Under the pieces are notes generated by a model. The model saw nothing but the letters and a program-made list of their open reading frames with translations. It made no database searches and was not told where the DNA came from. From the IMG/VR virus record IMGVR_UViG_3300045971_000577, positions 124,001 to 188,000 of that record: a stretch of DNA of 64,000 nt; one strand, 5' to 3'. Positions 1 through 64,000 of the stretch are shown here, one piece after another. Both the position numbers and the translations under genes were made by a program. Position 1 is the first letter of the stretch. Each line of letters starts with the position of its first letter.

Positions 1-321
1 ACGGTGATTTAGAAAAAATCGTAAATCTCTCGATGGATCAAGATACACCACTGTGGTTTTCCAGTGCTGATTTATCAACAATGGATTATTACGAGATTCG
101 TAGATTAGTGTTTGTTCAATCTCGAATGCAGTCTTTGGGTTATTAAATTCGGCAAGGATCCTGTATGTGTAATCGGCGAAATTTTTACTAACTTCTTCCG
201 AGCTAGTAAAATAGTGTGTACCGAAATCTAAATTAGCAGGAAAGTAATTAGCTTCTCTATAACCTATATAGAATTTCTTCGTTACTTTGTGCTCACACCG
301 ATACACATAAGCTCTTGTCAT
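1..321 (-). CDS. GIY-YIG-like homing endonuclease, runs off the window edge
   Basis: Manual translation MTRAYVYRCEHKVTKKFYIGYRE...HYFTSSEEV...EIEQTLI...LLIN; same family as 37825..38433; open to position 1. Confidence 0.6.
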   Translation of the reverse strand, partial: MTRAYVYRCEHKVTKKFYIGYREANYFPANLDFGTHYFTSSEEVSKNFADYTYRILAEFNNPKTAFEIEQTLIYESRNNPLLINQHWKTTVVYLDPSRDLRFFLNHR

Positions 322-335
322 ATTACCTGTTTTTA

Positions 336-923
336 TTATCCGTTAAGGACCCAACCGAAGATTTCTTTCCACGGTTGCTCAACACTTACTTTCGGGAATA
401 GATCCGTTTCGTAATGTGTGTTGTATGGGTGATTGATAAGAATAGGCCGTAGACCTGCTTCATATCCTGCCTCTGCTTGACGCATGTGATCCTCAATCCA
501 GAAATAATTTGTATCAGCCCAACGCAGTAGTTCATGCGCCTTGCTAATGCCCGTTTCTAGACAGACAATCTCGTTAAAAATATCCCCGAAGATTGCCTTC
601 AGGTTTTTAGTCCGATTGATCTTAGCATCCGGATGACTACTGATACTTGTAACAATAGTAAATCTGAATCCTAAATCAACAATCTTCTGAACATATTCCA
701 CAGAGTCTGCAAAAGGTTCCAAATCTGCCACTAGCGGACCTTCATTGAATTCTTTTACAAACTGGTGTGCAAGTGTTGACGGAATATTATGTCGGGTATG
801 AATAGTATAATCACTATCTGTACCAGGAATACGCGGGAAGCCTTTGCTATCCATGAACTTTTCGAAACCTTTGTTCCAGTTTAACAGACAACCGTCTGCA
901 TCTGATAGGATTACTTTGTTCAT
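336..923 (-). CDS. HAD-superfamily phosphatase / 5'(3')-nucleotidase-like (T4 30.2-like)
   Basis: N-terminal DxDG motif (LSDADGCL) and WIED motif IV. Confidence 0.75.
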   Translation of the reverse strand: MNKVILSDADGCLLNWNKGFEKFMDSKGFPRIPGTDSDYTIHTRHNIPSTLAHQFVKEFNEGPLVADLEPFADSVEYVQKIVDLGFRFTIVTSISSHPDAKINRTKNLKAIFGDIFNEIVCLETGISKAHELLRWADTNYFWIEDHMRQAEAGYEAGLRPILINHPYNTHYETDLFPKVSVEQPWKEIFGWVLNG

Positions 924-1270
924 ACGTCGAATACTGTTCTGGCACGAACGGTGCCGAATTGGTCGACAAATACTTCGGGACTGGGTTCAGCCTCAACTGG
1001 TGTGCGATATGCTGCATCTAGCTGAGCCAATTGCTTTGCATACTTTTCACGAATGTAGCTTTCAAACTTGTCATAATCAGTTACACCGTAACGGGAACCT
1101 GACAGCATCTTCTTGCTGAGGTAATCACCAATAGCAGAAGACATAGTGGTATGCTTCTTACGCAGTTGATTTACAAACTCAACAGTTTCTTCAGTTTGCC
1201 AATCGTCCTTGTCCTTAGACTTGAGCGAATGCTTATGTGATACAACAATGTAAACTTTTTCTTTAGCCAT
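920..1270 (-). CDS. hypothetical protein
   Basis: ORF in an overlapping operon (ATGA junctions). Confidence 0.6.
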   Translation of the reverse strand: MAKEKVYIVVSHKHSLKSKDKDDWQTEETVEFVNQLRKKHTTMSSAIGDYLSKKMLSGSRYGVTDYDKFESYIREKYAKQLAQLDAAYRTPVEAEPSPEVFVDQFGTVRARTVFDV

Positions 1271-1517
1271 GACTTTCTCCTATCCGGTTAACTTTAATAT
1301 TCTTCATTCCTGCAAACTTTAATTGCATGTAGGTGTCTGATTCTTTATCGTATGTTAGAATTATAGCAGTCCTCTCCGTGCCTTCTCTGATAGCCACGTC
1401 TAATCCGCTAACTGTTACTCCATTATTTGTTCCCGACATATTCCTATACTCGTCAAATATTACAGACGAAGGTGTCAGGCCTATAGGATATTCGTAACGA
1501 GAATATATTTTCTGCAT
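1263..1517 (-). CDS. hypothetical protein
   Basis: Likely start MQKIY coupled to the upstream stop (TAATG). Confidence 0.5.
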   Translation of the reverse strand: MQKIYSRYEYPIGLTPSSVIFDEYRNMSGTNNGVTVSGLDVAIREGTERTAIILTYDKESDTYMQLKFAGMKNIKVNRIGESHG

Positions 1518-1738
1518 TAGTAAATATCTGCAGCGAATTTGGATGCACGCATCCATGATTCCCAATCTTCGATTGCTTCTTTCTTTGTGTCGCCGCGTCC
1601 AATAAGTCCGTAATCGCGCCAACCTAATCCATTTCTTGTAGCAATGTCGTCACGCGGAACTGCACAATGCCACTTCCCATCTACACGCCAAAATCGTAGA
1701 TTTTCTACGGTCCATTCGCTTTGTGGAATATATCTCAC
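1517..1738 (-). CDS. hypothetical protein
   Basis: ORF coupled to the clamp loader stop. Confidence 0.55.
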   Translation of the reverse strand: MRYIPQSEWTVENLRFWRVDGKWHCAVPRDDIATRNGLGWRDYGLIGRGDTKKEAIEDWESWMRASKFAADIY

Positions 1739-2673
1739 ATCAGTCCCTTTGCAACCATCTCTAGCTCTACAAGTGTTGCTGATAGATTTAGCTCAACGTC
1801 GCCAATCTGTCCGTGTTTTACGAGTCCGTCGCGAATGACAAGAATGCACTTGTTTTCTTTCTCTTCGTTGTCAGCCCACACAGCAAGATTTTCATACATG
1901 AAGCGATAAACGCCTTCGTAATCTTCTTGATTGAACTTTTCGCATACGTGAAGTCTACCTTCTCTATATTTTCCGCTTCGGAATAGCGCGACCATATCGA
2001 TCATTGCGTCTGACGTTTGCTCGCTGTCCGCATTAGGCGATACCAGCTTACTACCGCGTACATTCGCCTGAATCATGCTAATACCGCGCCTTAGATCCGG
2101 GTATGTCTTCTCTACTATTGCTTGCAATGCGTCTGGGTCAATCTCGACATTTTCAGTGTCGAGCACTTCTACCAGTCGTCCGTAGAACTCACCCATGTCG
2201 AGACTTTCAATGTGCATGCGCCCCGTTTCGCAACGTGATTTGATAGCATCTGTAATCTTATTTGGGTGATTGCAAGTTAGCAGGAATCGTACCGAGCTTG
2301 CATACTTTTCCATAGTGCCTCTAAGGACACCCTGGGCTGCTGGAGATAGTCCGTCTGCTTCGTCTAGGAAGACATACTTCATATCACCGTAACCCATTGT
2401 CTCAGAAAATCGAGTAATGGTTTCGCGGATGTAATCGACACCGTTATCTTTAGATGCATTAACTTCGAGAACGTCGAATGGATCGATGTTCAACTCGTTA
2501 AGAAGCAGCTTGATTAGTGTAGACTTACCAGTACCGGGAGACCCGGATAGAAGCATATGTGGTAATGCACCACCTGCTATCCATTGTTCGATCTGTTGTT
2601 TTTGTTTCGGGTCTTTGAATACATACCCGCTCGCCTTAGGTGGGCGATATTTTTCTGTCCATAGATCTTTCAC
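1735..2673 (-). CDS. clamp loader AAA+ subunit (T4 gp44 / RFC-like)
   Basis: LWTEKYRP RFC box, Walker A GSPGTGKS, Walker B LDEAD, SRC motif. Confidence 0.93.
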   Translation of the reverse strand: MKDLWTEKYRPPKASGYVFKDPKQKQQIEQWIAGGALPHMLLSGSPGTGKSTLIKLLLNELNIDPFDVLEVNASKDNGVDYIRETITRFSETMGYGDMKYVFLDEADGLSPAAQGVLRGTMEKYASSVRFLLTCNHPNKITDAIKSRCETGRMHIESLDMGEFYGRLVEVLDTENVEIDPDALQAIVEKTYPDLRRGISMIQANVRGSKLVSPNADSEQTSDAMIDMVALFRSGKYREGRLHVCEKFNQEDYEGVYRFMYENLAVWADNEEKENKCILVIRDGLVKHGQIGDVELNLSATLVELEMVAKGLM

Positions 2674-2720
2674 AGTATACCTTTCTATTTGCAGCAGTGT
2701 AACAAGTTACAAACGAAAGG

Positions 2721-3077
2721 TCAATATTGCGGTGCTCGTTCGTTCGCTGCCGAAAATACTGAGAAAATAGCTGTCTCTGGATCTGTGTCGGAAACTAGCA
2801 TCACACTCTGCGGCCATTCTACGCCCCACAGTTGGGTGTCTGTTCCGTTGTCTTCCTTAACCTTGAGCATTCGAGTCCAACGGCCATTCTCGATAAGAAT
2901 CCACTGCCCGGGTACAATATCGGTAATGTCTTCTCCGACAGAATAAACCTTTCCCCAACGAGGGCGAATACCTTCGCTCTTGCCGTTATCATTAGGGATG
3001 ATAATGCCGTTAACAATGCGCGAACCTCTTTCGAGATCCGTAACCAAAACCTTACCCTTTAGTGCTTTGATACTCAC
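2721..3077 (-). CDS. groES: GroES-like co-chaperonin
   Basis: IKALKGKVLV...GIIIP...GKVYSVG...IVPGQWIL cpn10 pattern. Confidence 0.75.
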   Translation of the reverse strand: MSIKALKGKVLVTDLERGSRIVNGIIIPNDNGKSEGIRPRWGKVYSVGEDITDIVPGQWILIENGRWTRMLKVKEDNGTDTQLWGVEWPQSVMLVSDTDPETAIFSVFSAANERAPQY

Positions 3078-3418
3078 TTAACTTCCTTCACGATAATGTC
3101 ACCAGATGGCAACTCTGTTTCTACTTGTGTCGACTTCGGTACAGGAGGATTTGTCTTGATGACTTTCGGTGTAGGAGTCATATTCATTCCTACAGCACTA
3201 GGTACAGGTCCCTTCAAACCAGTCGCAACAACTGCTTGCTGAACGCGATGATTTTCACGAGCAATTTGTTCGGCAGTCTTTGCAATTTCGCCACCGTTGA
3301 CAAGTTGATCACCGCGAGCGTTTACCTTCATGTTTCCAATTGCAGGTGATTTTTCGTTTTCACGGCGAATAGAATCCATGTCTATTGTTACACCGCGATA
3401 TGTTACATGTTTAGCCAT
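3074..3418 (-). CDS. hypothetical protein
   Basis: ORF coupled to neighbours; GNMKVNARGD motif. Confidence 0.6.
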   Translation of the reverse strand: MAKHVTYRGVTIDMDSIRRENEKSPAIGNMKVNARGDQLVNGGEIAKTAEQIARENHRVQQAVVATGLKGPVPSAVGMNMTPTPKVIKTNPPVPKSTQVETELPSGDIIVKEVK

Positions 3419-3960
3419 TATGCTATTTCCTTTAGATAATCTTTAATGTCGAGTCCGTACTTAATGGAATCGACTTTGTGAACCCCGATAAGATATAGTA
3501 TATACGAGGATACACTTGATCCTCTACCTACACCCCATATAAATTTATTCTTTCTCATGTAATCGATCAAGAATATAAACACACGCAGAAGCATAATCAA
3601 CTCACGCTCTTCGTACATTTTGTATTCTTGATGCACGCGATCAATCTCTTGCTGTACCTTGCATTTATCGAGCAGCCACGCAAGCACGTCTATTTGCTGA
3701 TAGATTACTGGAAAAATCCATTGATCAGCACACTTTTCGTGAAACTCATCGAATGATAATATTTCTTCGGGCGCACCCTCGAAAGTTATTACTTCGGACA
3801 GGAGTTCTGATTGGTGTTCTTGATGTAGTCTTATCTCGTCGTCAAAAATTACATTCAAGTGGCTGATGTTTTTGCCTTGCAATAACAATTCTCGCAGGCT
3901 ATCACTATTTAGTATTGCCTGGCCGTATGTGTTTATTGTTAGATTTTCTTCGGCTTCCAT
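3418..3960 (-). CDS. DNA polymerase III alpha (DnaE)-like N-terminal palm fragment
   Basis: WGVGRGSSVSSYILYLIGVHKVDSIKYGL matches DnaE GPGRGSAAGSLVAY.LGIT.IDP...L; only 180 aa. Confidence 0.8.
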   Translation of the reverse strand: MEAEENLTINTYGQAILNSDSLRELLLQGKNISHLNVIFDDEIRLHQEHQSELLSEVITFEGAPEEILSFDEFHEKCADQWIFPVIYQQIDVLAWLLDKCKVQQEIDRVHQEYKMYEERELIMLLRVFIFLIDYMRKNKFIWGVGRGSSVSSYILYLIGVHKVDSIKYGLDIKDYLKEIA

Positions 3961-4670
3961 TTTTCAACTTGAACTATTCTTGCAGGCTCTCTTACCATTC
4001 CCACTGTTGTTTCGGTATTCATATCGTTGATAACTTTACGAAACTCGTCCATCGGATCTTGTATGTCGGGGAAGTCTTCCTTAACTTGTTCTTCACCTTC
4101 CTTCGCTTCGTCCGGAAATGGCTTCACAAATTCAAAACAGAACCCATCATCTCTGAACCACCAAGGACCAGTATCCTTTGTCATCCCCTCAGTATAATAT
4201 TCTGCAGAAATTGATGGCAATTCATATCCATCCTCGGGTTCATCGAACGTGTATTCCAAATTTGTATCGCTTCCACGCAATCTTATTTCACCAACTACTA
4301 GATTCGGTCCGGCAAGTGATGATATCTTAGCATGCAGAAGCTGAACTAATAAATCGTCATGTGGATTATCGGGACAGAACATCGCTATGTTAGACGAAAG
4401 ACATGCAAGATACAAGTCATCTTCGTTACCGACATCGACTACCAGGATGTTGGGTAGATTTGTATCTAACCAGAAGTAAATTTTCTGATATGCGATGGTT
4501 GCATTTATCTCTATGTCTTCCTTTGACTTACCTTTCTTTCCGCCAGCAACCAAGCTAACGTGCAAAGACCAATCGACCGGAGTCAATACTGTATTTTGAA
4601 TTCTGATCCCGGAGAAATCGTACTCCAGAGTCATGTGGCTCTTAATGATATGTTTTCCCTTCTTGATCAT
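3939..4670 (-). CDS. hypothetical protein
   Basis: 243-aa ORF directly upstream of the DnaE fragment. Confidence 0.65.
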   Translation of the reverse strand: MIKKGKHIIKSHMTLEYDFSGIRIQNTVLTPVDWSLHVSLVAGGKKGKSKEDIEINATIAYQKIYFWLDTNLPNILVVDVGNEDDLYLACLSSNIAMFCPDNPHDDLLVQLLHAKISSLAGPNLVVGEIRLRGSDTNLEYTFDEPEDGYELPSISAEYYTEGMTKDTGPWWFRDDGFCFEFVKPFPDEAKEGEEQVKEDFPDIQDPMDEFRKVINDMNTETTVGMVREPARIVQVEKWKPKKI

Positions 4671-4912
4671 TCTAGTTTTCCAAGTTCGATGGGCTTATTT
4701 GTATCAGGGAATTTTTTCTTGTATTCCTCGTCCATATTCTTCGCCATTCTGTTACGGCGTTCATCTTCTAGGGACTGTATGACTTCTTGAATACTCACCA
4801 CAGTGGGTGTATGACCCATTTGCTTCTGATAATTCATATGAGTATAGGCCTTACCTAATCTCTCAATAATTTCTTCGTCTGTTAGTTTGCTTACATCTAA
4901 GAATGGGTGCAT
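4667..4912 (-). CDS. hypothetical protein
   Basis: SD GGAG and upstream ATAAATA motif. Confidence 0.6.
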   Translation of the reverse strand: MHPFLDVSKLTDEEIIERLGKAYTHMNYQKQMGHTPTVVSIQEVIQSLEDERRNRMAKNMDEEYKKKFPDTNKPIELGKLE

Positions 4913-4939
4913 GTCGTTCTCCGTGCTGAAGTATTTATG

Positions 4940-5554
4940 TCAGCCCAGGAGGTACGAACTTATTGTTGATATTGTTTTGGCTTGATTTGCAACCGCAGTT
5001 TCTACTGTTTTGTAATATAGCTCTGCCCATTTTTTATCATAGAATAGGGCATTATATGTTATGCCACGCCCCGGAAATACGGGCAGTGCCACCAAATCGA
5101 CACAAATCATTGGATCAGTATCTGTTATAAGCTCTTTTTCCACACCCACATTCATATAATGAGATGCCGATGATAGATACGCCCTAACATTGCTCTTTAA
5201 CGGTAGATCATCCTGATGAATAAATCTTCCAGGACGTTGCGGAAATCCAAAATGGGCTACAGATTTTTTTATTTCTACCAGATGAGATTCTGTATCATAT
5301 CTACGCGGAGATACAACAACATCAATTAGTGATCTTTTTATTTCTACCATCCAAATATCGCATTCATGCAGAGCAATAATTTGCTCAGGGAATTCTATGC
5401 GATATTTCCATTTGAAATCATGATTATGAATTTCGCTCTCAGGACGAATCCTATTCATCTGCACTTCCATATTTCTATAAAAGTCAGCTTCTTCTGGCGA
5501 GCATCCCACAAGCTTGAATGTCCTGAATTCATCAGTAAAGAATTCAGTACTCAT
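4940..5554 (-). CDS. hypothetical protein
   Basis: Likely start MSTEFF. Confidence 0.55.
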   Translation of the reverse strand: MSTEFFTDEFRTFKLVGCSPEEADFYRNMEVQMNRIRPESEIHNHDFKWKYRIEFPEQIIALHECDIWMVEIKRSLIDVVVSPRRYDTESHLVEIKKSVAHFGFPQRPGRFIHQDDLPLKSNVRAYLSSASHYMNVGVEKELITDTDPMICVDLVALPVFPGRGITYNALFYDKKWAELYYKTVETAVANQAKTISTISSYLLG

Positions 5555-5942
5555 CTGTAATCTCAGTAACTGTAAACCAACGGTCCGGCCACATGAATAC
5601 CTGTATAGCAGGGCACTCGACACTTAGGCGAAACTGAAGTGCATCCATTTCGTCTGCAAAGCACCAGTAAGAGCGATATTTGCCATCACCCGATCCGGTA
5701 AAGATTGCAGTCAGTTGGTTGGCGGACGTTAGTGCAGTAAAATCTACAGGAGATATTTTCTGAATAACTTCATATTCAGGCTGACTACATCCCCATGTGC
5801 CGCCTAGGTTTTTTCTAGCAATCTTCAGGGCAGACCGATAGGAGACCGACATCGTAGTGGCGCCGGTCTCCTCGTGATCTAATCTAACAACGTACGGATT
5901 AGGAAAGAATATTTTTGATTTTGTTAGTAGCCGTTTTGCCAT
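5544..5942 (-). CDS. small protein, W..F..(D/E)A..F.L family
   Basis: YWCFADEMDALQFRL motif. Confidence 0.55.
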   Translation of the reverse strand: MAKRLLTKSKIFFPNPYVVRLDHEETGATTMSVSYRSALKIARKNLGGTWGCSQPEYEVIQKISPVDFTALTSANQLTAIFTGSGDGKYRSYWCFADEMDALQFRLSVECPAIQVFMWPDRWFTVTEITDEY

Positions 5943-6184
5943 TAGATATATGTATGATGGAGTCTATGGAATTCCGTCAAGTCAGCCTTTTCAGAAAAAC
6001 GGATCAATACATATTGTCCGAGGTCGAGTTCTGCGTACATGCCCTTCACCTTGTCGAGTCCGTCCTGAATCTCGTTCATGCGACGATAAAAAGTGAGAGG
6101 ATGTAGCTTCACCGAAAGCCAATCAGCCGTATAGCTATGAATACGAATAGGATCACCTGTAAGACACTTACCGACCTGTTTCAT
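5942..6184 (-). CDS. small hypothetical protein
   Basis: Coupled ORF; IRFSEKADLTEF. Confidence 0.55.
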   Translation of the reverse strand: MKQVGKCLTGDPIRIHSYTADWLSVKLHPLTFYRRMNEIQDGLDKVKGMYAELDLGQYVLIRFSEKADLTEFHRLHHTYI

Positions 6185-6456
6185 TACTTTTTCTCCATAG
6201 TTTCAACCCACTTGTGATACACATCATTGCGAATATCTCGAATCGAATAGTCCCGGAGATAGACTAGTCGATTTTGCAGATATTTCATCGAGACAGAATA
6301 TACACTACCGGATGTCATTACCACCTCGATATGCAAGTCGTCTCGAAGAATATCTGCCGTTAGTTCCTCGCCATCCGGGAATCTCATACTTTCGACTTGT
6401 CGCAGGGCTACAGCGAACTTATCGTCAATATAAAGAACCGCCGAATGGTATGCCAT
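6184..6456 (-). CDS. hypothetical protein
   Basis: Likely start MAYHS overlapping the upstream stop (TAATG). Confidence 0.5.
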   Translation of the reverse strand: MAYHSAVLYIDDKFAVALRQVESMRFPDGEELTADILRDDLHIEVVMTSGSVYSVSMKYLQNRLVYLRDYSIRDIRNDVYHKWVETMEKK

Positions 6457-6725
6457 TACAGCAGGCTGAGGTACAGTGAGGAAGCCGGATCGAAGTCTTG
6501 CTTGAAGATGTAGACCTTCGGATTCACACTCTTGCCCTGCTTCAGCGTCTTCAGCACGCGACCTTCCATGGTCCACTTGTCTTCGCCCTTGCCGACGTTG
6601 TCGTTCAGCCACTTGATGAGCTTGTAGAAATGTTCACGATCGCGAATCGTGACACGGAAGGTATGAGCAGCGTTTTGTTCCTTCAGGTTCACGGGTTGTG
6701 CCTTGGGAGTAGTTTGCTTGGTCAT
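6456..6725 (-). CDS. hypothetical protein, probably highly expressed
   Basis: Strong C/G third-position codon bias; sigma70-like promoter upstream. Confidence 0.65.
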   Translation of the reverse strand: MTKQTTPKAQPVNLKEQNAAHTFRVTIRDREHFYKLIKWLNDNVGKGEDKWTMEGRVLKTLKQGKSVNPKVYIFKQDFDPASSLYLSLL

Positions 6726-6784
6726 ATTACACTTTCTGTAAGTTAGGTGTTGAGCTTACATTTTACTACGGCCGCTTAGTTACG

Positions 6785-7243
6785 TCAATCGGCTTTTGCT
6801 TCCACAACTTCTACACCTGCTTCTTTTAACATTTCCAAAGCTACAAGCATATCTTCTTGCCAACGTTCTGGCATTTTGTGTGCTGCAAATTCTTCATCCA
6901 CTACAACAGTCTTGATTTGCTTGTTGATGATTGATCGGGCACAACGGGAACAGGGTGAAAATGTAACAAACATAACACAGCCGGAGAGATCTCCTGTCGC
7001 GGCTAAGTCTATTGCATTTTCTTCAGCATGGCTGAACCATTTATATTTGAGTGGTCGCTCGTGTCTTTCGGGCACATCATCGTTGATACCCATAGGCATT
7101 CCGTTAAATGCCCACGAAACTGGTCTGCCAACGGAGGTTGTTATTACTGCACCTACCTTAGTCGACTCGTCCTTTGAGAAGGTTGCAAACTTCTTAGCAA
7201 CTCCCAGCATTCTGGAAGTCCACTTTGGAGAAAGAATGTTCAT
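6785..7243 (-). CDS. dCMP deaminase
   Basis: HAEENAI and PCSRC zinc motifs, SKD..TKVGAVI. Confidence 0.9.
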   Translation of the reverse strand: MNILSPKWTSRMLGVAKKFATFSKDESTKVGAVITTSVGRPVSWAFNGMPMGINDDVPERHERPLKYKWFSHAEENAIDLAATGDLSGCVMFVTFSPCSRCARSIINKQIKTVVVDEEFAAHKMPERWQEDMLVALEMLKEAGVEVVEAKAD

Positions 7244-7566
7244 CTGCTGAGAGATTCCTTTGTAATGATTTGACCAAGCTCTTCGCCTAGGTTTTCCTTA
7301 TCTGTAACCACATAGAGGGTGGTATTTTCGCGATCGGTACGTGGATCATAGGAATGAAATCGTACAACCTTACCACCTACGGCGGGGAAAACAGTAAAAT
7401 TCAATCCGTGACCCATTCCACCGGAAGATCCCGACGAAACCATGTTAGATGATTTGGTTAGATTTCCGTAACCAATAGACACTGGTTCGCACGGAGGCTG
7501 ATCTCTACCAGATCTATTATCAATCCATCTGATAAGACGAAATAGCATATTTTTCACTGGTTGCAT
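7240..7566 (-). CDS. hypothetical protein
   Basis: ORF in operon. Confidence 0.55.
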   Translation of the reverse strand: MQPVKNMLFRLIRWIDNRSGRDQPPCEPVSIGYGNLTKSSNMVSSGSSGGMGHGLNFTVFPAVGGKVVRFHSYDPRTDRENTTLYVVTDKENLGEELGQIITKESLSR

Positions 7567-7765
7567 CTTTTGTTTTCCATGTTAATTTGAATAGGAACAG
7601 GTGTTCCGCTGTTTTGAATGCATATGTGCTGTTGTTATATGCATACCAATCTTCATATTCTTTACCTACGACATTTTCACACCATTTGTCGACAGTCGAA
7701 ATAGTCGATTCGCGCAGTATGGCTTGATATGGCCAGGCTTTCTTATTTAAGTGTCTCATACCCAC
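7520..7765 (-). CDS. small protein, W..F..(D/E)A..F.L family
   Basis: KWC.....W.....YAFKTAEHLFLFKLTW. Confidence 0.55.
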   Translation of the reverse strand: MGMRHLNKKAWPYQAILRESTISTVDKWCENVVGKEYEDWYAYNNSTYAFKTAEHLFLFKLTWKTKDATSEKYAISSYQMD

Positions 7766-8043
7766 CTTAACTTAAAGAGTGATGCATCTTCGTCATCTTT
7801 GATAAGAACGGTAAACATAGGATCCCCGCTGTTAAATCTAAAGGAGCATTCGTATACCTCTTTCATATTATCATGCATCCAATTTGTAAACTCAATATCA
7901 TCACCAGGATATACCCAGCAGTGCCATCCTGCCATTTCTTCACGGTATTCTGTAATTGGATCATCTTCGTGTTTTCGAAATACTTCGGGTATAATGTGCC
8001 ACCCGGTATCATATCTCCAATGATTCACGATTGTTTTATACAT
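7756..8043 (-). CDS. small protein, W..F..(D/E)A..F.L family
   Basis: IKDDEDASLFKLRW C-terminus. Confidence 0.55.
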   Translation of the reverse strand: MYKTIVNHWRYDTGWHIIPEVFRKHEDDPITEYREEMAGWHCWVYPGDDIEFTNWMHDNMKEVYECSFRFNSGDPMFTVLIKDDEDASLFKLRWV

Positions 8044-8216
8044 TACCACCACTTAGTTTCTCTGCACAACTTGCATTCATATGCATCATCATTATGTCCG
8101 TGGCCCATATGTCTCCATCCACCATTGTGGGGACACTTTCCCTGAAGAATTCGCAGGGTTTGTTCTTCCTTAGATGGAGTAAAAATTCTCTCCATTTGTT
8201 CTTCGTCTAGATTCAT
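8043..8216 (-). CDS. small putative zinc-binding protein (not in ORF track)
   Basis: Manual translation MNLDEEQ...EEQTLRILQGKCPH...YECKLCRETKWW; coupled at both ends. Confidence 0.55.
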   Translation of the reverse strand: MNLDEEQMERIFTPSKEEQTLRILQGKCPHNGGWRHMGHGHNDDAYECKLCRETKWW

Positions 8217-8521
8217 ACACCTAGTAACCTTTTCAATACCATAAATTCATCCCATACTGCCTTCAGTGCAGGATGTTTTTCTAATTGTTCTTCTGTAGGT
8301 GGGGTAAAAGAGTGATTCTGTTCACTGGTCGAAAACGGTGCCCAGTCATTTCCGGTCCACGCATAACTCTCATAGGTATTGGTGTCAATATACACGTCGC
8401 CGAACTGTGGACTGGGAGGTTTAGAACTATGAAATGTTATACCGGTTACCATTGCGTCTAATTGTTGTTTTGTTACAGCCACGGAAATCCTTGGCGAAGA
8501 AAGATTACTTATTGTGGCCAC
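8213..8521 (-). CDS. hypothetical protein
   Basis: ORF; ends HPALKAVWDEFMVLKRL. Confidence 0.55.
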   Translation of the reverse strand: MATISNLSSPRISVAVTKQQLDAMVTGITFHSSKPPSPQFGDVYIDTNTYESYAWTGNDWAPFSTSEQNHSFTPPTEEQLEKHPALKAVWDEFMVLKRLLGV

Positions 8522-8949
8522 GAGAGTTCGAATATTGTTGCGTGTTCTTTGTTGGCAAACTCAATCGTCAACATGTCAAGGTTATCCCGACATATATCCC
8601 AGTTCCAGTCGACACCTTGTTTACCTACATGTTTTTCAAGCCAGGGGCGATAGTATTCGTTTGGTTCGAATTCTGGGCCTGACCCTTCCATAAATCTTCT
8701 ACGGGTAGAATACTGTACTTCCATGGTGCGTGTTCTCTGGTTATTGTCTGTAAATAATTTCGAGCGTGATTTTACAAGAGTTTGAAATTCAGTGGTGAAC
8801 GTTAACAGGCTGCCTTTTAACTGTAAACTGTAACAAATCGGGCACATCCACTGATGGCCTGGCAATAGATCTGTCTTCGATCCTATCACCAGACAATCCA
8901 GACACACCGGTGGGCCTAACTTCATTACGTCACCCGAATGTCTCGTCAC
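8509..8949 (-). CDS. small protein, W..F..(D/E)A..F.L family with CxxC pairs
   Basis: WLEKHVGKQGVDW...IEFANKEHATIFELSW. Confidence 0.5.
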   Translation of the reverse strand: MTRHSGDVMKLGPPVCLDCLVIGSKTDLLPGHQWMCPICYSLQLKGSLLTFTTEFQTLVKSRSKLFTDNNQRTRTMEVQYSTRRRFMEGSGPEFEPNEYYRPWLEKHVGKQGVDWNWDICRDNLDMLTIEFANKEHATIFELSWPQ

Positions 8950-8955
8950 TTTTGA

Positions 8956-9363
8956 TTATAAGTCGTTTTCGGCTCTGTTTTCAGCGTGAAATACTGAGAA
9001 CTTGCCGCCTGGATAACGTGCTTCTAGTTTCACCACGTTTTCAGAAATAATCGCGTTAGGATCAACGCCAAGAGCAAGGCAAGCTTGAGTCCAATACCAT
9101 GCAACATCACCCAATTCCTTCTTCATGCTTTCCACATTGTCTGTGTAGCTCTTGCCGTGGAACATAATCTTCTTGACGAATTCGCTATATTCGCCGGATT
9201 CTCCAGGCAAGCCAATACCCGATGTAAGCAAACGTGGTACATTGGCACCCTGTTGCTCAAGTTCAATCATTCTGCTAATCAACGTTTGCAAATCCTTGCT
9301 TGGCTGACTGGTAACTCCGTCCACAAATGTGGCATACTTCTTTAGGTCGACTTCTTTTGTCAT
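8956..9363 (-). CDS. MazG-like nucleotide pyrophosphohydrolase
   Basis: GLPGESGE...KK...KELGDVAWY...N..KL..RY. Confidence 0.85.
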   Translation of the reverse strand: MTKEVDLKKYATFVDGVTSQPSKDLQTLISRMIELEQQGANVPRLLTSGIGLPGESGEYSEFVKKIMFHGKSYTDNVESMKKELGDVAWYWTQACLALGVDPNAIISENVVKLEARYPGGKFSVFHAENRAENDL

Positions 9364-9372
9364 TCTATATCC

Positions 9373-10539
9373 TTATACAAACGTCTCTGATTTGACGTGC
9401 TTCACTATTTTATAGAATTTCGCAAAATTGTCAAGCTGTTTCGGGGGTGTTCGCGGATTAGATCTGTATACCCAATTATTCGATGTATTTTTCGGACCCA
9501 TAATTAGGTCTGTGGTGCTAAGATCAGTAATAATTTCAGCTGTGTCGAACTTGTTAAGATCACATGTAGTACGACCCTGTGAGTAAGAACTTGTGGGTTG
9601 TTCTACAATAAACTTTCGCCCTGTACCTGTTTCTATCATTGCAAGCATGCCGATATCGCACTTCTTGAACCCATCTGCAAATATCTTTTCGGCATCGTCC
9701 TTTGTAATCTCGATAAACGACATGGGAATCTTAGGCACCGCATTAACTGATACCAGCACAATAGCGCCACGATTAGAAAAGTACCCTGTATTGAAATTGT
9801 TTATCGTGGAGAATTGTGCCTTACCGGCCGCAAGCTCTGTATTAAGTCGTAATGCGGATTCTTCCCTTGTTATGGGTGTTGTTGCCCTATTTGTTACCTT
9901 CAGAATTTTAGCATCTGATTGGTACACATACTTACCCTTACTTACCTCAATAATCTGCCTACGCAAAAATACCTGTGGCTTATATCCGCCAGCAGCTTCA
10001 ATAATAGGTCCATATAGAGATAATACGCCCATGTAGGTACCATCAATGCCAGTTTGTGTCATAACCGTATCACCGATTTGCACATCTTTGATTGAAATCT
10101 TGTCTTCAATCAGTTCTGTGTTCTGTACAGCGGCAACATAGTCGGGAGATGTTACGGGAACCAGTGTCATTGTGGTTTGGCTATCTTCTCTAGCCCATAC
10201 ACACTTCTCTTGGATCAATCCTTCTGTGATACCAGTAACGTGCAGTATCTTTTCCAGATTGTTTGGCGAGATTCTTGACAAGAATCCACGTGGGTCAATG
10301 ATCAACCAAGTTTGGTCTAACGATCCCCAGGTTTTTCTTTCTGTCTTTAGCAATGTGAATCCGGGAAGTGGAACATTCTCGTGTTCCTTTAGCGTATTGT
10401 TACGCTTGGTTAGATTGCTTAATTTTCTTTTCTCGTTTGATGTATTTCCGATGGGTACAATTTCTGCTTCATGCAGCCCGGATGTTGCCGATTTTGTTGA
10501 GTCCCACGCTACTTGAATTTGTCTTGCGATATTGAGCAT
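9373..10539 (-). CDS. hypothetical protein
   Basis: 388-aa ORF with DPRGF motif. Confidence 0.65.
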   Translation of the reverse strand: MLNIARQIQVAWDSTKSATSGLHEAEIVPIGNTSNEKRKLSNLTKRNNTLKEHENVPLPGFTLLKTERKTWGSLDQTWLIIDPRGFLSRISPNNLEKILHVTGITEGLIQEKCVWAREDSQTTMTLVPVTSPDYVAAVQNTELIEDKISIKDVQIGDTVMTQTGIDGTYMGVLSLYGPIIEAAGGYKPQVFLRRQIIEVSKGKYVYQSDAKILKVTNRATTPITREESALRLNTELAAGKAQFSTINNFNTGYFSNRGAIVLVSVNAVPKIPMSFIEITKDDAEKIFADGFKKCDIGMLAMIETGTGRKFIVEQPTSSYSQGRTTCDLNKFDTAEIITDLSTTDLIMGPKNTSNNWVYRSNPRTPPKQLDNFAKFYKIVKHVKSETFV

Positions 10540-10541
10540 TC

Positions 10542-10811
10542 TTATTTTGATAGTTTTAGTAATAGTTGATATTCATCATACGCCCTCTGTAGCGTAGGAT
10601 TTCGTGCTCTTAGTGCTTCTTCTGCTTCGTGTTTCAGTATCTGTCTGATATGATTTGCAAATCTGGTCGTATCTTGATCGTAAAACATCTCCAGTGTAAA
10701 TGATATTACTTTAGATGCCGGTTCTGTGCAAGAATCATCGTAAAGTTGGACATCGTAATTCGAATGCCCGTATCTATCAAGAAATGCAATGATAGTTTTT
10801 ACGTCGCTCAT
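10542..10811 (-). CDS. hypothetical protein
   Basis: ORF; ends NPTLQRAYDEYQLLLKL. Confidence 0.55.
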   Translation of the reverse strand: MSDVKTIIAFLDRYGHSNYDVQLYDDSCTEPASKVISFTLEMFYDQDTTRFANHIRQILKHEAEEALRARNPTLQRAYDEYQLLLKLSK

Positions 10812-11053
10812 GTCATTCCGAAGCCGAACTGAATTTTGAACATAGTTGCATCGGTAGCATCTTCGAAACCAAACTTATTGCCACCTAACATAGTCCATCT
10901 GCCTTGCAGATTTTCTACACACCACATGACAATACCATTCTTAGCAATTTCCGTATAAGGTAAGTGCAGATTGGTGAATGTCCATGACGTATCTTTGTCC
11001 CTAATGAGTTCATTCATAGGAACATACATGTCTTTCTTATCTTTATTATCCAT
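10808..11053 (-). CDS. small protein, W..F..(D/E)A..F.L family
   Basis: WC.....GRW......FGFEDATDATMFKIQF. Confidence 0.6.
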   Translation of the reverse strand: MDNKDKKDMYVPMNELIRDKDTSWTFTNLHLPYTEIAKNGIVMWCVENLQGRWTMLGGNKFGFEDATDATMFKIQFGFGMT

Positions 11054-11073
11054 AGACCCCTCGCTTGTGTGTA

Positions 11074-11102
11074 ATTATATACAGTAGTCGACCAAGTGTC
11101 AA
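11074..11102 (-). promoter_or_regulatory. sigma70-consensus early promoter
   Basis: TTGACA-17 nt-TATAAT, perfect match on the - strand. Confidence 0.85.
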
Positions 11103-11140
11103 CTTTAGTTTACATCGTAAGAAAACCGGTGTTACACCGG

Positions 11141-11869
11141 TTACTTTTTGTACGGAGTCCAGGTGCCTTTTGGTTGTGCCAGTCTATTAGCAATAACATA
11201 CATTGTGATTGGATTATGACCGAGCCCTAAATGACTTGCTCCAGGAATCTCAATATTTTCCCGCATAGGACCTGTTATTTCCAAAGAACACTCCCAAGAA
11301 ACCACGCCATCTGTCTTACTATAGATAGATGTAAATGGTACAGGTGGTGGTTCACTTATTTGCTTGATGATTTCGGGATTTCGATGACTCTTATCCTTAC
11401 TAAGCAATTCATACAGGCGTGCTGCATTGGTGGATTCGGCTGTACCCTTGAACGGAGTACCCAATGTTATTACTTGACGTACCAATTCGGGATTTTTCTT
11501 AGCAATTTCTCTTGCATAAATCCCGCCTAGACTCCATCCGATAATGCTAACTTGTTCTCCGCCAGCTTCTTCGGATATCTTCTCGAGTCTTTCGACTAGA
11601 GTAGAAATCATTACATCAATTCCCGAACGTGGACCAAGATTTCTACCCTGATTCCATGGTTGGGAATTGTATCCTAACTCTTGTAGGAAATTTCTAATGT
11701 AATGTGTCGAAGAATCTGTGGTACCCAATCCTGGCAAAACCAAAACTGGGTGTCCATCACCTCGCGGAGATACAAGTTGCAATGGCATGTTGAGCGCCCA
11801 TCCTAATCCATACTCATATACACCACGGATGACCTCAAGTGTGAGTAAGATTGGTGATGGTGCGTCCAT
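11141..11869 (-). CDS. alpha/beta hydrolase (lipase/esterase-like)
   Basis: PVLVLPG, nucleophile elbow GWSLGG, DGVV, SHLGL catalytic His. Confidence 0.85.
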   Translation of the reverse strand: MDAPSPILLTLEVIRGVYEYGLGWALNMPLQLVSPRGDGHPVLVLPGLGTTDSSTHYIRNFLQELGYNSQPWNQGRNLGPRSGIDVMISTLVERLEKISEEAGGEQVSIIGWSLGGIYAREIAKKNPELVRQVITLGTPFKGTAESTNAARLYELLSKDKSHRNPEIIKQISEPPPVPFTSIYSKTDGVVSWECSLEITGPMRENIEIPGASHLGLGHNPITMYVIANRLAQPKGTWTPYKK

Positions 11870-11885
11870 ACGCTATTTAGCGGTA

Positions 11886-12482
11886 TTAGACACGCTTATC
11901 GATAATCTGATCAGCCAACCCCAATTCAAGTGCCATCGGTGCAGTCAACCACTTATCTCTATCCAGCAACTGAACAAATTGCTCGTAAGTCGTGCCCTTG
12001 GAGTTGTGCCTGACGTACAATTCGGTCATTTCCTTCTTGATACGCAAGCTTTCAATCAAATCAATCTCCATGTCCGACACCTTACCACGTGTCCCAGACG
12101 ATGGCTGGTGAATCATGGTGATAGCACGGGGCAACAGATAACGCATTCCTGGTGCACCTGACTGGGCAATGAATGATCCCATACTCGCTGCCATACCTGT
12201 CACGTAGGTAGCCACCGGGCACTTGATATATTGCATGACGTCATACACACCAAGTCCGTCATACACGCTGCCACCAGGAGAGTTGATGTACATGTGAATG
12301 GGTTGTTCGGGATTTTCAGCTTCAAGGAACAATAATTGTGCAATCATGATGTTGCACATATGTTCTTCCACTTCACCACTGAAGAAAACAACACGTTCCT
12401 TCATCAATCTCGAATACAAATCGTAAGAACGTTCACCTCGGGCGGTTTGTTCAACAACTACTGGTACCAATGCGTTTCTCAT
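11886..12482 (-). CDS. clpP: ATP-dependent Clp protease proteolytic subunit
   Basis: [34 protein letters not shown] (Ser), MIHQP (His), DRD (Asp). Confidence 0.97.
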
Positions 12483-12496
12483 TTTGCGTTTCCTAT

Positions 12497-12504
12497 GATA
12501 AATA
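12497..12504 (+). promoter_or_regulatory. T4-late-like promoter (representative of many copies)
   Basis: GATAAATA; copies precede genes at e.g. 19494, 28697, 30390, 33278, 48835, 51523, 52129, 52813, 56960, 60283, 62873, 62920. Confidence 0.7.
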
Positions 12505-12509
12505 CTGTT

Positions 12510-12899
12510 ATGAAAATCAAAGACATCCTAAACGAAGGCGCTACTGACGTCGTTGCTCGATTTTACAAGGAAGCGAGCAAGGGTTACGACCAATTCTACA
12601 ATCCTGACGACGTAAAGTATAAGGATAAGAACAAGAAATACTATGACGAGTATTTCAAAGAGTGGTTTAACGAAGATATCGTCCCCGTTTTCACTAAACC
12701 AGTTGATAAGCCAGAGCACGAATACAGACCTTTCCCAAAAGAGGGTAAACTTCAGTCGCCGGGTTATCGCGGATTGCAGTATGCACTCGCTGCTGCTGGG
12801 TTACCTTATAATCACAAGGTACAGCAATACAAAACCGATCCTGCTCGTGCAGTTGCCTCAACAACGATGGACGGCGCACGAAACAGCAACGGTCAATAA
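12510..12899 (+). CDS. hypothetical late protein, possible head-internal protein
   Basis: Start MKIKDILNE right after a late promoter. Confidence 0.6.
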
Positions 12900-13183
12900 G
12901 AGTATTTCAGCTTTTTGAAGGTTAGTTCTTCTATTTGGTCATCAGTTAGCCTTACCACTTCTATGGTATCGTAGCTATAGATTTTACGAAGTCTGTTTTT
13001 CCTAGACAACGCTTCATCGTATGTTTCTGCAGCATACGCACATCCGGTATCGTCAAACGTCTGCCATACAGATGACATCCGAATAGTCACGGTACCGTCG
13101 GAGTTTATTCTTATTCGTTCGGGGTGAGGCACTGTCTTATCGCAGAGATATTTTTCCTTGTCCCTCAGTATAGCGTACATCAA
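12893..13183 (-). CDS. hypothetical protein
   Basis: ORF; ends IEELTFKKLK. Confidence 0.5.
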   Translation of the reverse strand: MMYAILRDKEKYLCDKTVPHPERIRINSDGTVTIRMSSVWQTFDDTGCAYAAETYDEALSRKNRLRKIYSYDTIEVVRLTDDQIEELTFKKLKYSY

Positions 13184-13419
13184 TACAAGCCCTGCAGTTT
13201 TCTTATAGTTATTTCAGCCATCTCGTCGTCGTCGAGCTCGTATACTATGAGACTGTAATCAGAAAAGTCAACAGAAACCTGTTGTAAGATTTCATCTATT
13301 TCCATATTAGATTCTCTTACAACAGGCTCGTGATTTTCATTCTCGGACATATGCCAAATATCAATACCAGCAAAACGATCATGCCTTAAAACTCTAGGAC
13401 CGGATCGTATCCCGAACAT
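13180..13419 (-). CDS. hypothetical protein
   Basis: ORF; ends AEITIRKLQG. Confidence 0.5.
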   Translation of the reverse strand: MFGIRSGPRVLRHDRFAGIDIWHMSENENHEPVVRESNMEIDEILQQVSVDFSDYSLIVYELDDDEMAEITIRKLQGLY

Positions 13420-14189
13420 TATTCCAATACTGCGGCAATACTCGCTGCTAGATCGGGATCATAATTATCAGCTTCTTCATTGAACCAATCTGTATTCTTC
13501 ATTGCCCATTGCCAATAGCTGTGAGGAACATTTCTCATGAACTCTCCCTTGTGCTTACCGAAGGGCATACGCTCATAAAGGATAGGAGAAGCAGCCCATT
13601 TGCAAATTTGTGGTCCGTATGGCTTATCTTTGTCGATAATCTTTGCTTCTTCCAGCAAATCAACCAACACTTCAAGCAAACGACCGGTAATGAAAGAGTC
13701 GTTACCTGCACGATGGCAATACATCTCGATAGGTACATCAAGTGCTAATGCAAAGCGAAGATAAGGGAGGTTTGTTTCTGCTACAGATTCCATACCATTG
13801 AACAACTTCTTAGCCATTCTCCAGGTACATATCCATTGGTGATTTTCTGTGCTGACACCGTGGCGTTCAAGCACACGCATATCGTAGAAATGATTGTGAG
13901 CTACAAGGTAGCCACCTTGGAATCCGTCTACAACGGATTGAAATACTTCGCGTGCATCGATAAAAGACGGCTTATCTTCTACCATCTTGTTTGTAATGTA
14001 GCAGATTGATTCGACCCTAGGTGGAATCGGACGGTCGATTGGCTTATGCAGCTCTTGAAAGATTGTCCATGTGTCATCTTCGCGGATAACAAATCCTGCT
14101 TCAATGATTTCTGCAATTTTGTAGTCGTCGGAGTTGGTCTCAGTGTCTAAGACAAGGCAACTCTTCAAAAAATCTTCTTTATGTGACAT
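13419..14189 (-). CDS. DEDDh 3'-5' exonuclease (ExoX / DnaQ-like)
   Basis: VLDTET, VAHN..YD, HRA.ND, C-terminal MPFGKHKG. Confidence 0.88.
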   Translation of the reverse strand: MSHKEDFLKSCLVLDTETNSDDYKIAEIIEAGFVIREDDTWTIFQELHKPIDRPIPPRVESICYITNKMVEDKPSFIDAREVFQSVVDGFQGGYLVAHNHFYDMRVLERHGVSTENHQWICTWRMAKKLFNGMESVAETNLPYLRFALALDVPIEMYCHRAGNDSFITGRLLEVLVDLLEEAKIIDKDKPYGPQICKWAASPILYERMPFGKHKGEFMRNVPHSYWQWAMKNTDWFNEEADNYDPDLAASIAAVLE

Positions 14190-14244
14190 GAAATTCTCCA
14201 GTAAATAACAGTGTAGCAGTTACTTACTGAAAAGTCAATGCTTC

Positions 14245-14661
14245 TTAGCGTTTTCTTGATTCGTCCAATGGACCGACATTAGGATTATTGATGGTTTTGA
14301 TCATCATGTCGATAAACTTCTGATAGATTTCAGGATCATCATAATCTCTAAGCTTCAAAAAGATTTCGTGTGTTAGATCCCTGATTTCTCTGTTAGGAGT
14401 AGTCATTTTGCTACCTAGCTGAGCCGAAGGTTCGGTATTATTGGTAATATTATTCATCATACCATCGAATCTAGCATCACCTGTAGCTTCTTTTACTTTC
14501 TTAACAGGTTTTACAACGGCTTTAACTTCCTGTTTTGTCTTCTTATATTTGGCCTTAAACTCTTTATCAGACATTTTATTGTCCTTAAGGTCAAGGTCAA
14601 GCTCAGACATTTTACTTTCGGAAACACTTCCCTTTTTCCCACTAAACTCACCGAGTTTCAT
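14245..14661 (-). CDS. hypothetical protein, possible virion protein
   Basis: Last gene of a late operon; start MKLGEF. Confidence 0.55.
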   Translation of the reverse strand: MKLGEFSGKKGSVSESKMSELDLDLKDNKMSDKEFKAKYKKTKQEVKAVVKPVKKVKEATGDARFDGMMNNITNNTEPSAQLGSKMTTPNREIRDLTHEIFLKLRDYDDPEIYQKFIDMMIKTINNPNVGPLDESRKR

Positions 14662-14662
14662 A

Positions 14663-16168
14663 TCAGCGACCGTAACCTTTCATATTTCCTAGCTTAGAGA
14701 AACGCTGCATCCATTCTAACACTTCGGTGTCGGCAGATTCTGCAACCTTTTCTTCGGGTAGTTTCTTACCCTTGGCTGGGCCGTCGATAGGAAATGCCTT
14801 CTTATATTCTTCGGGATCGGCCTTCTTAATACCTTTTACTTCATTACCGTAATCCTTCATCATATTCTTCGGACGTTGGGCAAGTGTATCTCCGGTTTTA
14901 GGCGCGTTCTTTTCAGAAATCGGTGTCGAGCCGGTCAGTGTCTTCATTCCGAGTACAGGTGCGATGGATTCTGCAAGAATATCGTACTTCTTAAGTGATT
15001 GAAGCATTGCTGCTACGTCTTTGTCTACATTTTCCATGGCTTGTTGTCCTTGTGGTTGTGGTTCGTTGCCTAGTTGTGGTTGAGCTGGCATTTCTGCACC
15101 AGGCTCCGATGGTTCCTCGGCTGGTTTAGCCTTGGGTCTTACCTTGTCTGTGAAATATCTTTTTAGCATAGACAGTTTATCGATTTCTTTGTCTATATCG
15201 TATTTCTTTATCTTACCTTCTTTATTGCTGTTTAGTGTTTCGTCCTGCGATAGTGCATCTAATGCTTCCTGCATCTTTGATTTATTTGTATTCAATCCTG
15301 CAACAAGATCAGTGTATAAAAATGGAAAAGTTTCTTTGATATAGTTGGTCGATGCCGGATCGTCTGCAAGATCGTTAAATGATCCGCCGTGGCCGGCATC
15401 GAACTGATATTTTTCTGTGCCGCGAGTTTCTTTTCCAACTATTTTACCTGTCTTTACAATTTCCTTTGCGTCCTTAGGATAAAGCTGGAACAGCATTGCC
15501 CTGTCAGAATAGGTATTATAGTTAGCATCGGAACTACTATTGGCTGTACACCATTGTGTGCCCAATCCCAGTCGTCTTGCTGCTGCCCAGTTAAATACTG
15601 TGTAGATTTTGTAATCATCGTTATCCACCACGCATGCACTTTTCGCTACCTTGTTGATTGCAGCATTCTTTGCGGCATCGCGCACATCCTTTAGTCTATC
15701 TTCGTAGTGTACATTCATGTATTTTCCGATGTCACGCACACTGCTGAACTTAGGAATGTCTCGGTGATTCGCATCTAGCATGTTTCTATTCTTTAGAACA
15801 TACCAGTCGCGAAGATTCATGTTCATTACGCCAACTAGATCTTCCCAGTTATGACTTCCAGCAATATATCGACGAGCAATCCATTCACTATTAACACCAT
15901 CGCGAGAATATACAACTCCATCGTATCCTTCTTTCTCAATGGTATCAATATTCTCTAAAAACCATTGTGCAAGTGATTCATCGGTGGCTTTTTGTGAAGT
16001 TTTCCAAAATCCAGTAGCAAATGCTTTTGGATTTGAACGTGCATCATCACGAATGGCGTCGGCAAGGTTAGCAACCATGTTTTTGTCGTTCATAACTCGC
16101 TGGCTGCCCTTTGTCAAGGCAGCAGCTTCCATTATGATAGCTTCAATGAGACTGTCTAATTCATCCAT
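14663..16168 (-). CDS. hypothetical protein with G.GT.WCT domain, possible virion protein
   Basis: AARRLGLGTQWCTA...KYQF; acidic low-complexity tail. Confidence 0.6.
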   Translation of the reverse strand: MDELDSLIEAIIMEAAALTKGSQRVMNDKNMVANLADAIRDDARSNPKAFATGFWKTSQKATDESLAQWFLENIDTIEKEGYDGVVYSRDGVNSEWIARRYIAGSHNWEDLVGVMNMNLRDWYVLKNRNMLDANHRDIPKFSSVRDIGKYMNVHYEDRLKDVRDAAKNAAINKVAKSACVVDNDDYKIYTVFNWAAARRLGLGTQWCTANSSSDANYNTYSDRAMLFQLYPKDAKEIVKTGKIVGKETRGTEKYQFDAGHGGSFNDLADDPASTNYIKETFPFLYTDLVAGLNTNKSKMQEALDALSQDETLNSNKEGKIKKYDIDKEIDKLSMLKRYFTDKVRPKAKPAEEPSEPGAEMPAQPQLGNEPQPQGQQAMENVDKDVAAMLQSLKKYDILAESIAPVLGMKTLTGSTPISEKNAPKTGDTLAQRPKNMMKDYGNEVKGIKKADPEEYKKAFPIDGPAKGKKLPEEKVAESADTEVLEWMQRFSKLGNMKGYGR

Positions 16169-19100
16169 TATGCAAGTCCGACTAGATTCTGTCTGAATGC
16201 ATCTAATACTGGTCCCAACTGTGACGAGCTTCCACTTGCACAGTCGCGCAAGAAATCCTGGAACTCCTGGGAGTACGATGGTACGTTAGATGCATCGGCC
16301 AACGCCTTTCTGAGCTGAGCAGTTAGTGTTGGATTCATTGCAACGTCACCAGATGTGTCAATGGTTGCAAGAAAATTCTTCAACTTTATACCCTTCGATG
16401 CTAGATCTTGCGCGCCCTCGAAGTTGCCACCGTCAATAAACCGCTTCACACGGTTGTTGATCTGCGATAATGCTTGATTTCCGAGTGTTTTTAGCACTGG
16501 GCGAACTTTCTTAAAGATTGTGTTGATTGCATCTGCTTCGGTCATCTCAGGTGCTTTCTTCATATTAGCACGAGCATTCATCTTATCGTGTGGAACAGCA
16601 CCGGTACGCCATCCTTGACGGTTGATAGAACCGATATCGTCATCCTCTGGACGTTGTTCGACACCAGTGATCCAAATAGTTTGCAATGAGCCAATCTGAT
16701 CAGCAAGTAGATCGAATGCATTATCACTATTCTGAACGTCCTTATTGGCAATCTTACCCATACGTGCCTTAGATACAGTTGGATCACCGAATCTTCCTGC
16801 CTTTGCTGGATCTTTTTCTTCTGGCTTCAGCAATTCAGGATCAATCTGTGTGCCATCGTTGGTAAACGCAATAATCTGATACGGAATGGTGTTGTCACCT
16901 GCTGGATTATAGGCCTTGCCCTTTCTTGCAAACTCAGCCTTCCGATCAGCAATATACTTCGAGTATGGCTTAATAGCTGCAACACCGTTTGCAGCCGAAA
17001 CAACAACAAAGTTGTCGCCATTCTTCTTAAATTCAGTCCATAGAGGTCTATGGGCATCGGCATTTGTAATCTTCAATGGCGATAGTTCGGCTTCATTATC
17101 CAGACGATGTCTTCCGTGTAACCATTTAATAAGATTCTTGCCGCCGGGCTGCTTACCTACACGACGTGCAAGCTGCGATGCTTCCTTTGGTGCGTCTGGT
17201 GGAGCATCGCCGGCATCAATTGCATTCGCTCTACGTTTTTCGTAGCCAGCGGACTGACGTGCTGCTCTGTCCTTGGCGTTTGGCTTACCAAATGCCTCAT
17301 CTAACGACTCGAAAATCTCGCGGATTTCCTCATCAAACTTCATTTGTTCAAATAGTGTAGGTTTCATGCCTTCTGTGCCTTCTCTGAGTTGTGGAATACC
17401 TCCACCGTTACCGATCTGATCGCCGCCCATTTCCGGAGGGCCTCCCAGTACTGAATCCTGATCTGGATATGCATAGATATATTGCCCGACCGGGTCACGA
17501 ACTACGTGGAATCTTACGCCATTGATGCGAAATTCCTTCACATCCGGCTTGTAACCCGGGATGGCCAGGCCGTGACTCAAATCAATCTTACCTAAATCTT
17601 CTGCATTATTACGCAACCAACCTGCAACTGCACGCATTTCCTCGTCTGTGTTGGGCCCTTGTCCGTCTACGTTTGCAATAGTTTGGATTTGCTCTAATGG
17701 AGTTCTTGTGAACATGCTGAATACGCTACGACCCATTCCGCGAATGTTCTTACGCATAAATCCTGGCAAATCCTGTACACTGTGCCATTCCGGAACTTGT
17801 GTTCCGGACGCCTGCATCGCATTGCTGATAACTGCTGGAACATCCTGTGCAGTTCTTACCATTACTTGATTCTGTGGTTGAACCGGTAGTCCTGGCTCGT
17901 CGGCTCCTACATCTGGATTGATACGATTCATCATATTACGCATTTGATCGGATGGAGTCATACTTCCAACCTTTCTGCGTGTGTCTGCAGGGTTAGCACG
18001 TGGCATGGATGGTGTTGCTGGACCGCCAGCATCTGGTTCGCCTTCTGGTTCGTCGATATTTGCTGGAAGATGAGCTTGTCTCGGATTTAGAATGTCATCC
18101 ATATCGTCAAAATCGGAGAATGACTGCTTTGTCTTAGTTGGCTTTGCTTCTTCGTCAACTGTTCCGCCCATAACCTGGCCGTGAATCTTTCTCAAAGATT
18201 CCACATCAGTAAAATTAGCAAGTTCTCCATGAGTATAATTCTTGCCGGCTTTGCTTAGTCCCATATCTTGCATATACTTGATGGCGCTAATCATATCAAA
18301 CGCATCGTTTGTGTCTTCTTCACTAGGCTCATCCGAGTCGAGTTGGTCGGCAGCCACCATGTCATCCTGCGAAGGATCCTGCATATCATCCATCTCGGGA
18401 TCATACCAGTCACCCTCGTCAACTTCACCAAAATGTTCCTGGGAATAACGACCAGCCTTACCATATGCATCAGTTGTTGTGTCTGGCATCATTGGTTGTT
18501 CGTCAAGATTATCGTCGCCGTATGTCATAGGAGACTTTTGTCCGCCTGTTGGGCGTACTTCAGTCTTTTGAACGATATCGCCTAGCTTAACGCCCTTACC
18601 GGACTTTGGCTTTTCAACAAATTCCTGTTCTTCTTCGTCAACCAATGGAAGTTCGACTTCCATTTCGTCTGCGCCCATTGCTGGATCTTGCATTCCAGGT
18701 CCTACAGGAGCAATAGGTTCCGAAGGCATCATATTTCTTTCTTGATCGTTCATTGCGTTTGGATCAGGGAAGCAAACAGAGCAATCCCACGACCCGCACT
18801 GGCAATCGCCGCCAGCAGGAACTACTTCTGCCAACTCTTGTACACCTTCTGTAGACAATGCTTCTTCAACAGCACTCATCCACTTACTAAATTCATCACG
18901 TTGGTCCATTACAGGTTCCTCTTTATCAATCTTTACATTTTGTGCGCCAAGAGACATCGGTGATAGTACACCGTCATTATCTGTTTGGCTAAAATTGTCT
19001 TTTGCATCTTGTTCTAACACGGCTGCTACATTTTCAACCGGTACTACTATCTCTTTGCTATCAAAGCTTAGGATACAATCTTTTCCAGTTGTTCCATAAG

Positions 19101-19494
19101 CAATAAACACACCAAATCCTGGTCCAATAACGGAGCCGTACACATCGGCAATCTTTACCAAGTCACCTGCACGGAATTCAGGCTTGTCACGCTGAGTTCC
19201 AATGGTATCTTGATTAACACTAGAATGGAACCAGTCGTTACCCTTCTGATATGGATCCTCGTAGTCGCGTTCTGGTGCTGAAAAGTCATCTGCGGAAAGT
19301 TCTCTAGCGATGCCCTTGATATCTACCATAGCACCATCTTGTGTACTATGCATAAATCTTCCTGTGCCGCCGCCAACTCGTGGATCGACCATCAATGTGG
19401 CGTCCTGCTTAAACATTACTTCCTTAGAGGGCTGTTCTGGAAACACTGCTGGAACGCTTTCCATAATTTTGAGCCACTTTCTAATATCCGACAT
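16168..19494 (-). CDS. large acidic protein, probable head-internal / virion protein
   Basis: 1108 aa, D/E/P/M-rich linkers, late promoter upstream. Confidence 0.6.
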   Translation of the reverse strand: MSDIRKWLKIMESVPAVFPEQPSKEVMFKQDATLMVDPRVGGGTGRFMHSTQDGAMVDIKGIARELSADDFSAPERDYEDPYQKGNDWFHSSVNQDTIGTQRDKPEFRAGDLVKIADVYGSVIGPGFGVFIAYGTTGKDCILSFDSKEIVVPVENVAAVLEQDAKDNFSQTDNDGVLSPMSLGAQNVKIDKEEPVMDQRDEFSKWMSAVEEALSTEGVQELAEVVPAGGDCQCGSWDCSVCFPDPNAMNDQERNMMPSEPIAPVGPGMQDPAMGADEMEVELPLVDEEEQEFVEKPKSGKGVKLGDIVQKTEVRPTGGQKSPMTYGDDNLDEQPMMPDTTTDAYGKAGRYSQEHFGEVDEGDWYDPEMDDMQDPSQDDMVAADQLDSDEPSEEDTNDAFDMISAIKYMQDMGLSKAGKNYTHGELANFTDVESLRKIHGQVMGGTVDEEAKPTKTKQSFSDFDDMDDILNPRQAHLPANIDEPEGEPDAGGPATPSMPRANPADTRRKVGSMTPSDQMRNMMNRINPDVGADEPGLPVQPQNQVMVRTAQDVPAVISNAMQASGTQVPEWHSVQDLPGFMRKNIRGMGRSVFSMFTRTPLEQIQTIANVDGQGPNTDEEMRAVAGWLRNNAEDLGKIDLSHGLAIPGYKPDVKEFRINGVRFHVVRDPVGQYIYAYPDQDSVLGGPPEMGGDQIGNGGGIPQLREGTEGMKPTLFEQMKFDEEIREIFESLDEAFGKPNAKDRAARQSAGYEKRRANAIDAGDAPPDAPKEASQLARRVGKQPGGKNLIKWLHGRHRLDNEAELSPLKITNADAHRPLWTEFKKNGDNFVVVSAANGVAAIKPYSKYIADRKAEFARKGKAYNPAGDNTIPYQIIAFTNDGTQIDPELLKPEEKDPAKAGRFGDPTVSKARMGKIANKDVQNSDNAFDLLADQIGSLQTIWITGVEQRPEDDDIGSINRQGWRTGAVPHDKMNARANMKKAPEMTEADAINTIFKKVRPVLKTLGNQALSQINNRVKRFIDGGNFEGAQDLASKGIKLKNFLATIDTSGDVAMNPTLTAQLRKALADASNVPSYSQEFQDFLRDCASGSSSQLGPVLDAFRQNLVGLA

Positions 19495-19551
19495 GTAATA
19501 CGTCCTTGTTATGATTTAGTATTTATCAAGGATCGGGCATATCGCGGCCAT

Positions 19552-19578
19552 AAAAAAAGGACGCTCGAAAGCGCCCTT
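19552..19578 (-). terminator. intrinsic terminator
   Basis: AAGGGCGC-TTTC-GAGCGTCC-TTTTTTT downstream of the RNA ligase. Confidence 0.75.
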
Positions 19579-19595
19579 CATCGGAGTGGTTTTGC

Positions 19596-20228
19596 CTACT
19601 TCTTTAGTACATTTGGTACCAGCATTTGTGTACGCCAGTGACTTTCGTCGTCAACGTGCCCCTTTCTGACATATTTTGCAACACTCTTATCGAAGTTATC
19701 GTATGCAAACTTATCAGCAAGGCGAATAACAAAGCCTTCGTCTTTCCCCGGATCTAATCCTTCATGGAGTTTTCTGATTTTAGCTTCATCCCATATGTCA
19801 TCATAGATAACATAGACAGGTTCGATACCAAGCAATGCGAAATAGTGCAGAGTTTCATCCCAACTGAGACACATGTTATCGTCATCCCAGATCGAAAAGC
19901 CCATGAAATACGAGGGCAGGTCTGTGTAGTGGATCGCGTGCTTGGCCCACAGGTTCTCGCCGCAAATTCGCCAATTTTCGGGAATATCGTGCGCTATCTG
20001 TGCATGTAGTTGCTTGACCCAGTCTCGGTCAATGCCACCCCTGCTGTCTAAACTGCGAGCATGGGTGTAATCTTTACCCAAAGTTGTATTCTCGCCGTCC
20101 ATTTTCTTAGATCCGATCGCTCTTTTACCCACAAAGTGGGAAAGGTCCGTTAGGACCTTGTCATCACTCGTGAATCCTGGACTCCAGGGTAGGTGATAAG
20201 TTCTCGGATACTTGATTTTCATCTGCAA
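19596..20228 (-). CDS. RNA ligase family protein
   Basis: KYPRTYHLPWSPG, KMDGENT (motif I), CGEN, EGFVIR, AKYVR. Confidence 0.85.
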   Translation of the reverse strand: MQMKIKYPRTYHLPWSPGFTSDDKVLTDLSHFVGKRAIGSKKMDGENTTLGKDYTHARSLDSRGGIDRDWVKQLHAQIAHDIPENWRICGENLWAKHAIHYTDLPSYFMGFSIWDDDNMCLSWDETLHYFALLGIEPVYVIYDDIWDEAKIRKLHEGLDPGKDEGFVIRLADKFAYDNFDKSVAKYVRKGHVDDESHWRTQMLVPNVLKK

Positions 20229-20368
20229 ATCTTCTGAATGTCGTCTGCCGACCTTCCTACCTTCATTGCATCTACTCTACATTGATTCTTTGCATAGCTT
20301 TCGTATGCCATACCACCCATTGACAGAAAGAACATTATGGCAACGGTAGCCATTAGGTAGCGTTCCAT
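20219..20368 (-). CDS. small membrane-anchored protein
   Basis: MERYLMATVAIMFF...QCRVDAMKVG......ICR. Confidence 0.55.
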   Translation of the reverse strand: MERYLMATVAIMFFLSMGGMAYESYAKNQCRVDAMKVGRSADDIQKICR

Positions 20369-20518
20369 TATCGACAAGCCCTCAGAACTTCTTCGCCCTT
20401 CATGCCAGCTTTGATAGCTTCGAGCTTGCACTGATGGCCTTGATAACCCCAAAAAAGCAAAGGCACAGATAAGTACAACTGCAACAACTCCAACAACGAT
20501 AGGTTCGGTGCGATTCAT
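20368..20518 (-). pseudogene. frameshifted tandem paralog of the 20219..20368 protein
   Basis: The +1 frame after the T6G4 run gives WGYQGHQCKLEAIKAGMKGEEVLRACR*. Confidence 0.55.
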
Positions 20519-20689
20519 TTCACTTTACCTTCGGTGGATTCCACTGTCTTGCAACAGTAAGGATTGAAGAGATTGCAGAACGCAACGGCTTACCTGCAGT
20601 CATAGATTCTACGACTTGCCAGCACGCCCATTTGCATAGATCATCAAACGACCAGTCGTCCAGATCCTTTTCTGTGTTTACAGGAGCAC

Positions 20690-22039
20690 TCACTTGATTT
20701 CCTTTGAGCTATTTGCAACAGACTTATCGTAACGACGTTCTTGGAAGCGTGGCAGGAACAAAGAATCCACGCCAACACGGGTTCTGCTCGAAATACGCTC
20801 GTTGTAAAGGACAGTGACAATGCCGCCCATCCAACTGTCGATATCGCGAGTGATCTCTGCACGCAAATCGTCTGAGAATCCACTGATTGCAGTTTCTACA
20901 AGACGATCACTGGATGCACAGATCAAACTACCGACCATTCCGACAAACTTGCCTTCACCGGGGTTCCAGCCAATGACTTCGAGGTCAGCATCCTTCTCGG
21001 CCTTGAACTTAACCAAGTGCTTGCTGCGGGTATCTTCCCACAGACCACAGAAGTTCTTCAGAATGGTACCTTCTTCGCCTGCTGCGAGCATTTCATTGAA
21101 GTGGGAAACTGCTTCATCCAGATTATTGACAATCTTGTATGGAATCAGGCGGAACTTCAACGCACCGTGCGTCAACTTGTGCGCGGTGTAATCAGCACTG
21201 GTGGTAATCTGTTGCATTGCGGCAACAAGCTTCAGGAAACGCTTGTCATACGTTTCTGCAGACTTGCGTGCGAAGAATTCAGACAGCGGGAATGCATCCC
21301 ACACCTGGAATCTCACCATCTTAGCTTCTGCATCGCTAATCGTGCCCTTGATGGCTTTGTTAATGATGCCGTTACCAGTCTTGCGATCGATAATGTTCTC
21401 GTTTGCATCCACAACAACGAATTCGCCGTCGTAGAACATATTAACTCCGTAATGCGCAGAAACATACAGCGCATCTTCGTCCATGTAACCCAACAAATCA
21501 ATTGCACGACCAGAACGACCACACAGAGTAACCTTGCCATTCTGGACAAGTGCATTTGCACGCAGGCCGTCAGCTTTTAGTTGACTGAATGCCTGATAGG
21601 TGATGTTTTTGACGTTCTTCTCGTCGTAGGGACGAGCAAGCAGGCAGGGATAAGTGGGAATGAAGTCGGGGATTACCGAGTTGACCGTACCATCTCCAGC
21701 ACCGCAACGCAAATCCTTGCCAATAATGCGCTCAACAACAGTAGCATCATCAGCGGAAAGCTGACTGAGAACACTGCGTAGATGCTCAATCCCTGCGCCA
21801 CCTGTGAATTGTCTCGAAGAAAGCTTTTCAAGTTCAACCAGTGCCCAGTCGAGGGTCTGCCCGCCTTTTGCGTCATAAGCAGGGATCTTCCTGATGAAAA
21901 AGTTCACATACGGATCGAGTGCAAGTTTTGCAACCGTACGGAACTGTTGATTGTCCTTGTATTTCCCGATAACTGCGATCTTGTGACCGCGTTTGGTATC
22001 GGAATTGATTTCTTCGAGGATTTGTAGAATGTTTATCAT
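20690..22039 (-). CDS. ATP-dependent DNA ligase (T4 gp30-like)
   Basis: KADG motif I, DGE, VWD, EGTILK, KFK, LFLPRF. Confidence 0.93.
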   Translation of the reverse strand: MINILQILEEINSDTKRGHKIAVIGKYKDNQQFRTVAKLALDPYVNFFIRKIPAYDAKGGQTLDWALVELEKLSSRQFTGGAGIEHLRSVLSQLSADDATVVERIIGKDLRCGAGDGTVNSVIPDFIPTYPCLLARPYDEKNVKNITYQAFSQLKADGLRANALVQNGKVTLCGRSGRAIDLLGYMDEDALYVSAHYGVNMFYDGEFVVVDANENIIDRKTGNGIINKAIKGTISDAEAKMVRFQVWDAFPLSEFFARKSAETYDKRFLKLVAAMQQITTSADYTAHKLTHGALKFRLIPYKIVNNLDEAVSHFNEMLAAGEEGTILKNFCGLWEDTRSKHLVKFKAEKDADLEVIGWNPGEGKFVGMVGSLICASSDRLVETAISGFSDDLRAEITRDIDSWMGGIVTVLYNERISSRTRVGVDSLFLPRFQERRYDKSVANSSKEIK

Positions 22040-22045
22040 ACTCTT

Positions 22046-22074
22046 AGTATAAGCTAGACCACAGTCTGCGTCAA
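22046..22074 (-). promoter_or_regulatory. sigma70-like promoter of the DNA ligase
   Basis: TTGACG-17-TATACT, 6 nt before the ATG. Confidence 0.7.
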
Positions 22075-22247
22075 GTGGTTGATTTCAGTTCTTTTTCTAA
22101 TATATAATCAGCCATCTCCGGGAGAAGAGTTAGATACATCCTGTCGTGATGTGGTTCGCAATACGACCGTCCATATATGGTCGGATGGCGGCAGCACTCT
22201 CCTTCTCCGATCCATACACATACTTTATTTTCTTTCTCTTCATCCAT
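22071..22247 (-). CDS. small Cys/His protein resembling the GcrA C-terminal domain (not in ORF track)
   Basis: Manual translation MDEEKENKVCVWIGEGECCRHPTIYGRSYCEPHHDRMY... Confidence 0.5.
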   Translation of the reverse strand: MDEEKENKVCVWIGEGECCRHPTIYGRSYCEPHHDRMYLTLLPEMADYILEKELKSTT

Positions 22248-22258
22248 TTTATTGTTCG

Positions 22259-22393
22259 CGCCCCATGATGTAACACTTCAAACCATCGACCTACCAGTTA
22301 CAAGCTGGCCACTCTAAGTGTAACTAGAACAATATTAAGCCGGCGGCGCCGCCTTGTGTTTAGAGATCATTCGTATTTCTGAGCTAATGAGGC
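22259..22393 (-). tRNA. tRNA-Thr(UGU)-like RNA with a 66-nt D-loop and 13-nt T-loop
   Basis: Acceptor GCCTCAT/ATGGGGC, D-stem GCTC/GAGT, anticodon arm GCCAG-CTTGTAA-CTGGT, variable AGGTC, T-stem GATG/CATC; no encoded CCA. Confidence 0.7.
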
Positions 22394-22399
22394 ATGCTC

Positions 22400-22428
22400 A
22401 GTATAGCAGAATTATTCGATATCCTCAA
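22400..22428 (-). promoter_or_regulatory. sigma70-like promoter of the tRNA-like RNA
   Basis: TTGAGG-17-TATACT with extended TG; predicted +1 falls at G22393. Confidence 0.6.
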
Positions 22429-22738
22429 TGTGCTCCAAAATAATTCTGTCGTAATCATTTTTTACTGCGTATTCGATGACTTCTGCAAGGACAACTTCGT
22501 CGTCCAACGAAGCATACCATAAAACCTTGCCATAGTCGACATTATTGAATCCAGAAAGAACTTTCTTGGATGTTTCGAGGTAGTTTTCGTATGAACCAAA
22601 CTCCTCTGTATATGGGCCAAGGGCAGCATCAAGTATATCGCCTTGTGTCATTATTTGTACTGTTTTGATAATCTTACCGCTGCGGTCTGCAACGGTATAT
22701 TCAGTCCCAATGGATAGGACATCGGTGTTTTTGTACAT
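22412..22738 (-). CDS. hypothetical protein
   Basis: SD GAGG and upstream ATAAATA. Confidence 0.6.
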   Translation of the reverse strand: MYKNTDVLSIGTEYTVADRSGKIIKTVQIMTQGDILDAALGPYTEEFGSYENYLETSKKVLSGFNNVDYGKVLWYASLDDEVVLAEVIEYAVKNDYDRIILEHIEDIE

Positions 22739-22782
22739 AGTGGTACCTCAATAAAGGTGTAGAGCCAACGGCTCATTAGTAT

Positions 22783-23811
22783 TTATGGAAAGTGCAGAAA
22801 CTTAGATTTGATATCGTAAAATCGTTTGGCGCCTGTCATCCTTTCTAGTACCGCACGCTCGACAATATCTTTTATATATCCGTCCTTAGTGGATTCAATC
22901 TGATCATCCGGAATATCGTCAAGGTTTATATTAGAAACTACTATCGATGCGTTCGATGAAGGTATGACCACGGGAAAGAATGTTATATTTCCATTTCCGC
23001 TGATAATATCTCGATAATCTACATCAACACTATAAGAAACCGCTGCTGGCTGTACACTAAGAATAGAATGAAAATTTCTACCATGTGAGTTTATGCAGCC
23101 AAATATCTCAGCCTTTGAACTGCTATGCGACGCGATCTTATTTTCGTCAATGACACCAGCTGAACCTTTACCGAACAAGATATGACTATAGGCCGCCCCT
23201 TCTAACGCAATAATATTTCTATATGCAAATGATGCAGATGCTACATTATTATTATAAAAGGTGGTCAGATTCAATCTCGAAGAAGGATTCAGAATATAGT
23301 TGGTCACACAATTCAGCGCACTGTGACTTTCAATCTCTTCAACAATTTCTGCTGAAAATGTTTCACTGATGCGAAATACAACTACAGAGTTGTAGAATGT
23401 TTCGTATTCTGTTCGATACTTGACATAAATCGGTTCGTCAATATCGCCGACTATTTCAAACATAGTGTGATTATTACACACCAGGTATGCTACTGTAGAA
23501 AATGTCTCAGGATTATATAAACTCTGGGGATTGGTGGTTTGATTATTATTTTCGAGAGAATTCGTTACCAGAATGTTCGGATGATCATACATCTCTTTAC
23601 TGATGTGTATTTCGTTACCGGTAATTATGACAATAAAACCTGTCAGCGCAGGGTCTACTATCATCTGAGACTTATTATTCTGGATAAAGAATCGTTGATC
23701 GAAAAACTTATCTAGTTCAGTGGTCTTATATTTGTCCTGCGCTGCCGAATAGAGCAACTCCGGATAATATTTTCCAAGAAATGATTTTACTGGTATGAGA
23801 TTTGTCGACAT
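22783..23811 (-). CDS. SufB/SufD-like beta-helix protein (divergent)
   Basis: Repeating beta-strand pattern (PIYVKY, AEIVEE, YILNPSSRLNL) reminiscent of SufD. Confidence 0.4.
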   Translation of the reverse strand: MSTNLIPVKSFLGKYYPELLYSAAQDKYKTTELDKFFDQRFFIQNNKSQMIVDPALTGFIVIITGNEIHISKEMYDHPNILVTNSLENNNQTTNPQSLYNPETFSTVAYLVCNNHTMFEIVGDIDEPIYVKYRTEYETFYNSVVVFRISETFSAEIVEEIESHSALNCVTNYILNPSSRLNLTTFYNNNVASASFAYRNIIALEGAAYSHILFGKGSAGVIDENKIASHSSSKAEIFGCINSHGRNFHSILSVQPAAVSYSVDVDYRDIISGNGNITFFPVVIPSSNASIVVSNINLDDIPDDQIESTKDGYIKDIVERAVLERMTGAKRFYDIKSKFLHFP

Positions 23812-23844
23812 TTATTTCCCGTATCTGCTACGAGATATTTATGG

Positions 23845-24150
23845 TTATAGTTCTTCGAATGTAGCAGTTAACGGGAATCCATTTGCTCTAGAATAAGCAA
23901 CGGTCTCAGTGGTTTTCTCTTCTGCAATCTCGCGTGTGTATGGCGAGCCTGCAATACCTTGCCCTTGGACGTGGATCATCTTGGTAATCTCCACAGCATC
24001 CTGCATGCTCTTATGAAAGACGCCGACAAGTACAGAAATCACAAACTCAAATGTGGTTGAATCGTCATTATGAAGGATTACCTTGTACATCTTTGGCTCG
24101 ACGACGCGGATGGTCTCATCAATCTTTTCGATTACTTCAATATCAGACAT
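23845..24150 (-). CDS. clpS: ClpS N-degron adaptor
   Basis: PKMYKVILHNDDSTTFEFVISVL...IHVQGQGIAG.YTREIAE.K...FPL. Confidence 0.92.
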   Translation of the reverse strand: MSDIEVIEKIDETIRVVEPKMYKVILHNDDSTTFEFVISVLVGVFHKSMQDAVEITKMIHVQGQGIAGSPYTREIAEEKTTETVAYSRANGFPLTATFEEL

Positions 24151-24212
24151 TGTTAAATCCCGGGTAGTAGTAGACCTAAGTTTACTGTACCCGGACCCTT
24201 GTGTCAAGAAAC

Positions 24213-24626
24213 TTACTTGATGGTAATTAGCTTGGGCTGAGCCTCAAGCGGCACATTCTTAACAAATGTGATAGTCAAAATACCATCTTCCATCTCTGCA
24301 CCACCTACATCAAAGAATTCGGCAATGCGGAATTGCTTTGAGAACGAACGGTTGGCGATTCCACGGAATTGATACGTAGAATTCGGATCAATTGCTTTCT
24401 CACCCTTGATAGTGAGCAAACCTTGATGTTCTTCTAGCGTGATTTCCGCTTTCTTGAATCCTGCGACAGCCAATTCGATGTAGAATTCATTGTCAGAGAC
24501 TCTAACAATGTTGTGCGGTGGATAGTTGTTATTTTGAATGTGAAAATCCCTGAATACGGGACCGAAGCCTACAGTAATAGATTCGAGTTGATCGAATAGA
24601 CGTGAGATGTCGTTCTTAGGTAGCAT
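24213..24626 (-). CDS. small heat shock protein (Hsp20 / IbpA-like)
   Basis: NYPPHNI...IELAVAGF...RGIANRSF...DGILTI; SD AAGGAG before MLPKN. Confidence 0.93.
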   Translation of the reverse strand: MLPKNDISRLFDQLESITVGFGPVFRDFHIQNNNYPPHNIVRVSDNEFYIELAVAGFKKAEITLEEHQGLLTIKGEKAIDPNSTYQFRGIANRSFSKQFRIAEFFDVGGAEMEDGILTITFVKNVPLEAQPKLITIK

Positions 24627-24726
24627 GATTTTACTCCTTTTAAGCAAGTTTAGATGTGCTTTACCTTAGTACAGTTGCGTCACCATGACGCGAAGTGTAG
24701 GGCCCCTAATGGGCACCCTACACTTT
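24627..24726 (-). promoter_or_regulatory. ROSE-like RNA thermometer leader of hsp20
   Basis: Two 5' hairpins, then ACTTGCTT-AA-AAGGAGT pairing the UUGCU motif with the SD. Confidence 0.55.
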
Positions 24727-24728
24727 AT

Positions 24729-25445
24729 TTATCTCCGATCAATAGATCGTCTATATTTTAGACCACCCATTGCAAATAATCCTATTATTATCAGAAATAC
24801 AGTAGATGGTTCGGGTGCTGCGGGGAGGGAAACAACGGAGTGGCAACACCAGCTGTGTGTATCAGAATAGTAAAATGGCGAAGCAATAATCGAATATTGA
24901 GGTACACCGTTATGTGGCGCTGGTGATATACCTGACTTAGCCTGAAAAGAATCTAAGGGAATTGGCGCAGATAGTGATAAAATTATTGGAGTAATTCCAA
25001 CAGATGATATGCTTTCGTGAATTCCACCTGGCGGAAGAATCCACCCAGTATTCTTCAATCGAGCAACTCTACTAAGGTTTCCACAAACAGTTGGCACCAC
25101 AATGCAATAATTCTCTTCGCAATATACCATTCCGCGTTCTTTGGATACACGAGTCCATTTATCTCGAGTTACACGCTGACAAACACGATTCTTACCAAAA
25201 TGCATATCCCTGAGATCAGTATATTCTTCTTTGCCGATGATACTATCTTTTGTGATATCAACTATGTCATCATATTTTTTAGAATTTAGTCGCTTTTCTA
25301 GCTTATCTCGAATATTTTTTGGAATATCTATATAATCGTGAACTGCCACTGATACATCACCCGTAAATCTATTTGCGCCGGGCTGATCCCACTGACATAC
25401 CGGCGACACAATAACCGATGCCGCAAATAGAATTTCTGATAACAT
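24729..25445 (-). CDS. MHFG-family PEP-CTERM protein
   Basis: Cys-rich N-domain with DMHFG; C-terminal APEPST, transmembrane segment and KYRR. Confidence 0.8.
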   Translation of the reverse strand: MLSEILFAASVIVSPVCQWDQPGANRFTGDVSVAVHDYIDIPKNIRDKLEKRLNSKKYDDIVDITKDSIIGKEEYTDLRDMHFGKNRVCQRVTRDKWTRVSKERGMVYCEENYCIVVPTVCGNLSRVARLKNTGWILPPGGIHESISSVGITPIILSLSAPIPLDSFQAKSGISPAPHNGVPQYSIIASPFYYSDTHSWCCHSVVSLPAAPEPSTVFLIIIGLFAMGGLKYRRSIDRR

Positions 25446-25448
25446 CTA

Positions 25449-25709
25449 TCAATATTTCTTGTCTTTATGCCAATGACCGGATTCAATCATTTCTTCGACA
25501 GTACGTTCCCAACGCTTACGAGCTTGTTTCTTCATACGCTGTTTGGCCACGGCAGGTTTCTCGTAGGCCATTCGATCTTTTACTTCCTTTAATAGACCAG
25601 TGTCTTGAACCTTCTTCGACCATGTACGCAGGGCGCGGCCAAAATCCTCGCCCCTAACTTCGACTGTGATTCCCTGCTGCTTTTTTCCGTCTCTGAACTT
25701 ATTAGACAT
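25449..25709 (-). CDS. rpsU: ribosomal protein bS21
   Basis: VEVRGEDFGRALRTWSKKV...LKEVKDRMAYEKPAV.K.R.K..ARKR. Confidence 0.88.
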   Translation of the reverse strand: MSNKFRDGKKQQGITVEVRGEDFGRALRTWSKKVQDTGLLKEVKDRMAYEKPAVAKQRMKKQARKRWERTVEEMIESGHWHKDKKY

Positions 25710-26937
25710 TATTTGCTCGTTTCTTTGTTTTGTAAACATGTTGTGTTATACCATTTTCGTCAACAAATATTTTGTTGACTCCTTCCTTATGTAATCGTGG
25801 TAGTATAAACTGAGTAGCCTGGAGATCCTTCTCCATTACCGCACGCAATCCTCTAGCACCTACCTTTTGCTTCAGACATTGTTCAGCTACATTCAGTAGG
25901 TATTTATCGTCAAACTCTAAAGTGACACCATCAATTTTGAACAGTGCTCTGAATTGGCTTACGATGCTATTTTTAGGTTCTCTTAGAATACGAAGCATCA
26001 TATCCGGTGTTAGGTCGTCAAACACAACAACCACCGGGCAGCGGCCCACAAACTCCGGGATCAATCCATATTTAATAAAATCTTCGGAACCCGCCGATCT
26101 GATTGTATCAGAAAATGGAGTCTTTGTACTCAGTGTTGCACCAATACCGATGCTTGTTTTGGAACGACTCTTTCGAATTACTTCATCAAGCCCGACAAAG
26201 GAGCCACTGCACACAAAAAGGATGTTCTTTGTATCAAAATCAATGATATCGTCGTGCAACTCAACTTTTATGGATGTACCTTCAATAAGTTTCAATAATG
26301 CTTGCTGTACACCTTCTCCGGAGACGTCTCTGTTCGCAGAGGCTGTATCATTCTTTCTACTTTTCTTGTCAATTTCATCGATAAAGATAATACCACGCTG
26401 AGCACGCTCAATATCATCATCTGCTTCCATAATTAATCGCTTGATTAGATTTTCAACATCTTCTCCAACGTAGCCCGCTTCAGTCAATGAGGTTGCATCG
26501 GCAATAATGTATGGTAAATCAAACATCTTGGCTACAGTTTTCACTGTAAGAGTCTTTCCGCTGCCAGATGATCCCACAATAAGCAAATTAGACTTATCGA
26601 TTTCTGTCTTTGACTTACTGTTAATACGTTTGTAGTGATTATAGACTGCAACTGAAATTGCTTGCTTTGCAGAATCCTGTCCTACAACATATTCGTCAAG
26701 ATATTTTTTTATCTGTTCCGGGGTGTAGATCTTATCTTTCTTTTTCTTCTCAGGTTCTGCTTTTTCTTCAGTATGCAATATTTCGTGACTAACATCTACG
26801 CATTCATTGCAAATATACAGATTGGCTCCGTTTACAATAGGACCTTCGACTAGATGTTTTACCTGATTCCTACCTTTACCACAGAAAGAGCAATTGATTG
26901 CTAATTTCATAACTGGTGCGTCGTCATTTTCAATCAT
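25702..26937 (-). CDS. clpX: ClpX unfoldase
   Basis: CSFC...CNEC zinc domain, AVYNHYKR, GSGKT, GYVGEDVE, DEIDK, RDVSGEGVQQALLK, GARGLR. Confidence 0.96.
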   Translation of the reverse strand: MIENDDAPVMKLAINCSFCGKGRNQVKHLVEGPIVNGANLYICNECVDVSHEILHTEEKAEPEKKKKDKIYTPEQIKKYLDEYVVGQDSAKQAISVAVYNHYKRINSKSKTEIDKSNLLIVGSSGSGKTLTVKTVAKMFDLPYIIADATSLTEAGYVGEDVENLIKRLIMEADDDIERAQRGIIFIDEIDKKSRKNDTASANRDVSGEGVQQALLKLIEGTSIKVELHDDIIDFDTKNILFVCSGSFVGLDEVIRKSRSKTSIGIGATLSTKTPFSDTIRSAGSEDFIKYGLIPEFVGRCPVVVVFDDLTPDMMLRILREPKNSIVSQFRALFKIDGVTLEFDDKYLLNVAEQCLKQKVGARGLRAVMEKDLQATQFILPRLHKEGVNKIFVDENGITQHVYKTKKRANNV

Positions 26938-28697
26938 TAGTCTCTCCTAAACTCGGTTAGCCAACTCAATGTTTTTGGGTACTTAGCCTTTTGCGCCAGC
27001 TCGTCGGTCGTAATCTCGAATGGAGATAATGCCATCTGATCCATCTCCTCCTCCGGGACTTCTCCGTCCAACGGGCCTTCGGTGGGGGCAGCCCGGGACC
27101 GCGGCGCCGCCGAATCGGCTTCAGGGGCTTGTGATACCATTCTTTCTTGGACTTTTTCTTCATTTACTCGTTGAGGTGTAAAATGTGCGTCGCCTACTAA
27201 TTCTCGATATACGTTTGCTTGGTGGGCCCACGGTATTACCACTGGTCCTCCGGAAGGAATCTCCAGCGGTATGGCGGTAGTGGCGGAATCGGATCTACTA
27301 ATTTGTGGAACATCGGCAGTTGCTTCCATCGCTGTGTCAGGATCTTGGATAACCTGAGTCGGTGCTGGTTGCCGTACCCCGGCGTAACTCTTCCCGCGTA
27401 GAAGCCACGACGCCATAATTGCCTTTTCTTCCTCACTTATTCCCACCTCTTCGGTCTCGTCGATACTTTGAACATTTTCTTCATCGGTATCTTCGCCAAC
27501 TTCCATTCTAGCAAGCACGAATCCAGCAATCGGCGCTTCAGGTTCTGACGAAAGTACACTCGCTTCTTTTTCACTTAGTATCTCAATTTTCTCACTTTGT
27601 TCGGTGTCTTGTATCTGACCCAGCCGAATCTGCGTGCCACCATCATCCACCGCGGCATCTTCTTGGGTCGATTCTTGCAAAGACCAAGTCTCCCAAACGC
27701 TTTCCTTATCTTTCTTTGTTTCATCTACTCTTTCTAAATCCACCAAAGAAGGCGGTGCGTATAGGGCGGCTTTCTCATCTGCTGTAACTGACGTGATACT
27801 CTGCGGAAGATGCCGGCACGCTGGTGACACCCATGGCGTGTCAGTTATACCCTCAACTCCTCGATCCTTTGTCTGCTCATCTTCCTCGGGTTCGAGAGGA
27901 ATTTTTGGTGATGCATCTCTCTTCGTATCGTCTTGCTTTTTCTTTTTTTCATTTTGGATACGAAGAATGGTGAAGTTAGCCGCAATCAGCAGTGTAATGG
28001 CCAATGGATCTAAAGTCGAGACAATAATCAGTGTGAATATGCGTACAGCCGACTCTAATGATTTATTGTCGCTCTTTTCCGAGCCGTAAAACAATTCTGC
28101 GATGTATCTTATAGGTCCAACCTCGAGTTGAAGCTTGCGTAAATCGGATTCTAGCTTGAATTTTTCATCATTTATCGCTTCTATGCGCTTTTGAGCTTCA
28201 TCGGAGTCATTTTTTAGCTGTTTTCTTTGTGAAAGTTGGCTTTTTCTGACAGAAAGTGCTCTATCTGCACGGTCTTTTCCAAGAAAACTATTAACTGTGG
28301 CGTCAAGTTGCAGTATAACCCCATCATTATCGGCAATTATCGACTTTTCTCGTAAGATTTGTTCTTCCATACGGACAATTTTAGAGGAATTGTCCATAGT
28401 TGAAGCACCTTGCTCTAAGTGTGCCTTAGATAAGAAGCCAAAAACTCCCAAACTTGTGGAAAGCATAAGTGCAAGCGTGAAATAGACAAGAGGGCCCCTT
28501 AGGCCCCATCCCGCTTCTTTCCAATTTCGGTATAACCAACTTGTTGTTACCAGCTTACCGGCTTCTAAAGTTATACCCAGCACTAATGCTGCTATAGGTT
28601 GTCCAGCCAAAATAGCCATCAAACCAATAATTGAGAACCATCCAGCGACAGCAGCCAATAGTAAGGCTGCCAATAATGTTAGCAGAGCGAATATCAT
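26937..28697 (-). CDS. multi-TM coiled-coil membrane protein with acidic tail
   Basis: N-terminal TM helices, FGFLSKAH, coiled coil, EVGPIRYIA, TM helix, disordered tail. Confidence 0.65.
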   Translation of the reverse strand: MIFALLTLLAALLLAAVAGWFSIIGLMAILAGQPIAALVLGITLEAGKLVTTSWLYRNWKEAGWGLRGPLVYFTLALMLSTSLGVFGFLSKAHLEQGASTMDNSSKIVRMEEQILREKSIIADNDGVILQLDATVNSFLGKDRADRALSVRKSQLSQRKQLKNDSDEAQKRIEAINDEKFKLESDLRKLQLEVGPIRYIAELFYGSEKSDNKSLESAVRIFTLIIVSTLDPLAITLLIAANFTILRIQNEKKKKQDDTKRDASPKIPLEPEEDEQTKDRGVEGITDTPWVSPACRHLPQSITSVTADEKAALYAPPSLVDLERVDETKKDKESVWETWSLQESTQEDAAVDDGGTQIRLGQIQDTEQSEKIEILSEKEASVLSSEPEAPIAGFVLARMEVGEDTDEENVQSIDETEEVGISEEEKAIMASWLLRGKSYAGVRQPAPTQVIQDPDTAMEATADVPQISRSDSATTAIPLEIPSGGPVVIPWAHQANVYRELVGDAHFTPQRVNEEKVQERMVSQAPEADSAAPRSRAAPTEGPLDGEVPEEEMDQMALSPFEITTDELAQKAKYPKTLSWLTEFRRD

Positions 28698-28763
28698 CTA
28701 ATATTTATCGTGATTTTTTGTGTGATATGTTAGCTTTAGTATGATAAAAAATCTGTGATAGCA

Positions 28764-29057
28764 TTATGATATATTATCCATATTGAATCGTACCACCTTG
28801 TCAAAGGACCAACCATATGGTAATAGTTCCTTATCTACCCGTTCTCTTAGTTCGGATATCGATATAGCCGAGTTCCACGGCTTAGGGGCCGAAGGATTTG
28901 CAGATTCATGTTCGCGCAATAGTTCGTCGTACACGCGAGCATGTATATCTTCGGCTTCCTCCCTTGTCAGCCCTTGTAACTTTTTGAAAGTAGCTTCTTC
29001 AGTCACGATAAAACACACTTCTCGACTTCGGAGTTTCCCACCAATCAATATGGTCAA
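28764..29057 (-). CDS. hypothetical protein
   Basis: ORF with TEEATFKKLQG; start uncertain. Confidence 0.45.
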   Translation of the reverse strand: MTILIGGKLRSREVCFIVTEEATFKKLQGLTREEAEDIHARVYDELLREHESANPSAPKPWNSAISISELRERVDKELLPYGWSFDKVVRFNMDNIS

Positions 29058-29550
29058 CCTTTACGTTTAGTTCACGCATCTTTACGTCAACCAATTCTGC
29101 CATCCATTCACTAAGCTTCTCACTTGTAGGAACAAATGTAACGATAAGAAATCCATCGTAGTATTCATACTCCGGGCTATCTGGCTGAAGATCGTCTAGA
29201 TCTAGCTTGTATCCAGCTACAAAATTTGTATCAGGCACATAGACAGGAATACGGGCTCGCGAATAACCTACCATTTGATCGTATAATGGATCGCCTATGT
29301 CAAGGATAAACTGGTGATCAATATTTTCATTGATCCACTTCTTTAGCCACTCTAGGTGCCTAAAGTCAGTTACCATGCTTGTATTATCAAGTTTATCACC
29401 TGTTAGATACACTTGCATCTTACCTTCATGACCGTGTAGATGTCTGCAAGCACATTTCAGGTCAGCAGCGAACTTTCCGTTCAGCTTCTGTGTCCATACT
29501 CTGTGTCCATAGCAGAATTCAAATGTCTTATCGATTACCCATTTGCTCAT
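28999..29550 (-). CDS. queD: 6-carboxy-tetrahydropterin synthase (QueD / PTPS)
   Basis: FCYGHR, CRHLHGH, DF, DH, PTSE, ETP. Confidence 0.9.
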   Translation of the reverse strand: MSKWVIDKTFEFCYGHRVWTQKLNGKFAADLKCACRHLHGHEGKMQVYLTGDKLDNTSMVTDFRHLEWLKKWINENIDHQFILDIGDPLYDQMVGYSRARIPVYVPDTNFVAGYKLDLDDLQPDSPEYEYYDGFLIVTFVPTSEKLSEWMAELVDVKMRELNVKVDHIDWWETPKSRSVFYRD

Positions 29551-29705
29551 ACAAGCTCCTCGATAATACCGACCACTTCTGCAATGATAAGGAATGCACC
29601 GCAGAATGTAAATGCACCAAGCACAAGGCCTGTACCTGCAAGAATTCGCAATGCGCTCTTTACCAGGCTAATTCGAAGATGTAGTTTAGGATCAGGATGC
29701 TTCAT
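29547..29705 (-). CDS. small membrane protein (not in ORF track)
   Basis: MKHPDPKLHLRISLVKSALRILAG...IIAEVVGIIEELV between folE and queD. Confidence 0.55.
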   Translation of the reverse strand: MKHPDPKLHLRISLVKSALRILAGTGLVLGAFTFCGAFLIIAEVVGIIEELV

Positions 29706-29706
29706 A

Positions 29707-30390
29707 TTATTCCTTACCTACAGAAACAAGTCTCATGAATTCTGTTCTAACATTTGGATCAGACTTGAATACTCCACCGAGCTTACTTGTTACGGTGCTC
29801 GAACCTGTATCTTCAACACCACGACTCTTTACGCAGAAGTGTTGTGCAGTGATTACAACACCAATATTATCTGTTTCCAGAATGTATTGCAGTGCATGGT
29901 ACACTTGTTCGGTAAGTCTTTCTTGGATTTGTGGACGCTTGCTGAAATATTCCACGATACGATTGATCTTAGATAGACCAAGTACCTTTTGATTAGGAAT
30001 ATATGCAACTGTTGCAAGTCCGTCGATAATGACAAAGTGATGTTCGCAATTGGATTGTACGTTGACATTTCGTTCAACTACCATCTCGTCGTACTTCATT
30101 TTGTTATCTACCGCTGTGCATTTTGGAAATGCATCGTAGTCCAATCCCCAGAAGATTTCATTCACGTACATCTTAGCAACACGCTTTGGTGTTTCGATCA
30201 AACTGTCATCAGTTAGATCCAATCCCATAATGTGCATGATATCTGTGAAGTGCTTTTCGATCTCGGTAATCTGATCTTTACGATCTAGAAGTTTACCTTC
30301 ACGTACTGGAGTTTCTACTCCCATCTTTACTAGGTGGGCGTGAACTTGTTGACCCAATTCGGGGTCGCATTTTGTTTTATTGTATGACAT
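29707..30390 (-). CDS. folE: GTP cyclohydrolase I
   Basis: ETPKRVAKMY, CEHHF, GLSKINR, PQIQERLT, HFCV..RG. Confidence 0.96.
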   Translation of the reverse strand: MSYNKTKCDPELGQQVHAHLVKMGVETPVREGKLLDRKDQITEIEKHFTDIMHIMGLDLTDDSLIETPKRVAKMYVNEIFWGLDYDAFPKCTAVDNKMKYDEMVVERNVNVQSNCEHHFVIIDGLATVAYIPNQKVLGLSKINRIVEYFSKRPQIQERLTEQVYHALQYILETDNIGVVITAQHFCVKSRGVEDTGSSTVTSKLGGVFKSDPNVRTEFMRLVSVGKE

Positions 30391-30459
30391 GATAACCTTC
30401 CTTTGTGATGGTTTTGTTTTGATAGTTTGTAACCGTTGTGTTACAAAAGTATTTATCTG

Positions 30460-30786
30460 TTAGTAGATGTTGTGCTTTTGTTTTAGGTTATTAAACTCTT
30501 GGTTATATGTTGGCGAGAATAATTCCTTATTTAGGATTCTAACCAAATCCTGGAAGTCGTTTTTCAACACAAGTGTATCACTTCTGAGATTCATTAGTTC
30601 TACTGCCTGAAACTCGCTGGTCCTAATCAATCCCTTCAATATTCCGGGATTGGCCATATTGCCGCGTAGTTTTGATGCAACGCATTCCTGCTCAGTCAGC
30701 TCTTTTAGTTGTTCTACACTCAACGAACCGAAGAGTGTATCCAGAAGATCAATCTTCAGGAGTTGGTCATTTGTAAGTGTAATCAT
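30460..30786 (-). CDS. hypothetical protein
   Basis: ORF coupled to thyA. Confidence 0.55.
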   Translation of the reverse strand: MITLTNDQLLKIDLLDTLFGSLSVEQLKELTEQECVASKLRGNMANPGILKGLIRTSEFQAVELMNLRSDTLVLKNDFQDLVRILNKELFSPTYNQEFNNLKQKHNIY

Positions 30787-32258
30787 ACGGCCATCGGTGG
30801 TTTGTTGGTTACATCGGGATATGGGTCATATCCGATAAGCTCAATGTCTTCCCACTGCAAAGATAGTATATCTTCGAATGTAGGTAGTTCCTTCTTGATG
30901 TTTAGTGTAGGCAACTTACGTGGAGTGCGCTCCAACATCTGCTGTACCATATCCATTTGGTTCTGATAGATGTGTACGTCCCATCCCATGTATACCAAAT
31001 CGCCCGGCTCCATACCCAAGTGCTTCGCAAAGATATGATTCAGTAGGGCATAAGACGCGATGTTGAACGGTAAGCCATAAGGCACGTCGTTACTACGCAT
31101 TACGAAACAGGTGTTTAGTTTGCCCTTATTTAGGGTAAAATCGCCCTCTACACTGTGCATATGCATCATGTGGCAGGGCGGCAGTGCCATCTCATGTAAT
31201 TGTCCAGGATTCCATCCCGTTACCACGTGCCTGCGTCCGTACGGATCTTTCTTGATACCGTCAATCAGTTCTTTGATTTGATCTACCCCTAAATGCTCAG
31301 TAGTCTTTTCTGGAATAAAAATAGATGAATATAACAGTTGAGTTTTTAGATCAACCCACTGGCACGTTTTTTCACTATAATATCCTTTGCCGGCAATATC
31401 TTTATCTAATGAATATTTCTTCCAATTAGTTATTTTTTTATCCCATCCCGGCAATGTCTGTGCATCGATAACGAAGTTAGAAAATAATAACCATCGAGCA
31501 GACACATATATATTTTTTCTACCGTAGTTAGGATATGAATGATCTTTTTCATCATAACATCTCGATATCATTGCATCCCACATTGGGCGAAGTTTTTTCC
31601 ATAGTTCCGGGTACGCAGACTTTACGGTTATATCACCGGAACATGCTACACCTGCCACATTGGGGAAATATGGATCGTATATCTCACCTTTATCGATATT
31701 CTGCTTACGAACATTTGCTACATACCCGGTCTTATGAAACTTTACATCAAAAAATAACTTATTTCCATTACCCCTGATTTCTTTTGTTACGGTATATTGT
31801 CCACAAGAGTTTGATGTGAACTCTTTCCCGACATATCCATGAACATCTGAAGAAGTATCTATTATGATATCTTTTGTAAATGGTGTATCAATACCCGGAG
31901 GTATTTTTGCAAAACCATCAAAGTTTCTCCATTGATGCGAATAACCATATCCTAAACTTCCAGAAGGCAAATGGTTTAGGCTGCGCTTGTCCAGGAACTC
32001 ACGCGAGGTGTTTCCCTTCCAGATGTTGATGTTTTTAGCTTCTAAGAGCTTGGTCTGTGTTTCTCCACGTAGGAAAAACATAGTCTCTTCGAAAGCAATA
32101 CGCAAAGGTGTTTTGCGTGTAGTTTGGATGGGAAAGCCTTGCGCTAAATCCCAGCGTAGAAGTCTGCCAAATACAGCTCGAGAGCCAACACCTGTTCGGT
32201 CTGGTTTATCGACGCCATTTTCGACGACATCCTTTAAAAGTTCAATATAGTTTTGCAT
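30783..32258 (-). CDS. thyA: thymidylate synthase with an in-frame HNH-like insertion
   Basis: DRTGVG, GFP..TTRK, QWRNF, GVDQI, ALPPCH, RSND..GLPFN, HIY; ~208-aa insert. Confidence 0.92.
   Translation of the reverse strand: MQNYIELLKDVVENGVDKPDRTGVGSRAVFGRLLRWDLAQGFPIQTTRKTPLRIAFEETMFFLRGETQTKLLEAKNINIWKGNTSREFLDKRSLNHLPSGSLGYGYSHQWRNFDGFAKIPPGIDTPFTKDIIIDTSSDVHGYVGKEFTSNSCGQYTVTKEIRGNGNKLFFDVKFHKTGYVANVRKQNIDKGEIYDPYFPNVAGVACSGDITVKSAYPELWKKLRPMWDAMISRCYDEKDHSYPNYGRKNIYVSARWLLFSNFVIDAQTLPGWDKKITNWKKYSLDKDIAGKGYYSEKTCQWVDLKTQLLYSSIFIPEKTTEHLGVDQIKELIDGIKKDPYGRRHVVTGWNPGQLHEMALPPCHMMHMHSVEGDFTLNKGKLNTCFVMRSNDVPYGLPFNIASYALLNHIFAKHLGMEPGDLVYMGWDVHIYQNQMDMVQQMLERTPRKLPTLNIKKELPTFEDILSLQWEDIELIGYDPYPDVTNKPPMAV
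31290..31913 (-). mobile_element. HNH-type endonuclease domain inserted in thyA
   Basis: WDAMISRCY...YPNYG...RWLLFSNF...LDKD...YSEKTCQWV; more AT-rich than the flanks. Confidence 0.65.
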
Positions 32259-32308
32259 TACTCTTCGTCTCCCGCAATGCCGTATGATACGACATTAGGG
32301 CACGAAAG

Positions 32309-32572
32309 TCAAAGAGTATCAGCTAACTTCCTGACTATATATTCTTCTTCAGTAATATTGCCCATACAATCCTGATGATATGCTGCCATAAGCGTACTAT
32401 CCTGCGAATTTGCAGCATTATATGTATGCCCCCAATTTACATAATGGATATAATATGGCTTCCACCAAATCTTTACGTCATTTTCACACTTAACCGGAAT
32501 CCACGCGAACTTCTTCTCGTATTCACATTCGAATATAAGACCGGGATCATTTCTCCATGTCTTTTTTAACAT
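32309..32572 (-). CDS. hypothetical protein
   Basis: KKFAWIPV...IWWKPY; ends EEEYIVRKL. Confidence 0.55.
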   Translation of the reverse strand: MLKKTWRNDPGLIFECEYEKKFAWIPVKCENDVKIWWKPYYIHYVNWGHTYNAANSQDSTLMAAYHQDCMGNITEEEYIVRKLADTL

Positions 32573-32577
32573 TAGCT

Positions 32578-32597
32578 AAAACGGGGTCGAAACCCCG
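32578..32597 (-). terminator. intrinsic terminator
   Basis: CGGGG-TTTCGA-CCCCG-TTTT. Confidence 0.65.
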
Positions 32598-32603
32598 CCC
32601 AAG

Positions 32604-33149
32604 TTACTCCGTTTTTAGTGGAGGCAGTTTATAGAAATCGTGGTTTCCCACTTTCATCGTCTTCTTCAGTGTATTCCGCCAGGCTGGCTGACTCGTGAAG
32701 GGATTATGGAAGTGTGTTGCACCTAAAGTATTGTCTTCGACGTTTCCACCGAGTGCAGTAATAGCAACTATCGTCGCTACCTGGAACTGGTCAACCACCT
32801 GCTGGTTGATAGAACCGTCTCTATTTGTTACAGGTATTTCTTTACCCCGTCTATTGTTTTCACAGTACCACGAAAAGGCACATACAACATTCTTAGTGAT
32901 ACGGGAAATAGCTGTCTGTTGGACAACCCCGCACACTGTTTTCGGGAATCGCGGATCATTGGCGCGATTTAGGGTAACAGAAGCAACTGCAAACTGTCCT
33001 CTGATATCTTCATTTCGTGCTTCATAATAGATATTCTGTGCAAGGCAATAAACCTGCTCGGGATCTATAATGGTTGTATCTACTGGTAAACCAGCAATAC
33101 TAGCAGTCTGGAGAAGATATGCAAGCAAGATTTTTGCTGTTATCATCAT
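32604..33149 (-). CDS. cell wall hydrolase (SleB / Hydrolase_2)
   Basis: CLAQNIYYEARNE, VTLNR, FPKTVCGVV, FSW, GATHFH, GNHDFY. Confidence 0.9.
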   Translation of the reverse strand: MMITAKILLAYLLQTASIAGLPVDTTIIDPEQVYCLAQNIYYEARNEDIRGQFAVASVTLNRANDPRFPKTVCGVVQQTAISRITKNVVCAFSWYCENNRRGKEIPVTNRDGSINQQVVDQFQVATIVAITALGGNVEDNTLGATHFHNPFTSQPAWRNTLKKTMKVGNHDFYKLPPLKTE

Positions 33150-33213
33150 TTTTCTCCTAAATGGTCTCTGTTGAAACTACCAACAGGGAAATATTTAGCC
33201 TAATGGCTAAGCC

Positions 33214-33242
33214 ATTATATACAATGTGAACTCGTTTGTCAA
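33214..33242 (-). promoter_or_regulatory. sigma70-consensus promoter
   Basis: TTGACA-17-TATAAT, perfect match. Confidence 0.85.
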
Positions 33243-33277
33243 GTTCTGGATAAATAAGATAAAGGATAAGGGGTTAT

Positions 33278-34300
33278 ATGAAGCTTGATTTTATGAAAAT
33301 ATTAGAGAATATGGACATACAGGGGCCATCACCAATTGTTCCTTCTGTAGGCGATACCATTCGCACAGAAAAGACTCAAATGACCGGTAAAGTCGAGGGT
33401 GTGAGGGGCAACATGGTATTCTTTCGCGAAGGCGATGGACGCCTAATGAAAACTGACGTAAAGAATGTTTCTGTTGTTCAACCTATTGCAGACGAAGATG
33501 ATGACATGGTCTGCGAACTTTCCACAGACAAACTAACCAAATATAAGACTGCTGCGGCTGCCGACGCTCGTGCTGCTGATGCAACAGGTAATATAGCACA
33601 AGGAAATAAAAGATTCCACGGTATTGTGCAAGCAACCAAGAAGCAATTTGCCAACGATGCAAAGAAAACAACCAAAGAAGGTACAATGGGAGGCATCAAT
33701 CGTTGTGCACCTGCACAAGATGTTAGCTATGAGAAAATGCTTGACGAAATTATGAAGGAAGAAGAAATGAAGTTGAATGAACTAAGTGTCGGTAAAATGC
33801 AAGACTACGTCGACACAGCAAAATCCACTCAAGGATTTAGAAGTGGCCGTTCACTTGGCAAGATTGCTAAAACTACCGCTGTTGGTGTTCCTACAGCTAA
33901 AAGCAAGATCAATGCCAAAACTGGCAACAGAACAGGTTCTGCCCCGAAGTACGGACCTATTAGAGAGCAATCACTCGAAGAAAGACTAGCAACATTTGTC
34001 GATGAAGCATTTATGAATCCATGGCACGGTTATGTGCCCGGTGAGAAGGGTAAGGCAGACCCTAAACTATCTCCAGGCGGCAACCCAAACAATATTTCAC
34101 CAGATGCAGAAGCACCTGACAAGAAACTAGGCGCGCTCGCAAAGGCTCCAAAAACCTCTATGCAGGGCAAGGATGATGTAAGATTCAGTGAATTAGTTCA
34201 AGACACTATCGAAACTCATGGCATTAAGTGGGCATTCAACTTCTATGTCGTGAAACACGGACTTCCGCCAAGACAGTTTAGAATCTTTGCAGGTATATGA
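33278..34300 (+). CDS. late protein with ELS..K...Y...A repeats, possible head-internal protein
   Basis: GATAAATA at 33249; repeats ELSTDKLTKYKTAA and ELSVGKMQDYVDTA. Confidence 0.6.
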   Translation: MKLDFMKILENMDIQGPSPIVPSVGDTIRTEKTQMTGKVEGVRGNMVFFREGDGRLMKTDVKNVSVVQPIADEDDDMVCELSTDKLTKYKTAAAADARAADATGNIAQGNKRFHGIVQATKKQFANDAKKTTKEGTMGGINRCAPAQDVSYEKMLDEIMKEEEMKLNELSVGKMQDYVDTAKSTQGFRSGRSLGKIAKTTAVGVPTAKSKINAKTGNRTGSAPKYGPIREQSLEERLATFVDEAFMNPWHGYVPGEKGKADPKLSPGGNPNNISPDAEAPDKKLGALAKAPKTSMQGKDDVRFSELVQDTIETHGIKWAFNFYVVKHGLPPRQFRIFAGI

Positions 34301-34325
34301 AAAAGGGCCCCGAAGGGCCCTTTTT
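34300..34325. terminator. bidirectional intrinsic terminator
   Basis: AAAAAGGGCCC-CGAA-GGGCCCTTTTT between convergent genes. Confidence 0.9.
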
Positions 34326-34339
34326 GCTTATGTGCTGTC

Positions 34340-35728
34340 TTATCTGACAGCTTCTCTGGATTTGGCCCGAACCTTGACGAAATTGGTTTCGTTGTATGCC
34401 TTACCATCCTTGTAACGGGAAATCAAGTAGTCAACAGACGACGGTGCAGCACGGTAATCGAGCTGGTTAGTGCTGAACTTTCCATCACGGATATTAAGCA
34501 TCAAACGACCCTTCTTGCTCTTCTTCATGGAAGAAGTAATCGGATCCTTGTACACTTCGACCCATTTACCGTTGATGAAAGCAGCCGAGCACTTCATTGC
34601 AAATTCCAACGTGTCACGGTTGACCATTTGCAGCAACGCACCACCCTGACCGAACGCAACGTTGTCGGCACTGTAGCCATTCATATCCATCACAGTAAGG
34701 ATGGCACGGATCATTGCGTGATCAATACCGTCACCCTGGATGATGCGAACGTTGTTGAGTACCTTGTAACCCTTGGCATTCACGGTGTGGCCGTAATACT
34801 TGTCCAGGATCTTCAAGCAGTCATTTACTACTTGCACGGGATCGCCGCTGTCAGGACGAACAACAACTACCGCACCACTGGCCTTGACTTCGTCAATCAG
34901 TTCAGTACCCCACTTCTTGCAGGCTTCGTAGATGTCGTAACTGTCGCTCACGAAAGCAACCGGTTGACCGGGCTTACCGTAAATCTTCAGCATGTTACGA
35001 TAGGAAGCAACTTCGTTTTCACGACCCCAGCTGGTAACCGTACTGTGCTCCATAGCAGGGATACTGAAGCCACATACTTCGGCGTCGTAGTATTCCATTG
35101 CAGCCATGATGCCAGAAACGGTGTCAGTGCCCATGAAGTTGATAAGGTGAGCCATGCCACCTAGTGCAGCACTTTCCAAACTAGACACGCCGCGAGCACC
35201 AAAGTCATGCAACTTGAAGTCGATAAGCGAAGGATCGCCGTTCTTTTCCAGGAAGTGCAGGATAATTTGCTTGCTAACGTAGCTGTTGGATGCAACAGTG
35301 GTTGGATACCAAATTGCGCGGAGCAATGCAGTTTCCAGGAAGCTGGTCAACCAGTAGCAACGCGGATCGGTGTTGACAATCGAAACCAACACGTTCTTCA
35401 AGTACATAACGGAACCTTCGTCCACCGACTTGATTTCGACAGGCAGATGACCGCCGTGCGTGTTGACAATGTACATCCAGTCGTCGTAGTTGAACGGCTC
35501 GCCATGCACTTGCATGACCTTACGTGCTTGTTCTACCATTGCGGCAGTAACAGGAGTGGTCAGGTACTCACGGATGAATGCTTGCAGACCAAAGAAGACG
35601 AGCTGGTCATACTTTCCGCCGCGTGATTCGATGTAGGAATACACATATTCAGTACCGGGTGGATATTGGCAAAATTGTGAATATTTATATGAATCCGAAT
35701 TCAAAATTATATTGCGTGCAAATTTCAT
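34340..35728 (-). CDS. nadV: nicotinamide phosphoribosyltransferase
   Basis: DSYKYSQ, LHDFGARG, GTDT, PAMEHS, VSDSYD, RPDSGDP, IQGDG, GGALLQ. Confidence 0.95.
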   Translation of the reverse strand: MKFARNIILNSDSYKYSQFCQYPPGTEYVYSYIESRGGKYDQLVFFGLQAFIREYLTTPVTAAMVEQARKVMQVHGEPFNYDDWMYIVNTHGGHLPVEIKSVDEGSVMYLKNVLVSIVNTDPRCYWLTSFLETALLRAIWYPTTVASNSYVSKQIILHFLEKNGDPSLIDFKLHDFGARGVSSLESAALGGMAHLINFMGTDTVSGIMAAMEYYDAEVCGFSIPAMEHSTVTSWGRENEVASYRNMLKIYGKPGQPVAFVSDSYDIYEACKKWGTELIDEVKASGAVVVVRPDSGDPVQVVNDCLKILDKYYGHTVNAKGYKVLNNVRIIQGDGIDHAMIRAILTVMDMNGYSADNVAFGQGGALLQMVNRDTLEFAMKCSAAFINGKWVEVYKDPITSSMKKSKKGRLMLNIRDGKFSTNQLDYRAAPSSVDYLISRYKDGKAYNETNFVKVRAKSREAVR

Positions 35729-35771
35729 TTTGATAAACTCCTTATCAGTTAATGCCTAACTCTATGTCAGG
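35729..35771 (-). promoter_or_regulatory. two-hairpin leader motif (copy 1)
   Basis: CCTGAC-ATAGA-GTTAGG then TGATAA-GGAGT-TTATCA. Confidence 0.6.
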
Positions 35772-35780
35772 ACTTAGGTT

Positions 35781-36029
35781 CTATAACACTGCGGCCTTTA
35801 GTACAAGGGCAACCGCATCTTCCCTGGATATATGGAAGTCTCTCAACTCTCCATATCTGTCCTTTATTACCTTTGCTGTAGTTCCTTCTATTACATAAGC
35901 TCTATCAGCAATTTCAAAAAATCGTCTATGTCTGGGATTCTGTTCCAATGGTCGATGTATCACACATATTTTGGCCGGGGCCCTTTTGTGGAAATCTACC
36001 ATTGCATCAGAAAACTCCAGCACGATCAT
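35781..36029 (-). CDS. hypothetical protein
   Basis: ORF in operon. Confidence 0.5.
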   Translation of the reverse strand: MIVLEFSDAMVDFHKRAPAKICVIHRPLEQNPRHRRFFEIADRAYVIEGTTAKVIKDRYGELRDFHISREDAVALVLKAAVL

Positions 36030-36343
36030 TTGATTCCAAGCGCCTTCTTTTGATCTTCGGTTAAGGTTGCCATCAAATCTTCCTTTACCCTTGCAAGGCG
36101 CGCCTTTTCGGCCTCTTTCTTTCTCTCTTTTTCTTCAGCAAGTTTCCGTAGACGATCAGATTCTTTGTGATCGCGCCACCAGGCACCTACTTCGGGATCT
36201 CTCAGGATAATGGCTTCTACAGTGCCGTCATCAAGGGCTTCGAGCTCTCTCAAAAGGGTGCAATTGATTCTTGCCAACTTATCGTTTCTTTCTGTGTAGT
36301 CACGAATGACCCACGCATCATCTCTATCATCTCTGCAGGGCAT
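36026..36343 (-). CDS. hypothetical protein
   Basis: MPCRD...WW..H...D coiled-coil phage protein. Confidence 0.6.
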   Translation of the reverse strand: MPCRDDRDDAWVIRDYTERNDKLARINCTLLRELEALDDGTVEAIILRDPEVGAWWRDHKESDRLRKLAEEKERKKEAEKARLARVKEDLMATLTEDQKKALGIK

Positions 36344-36352
36344 ATAAACTCC

Positions 36353-36616
36353 TTATACGTCTTCCGGGTAATAATTTCTGTCGGGATTTACCTTTGGTAC
36401 TTCCCTACACATCTCACCACCGTATGCTAATACAAATGCCATAGCATCGGCTTCGTCTTCAAATTTTAGGTGAGAGGCAATATTGAGCACTGAAGAATCT
36501 GCCCACCCACCGCTGTAATATTCGGCACCTTCGTCAAATCCTTTCTCGTTGAGATCTTCAGCAAGCTTCAGCAAGCCTTGCCTAGTCAGCGTTGGGATTT
36601 TGACGAAGACAGTCAT
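36353..36616 (-). CDS. small protein, F..E.DA..F.L family
   Basis: LKFEDEADAMAFVLAYG. Confidence 0.55.
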   Translation of the reverse strand: MTVFVKIPTLTRQGLLKLAEDLNEKGFDEGAEYYSGGWADSSVLNIASHLKFEDEADAMAFVLAYGGEMCREVPKVNPDRNYYPEDV

Positions 36617-37671
36617 CCGCGTGCTCTTGCTACCAGCGTGTTGATGATGTGCTTGTGGTCACCGTAGATCAGTTCTTCCATCTTGTCGATTTCGGACAAC
36701 TTGAACCACTTGGCCTTCTTAGCATCGTCGGACCCCTTCACACGGGGCAGTTTACCGTCACCACCAGTAAGTTCGATAAGATATGCCATAGTGATGGTAC
36801 GACCACGCAAATCGCGATCAGGATGGTCAAATGTTTCGTTGTAGGTAATACCCTTACGAAGCACGATTTCTGGAACCTTGATCTTGGTTTCTTCCACCAA
36901 CTCGCGGATAACGCAATCTGCCAAACGTTCCTTGGGATTGATGAATCCACCCGGGAGTGCCCAAAGGCCCTTGCCCGGAGCGTAACCGCGTTGGATAAGC
37001 AGGATGTGGCCGCCTTGGATAACCACTGCATCAGTAGTCTGGAATACAGGCACAAAAGGTGCAGATTCCCAGGACTTGTGATAGTCCTTGTAGAAAATGT
37101 ACTCTTCAACCATGTCGCTGTATCCGGGAGTATTTCTCCAAGATTTCATGTATTCGAATACTGCGGCAGGAACTGCACCCTGGATGTAATCCAGGTGGCC
37201 TTCGAAGTAGAGTTCGCGCACCTTAGTGGCGTCGATTGGCTGTGAACCGTGTTCGACAAATCCGTTCAGTGGAATAAAGTCCCACTCCGGGAATGCATGG
37301 TTGTACCAGCTGGAATCGTCCTTGTCGTAACCCATGATTGCGATATCAGCATCGTCGATATCAGGGCTGTCAGTCTTCACCACGGATTGCACGTTGCTAA
37401 TCCAGTTGTTGTTGCTGTACTTGAAGTCTCGCAGAGGATAGATCTCGAACTGAGCATTTGGCCGCACAGCTTCGATTGCACTCGTAATCATTTCCTTACG
37501 TTCAGCAAACTTGAACGGATTCTTCGGAGTGCGGGGCTGGAATGAACTGCCGACGAGAATGATTACCTTTTCGGCAATATCCAGGGCTTGGAGGAAGTTG
37601 GCAAGATGCCCGTTGTGGGCGGATTGAAATCGTCCGATGAGGACGACACGCTTGTATCGTTTTATTGACAT
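36613..37671 (-). CDS. nadM: bifunctional NMN adenylyltransferase / Nudix ADP-ribose pyrophosphatase
   Basis: IGRFQSAHNGH (HxGH), KNPF...ER, Nudix box GG.....E......RELVEET, SDDA. Confidence 0.95.
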   Translation of the reverse strand: MSIKRYKRVVLIGRFQSAHNGHLANFLQALDIAEKVIILVGSSFQPRTPKNPFKFAERKEMITSAIEAVRPNAQFEIYPLRDFKYSNNNWISNVQSVVKTDSPDIDDADIAIMGYDKDDSSWYNHAFPEWDFIPLNGFVEHGSQPIDATKVRELYFEGHLDYIQGAVPAAVFEYMKSWRNTPGYSDMVEEYIFYKDYHKSWESAPFVPVFQTTDAVVIQGGHILLIQRGYAPGKGLWALPGGFINPKERLADCVIRELVEETKIKVPEIVLRKGITYNETFDHPDRDLRGRTITMAYLIELTGGDGKLPRVKGSDDAKKAKWFKLSEIDKMEELIYGDHKHIINTLVARARG

Positions 37672-37713
37672 ATTTTGGCTCCCAAAATAAATAAGTTGAA
37701 CAGTCTGTCTGTT
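37671..37713 (-). promoter_or_regulatory. two-hairpin leader motif (copy 2)
   Basis: AACAG-ACAGA-CTGTT then TATTTTG-GGAGC-CAAAATA. Confidence 0.6.
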
Positions 37714-37824
37714 ACTGTTATATTTATGTTACTATGTTGTGAACCGTTTGTCAATGTGGTAAATAAGTGTAGTTCGCGATGCGCCAACATCCAACTACCC
37801 TAACGCTACAAGGAGCAATCAGCT

Positions 37825-38433
37825 ATGTATTTAGCATACACTTATTTCGTTCGAAATAAAATTACAGATCAATTCTATTATGGATCTCGTTATAAAAATG
37901 TAAAATATAATAGATCGGCAATAAACGACTTGTGGATATATTATTTTACATCTTCAGATAGTGTCCTCAGACTTGTTGATCTTTACGGTAAAAAATCATT
38001 CGAAACTTCTATAGTATATGAATCTAATGATTACGATGCATGTTATTGGAAAGAGCAAACGCTTATATCAGAGAATATAGATAATATACTATGTCTCAAT
38101 AAGCATTATACTCGAGACGGAAAAGTCAAGTTTCTCCGAGCAGGGATAGTGTTATCGGACGAAACTAAAAATAAGATGTCGGCGGCGAAGAAGGGAAAAT
38201 CTCACTCTACTGAGCACAATAGAAAAGTATCTGTGTCTCTAAAACAAAAATATAACTCAGATATCAAACCAAAATCAACACGATTTAGAAAATCTGCCAC
38301 AGAAGAAACAAAGCTAAAAATGTCACAAGCCAATATTCTACGGCCGCGACTCGAATGCATTCATTGCGGAAACAGATATGATCCGGGAAACTATAACAGA
38401 TATCACGGACCAAAATGTAAAATGAATAGATAG
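37825..38433 (+). CDS. GIY-YIG-like homing endonuclease with NUMOD3 repeats
   Basis: YTY.......QFYYGSR...YFTSS; SDETKNKMSAAKKG, HSTEHNRKVS; C-terminal CxxC. Confidence 0.75.
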   Translation: MYLAYTYFVRNKITDQFYYGSRYKNVKYNRSAINDLWIYYFTSSDSVLRLVDLYGKKSFETSIVYESNDYDACYWKEQTLISENIDNILCLNKHYTRDGKVKFLRAGIVLSDETKNKMSAAKKGKSHSTEHNRKVSVSLKQKYNSDIKPKSTRFRKSATEETKLKMSQANILRPRLECIHCGNRYDPGNYNRYHGPKCKMNR

Positions 38434-38730
38434 TCAATTATCCTCGACCGTGGCTACGCCTTTCAGGCGATTGATGATCTGTACATCTTCGGTTGGCATT
38501 TCTCTTTCAAACTGACGCCAGGTATTTCGGATTTTCCAGCCAAAACCAGCCAACCACCACCCCGCCCAGGCCGGCAGCACGCCGCCGGCCAACAACTGAA
38601 CGCCGAGATGACCTATCCAAATGGTTGAAATACCACACGGAATAATCCAGAAGAGCAATGTAGGAATAGCAATGCGGTTGAATGAATCGTTCTTATCCCA
38701 CCACCATTTGGCAAATTGAACAATTCTCAT
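38434..38730 (-). CDS. small membrane protein
   Basis: Two TM helices; paralog-like to 38727..38999. Confidence 0.55.
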   Translation of the reverse strand: MRIVQFAKWWWDKNDSFNRIAIPTLLFWIIPCGISTIWIGHLGVQLLAGGVLPAWAGWWLAGFGWKIRNTWRQFEREMPTEDVQIINRLKGVATVEDN

Positions 38731-38999
38731 CGGCGGCCTGCCAATCTGTCAACGATGTACTGGCGTTCGCGGTCACGCTCTTCTTTGTACTTGTTGATTT
38801 GCTCAACAAGAGCATAATAGGCCTGGCACAAGAACGCAATCAATATGGTACCTACTATTCCACCAAGAAGGACTGCGAATGCACTCATGCCAATGAATGG
38901 TGCTGAAACCAATGCAGCAAATATCCACGAAAACATCACAGTAAGTATTTTCTCACCATAATCTCGCTTTTTCCACCACCATCCAATGAAACCGAACAT
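38727..38999 (-). CDS. small membrane protein
   Basis: WWW N-terminus, two TM helices, ends IVDRLAG. Confidence 0.55.
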   Translation of the reverse strand: MFGFIGWWWKKRDYGEKILTVMFSWIFAALVSAPFIGMSAFAVLLGGIVGTILIAFLCQAYYALVEQINKYKEERDRERQYIVDRLAGRR

Positions 39000-39143
39000 T
39001 TTAGTCCCTTTCTGACCAATCGTTGTGCATGTATTCCAAATCTGCTTCCATAAACGGATCGATGTCTTCGAACTCGTCTATTTCGTCATAAACGGGAAGT
39101 GGCTTCGGCATGTTCTTTGGAACTACCGGATCCTCTTTCTTAT

Positions 39144-39419
39144 TCATGGCTTTTCTCCAGTTGGGTACGGCCAGTAAGGTCTGGGAGGATTTGTTGTCGC
39201 TCCTTCGACCTTCTCAGTGTCATACTGGTCCTTAATGTTAGCAGCAAAATACTTGCCCGTCGACTCGGCTTCAAATAGTTCATTGGCAACATCCGGCAAA
39301 ACATCTTTATACAGATACTTGCTGCCAGCCATGAACTCGACCAACAAGATATTGGTCTTGAGGTCAAATTCAATCTTGGCAATTGAGCTACTCTTTTCTG
39401 TGATTTTTCTTCTTTTCAT
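39144..39419 (-). CDS. KTSC domain protein
   Basis: SSSIAKIEFD....LLVEF..GSKYLYKDV......LFEAESTGKYF...IK. Confidence 0.85.
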   Translation of the reverse strand: MKRRKITEKSSSIAKIEFDLKTNILLVEFMAGSKYLYKDVLPDVANELFEAESTGKYFAANIKDQYDTEKVEGATTNPPRPYWPYPTGEKP

Positions 39420-40180
39420 TTGAACTCCATAAAACTATCAACTTTGAACTTACCCTTGCTGTGCAATACCACTGCACCAGTCATGAATCCACCCTTACCG
39501 CATCCTGTATCCAAGAAGATGGCTTTACCGCCGTCTTTGTTGGTAACAGTCATTGGTTCAGTGATAAGAACGTTGTGGATAGGATGACTATCGTGTCCAA
39601 CCATAAGCGTCTTACCCATAGGGATTTCGTCAATCCAGTTGTACAACCTAACAGGATATCCATCAGGGTATACTTCGTTGTTGGTTTCGCCAACAAGGAA
39701 TCTCGATTGCGCGCTTTTGGATGTCGGCGTACCATCCCAAAGGGAGTGATGGCCGGCAGCATGCACAAGAACCAAATCTCCAAACTTGTGGAACAATGAG
39801 GACTGCATCTTCATTTCGACGATTTCGCAGTACATTCTCAAGAAGTCAGTCATTCTTTCTTCGCCAACATCCTCGAGTGTCTTCTTTCCGTCCCTGGAGA
39901 ATCTTACATCCGCACCGTTGGCGTATCTGTAAAACTTGTTGTCGTGGTTGCCTACAATGAAACCGGCTCGGCCATCGTATATTGCACGGTACATCAATTC
40001 AACAACTTCGAATGGATGCGGACCGCGGTCAACCAAGTCGCCCAACGACATAAAGAAGAAGTTTTCACTTCTTGCGTAGTCATGGGCACGCCTGAAGGAT
40101 GCAAAGTCGCTGTGGGTATCCCCGACAACAAGCATGCCATCAAAACTTTCTGCCACATAATCACTTACACTATACGTCAT
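39416..40180 (-). CDS. calcineurin-like metallophosphoesterase (PrpE / Pnkp phosphatase-like)
   Basis: GDTH, GDLVDRGP, GNHD, VHA, GH, DTGC. Confidence 0.88.
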   Translation of the reverse strand: MTYSVSDYVAESFDGMLVVGDTHSDFASFRRAHDYARSENFFFMSLGDLVDRGPHPFEVVELMYRAIYDGRAGFIVGNHDNKFYRYANGADVRFSRDGKKTLEDVGEERMTDFLRMYCEIVEMKMQSSLFHKFGDLVLVHAAGHHSLWDGTPTSKSAQSRFLVGETNNEVYPDGYPVRLYNWIDEIPMGKTLMVGHDSHPIHNVLITEPMTVTNKDGGKAIFLDTGCGKGGFMTGAVVLHSKGKFKVDSFMEFK

Positions 40181-40535
40181 TTGTTATAGGTTTCCAACCT
40201 AGTTCTGCCAATGCTTCTCTAACCAGCTCTGATACATGACCTTCATTACCACAGCAATAAAAGTCCATGTAATCTTCATGTAGATTATAATTGAGGGTTC
40301 GTATTTGAGCAATGAGTCCGCCGGCATAACGCCAGGAACAACTCCACTCTGATCGATCAACACCCATCAAGGCATCTATGATCTGCTCGTCTTCGGGTAT
40401 CTTACTAATTCTTACCCATTCAACGTTGCACAATGCTGAATAGAATTGTGCAGCGGTGTCGCTATCTTCGAGTAACTTGATAATGGCTCTACTACTCGCC
40501 ATATCATGTTCCATGTCATATTTCTTTACGTCCAC
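40170..40535 (-). CDS. hypothetical protein
   Basis: YSALCN...WSCSWRYAGG...DYMDFYC. Confidence 0.6.
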   Translation of the reverse strand: MDVKKYDMEHDMASSRAIIKLLEDSDTAAQFYSALCNVEWVRISKIPEDEQIIDALMGVDRSEWSCSWRYAGGLIAQIRTLNYNLHEDYMDFYCCGNEGHVSELVREALAELGWKPITNDV

Positions 40536-41305
40536 ATCGACTTCCTAATTTTGATAAGTCGCAAGAGCATTTCTTCGTCTTCTTTTTCCCATTCGCGTGC
40601 CATTACAGAATTTCTACCGCAAATCTCGAGATGTTTCTTATAGTCTTCCGCGTCATGGTCAAAGTCATCATCCAACGGAGCAAGAATGTCATCGAGCCCT
40701 TGATTGCTGTATCTAGGAGGTTCCAATTCCTTACGCATAGGACGAATTTTAGTCCACCAAAGATACAATTCTCGCTGTTCACGAGCATCCTTAGCCTGCT
40801 GTGGGGACTGGTCCTGTGAAGGAATAGTCGGATCATCCAGGGTTACTTCCCAGTCGAGATGCGCCATTCCAAGATCAGGCCTACGGAAAGGTATGAACTT
40901 ATTGTAGAGTGGCATGTGCTTCTGGCACCATGACATCTTGTAAATATCACCCCAAATAAAATTATGCCATGCCTTTTCTACTTCAACATAATCGACAAGC
41001 ATAGTGAAACATGTATACAGCATCTTTCGGTCAATTTCTACATATCCTGGTGGCAATCCAGTCTTAACTACGTGATATCTGTCTAACAGACGATATCTGA
41101 AATAGTCAATCACTTTTCTATACTTCCACTTGATGGGAAGAATACACTTATATCTAAAGGTGTGCCTGCACCAATATCTGACCGGCGCGACCTGCTTGAA
41201 TTCGTAACGGAACAATCTCCATCCTGTAGATGTGAGGGCGCCTGGCGGATTAAAATCCATCCAGGAACCAAATCGTTCGTACAATCTTTTTATTTTGCTG
41301 ATCAT
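40526..41305 (-). CDS. hypothetical protein
   Basis: 259-aa ORF; sigma70-like promoter at 41312..41340. Confidence 0.6.
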   Translation of the reverse strand: MISKIKRLYERFGSWMDFNPPGALTSTGWRLFRYEFKQVAPVRYWCRHTFRYKCILPIKWKYRKVIDYFRYRLLDRYHVVKTGLPPGYVEIDRKMLYTCFTMLVDYVEVEKAWHNFIWGDIYKMSWCQKHMPLYNKFIPFRRPDLGMAHLDWEVTLDDPTIPSQDQSPQQAKDAREQRELYLWWTKIRPMRKELEPPRYSNQGLDDILAPLDDDFDHDAEDYKKHLEICGRNSVMAREWEKEDEEMLLRLIKIRKSMWT

Positions 41306-41340
41306 ACCCCTATGCTAGTGTGCGTGTAGGTAGGAGTCAA

Positions 41341-41538
41341 TCAATGTGGCATACCACCATTTGATACGAATGTATTCAACTTGTTCGCTTCTGCAATCAC
41401 TTCTTCGGTGGTCGGCGCGGTAGTTTGGTTGTCGCCATTCGCCACGCCAGCGGCCTTGTGCTTTTCGTTCAGGATGACTTGAGAGAGTTGAAGCAACTCG
41501 AGGCGGATTTCATATGGGGTCTTGCTAGTTGGTTTCAT
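41341..41538 (-). CDS. small hypothetical protein
   Basis: PYEIRLELL...PTTEEVIAEA..L..FV, a common T4-like phage pattern. Confidence 0.6.
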   Translation of the reverse strand: MKPTSKTPYEIRLELLQLSQVILNEKHKAAGVANGDNQTTAPTTEEVIAEANKLNTFVSNGGMPH

Positions 41539-41552
41539 TTCTTTTCCTTGTG

Positions 41553-41816
41553 TTATTGTGATGTTACGTTTGAGCTACCTACTACTATTACTGCACCGCA
41601 GCCGGCAATAGCACCAACAGTAATTATTTTCTTACCATCTGCATCAGTATCAGTTGTAACAGATTTTAGTTGAGTTGTTCCATGCTTCTTTATCGGGCAT
41701 TGATGAAGATCTCCCTCTAAAGCCATCGGCAATCCGTTTACAGTAACAGTAGATGTTGCTGTAATAATAGTTCCACCGTGGGACGATTTATCACCTAATC
41801 TTGCTACAGGTTGCAT
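41553..41816 (-). CDS. PAAR-domain spike tip protein
   Basis: PVARLGDKSSHGG...VNGLPMA..GD...CP..HG...CGAVI..GS. Confidence 0.88.
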   Translation of the reverse strand: MQPVARLGDKSSHGGTIITATSTVTVNGLPMALEGDLHQCPIKKHGTTQLKSVTTDTDADGKKIITVGAIAGCGAVIVVGSSNVTSQ

Positions 41817-41817
41817 A

Positions 41818-42117
41818 CTATGCCTTTATTATAGAGCTTTTCGCAGGAAGAGCAATGCCGGTTGTGAGACTTTCGTATTGAGATTCCATTTCAACTGTCG
41901 GAAATCCAATAATGACTGGTTTCGGAATAGTTACATGCTTACTAGGATCTGCGAGCATCATGACAGGAATGAATTGCACACCCTGTTGTGTTTGGCCTAA
42001 TGTAAGAGGTTTTGACACAACATAATCAACTAATGTTTCACTAATTACCTTGCAAATAAATTCTTCACCACTCATCATCTTCATGACAGTGACATATGGC
42101 TGTGTTTGTTTTAGCAT
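41818..42117 (-). CDS. small Sm-like fold protein
   Basis: VMKMMSGEEFICKV...KPL...TTGI. Confidence 0.55.
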   Translation of the reverse strand: MLKQTQPYVTVMKMMSGEEFICKVISETLVDYVVSKPLTLGQTQQGVQFIPVMMLADPSKHVTIPKPVIIGFPTVEMESQYESLTTGIALPAKSSIIKA

Positions 42118-42131
42118 TTCGTTATCTCCTA

Positions 42132-44711
42132 TTAGCTGCATTTTCCGGATCCACAGTTTACACATTTCTTACAACCTTCTTCGTATACCACATTAGAAGA
42201 TCCGCAATCTTGACATACTTCGCCGTGTGCCTTTTCTCCGTCCTTGATAAATGTTGCAAGGAACTTCTTGATTTGGAAAATAAAGCTACCAATGTAAACG
42301 TCTTCCATTGTGTCCAATACCGCAACGATATTCTTGATAAGAACACCGTGGCGTAGATTCAACGAAACCATACGTGCAACCTTAGATGCATTATCGTTTC
42401 CGCTAATCTTTGCAAGCACTTCATCGATATGAACTTGTGGAATACCCTTTCTTACAGCAAGATCTGTTAGCTTTTCAATAGCGTCAGATGTTGTAATGTT
42501 CTTTTCATGGTGGTTTGTGTGAACAAACAATGCGAAAGGACGAGTTTTCTGTTCGTTCCATACTACAGACAAATACCACTTACGACCTTCAGCCTTCAGT
42601 GTCTTCATCGAAGCCGGTGCAGAGTCAGGCAATGTTACAGATTCCAAGATAATTTCTTCATCGGAATCGTCGGCATGCTGTTCTTCCTTAGCAGACAGTA
42701 CAGAAGTCATTGTTCCAGCACGGTATGTTGTGAAACCCTTGATGTAACCTGTATTGTACACCTTTAGATATAGACCCTTAAAATCTTCGTACGGATAGTC
42801 AAAAGGAATGTTACAAGTCTTAGAACATGCAGAGTCTGTCCAACGTGCAAAGCCTTGCAAGTCAGAAACGTGATCATCAACTGTAAGGTTGGTAGTAGTA
42901 ACTGCCCACGGTGCTGTTGGATCCCATTTGCCAATAGACTTCAGGAAGCGAACACCGTAGTCTTCGCACAATACTTCCTTTACAAGTCCACGGTTCTTGT
43001 CAATCTTATAGGTAACACCATTAAACACGCCGCGGAGAATTTCTTCGTCTCCTTCCTTTGCAAACTTGAATAGATCTGTTTCTTCCCATACACCTTCGTA
43101 CCACTTAGGAGTTACATCAATCATATCTGCAGGAACAACAGATACAATTACTGTACGGACATATTCTGGCATGAAGATTGGCTCAATTCCGCCAGATACC
43201 ACGTTAGCAAGAATAGACGAGTTACCATTAGGTTGTTGGCTCATCAACGAGGAATTACGAATACCTGTGGTGCGAAGCTTGAACATGTACGCATCAGACA
43301 ATCCGAGTTGCTTGACAAACGGAGTCTCTGCGTGCCACATTGGTTCACAATATTCGAACTTGCCCTTTTCTACAGCCAAATCAATGGATGTCTCGTAGGC
43401 AGTTCTTGCAACCAGTTGCATTAGTTCTTCTCTAATAACTGCTGCTTCGGGAGATGCAAATCGTGTCTTCAGCATGAACAAGGAAGAACCCCATCCCATA
43501 ATGCCCAAACCAATACGACGCTTCTTCTGCATAGATTCCACGTATTCTGGAAGAGGTGCAGACGAATAGCTGTTTACGTTGTCCAAGAAACGAACCATGT
43601 AACCAACGTACTTCTTGATTCCATTAAAGTCAAACGAACGACCCTTAACGAACTGTGTTAGGTTGATTGTACCTAGGCAGCAAATATTGCCAGGAGACAA
43701 TGTTTGTTCACCGCAAGGATTTGTTGCGAATATTGTTTCTGCGTAGTTTAGTGGATTGAAATAGTTAGCACGGTCCAGGAACAGAATGCCAGGTTCGGCT
43801 CTATTGTATGTAGACTCCATGATAAGATTCCACAACCACTTTGCAGAGATCGTGTTGAATACCTTTACAGGATATCCCTTAGCAAGCCATGCCTTGATAT
43901 CGCCATTCCACTCGTCTTTGTACTTCTCGAAAGTAGTAACAGGGAAATGAAGCTCCCATAGGTCAAGCAACTTGATAAGTTCTTCGTATTCATCCTTGCG
44001 CTCAGGTTCTGTACCTTCGGCAATACGCTTTTCTAGATCTTCAATCTGGGTAATACGGCTCATGAAGTCATCTGTACAGTTTACAGATACGTTGAACTTG
44101 GTAAGACGGCCAGCCTGTTGCTTTGCAGTAATGAATTCAATAATATCTGGATGCCATACATCAATAACGCCCATCATAGCGCCTTTTCTGATCTTACCCT
44201 TAGCTTTCTTGTTCGTAGACTTCTTACCGGAACCAGCGGTAATGATTTCAGAAGCCTTATCGAACAATTCCATGTACTTGACGGAGCCAGGAGTCTCTAC
44301 GCCAATACCGTTAATGAAAGAACCGCGGGGACGAATATAGGAAAAGTTTTCTCCCCAACCACCTTCAGACTTCAATGTCTGTGATTGACTAAGCAAGTGG
44401 CTGTAAATGCCTTCCAGGCTGTCAATGTCATACTTTTCGCGTGGGCCCACGAAACAATTCATTAGGGTAGTGCCGGACCACTCTGTACCGGCATTCGACA
44501 TAATTCTGCCGCCTGGTACACCCTTGAAGTTTGTTAGAAGATCATAAAAGCGATCTCTCCACAAATCTTGTAATTCTGTTGTTGCTTCTACTGACGAAAT
44601 TGCATTTGCAATTCTTTTCATTGTGTCATCAACGCTATTATCATTGTGATCTTTGTATGTCGTTTCCCAAATTTCATTGGAAAACGTATCCTGAAATACA
44701 GTGGTTCTCAT
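42132..44711 (-). CDS. nrdJ: class II (B12-dependent) ribonucleotide reductase
   Basis: PGGRI, NCFV, EPG, TNPCGEQ, CCLG, SKTCN, TTYR; C-terminal zinc ribbon; no nrdB adjacent. Confidence 0.88.
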   Translation of the reverse strand: MRTTVFQDTFSNEIWETTYKDHNDNSVDDTMKRIANAISSVEATTELQDLWRDRFYDLLTNFKGVPGGRIMSNAGTEWSGTTLMNCFVGPREKYDIDSLEGIYSHLLSQSQTLKSEGGWGENFSYIRPRGSFINGIGVETPGSVKYMELFDKASEIITAGSGKKSTNKKAKGKIRKGAMMGVIDVWHPDIIEFITAKQQAGRLTKFNVSVNCTDDFMSRITQIEDLEKRIAEGTEPERKDEYEELIKLLDLWELHFPVTTFEKYKDEWNGDIKAWLAKGYPVKVFNTISAKWLWNLIMESTYNRAEPGILFLDRANYFNPLNYAETIFATNPCGEQTLSPGNICCLGTINLTQFVKGRSFDFNGIKKYVGYMVRFLDNVNSYSSAPLPEYVESMQKKRRIGLGIMGWGSSLFMLKTRFASPEAAVIREELMQLVARTAYETSIDLAVEKGKFEYCEPMWHAETPFVKQLGLSDAYMFKLRTTGIRNSSLMSQQPNGNSSILANVVSGGIEPIFMPEYVRTVIVSVVPADMIDVTPKWYEGVWEETDLFKFAKEGDEEILRGVFNGVTYKIDKNRGLVKEVLCEDYGVRFLKSIGKWDPTAPWAVTTTNLTVDDHVSDLQGFARWTDSACSKTCNIPFDYPYEDFKGLYLKVYNTGYIKGFTTYRAGTMTSVLSAKEEQHADDSDEEIILESVTLPDSAPASMKTLKAEGRKWYLSVVWNEQKTRPFALFVHTNHHEKNITTSDAIEKLTDLAVRKGIPQVHIDEVLAKISGNDNASKVARMVSLNLRHGVLIKNIVAVLDTMEDVYIGSFIFQIKKFLATFIKDGEKAHGEVCQDCGSSNVVYEEGCKKCVNCGSGKCS

Positions 44712-44727
44712 TTACACTCCTGGCGTG

Positions 44728-45165
44728 TTAGGTTATTGTTTTTATTTGGTCTTGTGGGTAAATTTTGAGCAAGGTCACGTCGGCACAAGCATCTAGGTAC
44801 ATACTTACCTGTCCTAGTTCTCTATTCAACACAAACTGATCATTTACTACAGGAAGCAAACATACGCCGTCTTCATCCTCGACTAGGTAAAGATCTAGTT
44901 TGGCTGCAATCGGAATCATGGCAAGGGTGTAATAAATCAGTAGACTGATTGAGCTTGTGCAAAAGGAACCGTGATACAATATTTCCCACGGCGTTGGCCA
45001 GTCGGCCGGTGAATAGTAGTCCAATGATCTAGCACCAAAGGGGATTCCTGCACAGAATTTTGCAACTTCGTTTAGCTGCTTATCTACGGGCAAATCTTTT
45101 AGATCAGCTCGTAGTTTCTTCCAGAGAATGAGACGGTCCTCACCGTGAACGGTATTCCAAATCAT
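44728..45165 (-). CDS. hypothetical protein
   Basis: WPTPWEIL motif. Confidence 0.6.
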   Translation of the reverse strand: MIWNTVHGEDRLILWKKLRADLKDLPVDKQLNEVAKFCAGIPFGARSLDYYSPADWPTPWEILYHGSFCTSSISLLIYYTLAMIPIAAKLDLYLVEDEDGVCLLPVVNDQFVLNRELGQVSMYLDACADVTLLKIYPQDQIKTIT

Positions 45166-45192
45166 AGGCTTCTTTTTATCGTAAGGTTGTAT

Positions 45193-45858
45193 TTAGTTAC
45201 GACCGTGTCGGTCGTAATAGGCGCATACTTTGTTTGCCCACATAGTTTCGTAATGGGTGAATTCATCACCCTCGATTATGAATTCTAAATATTTTCCGTC
45301 TCTGGTTGCCATCATAATAACACCCTTACGGATGTTTGTTCCGTACATTTCATTATGTGATAGGGAGTATGCTGCTAGTTGGCAGAAATAGTCTTCGATC
45401 CACTCTCTCTTTTTCTCTTTTAGACTATTCTTGAAGTCCATAATCGCAGGTTCGCCTTCCCAGACGCCGACAAGGTCGGTTGTTCCTGCATAGAGTTCTT
45501 TTGAGTAGAGTGCGACTTCAGATCCCCAAATTTCTGTAATCTTGGGGAAAGCTTTTCGAATGATAAGCTTCGCTAAAGTTTGTGCGTAGAAAGTACCAGT
45601 AAGTGGTAAGCCAAGAATATGATTTTCTAAGTTCTTGTGCATACCGTTACCGATACCAGTCGCTTGTGCCGTTATCTTTTTGGCTTCATCCTCGCCAACC
45701 CGTTCTCGCCATTCTTGAAGATGAGTGTTGTCTTTGGTTGCGGATAAAATTGTTGTAACACTGGGAAGAGGGCGACCCTCACCAACAATGTATTTGCGTC
45801 CGTTGGGACTATCTACACGCTGAAGGGGTTGATAATTGAAGGGGTTTGTTATAAGCAT
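45193..45858 (-). CDS. PD-(D/E)XK exonuclease
   Basis: PSVTTIL, G...H...E, YAGTTD, DFK, QLAAY. Confidence 0.85.
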   Translation of the reverse strand: MLITNPFNYQPLQRVDSPNGRKYIVGEGRPLPSVTTILSATKDNTHLQEWRERVGEDEAKKITAQATGIGNGMHKNLENHILGLPLTGTFYAQTLAKLIIRKAFPKITEIWGSEVALYSKELYAGTTDLVGVWEGEPAIMDFKNSLKEKKREWIEDYFCQLAAYSLSHNEMYGTNIRKGVIMMATRDGKYLEFIIEGDEFTHYETMWANKVCAYYDRHGRN

Positions 45859-45897
45859 TGACGAAGTGTAACACGAAACGCATCACGAGTCAATGTT

Positions 45898-47067
45898 TCA
45901 CCAACAAATCTTCCATTGTATCGTTGAGCCAGTTGCGGGATTCGTTTGTTGAGAGATGGTGTAGCCTAGCTTCGTGAAATACGTGATTACTGCATTCATC
46001 TGAAGTAGAATAGGCTTATTGATTTGCGTACCTGCCCATACCTGATAATATAGGTTAGGATTTGTTCCAAAGGTATTTGAGGATACTGCAATAGTCACTT
46101 GTGCTGGAGTTGCAGGTGGATTAGGCAATGCAGCGGTAGGAGGATTGAACACTGTTCCTACCGCTGTATTTGTGTAGTTGGATCCATTAGTCAAAACCGC
46201 AATAGATGCAACAGATGTGCCGCTCAGCGTCACTGCTGTTGTTGCGCCCGTTCCCGGGTTAGTTATCACTAAATATGGCGAATTTACAGCATAACCAGCA
46301 CCGGTGTTGACTACAACGACCTGTGTGATTGCACCAGTGTTATCGGTAATCACTGTTCCATAAAATCCAGAACCTGTAGGATATGGCAATGCAGGATTTA
46401 GAGTAGAAACAATTTGTGCAGTGGTAACACTTGATTCGTAACCTGAGCCCGCTACCAACACAGCAACTTCTAGAATCTGTCCAGTTAGGCTTACCGATGC
46501 GATCTTGAATGTAGCAGTTACATATGCCACGTTAGGAAGAATTGCTCTTGTGGCAGTTACAGTATCATCTACAGTATAACCAGTGCCACTATTGACAATA
46601 TTCACACCCACAATAGATCCTGCAGCGTCAACGAACGGACGAAGATCTGCATTTATACCTGCCAACGAACTTACTGATAAGGACGCGGGGATTGGTTGAT
46701 AACCAGATCCGCCATTTGATATTGTAACGCCAAGAATGTTACCGCCGTTTGTAATAACTGATGCTACCGCATCAACTACTGTTGCACCAACTGGCGGTGT
46801 GAACGAAATGGTTGGTGTGTCAACTAGATATCCTGCTCCACCATTGACTACCGTTACAGACGAGACACCAGACACAAATGTCATTGGAGTGATTCCGCCT
46901 ATTGTGGTACACATTTGGCCACCACCTACTTGGCACTGGCTCGATGCTGCAAGAATGCCTTGTTGAAGCATGCAAATTTCTTCCCAAACTACAGGAAGGT
47001 TGGTAGCAAGTTGCTCCATTTGAGCAGCACTTGGAAAACCTGTACCCGGTGTGCAGCAATCAGCCAT
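45898..47067 (-). CDS. virion structural protein with (V/I)xVxNxGxGY beta repeats
   Basis: Repeats VVNGGAGY, ISNGGSGY, VNSGTGY, VAGSGY, VNTGAGY. Confidence 0.7.
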   Translation of the reverse strand: MADCCTPGTGFPSAAQMEQLATNLPVVWEEICMLQQGILAASSQCQVGGGQMCTTIGGITPMTFVSGVSSVTVVNGGAGYLVDTPTISFTPPVGATVVDAVASVITNGGNILGVTISNGGSGYQPIPASLSVSSLAGINADLRPFVDAAGSIVGVNIVNSGTGYTVDDTVTATRAILPNVAYVTATFKIASVSLTGQILEVAVLVAGSGYESSVTTAQIVSTLNPALPYPTGSGFYGTVITDNTGAITQVVVVNTGAGYAVNSPYLVITNPGTGATTAVTLSGTSVASIAVLTNGSNYTNTAVGTVFNPPTAALPNPPATPAQVTIAVSSNTFGTNPNLYYQVWAGTQINKPILLQMNAVITYFTKLGYTISQQTNPATGSTIQWKICW

Positions 47068-47073
47068 TTTCTA

Positions 47074-47442
47074 TCATCCTATTTTCGTGGCCTTAGCAGC
47101 CATATCACTGACTTGTGATGCGCTATCTTCTGCACCGCCACTAGAATCTGTTGGATTAGATCCCTCAGGTGGGGTAAGTTTTATGCTTTGTGGAGTAGCA
47201 TTCAGAACAACAGGATTACGGCTCAGTAAAGGCATAAGGCTATTCACATCAACCGCATAACCCATACCGTGAAGTTGAGTTACGAGTTGTTGCGTTGCAA
47301 CTTCCTGTGCTCCTGCACCTTTTGCGCCTATCAGGATATTACTTAGATCTGATTCTAAGCTCTCCTGATAGTTCTCCTGAATGATTTCTCTTGCTCTCAC
47401 TTTAGCCTCTGGCTTCGCGAAGCTTTCTTGCCTTAGCGACAA
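47074..47442 (-). CDS. hypothetical late protein
   Basis: ORF in a late operon; start probably VRAREII. Confidence 0.55.
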   Translation of the reverse strand: MSLRQESFAKPEAKVRAREIIQENYQESLESDLSNILIGAKGAGAQEVATQQLVTQLHGMGYAVDVNSLMPLLSRNPVVLNATPQSIKLTPPEGSNPTDSSGGAEDSASQVSDMAAKATKIG

Positions 47443-48835
47443 GTCTGTGCATTTCCAACACCTTTTGCTGCAAACGTACAGCTTCGGCCTTCATTGAACG
47501 TCCTAGTGGCTCTTCTGTTTCTGCACCACCGAATTCGTCGTCCATTTCTGGATCTGCGCCAAGGTCATCTTCAATATTGTCGAGATCCAATTCGCTACCT
47601 GCGTCCATTGCTGTAGGATCTTCTGCGCCCATGCCGTCGTCCATACCAATATCTTTGTCCATGTCTGTTGGTGCGTCGAACTGGCCTGTTGCGGCCATGC
47701 TCGAAACTGCATCATCGACCTGACCCTTGGCTGTATAGAGTGCATCCATAACGCTTTGTAGGGCTCCGTAGATTTGTGTCTGGAATGCCGACGCAGATTC
47801 CATACCATATGTTTCGCGCATTTGATCAGTTACGGGAGGAAGGTCTTCGTTTTGCAAACGACCAATCTTTTCAATCATTTCCTGGAGTTCTTGTGCAAAA
47901 CCCTTGGCTGCCATCATAACTTCGGCCTGGCTAACTTCTGTTTCTAGAAGACGGCGAAGATTCTTTACTAGATTCTTGTGTTCTTTCATTTCGTTTCCTT
48001 CTCTAACTCTACGTGGTGAGGGTTTCATAAAATTTGCACCCATCTTATTATGTGGATCGGTGCTGGACTGGTTAGGTGCTGCCACCATACGACCATGTCT
48101 ATCTCTAATCATCGGAACCTGTGAATTCCCGGTATCATACTTTTCTCCGCCTGCCGCGCCACCGATTGATAGTCTCGGGTTATCTAACGCGCTCATTGCA
48201 CGCTTTGCCTGCATAGATTGTGGGAGTTGATCTAGAAAATCATGACGCTTACCAACATGCCCGTATGTATCTTCGTCTACTTCTACTCCGGACATTTGCG
48301 CATCGCCGGCGGCCTCGTTCTCAATATCCTCAATGCTATCTTCCACGATTCCTGCAGAATCTCCGCCCGACTGATCCCTGCTGATTCTAGCCAATGCTTC
48401 GCTACGAACCTTTTGTGAAATCATTTCGTCCGGGAAACGGAATTCCGATGAACGATATGCATCCATTGCATTTTCCATTGCTCTGTCAAAATTGGCCTGT
48501 GACACACCACTGCGTTCGAATGATTTGACGACATAATCTACGAGGTCAGAAATAACAGGACCTAATTTAGGCGACTGAAATGTCATCATCGAATATTCTT
48601 TGAGTGCTTGTAATCCTTCGAGTACAAGAAGCCTCTTTGAAATCTCTGAAGAGCTCTTAGCATCGTCGCCCTTCAGCTTCAAGTCAGTAACTTCTTCTTC
48701 GATCTGTTCCATAATAGAAACCAGATCCTTGTCGCTAACATCTTCGGCGATTTTGAATCCGTAGTTAGTTTCGAGGTGCTGATTTATCTTTCTAAATGTG
48801 GCATCTGGTGCATTGCCGATATCGTTCAAAAGCAT
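47402..48835 (-). CDS. acidic coiled-coil protein, probable prohead core / scaffold-like
   Basis: Late promoter; helical LLETEVSQAEV... domain; D/E-rich tail. Confidence 0.5.
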   Translation of the reverse strand: MLLNDIGNAPDATFRKINQHLETNYGFKIAEDVSDKDLVSIMEQIEEEVTDLKLKGDDAKSSSEISKRLLVLEGLQALKEYSMMTFQSPKLGPVISDLVDYVVKSFERSGVSQANFDRAMENAMDAYRSSEFRFPDEMISQKVRSEALARISRDQSGGDSAGIVEDSIEDIENEAAGDAQMSGVEVDEDTYGHVGKRHDFLDQLPQSMQAKRAMSALDNPRLSIGGAAGGEKYDTGNSQVPMIRDRHGRMVAAPNQSSTDPHNKMGANFMKPSPRRVREGNEMKEHKNLVKNLRRLLETEVSQAEVMMAAKGFAQELQEMIEKIGRLQNEDLPPVTDQMRETYGMESASAFQTQIYGALQSVMDALYTAKGQVDDAVSSMAATGQFDAPTDMDKDIGMDDGMGAEDPTAMDAGSELDLDNIEDDLGADPEMDDEFGGAETEEPLGRSMKAEAVRLQQKVLEMHRLVAKARKLREARG

Positions 48836-48885
48836 ATAAACAGTTCCTGTATAGTTGTATTTCTAGTATTTATCATTATGTAATG

Positions 48886-49335
48886 CTATCGTACTCTTTT
48901 GAAAAGTGAGATGCAATCACGGGTCGCCTTTGCAAGCAACTCGGTTACTTGAAATTTATCTTCAAGTATGCACATTCTTTCGAAGTCGTTACGCTTTTTT
49001 GCACCACGATAACCGTGTAGGTAATGTGTCATATCGTTATGATATTTAGAAAATCTTTCTTCCAGATAGAGTACTTTCTTTACTGTCGAATGTTCGCCGT
49101 TGGAGTGCCGTTGAGCGATAATGACAGCAACATCGAAAACAAATATATCTTGATATAAAACTTTCCTATCAATACTTAAAACATTGTAAAACCCACTTGC
49201 ATTCTTTTCAACAAGTGTTGTTCCAATTAACACAGCCTTCTTCGAAACAGATATAGGCATACCTCGCTGAATTGCAAATTCGGCTGCGCGGTCGGTTGCT
49301 TTATCTAAGGTGTCAATGACTGCTGTTCTATCCAT
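48886..49335 (-). CDS. hypothetical protein
   Basis: ORF in operon. Confidence 0.55.
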   Translation of the reverse strand: MDRTAVIDTLDKATDRAAEFAIQRGMPISVSKKAVLIGTTLVEKNASGFYNVLSIDRKVLYQDIFVFDVAVIIAQRHSNGEHSTVKKVLYLEERFSKYHNDMTHYLHGYRGAKKRNDFERMCILEDKFQVTELLAKATRDCISLFKRVR

Positions 49336-50081
49336 TAGCGTCTCTTTCTTCCGTTGTTGATTCTTCCTGCAGATTTTTTACCACTTGCTGCAAGATTAGC
49401 AGATAATGCACCGCTGGCTTGAGCAGGCTTTGTATCTCCAACTACAGTCTTTGCAACTGTAGGAGTATATTCTTTCTTCATTGCAGCTTCGTCAGTTTCC
49501 TGTCTACGCTTTACTTTACCCATTGCGGCTGGAGCAATAGCAATAGATCCTGCACTGGATGCGCCGCAGCTTGCATCTTCTCTAATGCCAGCTAGCTCTT
49601 TCAATCTCATTAGTTGTTTATCTTCTTGAGTTTGAATATTCTGTTGTGGCTGGGTTTGTCCTTGCTGTTGTGGCTGGCCAGATTGACCTTGTTGTGTTGC
49701 GAAAGGTTCCAGCGCATCATTGTTCTGCCATTCTTCTTGACCTGTCGTAGGGTTCTTTACTTTTACACCATTCGACGACATATCTACTTGAGTTACTTCG
49801 CCTGGAACTGGTAATCCATTTGGACCTTTTAGTCCTACGGTCATTCCCATTTCGATAGGGGCACCTTTACCTGGCCAAATTGCTTTCATGTTTGATCCAG
49901 GAGCAGTTCCTTTCTGAACTGCGGGGCTACCTGCACCGCTGGCGCTAGGACCTACAGTCTGCCCGGATGGAGGAGTAATCATTGCCGATGCTTCGGCAAC
50001 ATATTCCATAAATGACTTATCTTTTGTATCATCAATCAACAATGATACAATAGTATTCATTGATTCGTGCATTTTACTCAT
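49335..50081 (-). CDS. hypothetical virion-associated protein
   Basis: RLKELAGI and EDASCGASSAGSIA low-complexity motifs. Confidence 0.55.
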   Translation of the reverse strand: MSKMHESMNTIVSLLIDDTKDKSFMEYVAEASAMITPPSGQTVGPSASGAGSPAVQKGTAPGSNMKAIWPGKGAPIEMGMTVGLKGPNGLPVPGEVTQVDMSSNGVKVKNPTTGQEEWQNNDALEPFATQQGQSGQPQQQGQTQPQQNIQTQEDKQLMRLKELAGIREDASCGASSAGSIAIAPAAMGKVKRRQETDEAAMKKEYTPTVAKTVVGDTKPAQASGALSANLAASGKKSAGRINNGRKRR

Positions 50082-50578
50082 ATGGACTCCAACCTAGCAA
50101 AAGAAACATTCTGTGCCCAACCTGTAGGGCTACCTGTAACAGTGGTGATTCTTACTCCGCTAGGTAATATTACACCGTTTAGATCATTGATCAGCAATCC
50201 AACCGGGCCGGGGATTCCATAAGGAGTAAAATTGAAAAATTGAACTCCACGTTCAACTGCAAACTTCCAAACAAATCCTTCACCGGATAAGTCTAGTGTA
50301 TAATCAGCCAACTGCAATACTGCTGCTGGATTAGACAGCACTGTAGGCATTGCACGCAATCCTATGCTCATTAGCAATACTTCGAAATTCTTTTGACTTT
50401 CGTCCAATGGATTTCCTGTAACTTGAATGTTTACAAGTCGAGGAAGTTCTTCGTTTGCAGGAGGATTAGGATTAGGATCAGTAAACGCACCAGGAGAGGA
50501 TGCATAGCAGACATAATATTGAAGGTCTGCTGTTAGATTTTGCATCGATGTCGCTGCACCGTGTATTTTTTGTACCAT
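50078..50578 (-). CDS. structural paralog 4
   Basis: MVQKIHGA....QNLTADLQYY. Confidence 0.6.
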   Translation of the reverse strand: MVQKIHGAATSMQNLTADLQYYVCYASSPGAFTDPNPNPPANEELPRLVNIQVTGNPLDESQKNFEVLLMSIGLRAMPTVLSNPAAVLQLADYTLDLSGEGFVWKFAVERGVQFFNFTPYGIPGPVGLLINDLNGVILPSGVRITTVTGSPTGWAQNVSFARLESI

Positions 50579-50596
50579 GCTCTATTTACCTGGGTT

Positions 50597-51523
50597 TTAT
50601 AAGTTTACAGAACCAATCTGGAGGTTCCACGACGACGAGCCGTCAAACACAAGAATAATTTCCTGGGTTGCGTCGAATTCAACAGAGTCAGTATTTCCTA
50701 AGTCAGTTGCAATGATGTCAGCCAATGAATTTACATTCACAAAGATAATCGAATTGGTTGGCTTAGCAATGATAATTGATGTACCGGCTGGCTTTCCAGA
50801 ACCTGTAGCTGGTGGTAATGTAACTATACCGGATGCTGTTACAAAATATCTCGTGCTGTATGATAATGTAGTTCCTGGTGGAACTGGAATATAATCAGTG
50901 CCGGCTGTAGAAGAAATTGTTACAGACTTTGCAGATGCATTGGTTGTAACAACAATATTGGTACCGCCGATAACAGTAAGCGTATCATTTGTGCCGGAGT
51001 CTATTGTTGGCTGTGATGGAGATGCTACATGAGCGAAAGACGACACAACGGGGATTGGTGTAAAAATCAATCCTGTTGCACCCGGGCTTACTGTTACAGC
51101 ATATCCTGCAGATCCTGCATAGGTACTCGGAGTATCGTTTAGCTGTAGGAAACTTGTTGCGCCTGGGCCGCCACCTAAATCCCAAATATATGGAACTTCA
51201 GTAACTGTGCAAACAGAGCAATCGATATGGTCGACGCCGACATCAGGTCCCAGTGATCTAACCATTTCAGTTAGCTTAGGACCATCCCAGTCTGATCTGT
51301 TTATTTCTAATGCAAATGAAATGTTATACTCATTCGGATTCATAATGTTTATGTAACCGAATCTAGAAATGTTTGTGAAGATGATTTCTGCTGCCGAAAA
51401 TGGCACTGGTTGTCCAAACATATTCATAGCACCGCTGAAATCGGCACCTTCAAGGACGAAGTGTCGCAACGAACCGGTAAGCATCTGCTCGTTGAATACT
51501 CCACCATTTGTTCTAACTGCCAT
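50597..51523 (-). CDS. structural paralog 3 with a C-terminal fibre-like extension
   Basis: MAVRTNGG...QMLTGSLRHF; FLQLNDTPSTYAG. Confidence 0.6.
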   Translation of the reverse strand: MAVRTNGGVFNEQMLTGSLRHFVLEGADFSGAMNMFGQPVPFSAAEIIFTNISRFGYINIMNPNEYNISFALEINRSDWDGPKLTEMVRSLGPDVGVDHIDCSVCTVTEVPYIWDLGGGPGATSFLQLNDTPSTYAGSAGYAVTVSPGATGLIFTPIPVVSSFAHVASPSQPTIDSGTNDTLTVIGGTNIVVTTNASAKSVTISSTAGTDYIPVPPGTTLSYSTRYFVTASGIVTLPPATGSGKPAGTSIIIAKPTNSIIFVNVNSLADIIATDLGNTDSVEFDATQEIILVFDGSSSWNLQIGSVNL

Positions 51524-51575
51524 ATTACAATCCTCGATATTTCGTATATTTATCAATAAACTCAAATCGTTGGAC

Positions 51576-51602
51576 AAAAGAAAAAGCACCCGCGAGGGGT
51601 GC
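51576..51602 (-). terminator. intrinsic terminator
   Basis: GCACCC-CTCGC-GGGTGC-TTTTT. Confidence 0.7.
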
Positions 51603-51622
51603 CATTTCCTATTTGAACATTC

Positions 51623-52129
51623 TTATGCTAGCTTGAATGGAACTTCAGTTACCGTAACTGCTGCGAAGTTGGCAACGGCTGTCACAGGTAACGTTGCAGG
51701 GTTTGCTGCACCGACAGTTACATAAACTGTTGCGTTTGGAAGTGCGCGAACTGCAAGCTGCATCGCTGGTGCCGCGGTGGCTGGATCTTCTGGGAACACA
51801 TCTGCATTCCATCCAAATGCCGATGCTGAGCAAGCAAAGTGAATTTCTGTAGTGCCACCGTACAATGCTGGTTGGCAGCTAATGATAACGATATCTGCCT
51901 TCTTGGCGATTTCGTTTAATGCCAATGCTGCGGCGCTGTCTGGTACAGGTCTGTCATTACCAACAACGAAATATGTTGTTGCTGTAACTGCACCACCGGT
52001 GACTTGAACTGGCAAGTTTACCGAACCATTCGAAACTGTCCATGCAAATGGTCCAGTCATCTTGAAATATCTTAGGCTACCTGTCAATGTCTGACTATTG
52101 ATGATACCACCGTTGACCTTGATTGTCAT
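51623..52129 (-). CDS. structural paralog 2
   Basis: MTIKVNGG...QTLTGSLRYF. Confidence 0.6.
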   Translation of the reverse strand: MTIKVNGGIINSQTLTGSLRYFKMTGPFAWTVSNGSVNLPVQVTGGAVTATTYFVVGNDRPVPDSAAALALNEIAKKADIVIISCQPALYGGTTEIHFACSASAFGWNADVFPEDPATAAPAMQLAVRALPNATVYVTVGAANPATLPVTAVANFAAVTVTEVPFKLA

Positions 52130-52185
52130 GTTTGTAATCTCCTACAAGTTGTAGTATTTATCATTGTCCAGATATTTTGGCCAAC

Positions 52186-52208
52186 AAAAAACCGCCAGGA
52201 GGCGGTTT
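52186..52208 (-). terminator. intrinsic terminator
   Basis: AAACCGCC-TCCT-GGCGGTTTTTT. Confidence 0.8.
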
Positions 52209-52231
52209 CGTGTGGATTACTAATCTGTGGA

Positions 52232-52813
52232 TTAGATTGTGCCTGGGTAGTAGCCTGGTGTACCAGTTGCACTGTTGTATGGGAATGCACCAGATGTTGC
52301 ACCAATACCGAGTGACAGTGTACCGTTTGCTAGTGTACCAACAGTCATTGTGCCGTTGAATGCTGCAAATTCGATGTCGAATGTAACTGCGGCTGTGTCA
52401 ACCGAAACAAGTGCGCCAAGAACATTTGTTGGTGCTGCACCAGCTGTTGTTACAACTGCTTGTGCGCTTGGAACTGGAACTGCTGCAACGATCAAGCCAG
52501 CTGCGTCCGAGAACCATCCTTCTGCGTTACCGAGCATAACGTCAACGCTGAATGCTGTTGCGTCGTATGTCGAAACTGCAAGAACTGTTGCCTTTGTTTC
52601 GAGTGTCTTGAGAGCTTGAACAACTGCCGACTCGACTACGCCGAACACGGAAGCTGCAACTGTACCAGCACCAGCAGCGGTCGATGTACCAAGAACCTTA
52701 AGGTCAGCTGTTAGAAGAGCTGCGATGTCCTTGCTGAATGTTAGCTTTACGAATGCAACCTTACGCTCGACCCATACGCCAGGATATGCTGCGCCATTTA
52801 CTTTTACTGTCAT
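52232..52813 (-). CDS. structural paralog 1 (Ala/Val/Thr-rich)
   Basis: MTVKVNGA; own late promoter and terminator. Confidence 0.6.
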   Translation of the reverse strand: MTVKVNGAAYPGVWVERKVAFVKLTFSKDIAALLTADLKVLGTSTAAGAGTVAASVFGVVESAVVQALKTLETKATVLAVSTYDATAFSVDVMLGNAEGWFSDAAGLIVAAVPVPSAQAVVTTAGAAPTNVLGALVSVDTAAVTFDIEFAAFNGTMTVGTLANGTLSLGIGATSGAFPYNSATGTPGYYPGTI

Positions 52814-52858
52814 GATAAAATTTCCTTATGTTGTTTCGCAGATGATATCTGCATAAAC

Positions 52859-53740
52859 TTATTTATCATTTGACAGAAAATACCGACTTATTTCGATCGG
52901 ATAGTAAAAGTTTCTTCCGGGCGGCCATTCATAAAAGTTAGAAGCTATACGCTTGTATACTCGTTCCTTTTCAACTAATCCACAATATTTATCGACTGCC
53001 GCAAGGATTGTTTCGAGACTCTCTAAATCTTCCTCGGTAGCATTTTCGTCCCGGAACAATAGTTCGGCGATTGAATCCGGATCAAAGTATGGTCCGTCGA
53101 GCACAGTATCCTGCTGCTTTTTTAGCCAATCACCGGAACGAGGATCCTGCAGACTGCGCCTCATTACACGCTTGAAACCAGCAGATCCAAAAATCCAACG
53201 AATGAGTTGAATTGGACGATTCTGAGCATCACGCGCTGGTGCTTCAAAGATACCAACGACCGCAGAAATAGCAGCAATGGCTAAGTTTCGATGAGCTCCT
53301 TTATAACCAGACTGTTCACCAGGACTGTAGTGATAGAACTTTTGCCAGTCGGGATCGCCGAAGTTGAAATCGATCTGAACAAAGCCGGTTCGTGGTTGCG
53401 CCTCTTGTAGTTCTTCCTTGTACGTGACAATGGGATACTTGAGATGCAACATGTCGCCGTTTCGTGCAACATTTTCTTTACCAAATGCTTCTTCGAGATT
53501 TTCTCTGAATGCAGTTACACCATGACCCCACCATTTATCATCGATAACAAGATCGATGTCGCCGGAATAGTTCCGCTTACCTGTCGATCCGATTATGTAA
53601 TCGTTTAGATCGAATGGAAATTCAAGATCGTATGACAGCTTAGTAAGGGTAGGCCCGATTTCTTGCTGATGGATAGTTCCGCACCCAGGAACGGCAGCGC
53701 CCCCTTGGTCAGTGGGGGTAACAATGTATTTCAGTTCCAT
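52859..53740 (-). CDS. Pol-beta superfamily nucleotidyltransferase-like protein
   Basis: IGSTGK...SGDIDLVI (GS and DxD) plus third acidic residue in VQIDF. Confidence 0.7.
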   Translation of the reverse strand: MELKYIVTPTDQGGAAVPGCGTIHQQEIGPTLTKLSYDLEFPFDLNDYIIGSTGKRNYSGDIDLVIDDKWWGHGVTAFRENLEEAFGKENVARNGDMLHLKYPIVTYKEELQEAQPRTGFVQIDFNFGDPDWQKFYHYSPGEQSGYKGAHRNLAIAAISAVVGIFEAPARDAQNRPIQLIRWIFGSAGFKRVMRRSLQDPRSGDWLKKQQDTVLDGPYFDPDSIAELLFRDENATEEDLESLETILAAVDKYCGLVEKERVYKRIASNFYEWPPGRNFYYPIEISRYFLSNDK

Positions 53741-53958
53741 TATTGTATTAGGTCGTTTAGACTTAGGTCGATTTCGGATAGGAGTCGATCGTAATGCTTA
53801 CGGTGCTTCAATCCCTTTTTCCAAGACTGAATAACTCGATTCTTGATGCGTGTTACGTTTATATCCTGATTGGCATGAGCCTTAAGGTGACGAAGGAGTT
53901 TGATGTACTGGTTTGCCTTTAGTACGTCGTTTAATGTTACTATCTCATCTATTCTCAT
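53740..53958 (-). CDS. small hypothetical protein
   Basis: Start MRIDEIV; coupled to neighbours. Confidence 0.55.
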   Translation of the reverse strand: MRIDEIVTLNDVLKANQYIKLLRHLKAHANQDINVTRIKNRVIQSWKKGLKHRKHYDRLLSEIDLSLNDLIQ

Positions 53959-55388
53959 GTCAAATCGCCTAGCTGCTTTCCCACAAGTATTTGAAGCAAG
54001 TCTTCGGCTAACACAGCTTCCTTAGTATATGTGATATAAGCCGAGATTCGTTCAAATAATGAGGCAAATGTTTCTTTCGTTCTGCGGTCAATATCTGAGT
54101 TGCCGTAGCTGACAATCGGCGCGCGATGCGGAGTGTCTTCCGATATTGACAAAACTTTCGTAAACCTGTCTTCTTCATATTTATCGAGGATGCGGCAAAG
54201 ATCCGCTTCCTTTCTCTCTAGGAGATTTAACCAGTATTCCTTTACCGCTTCGACATCGGTACCTTCTGATAATACAGCAAGTCGTTCTTCTGTAGAATTT
54301 CCTGCCTTTCTGAGATAATTTTTGGCTTGCATTGTACCAAGTGCAGGATGGCCAAACGCTATTGCCATTTCAACATGCATCTTACCTAAGAAGCTAGATG
54401 CAGTTTCTGTGCTTTTAGCACCTTCGGTAAGTGTGTTGCGAACATCCCACGCAAATTCACGTATGGTCCCGAACACAGTCTTATCGACTAGCTTTACTGT
54501 AGTTCCATTCTTATGCTTTAGCACAACACCTTCAATCCACCCGCCATCTTCGTGTAGTGGACCGAAAGCACTTGCACGATGTCGCACAATGGTATTGAGT
54601 AGGATAGTCTTAATGTTCATCTGTTGTTCTTTTACAGCAGTACGAATAGACTCCTTGGTTTCCTTAACTAGGTCTTTGTAAATCTTCCAATCAGCAGCTT
54701 CGCACCACAATGGGCACTTGTTCAATGGTGTGGATTCGATTACACTGTGTGACATTCCCTTGATTCCGGAATCTGCATTCAGGTAAGTAGTCAAAGCTAG
54801 AGTTGGCGCACTGAGTATTTTCTTCAATGCTTTTGTATCTATTGTGATTTGCGGAACTCGTGCAAATTCCCAAATATCAGTATCCTCAACAATAAGGATT
54901 GTTTTTCCGTTATCTGTCACGGGACGATCAACGCAAATAGTGAAAGATTTTCCACCAAGGTGTTCCTTTAGTGAATCTATACCTATGTTGCCCGCAGTAG
55001 TGCGTAGAAAGATAAGTCTATTTGTGTCCGGGGAATAAGGAACCACATTAGGAAGCTCGCCGAACAATACTTCAGCCTCTACCTGATCTCCTTTACGCAT
55101 ACCCGCTTCTTTTAGCGAAGGTAGCACCCTCTTTAGTAATAAATGCACTGACCGCATATGGGTATTTGAGAATCCAATAGGATAATCGGATGCTTCGTAC
55201 ATCCTTATACCACCCTTCGTTTCTCTGGAGGTATAGAAACCCTTTTCGTCAATGCCAAAGAGAATTTGGGCGCCGTCTACTTTTTCTGTTATTTCGTATT
55301 CTTCGAGCTTCTTGACTAGACTTACAAATTCTATTGGCGGTAAATCTTCAATGTGTGTAATGCTGCTCGATATCTCGATAATGTTCAT
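53955..55388 (-). CDS. ATP-dependent ligase-like nucleotidyltransferase
   Basis: ITHIEDL, TEKVDG (motif I), EAEVL, IEGVVL (motif IV), VKLVDK (motif V). Confidence 0.65.
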   Translation of the reverse strand: MNIIEISSSITHIEDLPPIEFVSLVKKLEEYEITEKVDGAQILFGIDEKGFYTSRETKGGIRMYEASDYPIGFSNTHMRSVHLLLKRVLPSLKEAGMRKGDQVEAEVLFGELPNVVPYSPDTNRLIFLRTTAGNIGIDSLKEHLGGKSFTICVDRPVTDNGKTILIVEDTDIWEFARVPQITIDTKALKKILSAPTLALTTYLNADSGIKGMSHSVIESTPLNKCPLWCEAADWKIYKDLVKETKESIRTAVKEQQMNIKTILLNTIVRHRASAFGPLHEDGGWIEGVVLKHKNGTTVKLVDKTVFGTIREFAWDVRNTLTEGAKSTETASSFLGKMHVEMAIAFGHPALGTMQAKNYLRKAGNSTEERLAVLSEGTDVEAVKEYWLNLLERKEADLCRILDKYEEDRFTKVLSISEDTPHRAPIVSYGNSDIDRRTKETFASLFERISAYITYTKEAVLAEDLLQILVGKQLGDLT

Positions 55389-56710
55389 TTTTTAATGCGG
55401 CCAAGGTGTGTCTGTTGAAACTGTCGTGCTAATATTGGTTGATCTGAACGTTCTTCATTAACTATAGCGGTGAATATATCTCGTACTTCTTCTGCCACGG
55501 CTTTTCTTTTGAAAAGGCTACCTATTTTATTTCCCACCCTATGTGATATGGATGAAGATTTAGTATCATTGCCGGCATCTAATCCCAGTTCTTTGCTGAA
55601 TTCTCTTTGCATGAATGCGATAATCTCATTATCTATTCCGTTCTTCTTCGAATATTCAGCAAATCGCTGTATTGCAGCACTCTGCGCCGGTTCTTCGGGT
55701 TGGCCGCCGCTGCCTCTGCCAAACACCTGTGCAAACACCTTATCTATTTCAGCACTACTATAGCCAAACTTGCGTGACAGTATATACTTTATGTCTCGTG
55801 TGTCATCCGAATACTGCGGTATACCGTTCTCTGTATCGCCGTCTGCCCACGCTTTCTGCAAATCGCTTATATTGATTTTATCTTTTCTGAGGCCTGGCAA
55901 CTTTCCGAGTATGGATGGATTGGCCCGGAGATCCGACACTCCCTTCAGCACAGCTTTCACGTCAGGTGTGTTTATTTGAGATTCAGCAACCTGCTCCCTA
56001 CCATCTTGTAACGCACGCCATAACATTTTACGTTGCGATGGTGACATGGTATCACGGATGATACGCATCATTTTTTTGATGTCTTCCTGCTTCCTAGCAG
56101 GATCTTCTGGTGTCTTTTCGGCAGGTTGTTGACCTTGCCGTGATTTCTCCTTGCCAGTACTTTTTACACTGGATTCCGGTTCAACAGAACTAAGCATAGT
56201 GAATACTGCTTCTACATCTGCCTCACTAAACTGCTGACCTGTTGTGTCCTTGATTGCTTCTTTGATTTCTCTGAAATTAACATCTTCGGCATCATCCTTG
56301 CTATATTTAGACTTGGAAGGAGGTGTTTCGCGACTCGCTGCCGGCGGAAGGCTTTTTATATCGGTGTGACGTAGATCACCGGGCTGCATATTAGTCTGCT
56401 GCCAAGTGGATAACTCTCTGCCGGGTTCTTTGGGTGTAGGATTATTTTGCAGCCTGCCTGCCTGATTTTTACTGGCACCTTTTGCCATTACCATCTTTAT
56501 AGCATTATTGACTTGTTCTTCGGAATATTCTGTGCGATTCAGAAGAAATTTAGTGATGTCGGTAGTTGTGATTTCCCTTTTGTAATCCAGATCACCGGTA
56601 GCTGGATCAGATTTCATACCTATTATTTGATTATTTTTCAGGTACTGAATCCATTTTGCTGTTAGCTTATCTTTACTTACTGTCATGGTCTTCTTCGTCT
56701 CCATTACCAT
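55385..56710 (-). CDS. hypothetical late protein
   Basis: 441-aa ORF in a late operon. Confidence 0.6.
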   Translation of the reverse strand: MVMETKKTMTVSKDKLTAKWIQYLKNNQIIGMKSDPATGDLDYKREITTTDITKFLLNRTEYSEEQVNNAIKMVMAKGASKNQAGRLQNNPTPKEPGRELSTWQQTNMQPGDLRHTDIKSLPPAASRETPPSKSKYSKDDAEDVNFREIKEAIKDTTGQQFSEADVEAVFTMLSSVEPESSVKSTGKEKSRQGQQPAEKTPEDPARKQEDIKKMMRIIRDTMSPSQRKMLWRALQDGREQVAESQINTPDVKAVLKGVSDLRANPSILGKLPGLRKDKINISDLQKAWADGDTENGIPQYSDDTRDIKYILSRKFGYSSAEIDKVFAQVFGRGSGGQPEEPAQSAAIQRFAEYSKKNGIDNEIIAFMQREFSKELGLDAGNDTKSSSISHRVGNKIGSLFKRKAVAEEVRDIFTAIVNEERSDQPILARQFQQTHLGRIKK

Positions 56711-56960
56711 CAGTCTTTATACGATGTACCATTCGTGTGAAACGATTAGGGTCTGCTCCACGTATACTTGACACAAACCGTTTCTTCAGGGCGTCGGCCT
56801 GCTCTGGGGAAAAGTTCTCATCAATAGAGTCGAGTAAATTTATAGCGGAAACTATAATATGTTGGGCGCGGGCTTCGATGAGGTCTTCTTTGCTATTTTG
56901 AGGAACATAAGAACTAATCTCTTCGAGTATCGATCTACTTCTACGGTTTATAGATGGCAA
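56673..56960 (-). CDS. hypothetical protein
   Basis: RSILEEI...RA.HII.SAINL...SIRG.D..RF; late promoter upstream. Confidence 0.6.
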   Translation of the reverse strand: MPSINRRSRSILEEISSYVPQNSKEDLIEARAQHIIVSAINLLDSIDENFSPEQADALKKRFVSSIRGADPNRFTRMVHRIKTDGNGDEEDHDSK

Positions 56961-57008
56961 AATACAGTCTCCAAATGCTTTGAACTATTTATCTGTGATT
57001 CAGATATT

Positions 57009-58460
57009 TTATCGTTTCTTTACAAACGCTCGTAATGCCTGCGCACCTTCCAACGGATCAACCTTCGACGATGTTTCTCTCGGAGTTATCTTTGTGATTT
57101 CCCCGGAGGTGACATCCAATTTCTCGCCTGACCTAACAACACTCTTCTTCTTTAGTTGTTCATAGATATTCTTCGAAGTTGCTGTTACCGCATTGTCATC
57201 ATCTTCGTCGAGATCAGATATTCTTAAACTCTTGTTGTTGAATGCTAAATCTACTTTTGATCCTACACCAGAACTGGAACGTGTCTTGATAAATTGAATT
57301 TGATATCTTCCCCCTTCCTTCATTGCAGCACTTGTGAAAATACCAATCACATTATCTGCTGTGTTGACTTTAGAAATGCCGCCGGCGATGTGACTTGGAT
57401 CGTATTCAATTTCTTCATAAGATCCACGATTCAATTGTGAAGCTGAAACTGTTACTGTGTCGAGTTCAATCGCCAGATTACGTAATTCTTCTGTTACATA
57501 TTTGTCCTTCACGAACAAATTTTCCGCAGAAATCTTCTTGCTCATGGGCATCATCAAGTCCAAATAGTCAACAAGAATTGCATCAACCTTTAGTTTAGTT
57601 GCAATTTCGTATTCTTTAATGAACGCACGGATGTCGTTTGATGTACAACCGTTGGGTAATTGCTTTACACGAAACGAACCCTTGCTCTTTTGTTGCGATG
57701 CTCGTACCTTGATATGCACATCGTCGATGTTACGCATAACTTCACGAGTTTCATATCCAGTGTGCATTGCGTCAATACGCATGGAGCAAAGCTTTTCACT
57801 AAGTTCAAGTGAAAGATAAACTACGTTTAGTCCAGCCTGTGCCCAATTTACGGCAAGATTTTGGAGAAAAAGCGATTTCCCCGCTCCAGATTGTCCAGCA
57901 AAAATTGTAATCTCGCCCTTGTTGAGACCACCGTACAACTTTTCGTCGACCGTCTTCCACCCCGTCGAACATTGACCTTTACCCTCGCGGATCGCTTCAA
58001 GCCGCGCTTTAGGATTGGCATAGTAATCCGTGCCAAGGTCCTTGACAAGTGCGATCTGGACGGCTGCCTTGATTGACGCTTCAACTTCGCCATATCTTCC
58101 CTCATCGAGTAAATCGGGTGATGCAAGAATAGCATCACGCAATGCCTTATGTCTACAAAACTTTTCAAACTCGCGCAGAAACCAGTTCTCATGAACTGAT
58201 GCCTCTACTTCCATAATCTTTACTTCTTTGCGCGTCAGTGCTTTGATCTGATCTAATGACGGAATGTTAGAGAAGTCCGTGCTGTAGCTTTCAATGAAAG
58301 CAACCGTATCTTTGTTTTGCTTATCATCGAAGTAATCCGATCTAATAATTCCCTTGCAACGAACAAAAAGATCCGGATTACTCATCATAAAACTAATGAA
58401 TAAATCCTCAATATCTTTACTGTAGTCGTTGATTTCACTTGCGTTTTCTTGATCTGCCAT
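57009..58460 (-). CDS. replicative DnaB-like helicase (T4 gp41-like)
   Basis: STGW, Walker A GQSGAGKS, SLEL, VDYLDL, ASQLNR, KTR. Confidence 0.93.
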   Translation of the reverse strand: MADQENASEINDYSKDIEDLFISFMMSNPDLFVRCKGIIRSDYFDDKQNKDTVAFIESYSTDFSNIPSLDQIKALTRKEVKIMEVEASVHENWFLREFEKFCRHKALRDAILASPDLLDEGRYGEVEASIKAAVQIALVKDLGTDYYANPKARLEAIREGKGQCSTGWKTVDEKLYGGLNKGEITIFAGQSGAGKSLFLQNLAVNWAQAGLNVVYLSLELSEKLCSMRIDAMHTGYETREVMRNIDDVHIKVRASQQKSKGSFRVKQLPNGCTSNDIRAFIKEYEIATKLKVDAILVDYLDLMMPMSKKISAENLFVKDKYVTEELRNLAIELDTVTVSASQLNRGSYEEIEYDPSHIAGGISKVNTADNVIGIFTSAAMKEGGRYQIQFIKTRSSSGVGSKVDLAFNNKSLRISDLDEDDDNAVTATSKNIYEQLKKKSVVRSGEKLDVTSGEITKITPRETSSKVDPLEGAQALRAFVKKR

Positions 58461-59502
58461 TTTGCTGAATATTCCATGTTAGTCGGATCTTATCTTTTCC
58501 AGAAACCGCCGAAGAAATAATCGAATGTGTGGTTAGTAACCTACCGTATTTCTCTGCTGCCTTTGCTGCGTCTTTTATGTCCGGCGACCATTTCGGAAAA
58601 GACACAGCCCAATCATTTTCAATAGCAACTTCTACAAGATCCCAGCCTTTTTGATCTCTATCAGGACAGACTATAACCTGCTTCTGTAAACGGTTTATGA
58701 TGTCAACCTTTGATTGGCCTATTTCTCCAAGGTTGCTTACACCATCTACCGTCCAGGCATCCAATACACCCTCGTTTACAATACAGTATTTACGTGACCA
58801 ATCACCCTGAGGGTCTAAGTTATAGACAAAGTCTTCAGGGCACTGCTGATAATACTTGGGTGGGAATTTTTCTCCTGAGTCGTAATTCAATCTTGAAGTA
58901 AATCCAACGATTTTACCGCGGAAGTAATACGGAATTATCACACGCCTATTTAGATCGTGCTTAGTGGATGGTGTCCAATAGAACTCGTCCAGATTGTATA
59001 TTCGCCTATTGATAAGATATTCAACAGTCGTTAGAAACTCTGGATCATCTAGCCCGTATTCTAGCCATTGATTTATTGTCAACGAATCTTCAGGAAGATT
59101 CATAGGCTTCCACTTCTGGAACAATGACTTGAGTTTACTTTCTAATGTTTCGGGTGGCTTTTCGCCGTCGCCCTCTCTCACTTCGGCAATGTTATTTTTC
59201 TGTTTGAATATTTCAAATTCAATCTGTTCAATAAACTTATCGTCAACGTGGATTTGCTTCAAGAAGAACTTCAATGATTTAGAAAGTTCTTTGCCTTCAG
59301 TATATGCTGCGCTAAATCCGCAGTTGAAGCAGTTCATACAAATAGAGTTAGGATTAAACTGTATACCGAAGCGAAATCGTGTATCCGCACCGTGTCCCTG
59401 CGTATGACAGAGTGGGCAATTTCTCTTCTTCCACGATTTAGGTGCATCCCTTAATTGCCCTATGTTAGCTAATATGGCTTCTTTTAATATATCATTTATC
59501 AT
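58435..59502 (-). CDS. DNA primase (T4 gp61-like)
   Basis: CPLC...CFNC zinc finger, IIP, KY, TOPRIM EGVLDA, PDRD..G, KD. Confidence 0.88.
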   Translation of the reverse strand: MINDILKEAILANIGQLRDAPKSWKKRNCPLCHTQGHGADTRFRFGIQFNPNSICMNCFNCGFSAAYTEGKELSKSLKFFLKQIHVDDKFIEQIEFEIFKQKNNIAEVREGDGEKPPETLESKLKSLFQKWKPMNLPEDSLTINQWLEYGLDDPEFLTTVEYLINRRIYNLDEFYWTPSTKHDLNRRVIIPYYFRGKIVGFTSRLNYDSGEKFPPKYYQQCPEDFVYNLDPQGDWSRKYCIVNEGVLDAWTVDGVSNLGEIGQSKVDIINRLQKQVIVCPDRDQKGWDLVEVAIENDWAVSFPKWSPDIKDAAKAAEKYGRLLTTHSIISSAVSGKDKIRLTWNIQQNGRSRKRK

Positions 59503-60283
59503 GTATTTCTTCTAAATTCCATCCATGCTTAGATGGCTTCTTTTTTCGATGACAACCATATATTATGTTGTATGGCAAATTATTCTCTTTACAGAAATCA
59601 TTGATGCTTTTGATTATTTCTGTGCTACCGTCCGGAAAGGTAAGTCTCCAACTTTTTGCAGTGCCGGATGCTTCTTTGAATTTTCTAATTCTTTCCTGTG
59701 CTTCTTCGGCGGTCTCTTTTTCAAATCTATTTTTCTGCCCTATACTGTATCTTAATCTATCTTCCTCTGTAAGCACTTTTTCTTGCCACGCGGCTCTTAA
59801 CCCGTTACTAATCCTGATACCATACTCTTCAAGAGCCTTATCATCCTGATATATTGTATTCCAGAAGTCGTTAGATATTTCACTTCGACGAATTTTTCTA
59901 TCGGGATTCAGTATATAATTCTTTTTTCTTGTTTCGGATGATTTCTGTATTATTTCTTTTAGATGATCACTATCTAAATTTCGGTATGTATTGCCACCGG
60001 TTCCGCCTTCGGTAATATTATATCCATTAGGTTTTATTGTGTTAAATGTAGCAATAAATTCTATTTCAAGATTATCAAGATCTGTAGAATTATCCGTCTC
60101 GGCAAGTATAGTAAGTTCAAAGTTATCTATACCATATTTTCTTAATGCTCGATGAAAATATGATGTTATATTTTCTTTTTTGGATTCTTTAATGTGCTCC
60201 GATAATCTAATATCAATAGTGCGCTCAGTCTTACCTATGTAAGATTTTTGATTTAGTTTATTTGTTGCTTTATAAATTAACAT
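59492..60283 (-). CDS. GIY-YIG homing endonuclease
   Basis: LIYKATN...SYIGKT...R..EH...E...I...GYN.TEGG. Confidence 0.88.
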   Translation of the reverse strand: MLIYKATNKLNQKSYIGKTERTIDIRLSEHIKESKKENITSYFHRALRKYGIDNFELTILAETDNSTDLDNLEIEFIATFNTIKPNGYNITEGGTGGNTYRNLDSDHLKEIIQKSSETRKKNYILNPDRKIRRSEISNDFWNTIYQDDKALEEYGIRISNGLRAAWQEKVLTEEDRLRYSIGQKNRFEKETAEEAQERIRKFKEASGTAKSWRLTFPDGSTEIIKSINDFCKENNLPYNIIYGCHRKKKPSKHGWNLEEIHDK

Positions 60284-60333
60284 AATAGATAACTCCAGTA
60301 AAGGATAGTGTATATTATGTATTTATCGAATGA

Positions 60334-60552
60334 TTAAGTTTCTGTCCAGGATTTTACAGCATCAAATGCGCGTGTTAAGTCGGGATCGGCGCCGCCGAGA
60401 AACATAAGAAGATCGTCCCGGTCTATACTATCGAGCTCTCTTATACACCTAGATTTATCGATCTCGTTTTGTTTTTGCTTAGGAAAATATTCTCTAACAA
60501 GATCATATATCTTCCGAATTTCCGGAGTGGAAAATTCAAAATTATTAGACAT
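60334..60552 (-). CDS. hypothetical protein
   Basis: ORF in operon. Confidence 0.5.
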   Translation of the reverse strand: MSNNFEFSTPEIRKIYDLVREYFPKQKQNEIDKSRCIRELDSIDRDDLLMFLGGADPDLTRAFDAVKSWTET

Positions 60553-60871
60553 CTAATCTCGGCCGGATATTTTTCCCATCAATGATAAGATAATGCTGGT
60601 CGCTAAAACGACCAGATGCTATATTAGTCACCAATACCGTTAGCAAATAGCTACCATCTGCAAATTTTCTGTTAATGGTTGCGGGAATACACCCATCCTT
60701 ATCTACAGCACCCTCTGTTCTAAAAATACCAATCGGTTCCCCTTTAAGTGATGCCGGTTCTAAAAATTTAGAACTATCCCATAGGTCAGCATACTCGGCG
60801 TCTTCTAACTCTGTCCATACAAAACACGCTAGTTCAGTAGGAATTCTTACCAGATCTAAATGATTAAACAT
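60545..60871 (-). CDS. hypothetical protein
   Basis: SD AGGAG; promoter TTGACT-17-TATACT upstream. Confidence 0.6.
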   Translation of the reverse strand: MFNHLDLVRIPTELACFVWTELEDAEYADLWDSSKFLEPASLKGEPIGIFRTEGAVDKDGCIPATINRKFADGSYLLTVLVTNIASGRFSDQHYLIIDGKNIRPRLDV

Positions 60872-61013
60872 ATCTTTCTCCTATACTTACGCAAGTATAG
60901 CAGTTCATGCCATGAAAGTCAAGTATGATATGGGCTGATTACTTATATCCTAATTCCTTAAGTTTATCGATCACCATATCGAGATATCCATCGGGTTCTA
61001 CCTCTTCCTTGAA

Positions 61014-61322
61014 CTACTTAAATTGCCCGTTGGGTAATGAATATACAATTCTGTTTTTAACATCTACGCGATGTTTATTAGGTTTATCACTGAAAATAGG
61101 ATCTTTTGTCCAACATTCATAGGTATAATTTCCAACTTTTACTATCGAATTTGTATCAAGATAAGATTTCAATTCAGGCGTGTCAGTTCCCTTACCGTCC
61201 CAAATCAAAACCCATTTCCCTTTTGCCTGAGCGCCACCTGCAACGGCCAATCCTGCTGCGCCTGCAGCACCCTTCAAAAATCCACGACGTGAAATATCTT
61301 CTAAAATTTCTTCTAATCTCAT
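61014..61322 (-). CDS. Tat-signal-bearing small protein
   Basis: MRLEEILED-ISRRGFLKG-AAGAAGLAVAGG-AQA. Confidence 0.65.
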   Translation of the reverse strand: MRLEEILEDISRRGFLKGAAGAAGLAVAGGAQAKGKWVLIWDGKGTDTPELKSYLDTNSIVKVGNYTYECWTKDPIFSDKPNKHRVDVKNRIVYSLPNGQFK

Positions 61323-61323
61323 G

Positions 61324-62193
61324 TTATGTCCTTACAATAAGTTTCTCTAGAACTCCAGGGTTCAACACTTCAGTTGATGGGAAATATCTAAACTTCAACC
61401 ACATGAAGTTGGCAGAGAATGTCCATGCTTGTGTACCAGTATAACCGATATACTCGATACTGGTGGACATCGTTGTAGGGAATATCTCGAACCACCGATT
61501 ATGATTGAGATATGGATCTGGCGTTTCTTCTAATGAACCCCATATTTCTAAGATGCCAGTGAAGTCCTTAGTATATGTCGAAAAGGAATGCACTGAATCG
61601 ACATGATTTTGGACTCGTGACCCGGGAATTCTAGACGAGTAGAAACACGGTCTTGGGGCACCCATAAGTGGAGCCATAATGTCTGGTGTCCAATCTCCGG
61701 GCAATAGTGTTACGCTAGGAATAGGTGACTTGAACGCTTGTTCAGTAATTTCCAATTCCATAGATACATTATTATCCATATCCGAAAACATAGGCATCTC
61801 TACATAATAATCAGGAACATTAACTACAAATTCCTTTGTTCTGATAAGAACCATATTGTAGATACCAGCAGCAATACGGGCAATATCACCACTATCTAGT
61901 TCTAATGTGATAATACCTTTGGCCGGGCCTAGCTTGCATAGCTTTTCAAGTACAACAGTCTTATTGTCGGGATCGATAACCCGTGCATAAACTTGTTGGT
62001 TACACGCAACATCGTACGGAACTCGATCGGGCTGTAAGGCTCTAAAGAAGATTTTATTGTCCACACCTTTATGACATTTTATTGGGTTTTTGGACATGGG
62101 TCCCGTATCCTTACAAGGACAAAAAGAATCACCAACGACTGTCAACTGTCTGACATGGTCGTACATATATACCTTATTTAGGTTTATATCCAT
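61324..62193 (-). CDS. conserved hypothetical protein, possible structural protein
   Basis: HKGVDNKIFF; beta-rich 289 aa. Confidence 0.55.
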   Translation of the reverse strand: MDINLNKVYMYDHVRQLTVVGDSFCPCKDTGPMSKNPIKCHKGVDNKIFFRALQPDRVPYDVACNQQVYARVIDPDNKTVVLEKLCKLGPAKGIITLELDSGDIARIAAGIYNMVLIRTKEFVVNVPDYYVEMPMFSDMDNNVSMELEITEQAFKSPIPSVTLLPGDWTPDIMAPLMGAPRPCFYSSRIPGSRVQNHVDSVHSFSTYTKDFTGILEIWGSLEETPDPYLNHNRWFEIFPTTMSTSIEYIGYTGTQAWTFSANFMWLKFRYFPSTEVLNPGVLEKLIVRT

Positions 62194-62873
62194 TATTTGG
62201 CTACCTTTTTGCAGTTATCAAAATGCCATCTTTGCATGGCGCCTTTTCCACCCGATTTATCACAATACGGGCATGTATTTATTATCTTCTTGCTACCCAA
62301 TAAATGAGATGGCCGGCCCTTTAGCGAATTTGAGCTTCCTTTCTTGGGGCCTGGTTTTCCCTTCTCCTTTATCGGTTTTTCTTTCTTCATTCCTTTGTTC
62401 CACGCGTCTTTACCGAACATGGGATTTTTATCTCCCTGTTTTGACTTGGAAATATTATCTCTATGAGTTTCACTTTTAGATATACCCTTACCAAAACCAG
62501 CAAGCGTGTTGGATATCTTCTCTCTTGTTTCTGCAGTAACCACATAATTATCATTAGATCTACGGGTGACAGCCTGTTTCTTTCTTGACTCTGCCGATAC
62601 TATACGTCCGGCACTTCCTTCGCCACCATCAGTCATATTTCGAAGGATGCCAGTGCCATTATCTTTCCGACCGTACCAGCGGATCATTCTGCGTTCAATA
62701 GCAAACGCACCGAGTTCGGTAAGCTTTGTTTCAAGAAAGATTATTCTATTACGATCTTGCGGTACAGCTATACTATGATTTTTAGAGAATGCTCGGCTAT
62801 CCTTCCCCTTACCTATGTGATAGGGTGAGAAATCCGCACGAAGATAAGCATAAACATAAAATTCTGTGTTCAT
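62193..62873 (-). CDS. GIY-YIG-like homing endonuclease with NUMOD3 repeats
   Basis: FYVYAYLR...PYHIGKG..RA...E...I..YGRK....L.N.TDGGEG; [16 protein letters not shown]; CPYC. Confidence 0.85.
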
Positions 62874-62919
62874 AATCTATTATTTATCACCCGCAGCGTG
62901 TGTATCGATAAATATCATT

Positions 62920-63291
62920 ATGATAAAATTAGACGAAATTCAATCAAAGTTCCCCTTCCTTAGCGGGTTAAAGTGCCTTACTCACGAGTATATTGGCATC
63001 ATTCAGAACTCTGACGATAAAATTATAAGTTTCTACGATTATGAATCGATTAGGACGCCAGAAGAAAAGAAGCTCTTCTTAGAGTATGGCGAAATTTGGT
63101 GGTGGGAGAGTAATAGACTTCTGCCTATCAACATCTTTATGCAGGGCCAAATGGTCCCGTTTAGGTATTGTCTCAAGACAATGGTCAATAAAGATGTAGA
63201 GATTATGTTTGGTTCGGTAACAAGCCTAAACAACATAATGAAGAAGCGTATTAAGAAACGACAGATTCAGCTAGTAAGACGGCAGGACTAG
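62920..63291 (+). CDS. conserved hypothetical protein
   Basis: KFPFLS...EYIGIIQN...WWWESNR.LPINIF; late promoter at 62907. Confidence 0.65.
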   Translation: MIKLDEIQSKFPFLSGLKCLTHEYIGIIQNSDDKIISFYDYESIRTPEEKKLFLEYGEIWWWESNRLLPINIFMQGQMVPFRYCLKTMVNKDVEIMFGSVTSLNNIMKKRIKKRQIQLVRRQD

Positions 63292-63460
63292 ATTCTTCAA
63301 ATTCAATACTGGCGTATTCAAATTGTGCGCCCATAAGACGAAAGATAACCAAGTCTGATTCGTCTACAGTTACATTTTCGCAGCCATTTGAATGATAGAG
63401 TTTGCGAACTCTATCAAAATCACATATTATGAAATTCTCTTTCACACATTTATAAGTCAT
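63251..63460 (-). CDS. hypothetical protein
   Basis: Coupled to the DnaE fragment. Confidence 0.45.
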   Translation of the reverse strand: MTYKCVKENFIICDFDRVRKLYHSNGCENVTVDESDLVIFRLMGAQFEYASIEFEESSPAVLLAESVVS

Positions 63461-63999
63461 TCTTGTGACATTTTCTCAACAAGTAGATTTAGGTGGACAA
63501 TAATGGCCAGAGAGTAGGATATAGAATGGCTTCTTTTGAAAAAGTAAGCATCATCGCCCTCGACCTTTACCCACACATCTTTGCGAATTCTATCCCAGTC
63601 ATGCCGCTGTAGGTATGCTTTTGCTGGGCGCATAATCGCCAAAATCATAGCTAAATCCTCGACCGACTTAGGCTTGTATCGCTGTAGTAGGTCGCTATGC
63701 CCTTTGAGGTGGAATAACTGGTCAGTTATCTCTTCGTATTCAAAGAAATCCCAAGGTGGTTCTTTATTTAGAAGGTCAAGTAGATGCTGCTCGCTCCTAA
63801 CACCTTCATACATGTTTACATTCAAGAAGTCAATCTTAAAATATCCATAATCCTTGGCAATACGGTGATCAATCGTAGAAATGTTTGTTACAGGATCGCG
63901 TGGAATATTCTGAAAATAGATAGCCGTATTATGCTTATCATATTTGTTATCAGCACGGTCAATGCGGCCAACAACATGCTCCAATCCTTGCAAGATTTT
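63457..63999 (-). CDS. DnaE (Pol III alpha)-like second fragment, 5' end beyond the window
   Basis: KHNTAIY, GYFKIDFLN (third catalytic Asp), LAIMRPA, YFFKRSHSISY (DnaE FNKSHA.AY). Confidence 0.8.
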   Translation of the reverse strand, partial: KILQGLEHVVGRIDRADNKYDKHNTAIYFQNIPRDPVTNISTIDHRIAKDYGYFKIDFLNVNMYEGVRSEQHLLDLLNKEPPWDFFEYEEITDQLFHLKGHSDLLQRYKPKSVEDLAMILAIMRPAKAYLQRHDWDRIRKDVWVKVEGDDAYFFKRSHSISYSLAIIVHLNLLVEKMSQE

Positions 64000-64000
64000 A

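Follow-up and report, generated by a model that had tools for sequence, protein, structure and literature searches.

A divergent split mini-Pol III alpha in an uncultivated T4-like jumbo phage and a rare natural single-chain form of the family

Introduction

The closest described relatives of the gene pair discussed here come from a survey of jumbo phages by Iyer et al. (2021, Viruses 13:63; PMC7824862), who reported that the phages of group 2.2 carry a phage-specific minimal form of the DNA polymerase III alpha subunit (Pol III alpha) beside a family-B polymerase. This minimal enzyme consists of two distantly encoded proteins, an N-terminal half that binds the NTP and a C-terminal half that binds Mg2+ and the template, and the authors suggested cooperation in the synthesis of one strand or in repair (PMC7824862). 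Examples of the family include GAP32 gp323, PA5oct EST35_0220 and both halves in Phosso; the annotation as DNA polymerase is already in place for both halves in PHROGs 11127 and 11778 and in several GenBank records. In PA5oct, EST35_0220 is the B half, and the A half is at 187567-188022 of MK797984. The literature that we searched contained no biochemical or genetic test of the split mini-Pol III. The PA5oct omics paper says nothing about either half at the level of the gene, and a 2026 jumbo-phage review does not mention them.

Another phage polymerase is also made from two separately encoded proteins. The chimallivirus PhiKZ has a split B-family polymerase with two parts, DNAP-N and DNAP-C, for which a stable 1:1 complex was demonstrated (PMC13648687, bioRxiv 2026). 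It is a precedent for this kind of assembly, but the PhiKZ enzyme belongs to family B and not to family C, it is the main replicase, it has a clamp-derived partner and it has been tested at the bench (PMC13648687), whereas the mini-Pol III is known computationally.

In this report we describe a split mini-Pol III from a phage that belongs to an uncultivated lineage abundant in metagenomes. The stretch of DNA that was analysed, hereafter the window, is 64,000 nucleotides long (bases 124001-188000) and comes from a 369,145-bp virus record that has direct terminal repeats and was judged to be complete. The pair is a divergent new copy of the published family from the T4-like group 2.2 jumbo phages. 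As in those phages, the enzyme is divided between two proteins encoded by distant genes on the same strand, the flanking genes are of the same kind, and there is a companion family-B polymerase, a T4-like replisome and no other Pol III domain. The phage differs from the isolated members only in sequence: its nearest isolates, the PA5oct-type phages, share no more than 42% (A) and 51.5% (B) identity with it. A nucleotide search with the A region against isolated phages gave no match.

The two halves

The features are listed in Table 1. An earlier note on this DNA, made from the letters of the window, had pointed to two ORFs about 60 kb apart as a split DnaE-like polymerase. Both ORFs exist, as single copies on the minus strand, at a distance of 59,496 bp from each other; B is upstream of A on the coding strand, with dozens of genes in between. 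No tRNA or tmRNA genes were found in the whole window (1-64000), and scans for promoters and terminators stayed at the chance level.

Table 1. Coordinates of the two halves, of the fused form and of the genes around them. Positions are those of the window unless they are marked as genome positions or prefixed with the name of a locus (L).
Feature	Position	Strand	Remarks
Half A	3418..3960	(-)	180 aa; phage-specific N-terminal domain of ~80 aa, followed by the first palm segment of Pol III alpha
Half B	63457..64000 (visible part); full gene at genome 187457-188050 = L004:1458-2051	(-)	197 aa; starts 50 nt past the window end
Fused gene (P0326, P0391, P0392)	L253:1066-2193; L254:519-1649; L255:1827-2957; L256:1292-2422		375-376 aa; four independent metagenome contigs from four samples
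Clamp-loader large subunit, gp44/RFC-like AAA+	1735..2673	(-)	phrog_168 (E 1.9e-70); Pfam AAA and Gp44_lid
GroES/gp31-like co-chaperonin	2721..3077	(-)	Pfam Cpn10; phrog_931; at 78/82 A loci
114-aa protein, function not assigned	3074..3418	(-)	phrog_14844; at 75/82 A loci, the most constant downstream neighbour
243-aa ORF	3939..4670	(-)	upstream of A; overlaps the A start by 22 nt
DnaB-like helicase	57009-58460	(-)	comes after the primase; phrog_19 (E 5.1e-71)
DNA primase, Toprim type	58435..59502	(-)	weak Toprim_2 match; phrog_47 (E 4.5e-20)
141-aa protein	62866..63291	(+)	phrog_11637; at 157/162 B loci, the most constant B neighbour; also adjoins the fused variant
232-aa C2H2 zinc-finger protein	L004:2931-3629	(-)	phrog_11058; flanks B in 151/162 loci
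Homing-endonuclease-like gene	1-321	(-)	free-standing
Homing-endonuclease-like gene	59492-60283	(-)	free-standing
Homing-endonuclease-like gene	62193-62873	(-)	free-standing
Homing-endonuclease-like gene	L004:7377-7961	(-)	free-standing
Homing-endonuclease-like gene	L004:4733-5563	(+)	free-standing

Half A contains the GRGS segment with which the palm of Pol III alpha binds the nucleotide. The protein is matched by the Pfam profile PF07733 (DNA_pol3_alpha) at positions 19-95 out of 260 (E 1.7e-8; 34.9 bits, with a cut-off of 23.9) and by phrog_11127 over its full length (A 1-177 on 1-171 of 171, E 6.6e-48). In the fold model of A (pLDDT 88.5), residues 82-180 match E. coli DnaE 279-397 at Z 10.4-11.5, with an rmsd of 2.1-2.6 A over 94-98 residues, and M. 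tuberculosis DnaE1 307-416 at Z 12.8. Residues 1-81 have no DnaE counterpart in the fold comparison and are poorly conserved; an Atlas feature search with residues 1-82 returned nothing above 0.84, which is within noise. The Pfam match agrees with the first description of this ORF, which had noted a GRGSS palm segment and no PHP domain in its 180 residues. A PHP domain was found neither in A by Pfam nor anywhere in the entire 369,145-bp genome.

Half B matches phrog_11778 over its full length (B 3-193 on 3-194 of 197, E 2.9e-62), and its match to the Pfam finger domain is weak and below the Pfam thresholds. Its motifs are a DVDLD (DxDxD) at residues 8-12, a KIDFL and the finger helix KRSHSxxY. 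The first of these is in the 17 codons outside the window, and so, the DxD motif that the earlier note proposed to look for beyond position 64000 is present. In the fold model of B (pLDDT 94.2), residues 1-197 match Taq DnaE 456-841 at Z 10.4, with an rmsd of 3.5 over 195 residues, PolC 966-1299 at Z 10.1 and E. coli DnaE 395-784 at Z 8-8.8.

The end of B corresponds to residue ~784 of E. coli DnaE, and nothing follows; the HhH_6 domain is absent from the genome. This fits what had been read from the visible part of B, an ORF with KIDFL and FKxSH motifs that stops without a clamp-binding or OB region. B also lacks the thumb and the finger segment ~645-740 (E. coli numbering), i.e., ~100 finger residues are gone. 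No conserved clamp-binding tail was seen, and the C-terminus of B and the N-terminus of A are variable.

Mapping onto E. coli DnaE and the position of the break

The residues of both halves were numbered against E. coli dnaE from profile alignments, a multiple alignment and the fold models. Profiles and fold models were required, as single-sequence searches of the PDB gave marginal matches (E 0.13-0.66). In the fold search, Z values of 10-13 were obtained for DnaE and PolC only and the next matches drop to Z 3-4; judged from these models, the relationship of A and B to DnaE/PolC is far beyond chance.

The residues R146-G147-S148 of A correspond to E. coli R362-G363-S364, and L176 to L392. In B, D8, D10 and D12 correspond to D401, D403 and D405, K72 and D74 to K553 and D555, and S174, H175 and Y179 to S759, H760 and Y764. 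The active-site residues of the E. coli enzyme are D401, D403 and D555, and H760 is its proposed steric gate against ribonucleotides (PMC8485763). The pair therefore has in common with the bacterial enzymes (2HNH, 3E0D, 5LEW, 3F2B) a Pol-beta-like palm with D401/D403/D555, the GRGS loop and the S759/H760 finger helix. The differences are equally plain: DnaE/PolC has 1,160 aa in one chain, whereas A and B together have about 377 in two; A and B are without the PHP domain, thumb, mid-fingers, clamp-binding motif, HhH, OB and tau-binding end, and A has an extra N-terminal domain of ~80 aa.

The two halves are colinear with DnaE across the break, the E. coli equivalents of the end of A and the start of B being about residue 396 and about residues 394-397, respectively. 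The break is in the short L392-D401 loop, so that A stops four residues past the equivalent of L392 and B starts seven before the equivalent of D401.

This geometry bears on the idea that a split intein links the A and B proteins post-translationally, or that they are joined through recoding. Such joining has a bacterial parallel: the cyanobacterial dnaE is broken into two distant genes, DnaE-n and DnaE-c, whose products are joined by a trans-splicing split intein. Unlike that pair, A and B have no intein residues; they are minimal proteins, and the break between them is at a different point, ahead of the DxD strand. Together they just fill the DnaE loop in which the break falls and leave no residue over, which excludes intein halves; the constant ORF lengths (A 165-216 aa, B at most 204 aa) are also too short for them, and B is located upstream of A, 59.5 kb and dozens of genes away. 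Thus, the absence of split-intein motifs from the visible ends, which the earlier note had recorded, extends to an absence of room for intein halves at either end. The sequence leads us to reject split-intein joining, and we give joining of either kind practically no credence.

Conservation and distribution

In isolated phage genomes, tblastn found A in 93 and B in 96, with equal tallies by genus; the carriers of both include PA5oct-like phages, GAP32/BF, RaK2, Atu_ph07, Phosso and XacN1. About 95 isolated jumbo phages thus have the two halves together. The statement in the earlier note that related jumbo myophages have similar split genes was correct, and the family is published (PMC7824862). 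In a metagenome protein collection clustered at 90% identity, there are 1,832 clusters for A and 681 for B. About 240 loci were retrieved from IMG/VR (82 A loci and 162 B loci were counted for neighbours). In none of these are A and B closer together than 3 kb. Of the IMG/VR genomes with a completeness of at least 90%, the four with A all have B as well, on the same strand.

Conservation was assessed from alignments of 50 A and 57 B sequences with identities of 31-80%. R146, G147 and S148 are invariant in A, and D8, D10, D12, K72, D74, F171, K172 and H175 are invariant in B. The ORFs are intact in more than 240 loci, in which the length of A ranges from 165 to 216 aa and that of B does not exceed 204 aa.

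These results address the possibility that A and B are not catalytic, either because they are decayed remnants or because they are structural parts of the replisome that keep only the fold. One might think so since each piece alone is an incomplete domain and B falls below the Pfam thresholds. However, the catalytic residues are all invariant down to 31-38% identity, the ORFs are intact and of constant length in more than 240 loci and hundreds of clusters, and both fold models are confident. The earlier note had named missing catalytic aspartates, or decay without conserved relatives, as findings that would speak against a working enzyme; the aspartates are present and invariant, and conserved, intact relatives are plentiful. 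We reject the pseudogene reading on the invariant catalytic residues and the intact ORFs, and a non-catalytic role of any sort seems very improbable to us. The two proteins should be named halves of one split mini-Pol III alpha, not fragments or pseudogenes.

Three individual sequences deserve mention. In a distant relative (L124:2587-3510), the A frame is open for ~310 aa upstream, which may be an N-terminal extension, or the start codon may be further in. One 117,666-bp IMG/VR contig (L109/L110) has two opposed copies of A and is flagged for inverted terminal repeats; this is probably a palindromic assembly artefact. Finally, two proteins that are 76-77% identical to A (P0066 and P0068) are labelled at NCBI as coming from an Ignavibacteriaceae metagenome bin, which is either a hint at the host or a mis-binned phage contig.

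A natural single-chain form

When the B profile was searched against 1.84 billion representatives, one 375-aa protein appeared among 150 otherwise short matches. Its first 182 residues align to all of A (hhalign probability 99.7, E 4.6e-27). Two further fused proteins exist, which are 78-81% identical. On the contigs with the fused gene, the A and B profiles both match one ORF, and the NCBIfam DnaE models run continuously across the A-B junction of the protein. This large search overturned the claim that A and B are always split. A natural fusion of this type is a classic sign of two proteins that function as a unit.

The history of the fused form is more difficult to read. The gene is located in a B-type neighbourhood, and its closest relatives (P0393-P0401) are B-only, with no A domain in their flanks. 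A FastTree phylogeny with E. coli as the outgroup places the fused clade 13 nodes deep among the split forms, and IQ-TREE places it inside a well-supported 12-member set with nine split proteins. However, an AU test did not reject a tree in which the fused form and the outgroup are on one side (p 0.77), the outgroup branch being very long. From these sequences, the fused chain may be the ancestral form or it may be a re-fusion.

A different composite protein is P0358 (233 aa), in which a B-type N-terminal half is followed by an unrelated C-terminal part; it is either an assembly chimera or a real fusion. Its C-terminal motif resembles that of an RluA-type pseudouridine synthase, which is our own assumption.

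A predicted complex of A and B

Modelling both fragments together, as the earlier note had suggested, gave an ipSAE of 0.86 (0.86, 0.86 and 0.85 in the individual runs), whereas the best of three controls reached 0.00. The ipSAE mark was calibrated on known cases: 58 of 80 solved complexes attained it, as did 2 of 110 mismatched pairs. With our own alignments, this calibration applies approximately. The runs share at least 90% of their contacts, and the pLDDT of the partners is at least 86.

The modelled contacts include those of the GRGS loop (A 138-151) with the DxDxD strand (B 6-15) and of the region of A around W81 with B 46-48. This placement of the GRGS loop on the DxDxD strand would make the active site a composite of both proteins. 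The residues of A at the predicted interface are more conserved than the rest (0.67 vs 0.53, p 3e-4); for B the values are 0.70 at the interface and 0.65 elsewhere (p 0.056). The model supports binding of A to B, and its score may in part reflect a memory of the DnaE structures, in which these surfaces meet inside a single chain.

Gene neighbourhoods

Genes A and B overlap the start or stop codons of their neighbours and hence are parts of tightly packed gene strings; for example, the start of the 114-aa gene overlaps the stop of A (TAATG). From this arrangement, both genes are predicted to be translationally coupled to their neighbours. The clamp-loader gene is downstream in the same string as A; it occurs within the 3-kb flank of 60 of the 82 A loci, and GAP32 and MIJ3 have it likewise. 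The gene order around A and B matches in GAP32, MIJ3 and PA5oct, and the PA5oct primase has the same position relative to B as in this phage. A UvsW-like helicase is also encoded near B. Upstream of B are a RecA/UvsX-sized ORF and an ORF with an acidic tail, which may be homologues of UvsX and gp32, respectively.

Some of the neighbours might contribute to the enzyme. The earlier note had suggested complex models with and without the 243-aa ORF. It was detected upstream of A in only 26 of the 82 loci; synteny thus lends no support to it as an obligate third subunit, and it has no Pfam or PHROG match. The 232-aa and 141-aa neighbours of B are candidates for extra subunits or DNA-binding partners.

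The replication module also has several free-standing homing-endonuclease-like genes (Table 1), which were typed as GIY-YIG or HNH by motif; two of them are confirmed by PHROG matches. A and B are uninterrupted. The 226-aa member of this set also adjoins B in 22 related loci.

Proposed role

The phage encodes an intact family-B polymerase of 908 aa with exonuclease and polymerase domains, and no family-A polymerase (PolA) was found in the genome. Since a complete family-B polymerase, a primase, a helicase and a clamp loader are present, the split enzyme would be an extra polymerase. We consider it likely that A and B are complementary halves of one minimal C-family core, which would associate as a non-covalent heterodimer with a shared active site and serve as an accessory polymerase that does not proofread. 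The earlier note had arrived at a stripped, two-subunit C-family nucleotidyltransferase that is probably not the replicase, and the invariant catalytic residues, the complex model, the strict co-occurrence of the halves and the 908-aa PolB all favour that view.

We envisage the following scheme. A and B would be made as separate proteins and would bind each other non-covalently, with no intein involved. A would give the GRGS loop that holds the triphosphate of the incoming nucleotide; B would give the three metal-binding aspartates, the lysine beside the third of these and the finger helix with the steric-gate histidine. Presumably neither half is active alone. Together they would act beside the main replicase as a short-patch, DNA-dependent DNA polymerase without proofreading, and primer extension, gap filling and repair or recombination synthesis are possible jobs. 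The retention of the dNTP-reading helix and the steric-gate histidine suggests DNA rather than RNA synthesis, and the loss of proofreading, thumb and clamp contacts suggests that the synthesis would be short and distributive. In addition, since the finger segment ~645-740 and the thumb are absent, the contacts to the primer-template and the triphosphate may be incomplete without another protein.

Accessory C-family polymerases are known in bacteria. B. subtilis DnaE, which functions beside PolC, and DnaE2/ImuC have no proofreading of their own and are full-length single chains. A possible likeness of A and B to these enzymes would be one of role, by analogy; A and B are split and short. With the NCBIfam model of the error-prone DnaE2/ImuC (NF004225), A scores 14.8 bits and the fused form 38.2 bits, below the cut-off of 939, and no imuA/imuB-like gene context was seen around A or B.

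Another suggestion is that the active site of A and B is used for something other than templated DNA synthesis, such as untemplated terminal addition, synthesis of RNA or primers, production of a nucleotide signal or of an intermediate in DNA modification. The Pol-beta-like nucleotidyltransferase fold is common to many non-replicative enzymes. The missing thumb, the ~100 missing finger residues and the absence of a clamp-binding, HhH or OB module would all agree with such a use, as would the presence of a full replicase and a primase in the same phage. However, the part of the fingers that is retained is the helix that reads the incoming dNTP, and its steric-gate histidine is invariant (PMC8485763). 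Moreover, the fold matches above Z 4 are to C-family polymerases only, and both genes sit among replication genes. Primer synthesis, which the earlier note had offered as a possible role, is not supported, for two reasons: the phage encodes its own Toprim-type primase and DnaB-like helicase, and the histidine that selects dNTPs in E. coli DnaE (PMC8485763) is invariant. On balance, we think that a use outside templated DNA synthesis is unlikely.

It could also be proposed that the role of main replicase, or of dedicated polymerase for one strand, falls to the split enzyme and the lesser part to the family-B enzyme. Iyer et al. did suggest synthesis of one strand (PMC7824862), the split enzyme is universally retained in this group of phages and gene A is linked to the clamp loader. 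Yet the split enzyme lacks proofreading and a thumb, and neither clamp nor tau contacts can be recognised in it, whereas PolB has exonuclease and polymerase domains as in T4 gp43. We find this division of labour quite doubtful, even more so than a use outside templated synthesis.

The accessory polymerase that we prefer could be more independent than we propose. The 377 residues of A and B, or the 375-aa chain, might be self-sufficient and would then be the smallest known C-family polymerase; it might hand extended primase products to the family-B replicase, in the manner of Pol alpha or B. subtilis DnaE, and the fused form might be an ancestral relic. We mention this as a speculation with a rather small chance of being correct.

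Conclusions

The new elements in this analysis are the rare fused variant, a residue-level map, a controlled complex model and the synteny statistics. The split mini-Pol III is the most reduced natural core of a bacterial replicase, and it is found in phages that have a family-B polymerase of the archaeal/eukaryotic type. Should the two halves or the fused form prove active, they would define the minimal catalytic unit of C-family polymerases and would provide a tractable model for the origin of the class. The split mini-Pol III may also reveal a role for a second polymerase in T4-like replisomes.

Follow-up and report, generated by a model that had tools for sequence, protein, structure and literature searches.

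The window analysed here is a stretch of 64,000 nucleotides (positions 124,001 to 188,000 of IMG/VR record IMGVR_UViG_3300045971_000577) from the genome of a jumbo phage. It carries on its minus strand an ORF for a thymidylate synthase, ThyA, that is interrupted in frame by a long additional segment in one surface loop (Table 1). The two ThyA parts match Pfam PF00303 in two stretches (E 7.9e-81), thymidylate synthases from the PDB align to residues 3-118 and 323-483, and the roughly 204 residues between them replace an 8-residue loop of C. hominis TS. The catalytic and substrate-binding residues C362, R342/R343, R388/S389/D391, N399, H429 and Y431, as well as R21, E58, W80 and W110, are invariant in the alignment A2, and an AF2 model of the full-length protein keeps the TS fold (TM 0.92, normalised to E. 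coli TS). The insert modelled alone is predicted with high confidence to fold as an independent two-part domain (pLDDT 93.5, pTM 0.87).

Table 1. Features of the interrupted thyA gene (positions are those of the window; residues are those of the ORF product)
Positions	Strand	Residues	Feature
30783..32258	-	1-491	thyA ORF, 491 aa plus stop; the only ThyA in the 369-kb phage genome, which has no ThyX
31914..32258	-	1-115	ThyA N-terminal part, ending in the QWR folate-site motif
31905..31964	-	99-118	Cassette-linked flank, SGSLGYGYSHQWRNFDGFAK; nearly constant in all insert-bearing alleles of this type but only 35-50% identical to the nearest empty alleles (EGDMGKGYGYQWRHWE); likely a co-conversion tract and candidate recognition or immunity site; a close relative in sequencing run X3 stops matching near 31974
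31290..31913	-	116-323 (F116-L323)	In-frame insert, 208 codons; the family domain proper is residues 119-322
31677..31853	-	136-194	Insert sub-domain 1, predicted small SH3/Tudor/CarD-like beta-barrel (DSSP strands in model m5c83edfb55b3; weak fold matches, Z up to 5.5)
31314..31634	-	209-315	Insert sub-domain 2, predicted helix carrying W..M..RCY, a Y..YG.K..V..W..F..F..D element, then a beta-beta-alpha unit
31398..31406	-	D285-K286-D287	DKD motif at the end of the first strand of the predicted beta-beta-alpha unit, each residue at least 90% conserved in the family; candidate active site
31338..31340	-	Q307	In the helix of the predicted beta-beta-alpha unit; this column is Asn or Gln throughout the family
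30786..31289	-	324-491	ThyA C-terminal part, with DQ, RR, the nucleophile Cys, RS.D, N399, H429 and Y431 all intact
31173..31175	-	Cys362	Nucleophile

The initial annotation described about 208 extra codons in the ThyA loop, AT-rich, with HNH-type motifs, without a stop codon and without intron or intein features, and our analysis confirms this observation. The motifs are real and are the conserved columns of a large family (W, RCY, Y..YG, DKD and Y....C.W in the family alignment A3). The GC content of the insert is 35.5% against 45.2% for the ThyA parts, and its GC3 is 27.9% against 48.1%. The insert is not an assembly artefact or chimera, since contig depth is uniform across it in two source-like sequencing runs, with no joint, and the same architecture occurs in many independent assemblies and in cultured phages. 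The match to its family is far beyond chance, with an E value of 7e-38 to phrog_2081 and 4941 homologues at E<=1e-3 among 50%-identity cluster representatives. Of the 149 nearest 50%-identity clusters, 73 are ThyA proteins with this domain in the same loop. A megablast search of the gene against GenBank phages gave no near relative.

No signature of splicing was found. There is no Hint or intein Pfam match at E<=1 in the protein or in residues 110-330, no Cys or Ser at the N-junction and no His-Asn followed by Cys, Ser or Thr at the C-junction, the junctions reading ...NFDG/FAKIPP... and ...TTEHL/GVDQ.... No RF00028, RF00029 or other Rfam intron model matches at E<=10 on either strand of 30300..32700. 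In contrast, the related protein P0150 has the same insert plus a Pfam-recognisable LAGLIDADG intein at another ThyA site, which shows that a true intein in this protein family is readily detected. An intervening intron need not be in frame with the downstream exon, but here the frame is open through both junctions in the 73 diverged clusters and in three cultured lineages, although junction sequences and lengths vary among lineages. The insert is under strong purifying selection over both of its halves (dN/dS 0.02-0.09). It remains conceivable that the insert is removed from the RNA or the protein by a mechanism that current models do not recognise, or that the fusion is cut by a protease, but we consider this very unlikely. 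Nothing positive supports it beyond the lower model confidence of the linkers at both junctions, selection acts on the whole insert as protein, and proteolytic excision would leave ThyA in two chains. Retention of the insert in the mature enzyme is nevertheless inferred, as there are no RNA or protein data for this or any related phage; no RNA run holds this phage, and the one run labelled RNA looks like DNA and covers only conserved pieces. A separate internal translation start for the insert was also considered, but no in-frame ATG, GTG or TTG lies near the point where free-standing relatives begin.

The selection data likewise bear on the possibility that the insert is an inert remnant, that is, a decaying former endonuclease gene tolerated in a permissive loop and neither mobile nor functional. 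Shortened derivatives do exist: the relative P0096 keeps only about 105-120 extra residues and has lost the barrel and the DKD motif, and the form in the window is itself shorter than the 270-aa forms found in other ThyA proteins. However, the dN/dS values are the reverse of decay, insert exchange is recent and the fold prediction is confident, so this reading is disfavoured and appears very unlikely.

The relationship of the insert to HNH endonucleases is less certain. Five PHROG families are hit, four labelled HNH endonuclease and one restriction endonuclease, and relatives in AFDB are automatically named AP2 or HNH. The nearest non-ThyA relatives are free-standing genes of 170-340 aa in classic intergenic positions of homing endonuclease genes (HEGs), next to nrdB, ligase or polymerase genes, for example between nrdB and thioredoxin, and these carry I-HmuI NUMOD-like or AP2 tails. 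On the other hand, none of 67 family members matches any HNH, HNH_3, AP2 or NUMOD Pfam model at E<=10, NCBIfam gave no match to the insert or its relatives, and a profile of the family against PDB sequences gave nothing at E<=10. Foldseek against the PDB gave nothing significant, and VIA-align, both in a wide search and as a second look, gave only weak barrel matches, including the Hpy99I N-terminal barrel (Z 4.4), and a match of the C-terminal half to PacI, the best nuclease fold match, at Z 4.5, which is within noise. DSSP of the insert model shows, in the numbering of the insert, a strand at 164-167, a strand at 182-185 and a helix at 186-193, with D167 and an N/Q column. The position at the end of strand 1 where HNH enzymes have the general-base His is Lys in at least 90% of family members and Arg in distant ones, and no conserved His exists anywhere in the domain. 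The HNH fold is therefore neither confirmed nor excluded. The form in the window, of 204 aa, also lacks the C-terminal NUMOD-like DNA-binding tail that is present in the free-standing relatives and in the ThyA inserts of 270-280 aa. The initial annotation further proposed that the last HNH Asn is absent, so that the nuclease may be inactive. This argument does not hold, because that column alternates between Asn and Gln across the family, and the Gln form is under strong purifying selection and shows signs of recent transfer.

The insert behaves as a mobile element. Among 121 alleles, the 17 that bear the insert are scattered through the ThyA tree and need 13 gains or losses, with at least 7 label changes for the insert-free group forced by well-supported branches. 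The inserts are younger than their host genes: between the alleles L045 and L048 the insert has 92.6% nucleotide identity against 76.8% and 71.2% in the flanks, with the shared tract running from about residue 91 to 315. Sister alleles are 87-100% identical except at residues 99-118, the short tract next to the insert, where identity is 35-50%, which looks like co-conversion. A relative in run X3 is 93-97% identical in thyA but stops matching exactly at the cassette edges. Cultured phages show the same pattern. In B. subtilis phages, 015DV002 has a 270-aa insert while 015DV004, 000TH008 and 000TH009 are empty; identity is 96% overall, but 45 codons downstream of the insert are only 60-67% identical before identity returns to 100%. 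Klebsiella phage KP13-7 and E. coli phage UE-S1 share the insert and its flanks at 88-98% identity while the gene ends are 69-76% identical, and RaK2, of the same genus as KP13-7, is empty. Co-conversion patterns show recombination, but they do not show which nuclease, if any, started it.

Taken together, the interpretation given in the initial annotation, of a homing-type element kept as a permanent in-frame domain of a ThyA surface loop without splicing, is partly supported: comparative evidence supports its core, while the HNH identity and the argument for inactivity are not supported. We consider it more likely than not that a site-specific mobile cassette, derived from a free-standing phage homing-endonuclease-like gene, sits in the variable loop of thyA between the QWR and DQ motifs, is translated as part of ThyA and leaves the synthase core intact, with the insert folding beside it. 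In this view the cassette spreads between thyA alleles of related phages by gene conversion, presumably during co-infection, and carries with it a short stretch of its own version of the flanking thyA sequence. The most likely trigger would be cleavage of the empty allele near the loop-coding region by the insert domain itself, acting as a ThyA fusion. As TS is an obligate dimer, two copies would be held together, and the changed flank would protect the carrier allele from being cut. Being in frame would give the element the expression signals of thyA and would tie the integrity of its reading frame to selection on thyA. Our data establish the anatomy, the intact ThyA, the lack of splicing signatures, purifying selection on the insert, horizontal movement with co-conversion and recurrence in three phage lineages, whereas translation without any removal, nuclease activity including site-specific cleavage of the empty allele, and the target site are inferred.

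An alternative is that the insert is a domesticated or non-catalytic module for binding DNA or protein, derived from an endonuclease family but without nuclease activity, and kept because it benefits the phage, for example by tethering dTMP synthesis to DNA or to a complex. It may then spread by ordinary homologous recombination and selection, or be mobilised in trans by another nuclease, as T4 MobE does for the defunct I-TevIII (PMC2790892). The lack of a catalytic His, of an HNH model match and of a clear solved nuclease fold, the missing NUMOD-like tail, and purifying selection as strong as on ThyA itself are consistent with this. However, the D-K-D and N/Q columns are conserved equally in free-standing and ThyA-embedded members, and the free-standing members consist of little else besides a DNA-binding tail and sit in typical HEG positions. 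The well-supported state changes and the inserts younger than their hosts fit a selfish drive better than a slowly selected trait. In addition, the phage has only this one copy of the domain, and no nuclease gene lies next to thyA in the window. We regard domestication as the main rival, but unlikely.

More tentatively, and with less than even likelihood, there may be a third, splice-free way for homing endonucleases to colonise conserved genes besides introns and inteins, in which the element becomes a permanent, independently folding domain in a permissive loop of the host enzyme. The active nuclease would then be the ThyA chimera itself, with a non-canonical beta-beta-alpha centre built on Asp-Lys-Asp instead of Asp-His, and the obligate TS dimer may supply the two catalytic units needed for a double-strand break. 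Textbook accounts hold that HEGs survive inside essential genes because an intron or intein removes them from the product. The case described here suggests a common alternative that annotation has hidden under the plain label "thymidylate synthase". If the fusion is an active nuclease, it defines a new accommodation strategy for selfish DNA and a nuclease family with no curated model and an unusual active site, and it gives a natural example of large-domain insertion that leaves an enzyme functional. It also marks a recombination hot spot that shapes phage nucleotide-metabolism modules, and phages 015DV002 and 015DV004 offer a tractable filled and empty pair.

We found no description of this arrangement in the searchable literature, where searches for an in-frame endonuclease in thymidylate synthase returned only ThyX inteins, td introns and free-standing genes. 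Inteins carrying LAGLIDADG or HNH homing-endonuclease domains, including phage thymidylate-synthase inteins (10.1101/2025.01.02.630785), are also in-frame insertions in conserved nucleotide-metabolism genes, sporadically distributed and moved by gene conversion, but the ThyA insert has no Hint domain or intein junction residues, should stay in the protein, and lies in a variable surface loop rather than in a conserved active-site motif. Group I introns with endonuclease ORFs in td/thyA, such as T4 td with I-TevI and those of I-BmoI and Bacillus phage beta22 (the last cited in PMC4528723), share the host gene, the phage setting and homing with co-conversion of flanking exon sequence; here, there is no detectable ribozyme core, the reading frame is open into both flanks in all lineages, and the insertion site differs from that in T4. 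Free-standing phage HEGs such as the T4 Seg and Mob genes (PMC2790892, PMC2330249) and nuclease genes at exchange boundaries (PMC10448857) are genes of the same kind as the nearest non-ThyA relatives of the insert, and recombination tracts end at the element, but the insert has no start, stop, promoter or RBS of its own and lies inside a coding sequence. With HNH (beta-beta-alpha-Me) homing endonucleases such as I-HmuI the insert shares the PHROG label, a predicted beta-beta-alpha unit with an acidic residue at the end of strand 1 and an Asn or Gln in the helix, and NUMOD-like tails in relatives, while Lys or Arg replaces the general-base His and there is no HMM or clear fold match. The closest precedent for an endonuclease ORF lodged directly in a protein-coding gene with neither intron nor intein is fungal mitochondrial rps3 fused in frame to LAGLIDADG endonuclease coding sequences (Gibb and Hausner 2005, as cited in PMC7902536). 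That case involves a different nuclease family and a different kingdom. The rps3 insertions lie near the end of the gene, whereas the ThyA insertion is internal, in a loop of an enzyme whose two halves must still fold together. The same ThyA loop tolerates a sizeable natural insertion in Lactobacillus casei thymidylate synthase, whose small domain comprises about 50 extra residues (90-139). That segment is a short lineage-specific elaboration and not a mobile, independently folding domain with free-standing relatives, and in our alignments L. casei chains align only from residue 144 onward to the region after the insert.

The phage genome to which the window belongs is 369 kb long, has direct terminal repeats and was assembled from a pond metagenome. 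The thyA ORF (see the table below) is matched by the thymidylate synthase model of Pfam in two pieces (E 8e-81), and solved thymidylate synthases align to residues 3-118 and 323-483 of its product. The roughly 204 residues between the two aligned parts stand where C. hominis TS has eight. The observation made in the initial annotation, that a thymidylate synthase carries a long in-frame insert, is therefore confirmed. All catalytic and binding residues of ThyA are present and are invariant among relatives, namely the PCH cysteine C362, the R342/R343 pair, R388/S389/D391, N399, H429 and Y431. The genome has no second ThyA and no ThyX. In an AlphaFold model of the whole protein the synthase fold is kept, with a TM of 0.92 when normalised to E. 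coli TS. The loop that holds the insert is the one that holds the 50-residue "small domain" of L. casei TS, and this fits the way in which L. casei chains align only from residue 144 onward.

Coordinates of the features discussed in the text
Sequence	Position	Strand	Feature
Window	30783..32258	minus	thyA ORF, 491 codons
Window	31290..31913	minus	Limits of the insert in the initial annotation, F116-L323
Insert	residues about 18-76		Predicted first lobe, small beta-barrel
Insert	residues about 91-197		Predicted second lobe, alpha/beta
Window	about 31974 and 31283/31284		Points at which a relative in sequencing run X3 stops matching
Window	28999-30390 and 32604-33149		Neighbours of thyA: QueD-like gene and GTP cyclohydrolase I gene on one side, SleB-type cell-wall hydrolase on the other
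Window	30329-30457		Jump in contig depth in sequencing run X1, between folE and the 108-codon ORF
P0150 (871-aa metagenomic ThyA)	residues 141-303		Splice-free insert
P0150	residues about 405-744		LAGLIDADG intein
L024 (IMG/VR contig)	3001-3846		Empty thyA allele with carrier-type flanks
L052 (Bacillus phage 015DV004)	1980-2726		gp144, free-standing relative of the insert family
L046 and L045 (syntenic relatives)	L046:5910-6596 and L045:5473-6225		Variable space just downstream of thyA

When modelled alone with 67 relatives, the insert gives a confident compact structure (pLDDT 93.5, pTM 0.87) with two lobes. The first weakly resembles SH3, Tudor and CarD-type barrels, including the N-terminal barrel of the restriction enzyme Hpy99I. 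The best solved match of the second is the HNH restriction enzyme PacI at Z 4.5, a value within noise. By sequence, the insert matches five PHROG families, four of which are labelled HNH endonuclease and one restriction endonuclease, the best being phrog_2081 at E 7e-38. In contrast, no Pfam or NCBIfam model matches it, none of the 67 relatives hits an HNH, AP2 or NUMOD model, and a profile of the family finds no solved structure. The conserved columns are W, RCY, Y..YG, W, F..F..D, then D-K-D, Y, C.W and an Asn/Gln, and there is no conserved histidine. In the model, D-K-D ends the first strand of a strand-loop-strand-helix unit and the Asn/Gln lies in the helix, a predicted layout that is that of a beta-beta-alpha-metal finger with lysine in place of the general-base histidine. 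The family is therefore related to proteins called HNH, but it fails the defining tests that we could run, and we treat "HNH" as a label and not as a finding. The suggestion in the initial annotation that the nuclease may be inactive, since the last HNH Asn seemed to be absent (KTQLLY), is unfounded, because that column alternates between Asn and Gln across the family.

We found no splicing machinery. There is no Hint or intein match, the junction residues are wrong for an intein, and no intron covariance model matches at E<=10. One relative, P0150, carries the same insert and also a LAGLIDADG intein at another ThyA site, so that two kinds of mobile element occupy one gene. This intein is easily detected by Pfam, indicating that an intein in the window's gene would have been seen had there been one. 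Hidden splicing is unlikely.

An exhaustive HMMER search with the insert found 4941 relatives among 50%-identity cluster representatives. Of the best 149, 73 are ThyA proteins with the domain at the same loop, at ThyA model position about 117-122, while the rest are mostly stand-alone proteins of 170-340 residues made of this domain plus a short tail. In cultured phages these stand-alone genes lie where free-standing homing endonuclease genes usually lie, for example between nrdB and thioredoxin and beside a DNA ligase, and their tails match the I-HmuI NUMOD-like or AP2 DNA-binding modules. One such gene, with a NUMOD-like tail and located between nrdB and thioredoxin, is found in Bacillus phage 015DV004, whose thyA site is empty. 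Proteins of 400-660 residues (P0132, P0138, P0144, P0159, P0193, P0217, P0218 and others from this search) hold the domain internally, several of them matching in 2-5 stretches, and have no ThyA and no Pfam hit. These may be multi-barrel endonucleases, or the domain may be embedded in other unknown hosts. ThyA proteins of about 550 residues with a NUMOD-like piece form large viral clusters in the ESM Atlas, and GenBank records of Bacillus phages 015DV002 and Kioshi and of Klebsiella phage KP13-7 annotate such genes simply as thymidylate synthase.

In a codon alignment of eight orthologous genes from independent assemblies, the insert has a dN/dS of 0.02-0.09 in both halves among the closer sequences, which is like that of the ThyA parts where their dS is not saturated. 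Inert decay is an unlikely explanation. The insert is AT-rich, with a GC3 of 0.28 against 0.48 in the window's gene, and only one copy of the domain exists in this genome.

Four lines of evidence agree that the insert is mobile. Firstly, on a tree built from ThyA columns outside the insert and its flanks, the 17 insert-bearing alleles are scattered among 104 empty ones. Thirteen gains or losses are needed, and well-supported branches force at least 7 label changes for the insert-free group and 5 for the 13 mid-length carriers. Secondly, inserts are often more alike than the genes that hold them. The genes of L045 and L048, two of the syntenic relatives, share 92.6% of insert nucleotides but 76.8% and 71.2% of the flanks, and the similar tract runs from about residue 91 to 315, while the window's insert is 82-83% identical to three others whose flanks are 67-81% identical. 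Thirdly, each carrier and its nearest empty sister are 87-100% identical along ThyA except at residues 99-118, where identity falls to 35-50%. All carriers of this type share SGSLGYGYSHQWRNFDGFAK there, while empty alleles have EGDMGKGYGYQWRHWE. Finally, in run X3 a relative is 93-97% identical to the window's thyA on both sides but stops matching at about 31974 and at 31283/31284, where its next codons read like an empty allele (VGEV before DQI), and nothing covers the insert. The contigs of that run are short, and this last observation is therefore suggestive only.

The same pattern is seen independently in cultured phages. B. subtilis phage 015DV002 has a 270-residue insert, while its sisters 015DV004, 000TH008 and 000TH009 are 96% identical and empty. 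The first 127 codons are identical, the 45 codons after the insert are only 60-67% identical, and the rest returns to 97-100%, which is a textbook co-conversion tract. Among the enterobacterial jumbo phages, KP13-7 (Klebsiella) and UE-S1 (E. coli, another genus) share the insert and its flanks at 88-98%, while the gene ends are 69-76% identical. RaK2, which is in KP13-7's own genus, is empty, and it is 84-98% identical to KP13-7 over most of the gene's ends but 43-69% identical around the site. A different interruption, perhaps an intron, may lie in the same gene in Bacillus phages KKP_4047, KKP_4048, KKP_4050 and vB_BspH_TimeGriffin, in which thyA is annotated as two CDS and the match spans about 1183 nt in 2-3 pieces instead of 885.

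The anatomy and the population pattern, both of which are shown by our analysis, are those of a homing element that is accommodated by being in frame in a permissive loop rather than by being spliced out; that the insert stays in the mature enzyme, and that it has nuclease activity, are inferred. We think that the domain itself is the nuclease, since the stand-alone relatives consist of it plus a DNA-binding tail, the DKD and N/Q columns are kept in both the stand-alone and the embedded settings, and no other copy or neighbouring nuclease gene is present. The unusual chemistry is a real caveat to this step, and the main alternative is a non-catalytic domain that is moved about by recombination or by a trans-acting nuclease. 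The interpretation in the initial annotation, a homing endonuclease tolerated as a permanent domain of a surface loop or a domesticated DNA-binding domain, is supported in part. The co-converted tract lies mainly upstream in the window's type and downstream in the Bacillus type, and these different sides suggest different cut sites in the two sub-families. Degenerate derivatives and possible footprints hint at the usual cycle of gain, decay and loss, with the decay seeming to proceed by in-frame deletions. P0096, a ThyA of 393 aa, has a shortened insert of about 105-120 residues that has lost the barrel and the DKD motif, and looks like in-frame decay of the element. The allele of L024 is empty but has the carrier-type flanks (GYSHAWRNFGG ... 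GVDQI), and is either a footprint left by precise loss of the insert or the allele lineage in which the cassette first settled.

Full-text literature searches, including searches built around thymidylate synthase or in-frame endonuclease insertions, found nothing describing this arrangement and returned ThyX inteins, td introns and free-standing genes. The nearest precedent is the in-frame fusion of LAGLIDADG endonuclease sequences to fungal mitochondrial rps3 (PMC7902536). The arrangement is of high interest because it is widespread, has been overlooked and can be tested directly with existing B. subtilis phages.

The neighbours of thyA in the window include 7-deazaguanine precursor genes (the QueD-like and GTP cyclohydrolase I genes). 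The identity of the neighbours is judged by synteny with the relatives L044-L049, where the called genes carry PF01242, PF01227 and PF07486. Close to thyA, contig depth in run X1 jumps from 43 to 108 and several contigs end or diverge, which may reflect a repeat or a strain-variable junction. In the syntenic relatives the space just downstream of thyA is variable, and one has a free-standing GIY-YIG gene before folE while another has a methyltransferase gene directly after thyA.

Follow-up and report, generated by a model that had tools for sequence, protein, structure and literature searches.

A conserved two-hairpin RNA leader motif precedes NAD-salvage genes in phages and bacteria

Structured leaders of the nadM and nadV genes

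We examined a 64,000-nt stretch of viral DNA (the window; positions 124,001 to 188,000 of IMG/VR record IMGVR_UViG_3300045971_000577) that contains nadM and nadV in one operon on the minus strand. Each gene is preceded by two small hairpins (H1 and H2) joined by a short linker. H1 has a variable stem and an A-N-A/G-G-A pentaloop, whereas H2 has a variable stem and carries the Shine-Dalgarno (SD) sequence in a GGAGY-type pentaloop, with the start codon in or just after its 3′ arm. The features, in the order of transcription, are as follows.

37754-37726 (−): predicted sigma-70-like promoter upstream of nadM, TTGACA (37754-37749), 17 nt, TAACAT (37731-37726)
37713-37699 (−): nadM leader H1, AACAG-ACAGA-CTGTT (loop 37708-37704)
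37698-37690 (−): nadM leader linker, CAACTTATT, unpaired
37689-37671 (−): nadM leader H2, TATTTTG-GGAGC-CAAAATA (SD in the loop, 37682-37678); its last A is the A of the ATG (37671-37669)
37671-36613 (−): nadM-Nudix gene (bifunctional NMN adenylyltransferase / ADP-ribose pyrophosphatase), 352 aa
36616-35781 (−): three small ORFs of unknown function, orf87 (36616-36353), orf105 (36343-36026) and orf82 (36029-35781)
36359-36341 (−): orf105 start-site hairpin, CGTATAA-GGAGT-TTATATG, H2-like only, with no H1
35771-35755 (−): nadV leader H1, CCTGAC-ATAGA-GTTAGG (loop 35765-35761)
35754-35748 (−): nadV leader linker, CATTAAC
35747-35731 (−): nadV leader H2, TGATAA-GGAGT-TTATCA (SD in the loop, 35741-35737); the ATG (35728-35726) lies 2 nt after the stem
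35728-34340 (−): nadV gene (nicotinamide phosphoribosyltransferase), 462 aa

The initial annotation had reported these paired hairpins in front of both genes, with unrelated stems but shared loops, and this observation is confirmed by direct reading of the sequence. The gene identities are supported by Pfam, as nadV matched NAPRTase (1.4e-56) and NAMPT_N (2.4e-31), and nadM matched CTP_transf_like and NUDIX. The nadM product is 40-45% identical to annotated phage NadM-Nudix proteins and the nadV product is up to 58% identical to phage NadV proteins. Together with their homology to annotated bacterial proteins, these matches identify the two genes as a NadV-NadM salvage module of the NARP2 pathway (bioRxiv 10.1101/2024.02.11.579819). 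The order nadM, three ORFs of about 85, 106 and 80 aa, and nadV is conserved in close relatives. The small ORFs gave no Pfam hits, and only phrog_11759 (unknown function) matched orf105. A megablast search of the region against cultured phages gave no match. The promoter scan gave 10 of 12 matches for the hexamers upstream of nadM, placing the predicted transcript start a few nucleotides before H1, and TTGACC/TTGACA-N17-TATACT-type hexamers are conserved at the same place in relatives; promoter function is inferred from sequence alone.

Taken alone, the hairpins of the window are thermodynamically weak. Their stabilities are −3 to −5 kcal/mol, their folding z-scores are only −1.6 and −2.0 (0.15 for the orf105 hairpin), and they ranked 62 and 175 among 578 gene starts. 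However, the composite is unique in the genome. A descriptor search found only these two leaders with both stems of at least 5 bp next to a start codon, and a covariance model found exactly these two in the whole 369,145-bp genome, even at E≤10. The initial annotation had noticed the pair of hairpins before no other gene in the window, to which we add one correction, that orf105 of the same operon carries the SD-pentaloop hairpin without H1. This is one of only three GGAGN-pentaloop hairpins at gene starts in the whole genome, all in this operon, and it is kept in one relative (L027) as ACTAA-GGAGA-TTAGT. Because the flanks around GGAG are A/T-rich, we considered whether composition could account for the SD hairpins; by our estimate about 0.3 such 6-bp stems would be expected among the 104 GGAG-type sites, against the three seen. 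We also considered whether H1 is a repeated element of the genome. There are 119 ANNGA hairpins, no more than our estimate of the chance expectation, and none of the others resembles the composite.

Covariation and gene association of the motif

Absence of covariation in homologous leaders, or equal frequency before unrelated genes, had been named in advance as outcomes that would count against the motif; neither was found. The decisive evidence is comparative. In homologous leaders from IMG/VR relatives, both stems change by compensatory substitutions while the loops stay. The nadM leaders keep an ANAGA loop in H1 with entirely different stems, and H2 shows a compensatory change in relative L028 (TAATTG/CAATTA), with different stems in distant relatives. 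In relatives the nadV H1 is CC[Y/A]RRC-ANNGA-GYYRGG with compensatory changes, and at 53-63% protein identity the stems are unrelated. Compensatory variants of the nadV H2 were seen in relatives L005 (TTTAA/TTAAA), L016 (ATGTAAA/TTTACAT), L047 and L048, and the length of the nadV linker varies among relatives.

To measure this covariation, we used a plain MAFFT alignment of leaders chosen only by gene position. In this alignment 84.9% of cells pair, whereas shuffles gave 58% (0 of 500 reached the observed value) and slid registers gave 24-50%. Of 12 pairs, 11 show double-sided changes. RNAalifold independently predicted H1 and H2. The pattern held on a wider alignment fitted to a model and on a 54-sequence alignment of phage and bacterial leaders (92.3% against 52.9%), although the latter was assembled with a descriptor that required stems, such that its pairing percentage is inflated by selection. 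Across alignments, 85-92% of cells were paired against 51-58% in shuffles. MAFFT alignment of the nadV and nadM leaders together misaligned the H1 loops, and for joint alignments the sequences were cut flush at the loop. Among 136 instances, G-U pairs make up 103 of 1586 stem pairs and all hits lie on the coding strand, both of which point to RNA rather than duplex DNA.

The same 136 instances define the element. The H1 loop consensus is roughly R-N-R-G-A, looser than the AYAGA proposed in the initial annotation, with a G-C closing pair in 117 of 136. The linker is 5-18 nt long, C/A-rich and G-poor, with no invariant position. The SD sequence is in the H2 loop and the AUG lies from −4 to +5 relative to the end of the H2 3′ arm in all 136 instances. 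In GC-rich bacteria H2 is a strong stem containing the AUG, for example CCGTGAG-GGATT-CTCATGG. H1 loops drift by lineage, being ANNGA in the clade of the window, GGAGA in Caulobacter and GGAGT in phage DLP_6. H1 is missing in some phages that keep H2; H2 alone is kept before nadM and nadV of phages X1 and ACP17, and in a shorter-stemmed, less canonical form in the KVP40-like phage phi-ST2.

In nine other complete phage genomes of 146-518 kb, nearly all covariance model matches, and in all but one genome the best one, are nadM or nadV leaders. In RsoM2USA the only match to the model built mainly from phage sequences is at a non-NAD gene (RsoM2USA_356, encoding a protein that we took by eye for a tail-tube protein). 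We judged this match to be chance, as we did position 10335 of record B23, which lies inside a gene, position 216760 of G003 (a complete megaphage genome), which is H2-like only, and hits in G244 and G476, which are not NAD genes. The sequence GGGATAGACCC occurs once per record in five viral records, always before nadM, and two of these records are complete genomes of about 517 kb. In 55 further viral NadM loci, 27 hits precede nadM, 18 precede nadV and 1 precedes nadA.

The element is not specific to phages, as it also precedes nadM and nadV in Xanthomonas, Burkholderia, Ralstonia, Caulobacter and other bacteria. The model built mainly from phage sequences was too weak for whole bacterial genomes and was replaced by a further model. 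Five bacterial genomes have exactly two strong hits each. About 600 sampled bacterial genomes gave hits at nadM-nadV where checked and same-strand pairs about 1.1 kb apart elsewhere, plus two weak hits that are likely false. Hosts range from cyanobacteria to alpha-, beta-, gamma- and epsilon-type proteobacteria.

Comparison with known RNA elements

Searches against Rfam (4227 models, release 15) gave no gathering-level hits in the window, and nothing overlapped the leaders at E≤10 in phage or bacterial loci. We found no paper describing the motif. The initial annotation had not recognized it as a described NAD riboswitch, in agreement with these results. The NAD+-I (nadA motif) and NAD+-II (pnuC motif) riboswitches (PMC6859854, PMC7749635, PMC7297122) are also cis elements in 5′ leaders of NAD-related genes with the SD sequence involved in the regulated structure, and one instance of the present motif precedes nadA. 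However, NAD+-I has tandem bulged stem-loops with a conserved ACANCCCC bulge, whereas both hairpins here are simple, with no bulge in most instances. NAD+-II has a stem with a conserved internal loop and a pseudoknot onto the SD sequence, whereas the present motif has no internal loop and no conserved linker or loop complement to the SD. The distribution also differs, being Proteobacteria and phages rather than Acidobacteria and Streptococcus.

The guanidine-II riboswitch (mini-ykkC motif) likewise has two very small hairpins with variable, covarying stems and conserved loops, a linker of variable length and a ribosome-binding site at the second hairpin, with translational control. Its two loops are identical ACGR tetraloops that pair with each other, whereas the pentaloops here (A-N-A-G-A and G-G-A-G-Y) differ and are not complementary, and it is associated with guanidine export rather than NAD synthesis. 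Autogenous translational operators provide another comparison, including the E. coli thrS operator (two hairpins bound by dimeric ThrRS next to the SD), the phage T4 gp43 and RegA operators, and phage Mu Com/mom (a protein-bound hairpin next to an SD/AUG-sequestering hairpin). In each, a hairpin recognized through its loop sits just upstream of, or includes, the ribosome-binding site, and phage and bacterial enzymes control their own translation in this way. There is no sequence relationship with these operators, no binding protein has been identified here, and the present element is shared by two or three different genes and by very distant genomes. The PyrR binding loop and lambda boxB are also short stems with purine-rich pentaloops read by proteins, in which stems vary while loops are kept. 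AGAGA between C-G pairs resembles the PyrR site and GAAGA is the boxB loop, although this resemblance is only a lead; those elements act on transcription attenuation or antitermination, their genes and proteins are different, and no Rfam PyrR match was found.

Possible roles in control of NAD synthesis

We are highly confident that the two leaders are copies of a real conserved RNA structure. Our analysis establishes this structure, its covariation, its nearly exclusive association with NAD-synthesis genes, and its spread across phages and bacteria. That it acts on translation, that H1 is a recognition site and that NadM-Nudix is the reader are inferences, as is binding of any factor. Placement of the SD sequence and start codon in H2, whose pairs covary, makes an action on translation initiation likely. 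The element is most likely a pathway-specific translational operator of NAD-synthesis genes, nadM and nadV here and also nadA in one viral contig. In our model H2 would be the gate, such that initiation would require this hairpin to open or be reshaped, although any gating in this phage must be mild given the weak hairpins of the window. H1 would be the specificity element, with a freely varying stem but a retained G-C closing pair and loop. Our tentative best guess is that a factor travelling with the gene cassette reads H1, possibly together with the H2 loop. We consider a protein and a metabolite about equally probable as the reader. In favor of a protein, nothing outside the loops is conserved, the linker varies in length and sequence, H1 loops drift by lineage, and H1 is missing in some phages that keep H2. 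NadM-Nudix is the leading protein candidate but is itself a tentative one. It is the only protein found in every motif-bearing genome examined, although this is partly a result of sampling because most loci were fetched by searching with NadM or NadV; the model-first scans of bacterial genomes are not biased in this way. The megaphage genome G003 has the motif and nadM but no nadV, and the range of hosts argues against a host-specific protein. NadM-Nudix has no domain recognizable by Pfam as RNA-binding. On this reading the enzyme would feed back on its own synthesis and that of its pathway partners, perhaps depending on whether its nucleotide sites are occupied. The small ORFs between nadM and nadV were rejected as the regulator since they are absent from bacterial operons and from LucasX and have no informative family hits. 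The interpretation in the initial annotation, a pathway-specific translational operator or metabolite-responsive element perhaps bound by NadM-Nudix, is therefore partly supported, in that a shared, pathway-specific structured leader was found.

The principal alternative, which we consider possible but less likely, is a small riboswitch in which an NAD-pathway metabolite (NAD+, NMN, ADP-ribose, nicotinamide or PRPP) binds the H1 loop, perhaps docked on the H2 loop, and changes access to the SD and start codon. A small-molecule reader would explain equally well why nadA, nadM and nadV each have their own copy and why the element occurs in unrelated lineages, an expression platform is built in, and the guanidine-II riboswitch is a precedent. 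However, only about 4-5 unpaired positions outside the SD are conserved, there is no internal loop, junction or pseudoknot, and linker length and sequence are free. Variation of H1 loop positions 1-3 by lineage and the absence of H1 in some phages would be unusual for ligand-contacting nucleotides. The loops are not complementary, ruling out a loop-loop kissing pair, and inspection revealed no conserved alternative pairing that would act as a switch; linker CTCAC can pair with H2 GTGAG in some Xanthomonas leaders, but this is not general. It is also possible, though unlikely, that the element is passive, with H1 protecting the mRNA from 5′-end-dependent decay, H2 fixing a low or defined translation rate, and the cassette carrying both between genomes. 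Consistent with this view, H1 lies within a few nucleotides of the predicted transcript start in the nadM leader of the window and in several bacterial and megaphage leaders, the unstructured, G-poor linker is like a ribosome standby region, and H2 occurs alone in the cases described above. Yet a protective hairpin does not need a conserved loop and closing pair, whereas G-A-N-A-G-A-C is kept from cyanophages to Burkholderia while stems vary freely, the nadV copy is internal to the operon in many genomes, and the element is restricted to NAD genes.

The remaining readings fit poorly. The initial annotation had pointed out that hairpins with GGA loops are CsrA/RsmA targets. The H2 loop starts with GGA in nearly all instances, H1 lies a short distance upstream, and some H1 loops (ACGGA, ATGGA, AGGGA, AAGGA) are of the RsmE/CsrA type. 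However, only about 11 of 136 H1 loops contain GGA, such that it is lacking in about 92% of instances including the dominant ACAGA and ATAGA. The motif also occurs in phages of cyanobacteria and in bacterial groups of very different regulatory make-up, and it is confined to NAD genes, unlike a global regulon. We consider this reading very unlikely. A DNA-level signal or chance resemblance is less likely still. H1 is an inverted repeat close to a promoter-like site before nadM, and NrtR controls nadM-nadV in Synechocystis (PMC2330246), but that paper does not list Xanthomonas, Burkholderia or Ralstonia. Moreover, the arms vary and covary, with G-U pairs maintaining the stems, while the non-palindromic center is conserved, which is the reverse of a dimeric operator. 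The terminator scan found nothing at H1 or H2, and the bases after H1 are C/A-rich with no T-run. Chance is excluded by the covariation and the model searches.

These results define a compact element of about 45 nt, with dozens of natural compensatory variants and a working covariance model, that accompanies NAD-synthesis genes across very distant genomes. The element bears on how bacteria outside the NrtR, NadR and NiaR regulons control the NadV-NadM nicotinamide salvage route, and on how phages time the NAD-reconstitution genes that defeat NAD-depleting defense systems, neither of which is known. If the reader is NadM-Nudix, this is a new case of a metabolic enzyme acting as an RNA-binding regulator. 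If the reader is a metabolite, it is a new riboswitch class for a central cofactor. In the latter case, which is not excluded but which we consider doubtful, the motif would be a third, very small class of NAD-pathway riboswitch shared by bacteria and phages, sensing NAD+ itself or a breakdown product or precursor such as ADP-ribose, nicotinamide or NMN. In phages it would let the NARP2 genes respond directly to the NAD+ collapse caused by bacterial NAD-degrading defense systems, and would thus be an RNA sensor of host immunity.

Two hairpin leaders in the nadM-nadV region

The 369,145-bp virus record from which bases 124001-188000 were examined has direct terminal repeats and is rated complete. 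The genes at this locus, with their Pfam assignments, are as follows.
37671-36613, minus strand, nadM-Nudix, 352 aa, cytidylyltransferase-like plus NUDIX
36616-36353, minus strand, small ORF of unknown function
36343-36026, minus strand, small ORF of unknown function (orf105)
36029-35781, minus strand, small ORF of unknown function
35728-34340, minus strand, nadV, 462 aa, NAPRTase plus NAMPT_N

Together nadV and nadM form the nicotinamide salvage route that the phage literature calls NARP2. A sigma-70-like site (TTGACA-17-TAACAT, 37754-37726) lies upstream of nadM. A homing-endonuclease-like ORF (37825-38433, plus strand; Pfam NUMOD3, phrog_314) diverges from nadM. Another ORF, about 84 kb upstream of the window start, has an almost identical ribosome-binding context (aatgctacaaGGAGcaatcagctATG), suggesting a second copy of this gene family.

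The initial annotation had described a shared leader of two hairpins, here called H1 (upstream) and H2 (containing the Shine-Dalgarno (SD) sequence in its loop), in front of both NAD genes. Both leaders read exactly as it had written them.
nadV leader, minus strand: H1 CCTGAC-ATAGA-GTTAGG (35771-35755), linker CATTAAC, H2 TGATAA-GGAGT-TTATCA (35747-35731), AA, ATG
nadM leader, minus strand: H1 AACAG-ACAGA-CTGTT (37713-37699), linker CAACTTATT, H2 TATTTTG-GGAGC-CAAAATA (37689-37671), the last A of the stem being the A of the ATG

On their own the hairpins are weak, as folding z-scores were only -1.6 and -2.0 and their local folding energies ranked 62nd and 175th among 578 predicted gene starts. 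Even so, they are unusual within the genome. Of 22 GGAGN-pentaloop hairpins with at least 5 bp, only three sit at a gene start, and all three are in this operon (nadM, nadV and orf105). The orf105 hairpin (CGTATAA-GGAGT-TTATATG, 36359-36341, minus strand) lacks the upstream H1, and it is kept with a compensatory change in the relative L027 (ACTAA-GGAGA-TTAGT); only phrog_11759 matched the orf105 protein. The full composite of H1, linker, H2 and start codon occurs only twice with both stems of at least 5 bp, whereas H1-like hairpins taken alone are no commoner than our estimate of chance. We also found that a −10-like hexamer overlaps the stop codon of the ORF before nadV, 5-9 nt upstream of H1 (TATAGA at 35780-35785; TATAGT, TATAAC or TATACT at the homologous positions in the relatives L002-L017). 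Thus nadV may have its own promoter that puts H1 at the 5′ end of a transcript, although a promoter scan did not call this site in the window.

Covariation and specificity in phage genomes

IMG/VR contains relatives with NadV 78-89% and NadM 70-79% identical to the proteins of the window, as well as more distant ones. Leaders were taken purely by their position in front of the homologous gene, and they showed the same architecture with changed stems. The nadV H1 is CC[Y/A]RRC-ANNGA-GYYRGG, with T-A, C-G and A-T exchanges. The nadM H1 keeps ACAGA, ATAGA, AGAGA or AAAGA on stems as different as GCAGAG/CTCTGC, TGCAATAA/TTATTGCA and GGG/CCC. H2 changes from GATAA/TTATC to TTTAA/TTAAA or ATGTAAA/TTTACAT, and from TATTTG/CAAATA to TAATTG/CAATTA, TTGGAA/TTCCAA or ATATTG/CAATAT. 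In a MAFFT alignment of 31 sequences (A2), 84.9% of cells pair, compared with 58.4% in shuffles (0 of 500 reached the observed value) and 24-50% in slid registers, and 11 of 12 pairs show double-sided changes. RNAalifold, given no structure, returned H1 and H2. It also added a G1-Y5 pair across the H2 loop, which would explain why the fifth loop base is a pyrimidine.

A covariance model built from A2 found exactly two matches in the whole genome at E<=10, the nadV leader (52.2 bits) and the nadM leader (36.3 bits). The 11-mer GGGATAGACCC occurs once in each of five viral records, two of which are complete genomes of about 517 kb, and always just upstream of nadM. A reversed-pattern control gave no hits. 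In two of these records, NadV genes only 53-54% identical to that of the window carry the motif with unrelated stems.

Cultured phages also carry the motif: Synechococcus phage B23 (both genes), Xanthomonas phages LucasX and RTH11, Roseobacter phage DSS3P8, Ralstonia phage RSP15 (H1 loops AGGGA and ACGGA) and Synechococcus phage BUCT-ZZ01 (H1 loop AAAGA). Whole-genome scans of nine other phage genomes returned these leaders as nearly all matches, and as the best match in all but one genome. The three weak extras look like chance, among them the only match in Ralstonia phage RsoM2USA (L062) to R2, a model built mainly from phage sequences. In RsoM2USA, a CGATAA-ATAGA-TTATCG hairpin precedes gene 356, which is unrelated to NAD and whose product, judged by eye alone, looks like a tail-tube protein. 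This model hit was weak (E 0.12) and was judged to be chance; the nadM and nadV leaders of this phage have non-canonical H1 loops.

Some phages depart from the full architecture. X1, XacN1 and ACP17 keep only H2, whereas the KVP40-like phage phi-ST2 has only a short-stemmed H2-like hairpin (4 bp with loop GAG, or 3 bp with GGAGC). Salicola phage SCTP-2 (L153) has GGC-GATAGA-GCC but no clear H2. In this phage a nearly identical leader of about 38 nt (GGCGATAGAGCCAAACTAYAATAGGAGATAAGACT) precedes both nadM and nadV (upstream of locus positions 379 and 1489), with the ATAGA hairpin but no evident second hairpin, which looks like a recent duplication of the leader. In Stenotrophomonas phage DLP_6 (L056), upstream of nadM at locus position 337, the upstream hairpin has the same loop as the SD hairpin (GAAGC-GGAGT-GCTTC followed by AGGAA-GGAGT-TTCCT), while the H1 loop in Caulobacter-type bacterial leaders is GGAGA. 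Thus the two loops can converge.

Distribution beyond phages

The element is not phage-specific. We retrieved eighty bacterial NadM-Nudix loci, from Ralstonia, Burkholderia, Xanthomonas, Stenotrophomonas, Lysobacter, Caulobacter, Thiothrix, a Campylobacterales genome and others. These contain 99 composite instances, typically two per locus, one before nadM and one before the next gene, which is nadV. Typical forms are GGG-ACAGA-CCC ... CCGTGAG-GGATT-CTCATGG, in which the ATG is inside the stem, and CCGGCGG-ACAGA-CCGCCGG ... GAA-GGAGC-TTC ... ATG. The linker is C/A-rich and G-poor, with no conserved position.

Features of the leader over 136 distinct instances
H1 loop: ACAGA 58, ATAGA 44, AGAGA 9, AAAGA 8, others 17
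H1 closing pair: G-C in 117
H2 loop: GGAGC 75, GGATT 22, GGAGT 20, others 19
Linker length: 5-18 nt
AUG position from the end of the H2 3′ arm: −4 to +5
G-U pairs in stems: 103 of 1586

A third model (R3) was built from 54 phage and bacterial sequences. Because these sequences were picked with a descriptor that requires stems, the 92% pairing in that alignment is partly by construction. R3 gave exactly two strong hits in each of five bacterial genomes, where the next best hit had E>=0.85. R3 was then applied to samples of 150 genomes each. The gammaproteobacterial sample gave one further genome with two hits, and the Burkholderiales sample gave one further genome with two hits plus one weak false hit. 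In the order of the Xanthomonas genome there were 23 further genomes, with paired hits about 1.1 kb apart. Five of the six with an apparent single hit were inspected, and in all five both genes lie at the locus and both leaders show the motif wherever they fall inside the fetched stretch. The alphaproteobacterial sample gave one weak false hit only.

In 55 further viral NadM loci, 27 hits precede nadM, 18 precede nadV and one precedes a quinolinate synthase gene (Pfam NadA, 1.1e-83). This last contig (L229, IMGVR_UViG_3300020045_011377, positions 1365-3630) carries the motif before three NAD genes in a row, nadA, nadM and nadV. Five more hits precede small ORFs of unknown function that sit just upstream of nadM, in the viral contigs L190 (2002-2501), L210 (2106-2501), L217 (1880-2247), L200 (2160-2501) and L214 (2208-2415). 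The ORFs of L190 and L210 are distant homologues of each other (phrog_7661 and phrog_33851).

Candidate readers and the inferred mode of action

We next considered whether the leader corresponds to a described element. No Rfam 15 family matched the leaders in phage or bacterial loci, either at gathering thresholds or at E<=10, and full-text literature searches found no description of an RNA element for nadV or nadM. The NrtR paper (PMC2330246) does not cover the bacterial groups that carry the motif. The element is not a terminator, since no T-run follows H1 and a terminator scan was negative. Nor is it a duplex-DNA operator, as the arms covary, G-U pairs maintain the stems and the asymmetric centre is conserved. 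The initial annotation had pointed out that GGA-loop hairpins are CsrA/RsmA targets; however, the leader is not a good CsrA site because GGA occurs in only about 8% of H1 loops.

Our analysis establishes the structure, its conservation and its gene association, whereas its action on translation, the role of H1 in recognition and any binding by a protein or metabolite are inferred. H2 places the SD sequence in a 5-nt loop and the start codon in or next to the stem; in this view the 30S subunit must open or remodel it. This stem is strong in GC-rich bacteria and weak in this A/T-rich phage. H1 keeps only its closing pair and loop, which is the signature of a recognition hairpin. As the element would work in phages of cyanobacteria and of alpha-, beta- and gamma-proteobacteria, and in bacteria of several classes, its reader should be universal, carried by the cassette, or a metabolite.

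A complete megaphage genome has the motif and nadM but no nadV, and thus NadM-Nudix is the only protein common to all motif-bearing genomes seen. Lineage-specific drift of the H1 loop, the free linker and the modular loss of H1 lean towards a protein reader. Conversely, the shared control of nadA, nadM and nadV inferred here, together with the precedent of very small two-hairpin riboswitches, keeps direct metabolite sensing a serious rival. We tentatively favor an operator read by a cassette-encoded protein (NadM-Nudix), although this reading falls short of even odds. A riboswitch is possible but less likely, a passive stability and translation element is less likely still, and the remaining explanations are improbable.

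The observation made in the initial annotation is therefore confirmed, and it turns out to be one instance of a widespread element. Its interpretation as a pathway-specific translational operator or metabolite-responsive element, perhaps bound by NadM-Nudix, was supported in part, as the pathway-specific, translational character is well supported whereas the signal that is read could be assigned only tentatively. From these data we conclude that the two leaders belong to an apparently undescribed RNA leader motif for NAD-synthesis genes.
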